Positions 1-12,858 are shown, numbered from the stretch's first letter. The stretch is DNA of 12,858 nucleotides from Candidatus Binatia bacterium (GCA_038245295.1 JBBRSP010000059.1:1-12858); one strand, 5' to 3'. The notes: generated by a model not told the origin, from the letters alone. Numbers and translations are program-made.

Positions 1-123
1 GATGGAAATCTAAGCTCAGTTGTGGAACACACTCTGTCATCGGCCCCTCCCCGCGTCCAACCGCCAAAACCTTAGTCAGTTGCAGTGGTTATCACGGATG
101 GGGCCGATGCTTTAGATCTCCAC

Positions 124-141
124 GTGAATTATCCGGGCTAG
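124..141 (+). mobile_element. Probable IS terminal inverted repeat (IS1380-like end) followed by CTAG target-like site; element would lie to the left
   Basis: GTGAATTATCCGGG|CTAG matches the reverse complement of 12721-12738 (ATGAATAGTCCGGG|CTAG) at 11/14 plus CTAG. It resembles my recollection of IS1380-family ends, not checked against ISfinder. No transposase in window. Confidence 0.5.
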
Positions 142-210
142 TTGACGCCGCTAGCTGTTGACTAGCAGGGACTCGAATTGACAGTGTGGAAGAGGGGCGA
201 AGACGCGACC

Positions 211-1461
211 ATGCCTGACTCCAATCCCTGGCTGGCGACACGACCGATTACCGACGCGGACGAACAGATCACGTCCGCGGAGCGTCTATTGCTGGAACGA
301 GCGCGGCTGGGTCTGCGCCTGATCCTGGTCGGCATCGTGGTCGTGCTGATCGGCTGGATCGTCGTCAGCCGCGGCGAGCAGCCGCGCATCACCATCGTTC
401 AGGGCTTCAACTTCGTTGCTGTCGCCGTCGCCTTGTGGGTGCTCAACGATCCGGCGCGCGGCACATTCAATCGCGTCGCCGGCGGCGCCGCCTACGCCGT
501 CACGATCGTCTGTACGGCGGCGGTCGGGATTCTCGCGGGCGACGCGACGACGCCGATCGCCATTCTGATCGGCATGGCGGTGATCGCCGGTACCATGCTG
601 CCGTGGAGCCCGTGGCTACAGCTCCTTGTCGTGCTGCTGACGAGTGCTGCCTGTGTCTGGACAGTCGTCTCCGTCGTGCCTTCACCGCCGCTGGGCTGGT
701 TCCGCAGCGCCGGCGCCATCGCCCCAACGCTGGTGTCGACCATCTACGTGTCGGATGTCCTGGGACGGCAGCGCGCCGCCGTCGCGCATGCGGAGCACGA
801 CCGGCGTGCTCGCGAGGCCGGACTACGCGAAGCCAACCGGCGCCTCGAGCAAGAGATCCAAGAACATCACCGTACCGAGGAAACGCTACGTTTTGCCATG
901 CGCGAGCTCGACCATCGGGTGAAGCACACGTTCGCTGTGGTGCAATCGGTTGCCGAGCAGACGCTGCGTTCCGCGGCGAATATGGACGAGTTCGGTGAAG
1001 CCTTCTCGGACCGCATCCGGTCCATGGCCAGCATCCACAACGCCCTGGCACAACGGCGCTGGGACGGCCTGGCACTGACCGATCTCGTCGATCTCGTTGT
1101 TGGTCCGTATCGTCATCATCACGGCAGTATCTCGATCGGCGGCGACGGCATCTTTGTCGCCGCGGAGTTGGTCCGCGTCCTTGGCATGACGCTGCACGAG
1201 CTGGCGACGAATTCAGCCAAGTACGGTGCCCTCTCCACGGCGCAGGGCCAGGTGACCATCACCTCGCAGGTCGACGGCGCGGCCCGCCTGCAGATCTCCT
1301 GGAGCGAGCGCGGCGGTCCGACCGTCAGCGAGCCAACGCGGCGCGGCTTCGGCATGCGCCTGATCGAGGAGGCGCTTGCCTACGAGGCGGACGGCCGTGT
1401 TGCGTTGTGGTTTTCCGGCGACGGCCTGTGTTGCGACATCGAGATCCCGGTTTCGGCATGA
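211..1461 (+). CDS. Membrane-bound sensor histidine kinase, HWE/HisKA_2 type
   Basis: About 5 hydrophobic segments, a coiled-coil linker, H-box ELDHRVKH, N-box LHELATNSAKYGALS, WxE motif WSERGGP and RRGFG. ATG 211 preferred over TTG 178 (AGAGGGG upstream). Confidence 0.92.
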   Translation: MPDSNPWLATRPITDADEQITSAERLLLERARLGLRLILVGIVVVLIGWIVVSRGEQPRITIVQGFNFVAVAVALWVLNDPARGTFNRVAGGAAYAVTIVCTAAVGILAGDATTPIAILIGMAVIAGTMLPWSPWLQLLVVLLTSAACVWTVVSVVPSPPLGWFRSAGAIAPTLVSTIYVSDVLGRQRAAVAHAEHDRRAREAGLREANRRLEQEIQEHHRTEETLRFAMRELDHRVKHTFAVVQSVAEQTLRSAANMDEFGEAFSDRIRSMASIHNALAQRRWDGLALTDLVDLVVGPYRHHHGSISIGGDGIFVAAELVRVLGMTLHELATNSAKYGALSTAQGQVTITSQVDGAARLQISWSERGGPTVSEPTRRGFGMRLIEEALAYEADGRVALWFSGDGLCCDIEIPVSA

Positions 1462-1853
1462 TCGAGCCGACCCTCAATGGCATGCGCATTCTCATCGTCG
1501 AGGACAACTTCGTCGTTGCCGATGCTTTGCGCTTCCTACTCAGCGGCTACGACGGCAAAGTCACCGCCATCGCGCCCAACCTGGAGCGCGGCTTTGCCGC
1601 TCTGGCCGCGGCGGCGATCGACATTGCCATCCTCGACATCAATCTCAACGGCACCAGTGTGGTCCCCCTGGCCGAGCACCTGCGAGCGAACAACATCCCG
1701 TTTGTCTTCGTGACCGGTTACGCGGACGAGACGCTCCTCCCAGAGCACCTGCGCACGCACCCCCGTTTCGATAAGCCCGTCGAAGCCGACCGCCTGATAC
1801 GTACCCTGATCGAGCTGACTCGCCCCCGCGGCTCGGGCCCGTTCGGGCTTTGA
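1458..1853 (+). CDS. Single-domain response regulator (receiver), PFxFATGY-like subfamily
   Basis: ATGA overlap with kinase stop (1458-1461); ILIVEDN acidic pocket, ILDINL phosphoacceptor, PFVFVTGY, DKP; no output domain. Confidence 0.92.
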   Translation: MIEPTLNGMRILIVEDNFVVADALRFLLSGYDGKVTAIAPNLERGFAALAAAAIDIAILDINLNGTSVVPLAEHLRANNIPFVFVTGYADETLLPEHLRTHPRFDKPVEADRLIRTLIELTRPRGSGPFGL

Positions 1854-1857
1854 CTCC

Positions 1858-1880
1858 GTTTTGAGAGGCTGTCTCAAAAC
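1858..1880 (+). terminator. Perfect 9-bp hairpin just after receiver gene stop (terminator or IS-end footprint)
   Basis: GTTTTGAGA-ggctg-TCTCAAAAC; no clear U-tract follows. Confidence 0.4.
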
Positions 1881-1905
1881 TTGCGCGGCGGGCTTCGACG
1901 GGAGC

Positions 1906-1991
1906 AAAGGGTCCTGCCCCCTTTTCCGCTAGCGCGACGCTTCTTCTCCTTGATGATTCCCGCTGCCAGAAATGGGTCCTGTCCCCTTTCC
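1906..1991. repeat. Two imperfect direct copies of a REP-like ~22-nt motif
   Basis: AAAGGGTCCTGCCCCCTTTTCC (1906-1927) and AAATGGGTCCTGTCCCCTTTCC (1970-1991), each partly self-complementary, in non-coding DNA. Confidence 0.6.
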
Positions 1992-2399
1992 CTACGGGAC
2001 GACGATGTCGAGATCCGGGTTACTGATCGTGGCGAGAGCCGGATCCAGTGGCGCGTGATTCTCAGACGCAATAGGTTCCAGGGGCGGGCCGAAACGGCAA
2101 CCACCCCCGGCACCGCCAGCCGACGGTGAGAAACCTCTTTGTTTTCAATGGCTCCGTTCGGAAATCGCCAAAAAACGTTGAGTTTGTGTGCGTAGGGTAA
2201 GTCATCTTGGTGGCTGGGACGCGATCCTGGGGCTTCCTGGTGCGTCGTGGGGGGTGTCGATGGGCGACAATTTTGGGCGTGTCTGTTTATCTGGACAGCC
2301 GTAGATTCGGGCGCTGGTGCAGGGCGCCCTCTTCGCGGGGCGCCAATCCTTCGCAACATTTCTTGCAATACGGTCCATTCCGACCGTAGGAAGCAGACG

Positions 2400-3488
2400 A
2401 TGGTGCGTGCGCTGCCCGCAATCCGATGCCTGCCGAGCGGCGAGCAGGAGCTACTCCTCAAGGCGGCGCTGTTGCCGATAGGAGCCGGACTTGCGGCGTG
2501 GCGCGCGTGGCGTGCACGCAACACCTTCGATCATGTCGATCGTGGTTCGCTGCGCTTGCTCGCCCTCGTGCATTGCAACCTAGGGCGCAACCCCGCCGGC
2601 GCCGACGCCCTAGGCGACGATGCCGCTCAACTTCGCCACATTCACCGCGGCGCCTGGTAGCTTAATCAACGACTCATCGGCGCCGCGCGCCCGGTGCTCG
2701 ACGCGTTGCAGGCGGCCGGAATGACGCCGGTTCTGCTCAAGGGCGGCGCCCTCGGAATCACGGTCTACGGCGATGCCGGTGCGCGGCCGATGGAAGACAT
2801 CGATATCCTCGTGCGGCCGCATCAGGCGCTACACGCAGGAGGGATCCTCGCGGGACACGGCTTCGTTCCGCAGTATCGCTTCGACGAGCAACGCGTGCGC
2901 ACGCTCAATGCGGTCAACTTCAGCAGCACGACGAGCCCCGGCCATACATCCGGTGCCATCGATCTGCACTGGCACCTGTTGCCGGAACCTTGCGACGAGA
3001 GTTGCGACGAGGCTGTGCACACGCGCGCCAAACCGGCGCTGCTGCGCGACTTACCGGTCCATGTTCTCGATCCGACCGATGAGCTTCTGCTGGCCTGCGC
3101 TCACGGCATCCGTTGGAACCTGACGCCGCCAATTCGTTGGGCGGCCGATGCTCATCTCCTGGTGACGCGTCTGGCGGATACGATCGATTGGGCGAGGTTG
3201 GTCGACACGGCACGGCGTCGCGGTCTAACGCTGCCGGTACGTACGGCGCTGCGATACATCGCGAGCTCGCTCGCGACCCCGGTTCCTGATGCCGTGTTGA
3301 GGCAACTCGAGGAAACGACGCCGCGCACCAGCGAGCGTCTCGAGTTCTGGCTGCGCGTCTCACCGCTCGCCGAGCCGTGGTTCGGCGACGATTCGCGAAG
3401 ATGGTGCAAGCTTGAACCACGTGCCGCGCCCTCCCCTCAAGCCCTCTCGGTAGCCAATCCAACTGAGCTGGGAGAGGGAGGCGTCTAG
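2400..3488 (+). pseudogene. Nucleotidyltransferase family protein (NTP_transf_5-like), interrupted by in-frame TAG at 2658-2660
   Basis: ORFs 2247..2660 and 2694..3488 are in the same frame. N-terminal PSGEQELLLKAALL..AAWRAWR..DRGSLRLL joins across the stop (GAW*LNQRL) to VLLKGGAL..Y...GARPMEDIDILV, IDLHWHL, LLLACAHG and RWAAD. AGGAAG precedes ATG 2400. Confidence 0.85.
3427..3483. repeat. REP-like palindromic element overlapping the nucleotidyltransferase 3' end
   Basis: CCCTCCCCTCAAGCCCTCTC...GGGAGAGGGAGG; CCCTCTC (3442-3448) pairs with GAGAGGG (3472-3478). Resembles the widespread CCCTCTCCC/GGGAGAGGG repeat type. Confidence 0.5.
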
Positions 3489-3593
3489 CCGCCATCAGCG
3501 CTTTTCAGAAGGTGCAATATTGATCCTGTCTGGAACTTTATTTGCGACGCGCGACCAGCTACTCAACGCCGCAACACTGTAGGAGGACCCGCG

Positions 3594-4004
3594 ATGAGTA
3601 CTGCCCTGCTTGTTCTCGATCCGAAAGCCGCCAGCTTCGAGGACTTCGGCGATGAGATCGTCGTTATCCATAATGACAGCGGCGTGTTCTACTCGTTGAA
3701 GGGTAGGGCAATGGCTGTATGGCGCGGCCTGGCAGATGGTGTCGATCCGATGTCGATCGACCGGCCTGCGCCTGAGCTCGCGCCGGAAGAGGTCGAAACC
3801 ATCCAGCGTATGCTGGCGGAGCTCACGGCAAAGGCGATCATCGTGTCGACCGAACGAGCCACCGCTGCTTCGCCGTTGCAATGGCGCGATCTTGGCCCGG
3901 CTCGCTTCGAGAGCAACAGCGACTTCGACGACCTCATCCGTCTCGATCCGATCCATGACGTCTCCGACAGTGGCTGGCCACATAAGAAAACCGATTCGAA
4001 GTGA
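3594..4004 (+). CDS. PqqD-family / RiPP recognition element (RRE) protein with C-terminal DPIHDV..GWP tail
   Basis: Strong SD AGGAGG. Residues ~1-85 fit the RRE pattern (FEDFGDEIVVIHNDSGVFYSLKGRAMAVWRGL...MLAELTAKAII), followed by a linker and PARFESNSDFDDLIRLDPIHDVSDSGWP. Confidence 0.8.
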   Translation: MSTALLVLDPKAASFEDFGDEIVVIHNDSGVFYSLKGRAMAVWRGLADGVDPMSIDRPAPELAPEEVETIQRMLAELTAKAIIVSTERATAASPLQWRDLGPARFESNSDFDDLIRLDPIHDVSDSGWPHKKTDSK

Positions 4005-4963
4005 CTGCAACACCGCTCCACCTCGAGCTGGCGGGTGAGCCGTGGAAGCTCGAGGTCCCTGAGCGATGGCGCCCACGCGTCGATATTGCCTTCGGCCATC
4101 TCGCCGGCGCCGCTGTGGCCGAACCACGGGTCCGTGTTTCGTTACGCTGCAGCGCCAGCGCCGAGGAGCGGCGCTGGGCGACGGCTTTGGTCGCTAAACT
4201 TCCTGAAGCGGATGGCATTGCCGCAATCGACAACGAGGAGGGGTGGGTTCATGTGTCGCGCGTATCGATCGATCGCTGGGATCAGCGCGCGGGTAGCGGA
4301 GAATCGACGCTGCTCGATCTCCGTTACGAAGAGAATTACCTGGGGACCAACATTCTCCTCCGACAGATTGTCTGGCGCGCCCACGAGCGCGGCCTCGTCC
4401 CAGTCCACGCGGCGGCTGTTGGTGGTGACGGTGGCTTCTGGCTGATCCCAGCGGCCGCTGGGCAAGGCAAGTCGACGCTTGCCGCTGCCGCTGTGGCCGC
4501 CGGTCTACAAGCTCTCTCCGATGATTTCCTCTTGCTCGATCCGCAGACGCGAATCCTCCACAGCCTGTACGCAACCATCCGTTTGGAACCTGCGGCGCAT
4601 CGAATGGTCAGCGAGCATTTTGGCGAAGGCCGCCTGCGTATCGCTGCGCAACGCGACGACGACAAACTGCTGCTGGCTGCCGCCGACGCGTCGGCATTTG
4701 TGGCCGGCGGCCGGTTGCGCGGCATCCTGATCCTCAACCGGGTCGGTAAGATACGGATGGGGGAAGCCGTGGCGCCGGCGCGCGCGCTGCAATCCTTCGC
4801 AAGCTCGCTGCGCCTCCTGCCATCACTCGGCTTCCCAGCCGCTGCTGCGTTTCGGCACTTCAGCGAGCTCAGCCGGTCGGTCGAGTGCCGAGTGCTCGAG
4901 ACCGGCCCTGATCTGACGCGTCTCGTCGACTGCTTGCGAAACCATGCAGGGTGCGCCGTATGA
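4001..4963 (+). CDS. HPr kinase/phosphorylase-like P-loop serine kinase
   Basis: GTGA overlap with RRE gene; VHAAAVG, Walker A AAAGQGKST and LSDDFLLLD, the HprK/PEPCK-fold signature set. Confidence 0.85.
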   Translation: MTATPLHLELAGEPWKLEVPERWRPRVDIAFGHLAGAAVAEPRVRVSLRCSASAEERRWATALVAKLPEADGIAAIDNEEGWVHVSRVSIDRWDQRAGSGESTLLDLRYEENYLGTNILLRQIVWRAHERGLVPVHAAAVGGDGGFWLIPAAAGQGKSTLAAAAVAAGLQALSDDFLLLDPQTRILHSLYATIRLEPAAHRMVSEHFGEGRLRIAAQRDDDKLLLAAADASAFVAGGRLRGILILNRVGKIRMGEAVAPARALQSFASSLRLLPSLGFPAAAAFRHFSELSRSVECRVLETGPDLTRLVDCLRNHAGCAV

Positions 4964-6030
4964 CGACACCCGTCGCCCTCTTCGTGTTCAACCGTCCAAA
5001 CCTTACCCGCGCCGCGATCTCACGCCTGGCCGCCGTGCGTCCCGATCGCCTGCTGGTTGTTGCCGACGGCCCGCGCTCGCCGGCCGAAGCGTCACTGTGC
5101 GCGGAAACGCGCCGGATCGTGCGCGATGGTCTGAGCTGGGATGTCGATGTCGAGTTCCTCGAGAGTGTCGAGAATCTAGGATGCCGCCGGCGCTTCGAGT
5201 CGGGTCTCGACTGGGTCTTCGATCGCGTCGATCGCGCCATCCTTCTCGAGGACGACATCGAGGTGAGTCCGCTATTCTTTGACTTCGCTACGCTGGCCTT
5301 GGAGCGTTTCGAGACGACACCCGATGTGCGGATGATCTCCGGGCACAATGCGCTCGTGGAATATCCGCATGACGCGCGACCGTTCCTCAGCCGTGAGTGC
5401 TCGATCTGGGGCTGGGCAACATGGGCGGACCGCTGGCAAGACTACCGTTCCTGCTTCGCTCGGCAGCCGGCCGATACCATCGTAAAAGGCATCGCGCGGT
5501 ACGCGAGCTTCGACGTCCAGGCTCGCCTTCAGCGCCACCTGTTCGAGACGCGGCTATGGGAGAAGATCGACACGTGGGACATGCCGTGGAACATCTGGAA
5601 CCTGTCGACGGGCGGCTACTGCTTGGTTGTGCCGCGCAATCAGGTGATCAATCACGGCATCGGTCGCGATGCGACGCACACGAAGACCGAGGATGACCTG
5701 CGGGCAAACCTGCCGCTGTGTGCCTGGCTGCCGGCGGCCGACGCTCTGGAGGCTCCGGTCGTTCTCGCCGGCTACGAACGCGCCGTTACACTGCTCGAGC
5801 TCGTGCTGAACTATGACGACCCGCGGCGCTGGAAAGTCCTCTTCCAACGTCGCGGCCAGTTGCCGGCGCAAGCAAAAGGGCCCGGCTGGGAGATCATGCT
5901 CAGCCCGTTTGACCACCCCGAGGAAACCGCCGGACTGATCGCGCATCTCCGGCCACACCTCGGCGGACAGCAACTGGATCGTTTGGCGGAGATCTTCCCG
6001 GTGGTTGAACCTCTGCGGAGCGATGCTTGA
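4960..6030 (+). CDS. GT-A fold glycosyltransferase (FNRP...DGPR...NLG...LEDD type)
   Basis: ATGA overlap; PVALFVFNRP, VVADGPR, ENLGC, ILLEDD, IWGWATW, DTWD, PRNQVINHGIG..ATHT. Confidence 0.88.
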   Translation: MTTPVALFVFNRPNLTRAAISRLAAVRPDRLLVVADGPRSPAEASLCAETRRIVRDGLSWDVDVEFLESVENLGCRRRFESGLDWVFDRVDRAILLEDDIEVSPLFFDFATLALERFETTPDVRMISGHNALVEYPHDARPFLSRECSIWGWATWADRWQDYRSCFARQPADTIVKGIARYASFDVQARLQRHLFETRLWEKIDTWDMPWNIWNLSTGGYCLVVPRNQVINHGIGRDATHTKTEDDLRANLPLCAWLPAADALEAPVVLAGYERAVTLLELVLNYDDPRRWKVLFQRRGQLPAQAKGPGWEIMLSPFDHPEETAGLIAHLRPHLGGQQLDRLAEIFPVVEPLRSDA

Positions 6031-6679
6031 TGATGGTTGGGGATCCCAGTTCATGTCTTCCTTGAGCCTGATCTTGGTGACGAAGAATGCTGCTCCGTTT
6101 CTCGCTGCGGCGATGGTTCAGGCGGAAACCTGTCGGCGCGACTTCGATGCGCAGGTCATTGCCGTCGACGCCGGCTCCACCGACGGCACGTGGGAGAGCC
6201 TCGAGCTGATGACGAGCTGGACCGTGCAGCGGCAGCACCAGGCCGGCCTTGCCGCGGCGCGCAACGAGGCGGTCGAGTTGGCGACCGGCGAGGTCATCGC
6301 GTTTCTCGACGCCGATGACGAGTGGGCGCCGGACAAGACGACGAAGCAACTGCAGGCGCTCGAGCGCGAACCCGATACCGATGTGGTGAGTGCGCTGCTG
6401 CGCAAAGTCGGAGCCCTGGGAGACGGGACGATTCATCCGGCCTGGACCCCGTCGGGCTGCCTGTTTCGCCGCCGTGCCTTCGATCGTGTTGGACCCTTCG
6501 ACATCCGCTTGCGGCTTGCTTGCGATCACGAATGGTTCATGCGCGCGCGGCGCATGCAGCTGCGGATGAGTCTGATCGAAGAATGTCTGGTGCAGAAGAA
6601 CATCCACGACGCCAACCTGTCGCACCGCCGAGACGAATACCGGGCGGAGCTTCTCGAGGTTCTGAGAAGCCGTGACTGA
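6023..6679 (+). CDS. Glycosyltransferase family 2
   Basis: VIAVDAGSTDGT, GLAAARN, IAFLDADDEW, FDRVGPFD, DHEWFMR. Start is ATG 6023 (overlaps upstream stop) or ATG 6053. Confidence 0.9.
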   Translation: MLDDGWGSQFMSSLSLILVTKNAAPFLAAAMVQAETCRRDFDAQVIAVDAGSTDGTWESLELMTSWTVQRQHQAGLAAARNEAVELATGEVIAFLDADDEWAPDKTTKQLQALEREPDTDVVSALLRKVGALGDGTIHPAWTPSGCLFRRRAFDRVGPFDIRLRLACDHEWFMRARRMQLRMSLIEECLVQKNIHDANLSHRRDEYRAELLEVLRSRD

Positions 6680-7928
6680 GCTGCAGGTCCTGCACATCGT
6701 TCCGCGCTGGAGCGATGGTGGTGCCACGCCCACTATTTTGTCGGAAGCGAAACACGCTCGCGACAGCGGCTCCGGCATTCGGCATCGCGCGCTGACGTTG
6801 GAGCCCGGCGGGTCGTTGGCGCTCGTCAAGGAAGCACTGCGCCTGGGTCTGCGGTTACACGTTGCTCCTGCGCCTGCCGAAGAGGCGAAGATCGTGGAGG
6901 CGGCGCACGTCGTCGTCCTCCACTTCTGGAACACTCCCTCGTTGCGATGTTTCCTTGATCGCTGGCGCGGCACACCGCTCCGATGGATGGTCCACGCGCA
7001 TGTCAACGGCGTGCATCAACCGCAACGACTACCTCCGATGCTGGTCTCGAGCGCGTGTCATGCGGTGTTGACGAGCCCGCTGCCGAACGGAATCGCGACG
7101 CCGCCAGGTGTCACCGTCATCCCCGCGCCGGCCGACCTGGTGGCGGTCGGGGAGGTTGGTGCGGACACCGAACGCGGATCGATCATGCACACCGGGACGC
7201 TCAACGTCTTCAAGCTGTCGCCGCATTTCGTGACGCTCCATGCGCCCGTGGCCGACGCCGCCGATCCGATCCTGGTCATCGGATCGGGAGGTGATGAGGA
7301 GCGCTTTCAGGCCGAAGCGAGCGATCTCGGTGTTGCCGAGGGGTTTCGTTGGTTGGGGTTTCGCTCCGATCTTCGCGCTTCGTTTGCCAGCACGCGCCTG
7401 CTGTCGTATCCGGTCTCGTCGTTCTCCTATGCGTCGTCCGACAGGGTGATCCAGTTTGCCCAGTCGGCGGGTGTCCCCGTGCTCGTTCAACGGGATGCGC
7501 CCGTCGCCTATCTGGTGCGCGACGGCGTGACCGGGATTCTCGCCGCCGATCTCGATGACTTTCAACGCAAGCTCGTTGCCATCTCGCGTCGTGAGATTGA
7601 CCTACCTGAGCGCCGGATGGTGGCTCAGGCGGCATGGGTGGACCACGACCCCGCGCCCAAGCTCGCTAAGCTGCAGTTGATCTACCGGACGATCGAAGCC
7701 GAGGTTGCCCGACCGGTGGACGATGGTTTTCCGGACCTCCTGTCGTGGATCGACTATCAGGTCGGCGACGTGACGGAGTTGCAAGGGGCGCGTCGACCGC
7801 CGCTCAGCGAGTTGCGCGACGACAGTGTACTGGCGCGGCATCAACGCTGGGCTTGCGAGGGTGGCCTGGCGCAGTATGTCAATGCATTTCCCGGGCTCGC
7901 CGATTGCTTGCGATGGGTCAACGGATGA
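6672..7928 (+). CDS. GT-B fold glycosyltransferase (family 4-like, divergent)
   Basis: VLHIVPRWSDGGA N-terminus, LVIGSG, FRWLGFRSDL, AQSAGVPVLV, LVRDGVTGIL; 8-nt overlap with GT2 gene. Confidence 0.8.
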   Translation: MTELQVLHIVPRWSDGGATPTILSEAKHARDSGSGIRHRALTLEPGGSLALVKEALRLGLRLHVAPAPAEEAKIVEAAHVVVLHFWNTPSLRCFLDRWRGTPLRWMVHAHVNGVHQPQRLPPMLVSSACHAVLTSPLPNGIATPPGVTVIPAPADLVAVGEVGADTERGSIMHTGTLNVFKLSPHFVTLHAPVADAADPILVIGSGGDEERFQAEASDLGVAEGFRWLGFRSDLRASFASTRLLSYPVSSFSYASSDRVIQFAQSAGVPVLVQRDAPVAYLVRDGVTGILAADLDDFQRKLVAISRREIDLPERRMVAQAAWVDHDPAPKLAKLQLIYRTIEAEVARPVDDGFPDLLSWIDYQVGDVTELQGARRPPLSELRDDSVLARHQRWACEGGLAQYVNAFPGLADCLRWVNG

Positions 7929-8821
7929 TCGCGGTCAGAGATCCTCAGAGTCGCGGCATTCTCTATCTGGCGATGGGCGAGCGATTTGTCGCCGAGGCGG
8001 CCGTCTCGGCGGCTTCGGCACGGCGCCACCTGGGTCTGCCGATCACCATTTTCACCGATAGCCCGGTCGCGGCGGAGGCGACACGACTATTCGACTCGGT
8101 CATCGAGCTTCCGCGCTCGGGGCCGCGACCACATCGTGACAAGATCGTGGCGATGCGGTGAACGCCGTATGCGTGGACACTCTTCCTCGATACCGACACG
8201 TTCGTCGGCGCGCCGCTCGACGACGACTGGGAGCTCCTCGAGCAATTCGATCTGATTGCCGCGGCGGACCGCGGTTACGTCGATGCGTTTCCCCCGAATA
8301 CAGGTGTGCCCGAGTCCTTCAAGGAGCCCAACCTCGGCGTAGTGTTCTACCGGCAGTGTGCGGCAATCGAGCAGATGTTCGACGATGCCGTGCGGCGCTA
8401 CGACGAACTCACGACGCCGCGTAACGGGAGTCCCGCCGCTGTCTATTACGACCAAACGGCTGTCCGCCTCGCGCTGTACGCCTCTACGGTGCGCCTGACG
8501 ACGCTAACCGACGAGGACAACTGCCGCTTCGCCAACTACGGGAAGTTGAACGGTGCCGTGCGTGTCTTGCATGGTCGTTCGCCTCGGGCTGCGCACACCG
8601 CGGCGAACCTGCAACGCGTGCTCGAGCGCCTCAACGCGACAACCGTGCCGCGCGTGTTCGTTGCCGGCCGAATCTGGGCGTTGTGGCCGCGGCGGTTGCC
8701 GTTCACTCACGAATATCGCGTCGTGCGCCTCGGCTCGGCCAATCTCGTCGAGCTGTGGCCGCTCCTGTCGGCGGTTGCTGCGAAGATCGGCAGGATCCGT
8801 CGATACTTTCTGGGCGATTGA
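7925..8821 (+). pseudogene. GT8-like / nucleotide-diphospho-sugar transferase, interrupted by in-frame TGA at 8159-8161
   Basis: ATGA overlap at 7925-7928. RGILYLAMGERFVAEA..SA.S..ITIFTD..DKIVAMR*TPYAWTLFLDTDT continues in frame into EPNLGVVFYR and YDQTAVRLALY (ORF 8306..8821). The DxD motif lies after the stop. Confidence 0.82.
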
Positions 8822-8833
8822 AGGCCTGCTGGG

Positions 8834-10204
8834 CTAGAAGCCCTGGCCCTCTGGATGCCGCCGCGTCATGCCGGCGGCGGCGACGATGGCCAGCAGGAAA
8901 GTGAACGGGATGCGCATGCGTCCGGTGGCCACGACGATGGACGCTGCATAGAAATAGACGAGCGTCGCGACGACGAGAAACACCAACGACCAACGCCGCT
9001 GGCGAACAAGGCGGTACAAGCCAACGCTGAAGTACACCCACACGGTGAGATTGAGCATGAGTTGCGTGATCAGGAACAGCAGCTCGATGGCGCTGGTGCG
9101 GTCGAGAAATGCCGTCAGGCGATGCAGCTGTCGGCCGGCATCTGCCAGACCCGTCGTGCGTGCTTCGGGTGTGCCGAGGTCGAGCAAGTTCAGGAGATAG
9201 CGGCGCTCGCCGCCAAAACTCATCTCCGCCAGCGCCGAAATACTCTCGATCGTTGTGGCCAACGGGTAGCGTCGAAACACATCGCCGCTGGCGTCACGCA
9301 TCGCCGCGCCCCAATGCTGCGGGCCCAGCCGGTTCAAGGCTGCAGCGGCGGCTTCGAGACGATGTTGCGACACCGTCTCGAGAGACAAGTCGCGGGCGCG
9401 GGCTTCGACCTTGGAGGACGCGACGATCTGAGCATTGTAGCTGTAGGCGTTGCTCAGTCCTGGATATCCGGTGAGACGCTCGTTGCGCACGCTCCAGGCA
9501 ACCCCGAACAGCAGTGACACGAGCAACAGCGCTCCGGCGATGAGCCGGCGCCTGGTGTTGGCGATGCTGGTTCCATTTTCGGCCACCAGGACATAGGCGC
9601 TGAGCGGAATCCCCAGCAGCCCGGCGATCGGTCGGATCGCTGTCGCCATGCAGATGAAAAGGCCGGCGGTAAGCGCGGTTGCGAGGCGTGGTCGTGCGGC
9701 GGTGTCTGCAGCACTAAGGAACGCGGCAGCAACGGCAAAGGCGAAAGGAATGTCGCTCATCACAAGGTTGGCGTAAATCACGTGCGCCGGATCGATGGCC
9801 ATCAGCAGTCCAGCGAACGCCGCTGTCTGTTGATCGAACCACAGATTCGCCAGGCAAAACGTCAGGGCAACAATGGCACCGCCGAACAGTACCTGCAGGA
9901 GGATCAGCGGTGCGAGCGATGCGGCGCGACTATCGAGGAAGGCAAGCAGGAGCGGATATCCCGGGGTGCGGAAGACTTCGTAGGGCCATGGGTTGTGCAA
10001 GCTGTTGGTCGGCTCGTCGCTGGCAGTGAACGTGCCGAGTCGGCGCAAGCGCTCCGACAGATCGAGGTACTCTTGGGAGTCAGCCGTGGCGACGCGCTCG
10101 AAGGCGAAGCCGTGTCGCAGCGCTGGAGCCAGGCGCAGCGAGAGGCCAACGGCAATGAGAAACGACAGCAGCTTGGCGCGAGAAGTCATCGGCGGACGTT
10201 TCAT
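8834..10204 (-). CDS. ArnT/PMT-like GT-C membrane glycosyltransferase
   Basis: Polytopic membrane protein; DSQEY after first TM, FRTPGYPLLLA, LVMSDIPF, IRP, WSVRN, C-terminal GRMRIP. Start 10204 or 10189. Confidence 0.82.
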   Translation of the reverse strand: MKRPPMTSRAKLLSFLIAVGLSLRLAPALRHGFAFERVATADSQEYLDLSERLRRLGTFTASDEPTNSLHNPWPYEVFRTPGYPLLLAFLDSRAASLAPLILLQVLFGGAIVALTFCLANLWFDQQTAAFAGLLMAIDPAHVIYANLVMSDIPFAFAVAAAFLSAADTAARPRLATALTAGLFICMATAIRPIAGLLGIPLSAYVLVAENGTSIANTRRRLIAGALLLVSLLFGVAWSVRNERLTGYPGLSNAYSYNAQIVASSKVEARARDLSLETVSQHRLEAAAAALNRLGPQHWGAAMRDASGDVFRRYPLATTIESISALAEMSFGGERRYLLNLLDLGTPEARTTGLADAGRQLHRLTAFLDRTSAIELLFLITQLMLNLTVWVYFSVGLYRLVRQRRWSLVFLVVATLVYFYAASIVVATGRMRIPFTFLLAIVAAAGMTRRHPEGQGF

Positions 10205-10225
10205 CCGCCGAACATTCGGCGCGCG

Positions 10226-10603
10226 TCAAGCACCCAGGTGTGATGCAAGGCTCATGTGCATGGGGTGCAGCGTCCGGTCGAAAGGATTGAGGACCAGGGC
10301 CAGGCTCTCGAGTGTGACGGCGCCGAGCAAGGCTACATCGTCGCCGTCACCCAGGATCACCGGGCTAACGGCGTCGACTCCCCTGTATGTGAATCGGCAC
10401 TCGGAGACGGCCCGGGAGATCTGGGTTCCGTCGGCCAACGTGAACTTCATGCGACGCTTGGTGCCTAAGCCCAAGGCGCGCCAGGTATCATTCGGCAAAA
10501 CGGAGTAGACTGCGCCGCTGTCGACGAGAAAGTCCTGCGAGCGCGAGGGACCGGCGTCGCGACTTACCTCAAGCTCCACGTAGGTGAGTCCCGTGAGAAA
10601 CAA
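10226..10603 (-). CDS. Clan AA (retropepsin-like) single-domain aspartic protease
   Basis: FLVDSGAVYSVLP catalytic motif, FTLADG, LLGAVTLE..LVLNPF. Start uncertain (TTG 10603, or ACG 10594 at the expected Met of 'MGLTYV'). Confidence 0.85.
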   Translation of the reverse strand: MFLTGLTYVELEVSRDAGPSRSQDFLVDSGAVYSVLPNDTWRALGLGTKRRMKFTLADGTQISRAVSECRFTYRGVDAVSPVILGDGDDVALLGAVTLESLALVLNPFDRTLHPMHMSLASHLGA

Positions 10604-10640
10604 CTGCCACCAGGCCGCGAACGGCGCAATGACTGCATGC

Positions 10641-11321
10641 CTACGCCGTCAGGCCGGCGCGCTCGGTGGACGGGCTAGAGGACCGTCGCGTTCTTCGGCG
10701 CCGAGCCCAACCCGTGACGATACGGAAGGTGAGGGCGGCCAAGGCTGCCGCGAGCAGCCCTTGATAGATCACCTGATCCGACGCGTCGGCGAGTCCGTCA
10801 GCCCGCTGGCCGAACACCCGGCCGGCGTAGGACTGCGCGAAGATGAACCAGATGGCGTACATCCCGAAGGTTTGTAGGAGCTTCCAGTTGCGCCGAAGCG
10901 TCTTCATCGACCAATCATTCGACGTCAGCGCCATCAGGGCGATCACGACATAGACGGAGCCGCCGCCGAGAAGGGTGACGATGCCCGGTTCTTTGCCGCT
11001 GACGACGAAGTAGCCGATCAGCGCCGCCAGGTGGATGAAGTGCGACAGGGCGAAGGAGAGGCCGAGGTAGCGCCGCTTCTGGGCCAACCAGCGTGTGCCA
11101 GTCGAGGGGAAGGTTCGCGATAGCGGGGTGGCGAGGAAGGGCAGCAGGAAGATGAGAAAGGATTGGCGCGCCGTGTGGCGCGTGAACATTTGCAGGCCGT
11201 GCTCGGTGAAGCCGCCGCTCAGGTGCCGGATGGCCAGTAGCGCCGAGCTCAGTAGGACAAGAGCGTAGAGCTCCCAGGGGATGCGTCGTGACCCAACGGT
11301 GGATTCATTCTGCTTAGCCAT
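10641..11321 (-). CDS. MsrQ/YedZ-like ferric reductase-type transmembrane protein
   Basis: About 6 TM segments; RHTAR, RRYLGLSFALSHFIHL, LTSND....L...WKLL. ATG 11321 with GGAG upstream preferred to 11363. Confidence 0.75.
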   Translation of the reverse strand: MAKQNESTVGSRRIPWELYALVLLSSALLAIRHLSGGFTEHGLQMFTRHTARQSFLIFLLPFLATPLSRTFPSTGTRWLAQKRRYLGLSFALSHFIHLAALIGYFVVSGKEPGIVTLLGGGSVYVVIALMALTSNDWSMKTLRRNWKLLQTFGMYAIWFIFAQSYAGRVFGQRADGLADASDQVIYQGLLAAALAALTFRIVTGWARRRRTRRSSSPSTERAGLTA

Positions 11322-11489
11322 GCGCCGCGTATACTCCACGAGGTCGGTGGACGAAAAGGACAACCGACCGGCGATTTCTGCACGATCGTGGCCTGGATCG
11401 AGTGTCGAGGCGGTCTGATGACCGAGTAATCCTTACAACCCCCGCGACCCTCGCGCCGCGTTCCTGAGTCTGGGCCCCCCATCCACTCC

Positions 11490-11504
11490 TGGCACATGGG
11501 TTGC
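11490..11504 (+). promoter_or_regulatory. Sigma54 (RpoN) -24/-12 promoter
   Basis: TGGCAC-ATGGG-TTGC, an exact GG-N10-GC match to consensus, 14 nt upstream of ATG 11519. Confidence 0.7.
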
Positions 11505-11518
11505 GTGGAGAACCAGTC

Positions 11519-11674
11519 ATGGAACAGAAAAAAGAAAAGCTGGGTGAAGACGCCGGGCGCAAGTTCAACAAGGCGAACACGGAGTTCGCCAAGACCAACA
11601 AGGGTGAGAAGGCGGCACAGGACGCGAAGCGAGCGGTCGAAGAATCCGACGCCAAACGCAGCCGGCCCCTCTAG
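11519..11674 (+). CDS. 51-aa highly charged small protein (hydrophilin/stress-protein-like), absent from ORF track
   Basis: MEQKKEKLGEDAGRKFNKANTEFAKTNKGEKAAQDAKRAVEESDAKRSRPL*; ATG start, GGAG at 11507-11510, GC-rich third positions, sigma54 motif upstream. Confidence 0.72.
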   Translation: MEQKKEKLGEDAGRKFNKANTEFAKTNKGEKAAQDAKRAVEESDAKRSRPL

Positions 11675-11827
11675 CTCAACAACGTGGAGCGCGCCGATCC
11701 GCGGCGCCTGCCGGTGGTTCCCCTACCTACGGGCGGGGCGCCAGGGAGTGGCGCGCTCCGACCTCATCCCTTGCCGACGGGTACGCTGACCAGATAGCCT
11801 CCGGAGTAGTCCGTTTGAGGAGGCGCC

Positions 11828-12145
11828 GTGAGACGGAAACCGCTGCTCTTCTTTACAAGCGTGGCATCGATCTTGTGGTTGACGTTGCCCACGATAGGCG
11901 TGGCGTTCGGTGCGGAAGCGACCGGAGCCGCCGGGCAGGCGGTGCGTTCAACCGGCGCCGCTGCATCGGTGCCACAAGTGCATCCTGTCTATCCACCGGC
12001 GCCCGATCCGCCGACTCGTGAGACGACCTATTATTTCGACGCCCAGCGCAATCCGAGTGGCCGCCGTGAGACGAACGGCAGTCGCACGACAGACTATGAT
12101 AACCAGGGGAAGCCGGTGGGGAGCAGCGTCACCGTGCCGCGTTGA
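11828..12145 (+). CDS. Small secreted hypothetical protein with two beta-hairpin-like repeats
   Basis: Signal-peptide-like MRRKPLLFFTSVASILWLTLPTIGVAFGA, Pro-rich linker, TTYYFDAQRNPSG / TTDYDNQGKPVG. Confidence 0.65.
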   Translation: MRRKPLLFFTSVASILWLTLPTIGVAFGAEATGAAGQAVRSTGAAASVPQVHPVYPPAPDPPTRETTYYFDAQRNPSGRRETNGSRTTDYDNQGKPVGSSVTVPR

Positions 12146-12160
12146 GCCGCGACGCGCGGC
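12146..12160. terminator. Short GC hairpin between convergent genes
   Basis: GCCGCG-acg-CGCGGC followed by T-rich GTTCTCTGTT. Confidence 0.35.
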
Positions 12161-12169
12161 GTTCTCTGT

Positions 12170-12724
12170 TCAAGCGCCGCAGCCGCCCAATGCGTTGTTC
12201 ACCGCCGCGATGATCTCCGAGATGTCGATCGCTCCATCGTGGTTGGCATCACCCGCCAGACAGCTCGAGGTGGCGGCGCCACCGAGGGCGATGTTGGTCA
12301 TGATGAGCAGCTCATCAATCGTGACTTCGCCAGTGCCACCACAGTCGCCGGTGCATGCGGGCGCCGCGGTGGGCGTTGGCGTAGCGGTTGGTGTTGGTGT
12401 GTGACCACCCGGCGTCACCGTCGCGGCGGGCGCGGCCGGATTGATCGGCAAGGCGATCTGACCCCAGTGTGCTGCCGCAAAGTTCCATGACATCGCCACG
12501 GTGCCGACTCCGATACCGGTGCTCTGCGACGCCGTGACCGAGCTTGCCGGGTTACCGCTGACTTCCGAGGCGGTGAACAACGCAACCTGCCCGGTTCCGG
12601 TTGGTGTCGGCTTGGCGTCAGGGTTAGTGCCGAGCACGTCCAGGATCATCTTTCCCGTGGCGTTGGCCGCATTGAGCAAAGCAGGGGCGCCGCCATCGCC
12701 CGACTTGGTGGCGTAGGCGCCTAG
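12170..12724 (-). pseudogene. 3' fragment of a secreted protein with PT-rich linker and Cys-flanked dockerin-like C-terminal domain
   Basis: TPTPTATPTPT linker then CTGDCGGTGEVTIDELLIMTNIALG..SCLAGDANHDGAIDISEIIAAVNNALGGC. The frame stays open upstream of 12679 (LGAYATKSGDGGAPA) up to the IS-like end; no signal peptide or convincing start. Confidence 0.75.
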
Positions 12725-12738
12725 CCCGGACTATTCAT
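12721..12738 (-). mobile_element. Probable IS terminal inverted repeat (IS1380-like end) with CTAG; element extends to the right
   Basis: CTAG|CCCGGACTATTCAT, an inverted near-copy of 124-141, located exactly where the dockerin-like gene loses its 5' part. Confidence 0.55.
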
Positions 12739-12858
12739 GAGGGCCTCGGCGCTCGTCGAGTGAAGGGGTGGCGATCGTGTAAATGCCAGCGCCGGGCGAT
12801 TGATCGTCACGAGGGGTCAAATCGACGGTGATCAGCTGTCGGATACGGCTCGGTAATC

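Follow-up and report, generated by a model that had tools for sequence, protein, structure and literature searches.

We report here that the window, a 12,858-nt stretch of DNA from a Candidatus Binatia bacterium, carries a cassette encoding an RRE (PqqD-like) protein with its own leader-like segment and a conserved tail, an HprK-like kinase, a PF14907 (PsmN/LppN-like) transferase and several glycosyltransferases (Table 1). Our preferred reading, which we hold tentatively, is that this RRE protein is a kinase-bound protein carrier for a glycan, primed at Asp118 and needing no protease. The HprK-like kinase would bind the RRE protein and phosphorylate it at Asp118, after which the first sugar would come from the PsmN-like transferase and further ones from the glycosyltransferases, all on the RRE protein itself; in the window copy, the transferase and the last glycosyltransferase would have been lost through premature stops. 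We infer that the tail is covalently modified, that the Asp is the modified site and that the finished glycan goes to the cell surface. Because an Asp acyl phosphate is labile, it would suit a carrier that is recycled without any protease. The broader idea of cross-phylum "glycan carrier proteins", consisting of an RRE plus leader, using aspartyl phosphate, recyclable and lipid-free, and derived from RiPPs by a Ser-to-Asp swap, is in our view rather doubtful.

The window RRE protein has no Pfam match of its own, and its paralogue on contig C2 matches PF05402 (2.4e-10). An AF2 model of the RRE aligns with the lasso RRE TbiB1 over 83 residues (Z 8.9, rmsd 3.4; Foldseek E 1.4e-3) and thus has the RRE fold. 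Residues 101-110 are modelled with a pLDDT of 95, and the leader, FxxPxL in the family and degenerate (LxPAxF) in the window copy, is predicted to fold back onto its own RRE in cis, filling the cleft. Conservation in the tail is twice that in the RRE (0.81 vs. 0.43), a comparison that is partly circular, as the loci were fetched by their DPIH pattern. In 317 of the 318 sequences with a recognizable motif, the Asp follows the leader aromatic by exactly 18 residues; 59 further sequences lacking such a leader motif stand outside this count. This fixed spacing, together with the predicted RRE-kinase complex, upholds the RRE protein as the best candidate for the peptide or protein scaffold proposed in the original prediction.

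The Asp at +18 is the sole constant polar residue of the tail. Phosphorylation of a Ser, as in paeninodin, had been anticipated and is not supported, given that no Ser or Thr is invariant among 353 tails. In a sister subfamily, recovered by HMM and not by the tail pattern, Asp+18 is present in 15/15 members, His+21 in 0/15 and Ser/Thr+9 in 4/15, with the same neighboring genes. Position +18 is also that of the phospho-Ser in the linear polyphosphorylated peptide (LPP) consensus YxxPxVLxHQxIxFETxxS (PMC13381572, one supplementary row), and the phospho-acceptor of BsfA lies at +19 (PMC10368454). The missing invariant Ser/Thr, the loss of the His in the sister subfamily and an Asp at the LPP phospho-Ser register are new. 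Self-leadered RREs beside HprK kinases in only five loci, from three lineages, have a Ser at +18 (L206, L144) or at +17 (L205, L207, L209). In natural RRE-tail-RRE-RRE-kinase fusions (P0146, P0148, P0149, P0158, P0159), the tail lies within a large protein.

The His-Lys-Asp-Asp catalytic motif of HprK-like RiPP kinases (PMC9266682) is present in the window kinase, and its residues are retained in 80, 80, 77 and 80 of 80 cases, respectively, among the best 80 of 558 GTDB loci. These four residues are the same as in Ser and lasso kinases, and no convincing residue tied to Asp-type tails emerged from a search of the kinases; no solved relative of either the transferase or the kinase was found by sequence. 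A predicted complex of RRE protein and kinase scored 0.77 (best control, 0.00), above a mark passed by 116 of 157 solved pairs and 2 of 215 mismatched pairs, with at least 58% of contacts in common between runs and a partner pLDDT of at least 73. The RRE is predicted to dock on the C-terminal helices of the kinase. Residues 110-129 of the tail fall outside the confidently placed part, in which the interface is formed by the RRE sheet, so that the prediction does not extend to a contact of the tail with the active site. The passing score may reflect a general RRE-enzyme likeness.

To our knowledge, no HprK-like kinase makes an acyl phosphate, and our literature search for one found no paper. 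Against the carrier reading, LppK does not tolerate replacement of Ser3 even by Thr or Tyr, and deletion of lppN had no effect in a heterologous host (PMC13381572). PsmN itself is required for the hexose on phospho-Ser, and PsmN-dependent products carry an added hexose, not an added NMP (PMC6993621); the nucleotidylation step originally envisaged is thus not supported.

Related loci are widespread. The tail pattern matches about 630 GTDB genome stretches, of which 558 were confirmed in the scanned part, and 1,273 clusters (50% identity) from many phyla were recovered at E 1e-30 or better. Among the best 80 of the 558 loci, a kinase is encoded in 72, GT2 in 68, PF14907 in 52 and an MsbA-like ABC exporter in 22; among the 41 of these that span at least 15 kb, the counts are 37, 39, 35 and 15. 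The genes co-occur widely outside the window. Against the carrier reading, PF14907 is absent from 28 of the 80 (6 of the 41 long ones) and the kinase from 8. No MsbA-like exporter lies in the window, itself a whole short contig. Separately, the export of a cytoplasmic protein-bound glycan lacks an explanation under the carrier reading, as a full MsbA-like ABC gene is found in only those 22 loci.

The main alternative, possible if somewhat unlikely, is that the tail is a permanent phospho-mimic (a pseudo-substrate) or a dock, with the RRE protein acting as a scaffold or activator for the kinase, PF14907 enzyme and glycosyltransferases, whose target would be another protein, a free sugar or the end of a glycan. 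Replacement of Ser by Asp at the LPP register is a classic phospho-mimic, the confident predicted interface is on the RRE sheet and not the tail, and binding of modifying enzymes has been proposed for the distal LPP leader (PMC13381572). Consistent with a scaffold, the loci lie amid sulfotransferases, methyltransferases and polysaccharide genes, and tandem RRE repeats resemble scaffolds. However, an exact 18-residue spacing is not needed for mere docking, the characterized HprK-like RiPP kinases modify the RRE-bound peptide (PMC10368454), and no gene for an alternative substrate is conserved.

We consider it improbable that the tail accepts the phosphate through a hydroxyl or imidazole, at Thr/Ser +9 or His +21. 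Thr or Ser occupies +9 in 294 of 353 tails, the His is invariant within the DPIH family and the kinase retains its catalytic base Asp, but 19 of the 353 tails have no Ser or Thr from -12 to +10 of the Asp, and the sister subfamily has dispensed with the His and mostly with the +9 hydroxyl beside unchanged neighbors. In LppB-LppA, moreover, +9 is where the RRE-bound strand ends (PMC13381572).

Supply of a precursor or peptidase in trans from elsewhere in the genome, yielding an LPP-like released peptide, appears distinctly improbable. Short precursors are easily overlooked, a B2-like gene is present somewhere in 21 of 50 host genomes, and the MsbA-like exporters would be in keeping with a released product. 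By contrast, the remaining 29 hosts have no B2 match, PF13471 (B2) is absent from the window's own genome (G000, completeness 96.6%), and the leader of the RRE protein itself is the predicted occupant of its cleft. Only 16 of 926 small intergenic ORFs bear the leader motif, about as many as expected by chance, and none is conserved; in lasso control loci, precursors stand out clearly in a comparable scan. LppS, an archaeal-type signal peptidase, was found neither in the window nor among 57 recurring neighbor families scanned.

A reading of the locus as a lasso cluster fragment is largely refuted, and we regard it as highly improbable. The kinase and PF14907 belong to lasso tailoring families and 31 of 44 RRE family members match lasso PqqD models weakly, but neither a cyclase nor a B2 peptidase, whose regular presence in homologous loci would have spoken for a fragment, occurs in any of the best 80 of 558 loci (as a control, the cyclase profile gave 6 hits in 20 B2 loci). 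In addition, Asp-tail kinases branch apart from B2-locus kinases in two trees (support 95 and 93; quick and FastTree only, with four and two rows lacking the anchor motif omitted), and the lasso RREs of control loci are mostly short and have no tail. An Asn synthase near the sister locus L146 was rejected as a lasso cyclase, as it has the N-terminal Cys of AsnB.

The seven genes of the window are co-oriented, as first described. The five overlaps reported between them are all in the sequence (4, 4, 8, 8 and 4 nt), although the one at 6023 depends on the choice of start because GT2 homologues begin at the in-frame ATG 6053. Profile and small-ORF searches confirmed that the window holds no cyclase, B2 peptidase, radical SAM enzyme or precursor; as the window is a whole contig (C59 of G000), genes past either end are out of view. 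The window belongs to a subtype distinguished by the GT-A protein (11 of the best 80 of 558 loci). The GT8-like family, in which 4 of 26 homologues match PF01501, is found in none of these 80 loci, in 0 of 300 class genomes and in 1 of 15 metagenome loci, and is so rare that it is accessory. A convergent PMT_2 gene (8834-10204) was rejected as a cassette member, having no homologue in the best 80 of 558 loci. Promoter and terminator scans remained at chance level.

Table 1. Features of the cassette, in positions of the window
Feature	Position	Strand	Basis
PF14907 (PsmN/LppN-like) transferase pseudogene	2400..3593	+	Pfam E 1.8e-38 for 2400-3488
Short dispersed repeat in 3' end of transferase gene	3427..3480	none	blastn
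Ribosome-binding site AGGAGG, 7 nt upstream of RRE start	3581..3586	+	sequence
Whole RRE protein gene	3594-4004	+	
RRE (PqqD-like) domain, residues 1-88	3594..3857	+	structure model; residues 14-34, predicted kinase contact
Leader-like segment built into RRE protein, residues 100-109	3891..3920	+	modelled confident strand
Conserved tail D110-P129 (LDPIHDV..GWP) of RRE protein	3921..3980	+	alignment
Asp118 codon, 18 residues past leader position L100	3945-3947	+	sequence
HprK-like P-loop kinase	4001..4963	+	TIGR04352 E 2e-11; His136/Lys157/Asp174/Asp175 intact
GT-A fold glycosyltransferase-like protein (GNT-I/GT2 look-alike)	4960..6030	+	weak GNT-I Pfam match, atlas look-alikes
GT2 glycosyltransferase	6023..6679	+	profile match; true start probably 6053
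GT4 (GT-B) glycosyltransferase	6672..7928	+	profile match
GT8-like GT-A glycosyltransferase pseudogene	7925..8821	+	premature TGA at 8159-8161

Three premature stops, two in the PF14907 gene and one in the last glycosyltransferase gene, mean that the window copy is not supported as a working system. The first, TAG 2658-2660, lies upstream of the catalytic KG..DxD motif at a position where Tyr is the commonest residue (20 of 54 aligned homologues). The second, TAG 3486-3488, comes just past the dispersed repeat, which has three other weak copies in the genome (blastn: C1, C11, C12; E 5e-5 to 0.007), and the homologous C terminus runs on in frame to about 3590. The third, the in-frame TGA of the GT8-like gene, stands where the four closest homologues have Arg; it and the second stop were absent from the original prediction. 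TAG 2658 and TGA 8159 are also present in a second sample (X2), and TAG 3486 is covered by X1, the probable source run, alone, X2 having no coverage there. A paralogous cassette on contig C2 (locus L001) is intact, with the RRE gene at 15958-16434, the kinase at 14858-15979, GT2 at 14105-14854 and two PF14907 genes within 5925-8211, and the other window genes may be complemented by it or may be decaying. Relative to locus L127, dN/dS is about 0.2 for the RRE, kinase and GT-A genes, a value uninformative on recent decay at a dS of 1.1-1.8. A window copy kept active by readthrough of its stops (recoding or suppression) is very hard to credit: the frames are open and conserved on either side of every stop and the stops are fixed in two samples, but two different codons are involved that both serve as ordinary stops nearby, no PylS match and no CUA or UCA tRNA was found, homologues have ordinary residues at these positions, and more conserved columns have been lost in the transferase (12 of 63) than in the GT-A gene (2 of 37).

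The first interpretation thus stands as to a conserved module without cyclase or B2 peptidase, and not as to Ser chemistry, nucleotidylation or a working copy. As far as our searches went, the cassette is undescribed; it is widespread across phyla and apparently unstudied. The tail motifs had no relevant match in the supplements of two papers, represented for PMC12710340 by one 12-kb file. If true, the carrier reading would account for part of the long "PqqD-only" proteins left unassigned by RRE surveys (PMC12710340) and would give PF14907 enzymes a defined substrate. If the Asp is indeed the site, acyl-phosphate chemistry and a protein-carrier route would enter bacterial glycan biosynthesis. 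With the register argument, a loosely framed scaffold idea can be tested at a single residue, for which the window copy is a poor object and the C2 copy preferable.

Glycan assembly on undecaprenyl phosphate employs a phosphorylated carrier, a priming transferase, elongating glycosyltransferases and an ABC exporter. The proposed scheme follows the same logic with a protein as the carrier, and a lipid-priming transferase occurs in only 1 of the best 80 of 558 loci. The HPr-rel-A/HprK-rel-B/SynChlorMet cassettes (TIGR04352, TIGR04353, TIGR04355, TIGR04248, TIGR04249) share a PqqD-like protein and an HprK-like kinase, with weak HMM hits: the window kinase reaches 43.5 bits against a TIGR04352 cut-off of 200, and TIGR04353 does not match the window RRE and matches 4 of 44 family members weakly, so that the locus falls outside HPr-rel-A. 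With the phosphorylated or phosphoglycosylated lasso systems (paeninodin PadeK, pseudomycoidin PsmK/PsmN and Bsf; PMC6993621, PMC10368454 and PMC9266682), the cassette shares the H-K-D-D kinase motif, a PsmN-like DxD transferase, a YxxPxL-type leader motif and the TbiB1-like RRE fold. It differs in having no cyclase, B2 peptidase (PF13471), separate [YW]xxPxL precursor or invariant Ser, and in the separate branch of its kinases.

The absence of any characterized relative, as first stated, has to be qualified, as LPP clusters of Bacillota (LppA/K/B/S/D/N), described in 2026, combine an RRE, an HprK-like kinase and an uncharacterized NTP transferase (PMC13381572), a trio present here with the transferase broken in the window copy. 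They likewise have no cyclase, sit in polysaccharide loci, in part with an MsbA-like ABC gene, and place the acceptor 18 residues past the leader aromatic. What remains distinctive is that LPP clusters have a separate precursor, a discrete RRE, a signal-peptidase-like protease and a Ser acceptor, whereas the present cassette joins leader and core to the RRE in one protein, has no conserved peptidase and an Asp at +18, counts GT2/GT4 genes among its core and ranges over many phyla.

The 136-residue RRE protein of the window matched no Pfam family, PF05402 being present in its relatives, and its model (pLDDT 88) resembles the lasso RRE TbiB1 (Z 8.9, rmsd 3.4, 83 aligned residues). The family shares a layout of RRE, variable linker, FxxPxL motif and conserved tail, with conservation of 0.81 in the tail versus 0.43 in the RRE, a difference inflated by the pattern-based fetching of loci. 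Motifs of the FxxPxL type are what the RREs of lasso and linear polyphosphorylated peptide (LPP) systems bind, according to PMC13381572. Because the model gives the leader segment of the window protein as a strand of high confidence (pLDDT 95), with the tail scoring only 58-60, we infer that the leader would pair in cis with its own RRE. The tail is internal in natural single-chain proteins combining RRE-tail, two more RREs and a kinase; neither a free tail end nor cleavage therefore seems, from these fusions, to be required. These three-RRE-kinase fusions, together with tandem two- and three-RRE proteins, make up P0144-P0159, and at L129:6115-7842 one open frame joins GT4 to RRE-tail, a single case that may reflect a lost stop.

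Spacing singles out one tail residue. Counting from the leader aromatic, Asp lies at exactly +18 in 317 of the 318 sequences whose motif could be recognised. The other 59 of the 377, among them the window's subtype, have no such motif, and L100 to D118 of the window protein is 18 as well. LppK phosphorylates Ser at +18 (PMC13381572) and BsfK Ser at +19 (PMC10368454). Five other self-leadered RREs adjoining HprK-like kinases carry Ser at +18 (L206, L144) or +17 (L205, L207, L209), and three of the five end in LILSGE. The RRE of L206 is fused to a lasso-like precursor and has B2 peptidase and PF14907 genes as neighbors, while the 10 kb retrieved around it contain no cyclase; that of L144 lies about 5 kb from a B2 peptidase gene. 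In quick trees (support 93-95) the kinases next to all five fall among lasso kinases and are separated from Asp-tail kinases, and these Ser-type proteins could represent separate undescribed RiPP-like families.

The catalytic H/K/D/D residues are kept in 80, 80, 77 and 80 of 80 kinases, respectively. The predicted kinase-RRE complex scored 0.77 versus 0.00 for the best control, the score mark being attained by 116/157 solved and 2/215 mismatched pairs, although the score may partly mirror likeness to solved RRE-enzyme pairs. Contact agreement was at least 58% and partner pLDDT at least 73. The part of the interface predicted with confidence links RRE residues 14-34 to kinase residues 258-291, and the tail has no confident position in the complex.

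We tentatively favor a mechanism, its chemistry being what we infer, in which the RRE protein would bind both the kinase and the leader that it carries itself, Asp118 would receive a phosphate from this kinase, a PsmN-like enzyme would add the first sugar, and glycosyltransferases would extend it. PsmN itself, a homologue of the PF14907 enzyme, is required for attaching hexose to phospho-Ser (PMC6993621). Several points count against it: we know of no HprK that forms an acyl phosphate, an acid-specific residue was not found in Asp-tail kinases, and export is unexplained. LppK rejects Thr and Tyr (PMC13381572), which also speaks against an Asp acceptor. The main rival, to us somewhat unlikely beside the constant Asp spacing, makes the tail a phospho-mimic or dock, with the enzymes acting on another substrate. 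It is improbable that the acceptor is instead a Thr or His of the tail: Ser/Thr at +9 is common (294/353 tails) but not invariant, and 19 tails lack any Ser/Thr nearby. A sister subfamily (14 loci and one protein), found by HMM and not by the DPIH tail pattern, has tails ending LALD[PA]P and the neighbor genes of the DPIH family, with Asp at +18 in 15/15, His at +21 in 0/15 and Ser/Thr at +9 in 4/15.

A GTDB contig scan confirmed 558 relatives, and genes were counted, with profiles built in this analysis, in the best 80 of these across many phyla. The co-occurrence that the original prediction had proposed to check is evident: kinase 72/80, GT2 68/80 and PF14907 52/80, with GT4 and a full MsbA-like ABC gene in 22/80 each and the window's GT-A type in 11/80. 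For the 41 loci of at least 15 kb the numbers are kinase 37, GT2 39, PF14907 35, GT4 13, GT-A type 6 and MsbA-like ABC 15. Sulfotransferases, methyltransferases and further GT families are variable neighbors, a lipid-priming transferase occurs in 1/80, and the window's own combination recurs, sometimes rearranged, in L003, L004, L046, L129, L130, L134 and L136. A precursor supplied in trans seems more improbable still than a Thr or His acceptor: a B2-like gene occurs elsewhere in 21 of 50 host genomes searched (of 80), but leader-motif small ORFs (16/926) are at chance level, and lasso control loci, unlike the related loci, show obvious precursors. That the cassette is a lasso cluster fragment, which the original prediction named as a refutation, is very unlikely, with a B2 peptidase or cyclase in 0/80 loci; in a control set of 20 B2 loci, the cyclase profile matched 6 ORFs.

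The seven plus-strand genes at 2400-8821 are as predicted, and all five start/stop overlaps are present, although that at 6023 hinges on the start chosen because homologues start at ATG 6053. The window is nevertheless a broken copy. Its PF14907 gene has a TAG at 2658-2660, 5' of the catalytic-motif codons (Tyr is commonest there, in 20/54 aligned homologues), and a second early stop at 3486-3488, directly after a short dispersed repeat, beyond which the homologous C terminus runs on in frame. A TGA at 8159-8161 interrupts the last gene at a position occupied by Arg in its four closest homologues. Contigs from another sample in the same study, spanning 2485-2988 and 8085-8576, are identical to the window, so the stops at 2658-2660 and 8159-8161 are not assembly errors; the stop at 3486-3488 has coverage from the probable source run only. 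Read-through of the stops is highly doubtful, as neither PylS nor a suppressor tRNA was found. The kinase, GT-A, GT2 and GT4 frames are uninterrupted, and most of their conserved columns are retained. The genome (6.6 Mb, 96.6% complete), of which the window is one full contig, holds an intact cassette on contig C2, and this is the object for testing. It lies in a nucleotide-sugar and polysaccharide locus with CapD-like dehydratase, 2-epimerase, RmlD-like and WbaP-like genes, and the two kinases are not recent duplicates (quick trees).

Locations of cassette genes, related RRE proteins and other window features
Feature	Location	Strand or remark
RRE-tail, kinase, GT2	L001:14105-16434 (G000:C2)	intact second cassette, commoner DPIH type
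Two PF14907 genes	L001:5925-8211 (G000:C2)	belong to intact second cassette
Sister subfamily	L142, L143, L145, L146, L149, L200, L201, L204, L210-L214, L217	GT4 gene usually precedes
Ser-type self-leadered RREs	L206:4895-5356, L144:4552-4965, L207:4980-5363, L209:4977-5360, L205:1837-2232	
Membrane HWE-family histidine kinase and single-domain receiver	window 178-1853	+, upstream of cassette
Dispersed intergenic repeats	window 1858-2296 and 11686-11763	about 110 and 37 genome matches, respectively (blastn)
PMT_2 (GT-C) membrane glycosyltransferase	window 8834-10204	-, convergent; homologues in 0/80 best related loci
Clan AA aspartic protease	window 10226-10603	-
MsrQ-like membrane protein	window 10641-11363	-
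End of Pro/Thr-linker protein with EF-hand-like terminal domain	window 12170-12679	-

Und-P-primed glycan assembly offers an analogy for the proposed logic of the cassette. By comparison with known systems, the cassette would resemble the LPP and Psm tailoring module in how it works, yet it falls outside the lasso and LPP families, having no cyclase, peptidase or separate precursor and an Asp in place of Ser, and it scores far below the cut-offs of HPr-rel-A systems. No published description was found in a literature search that covered few subscription papers.
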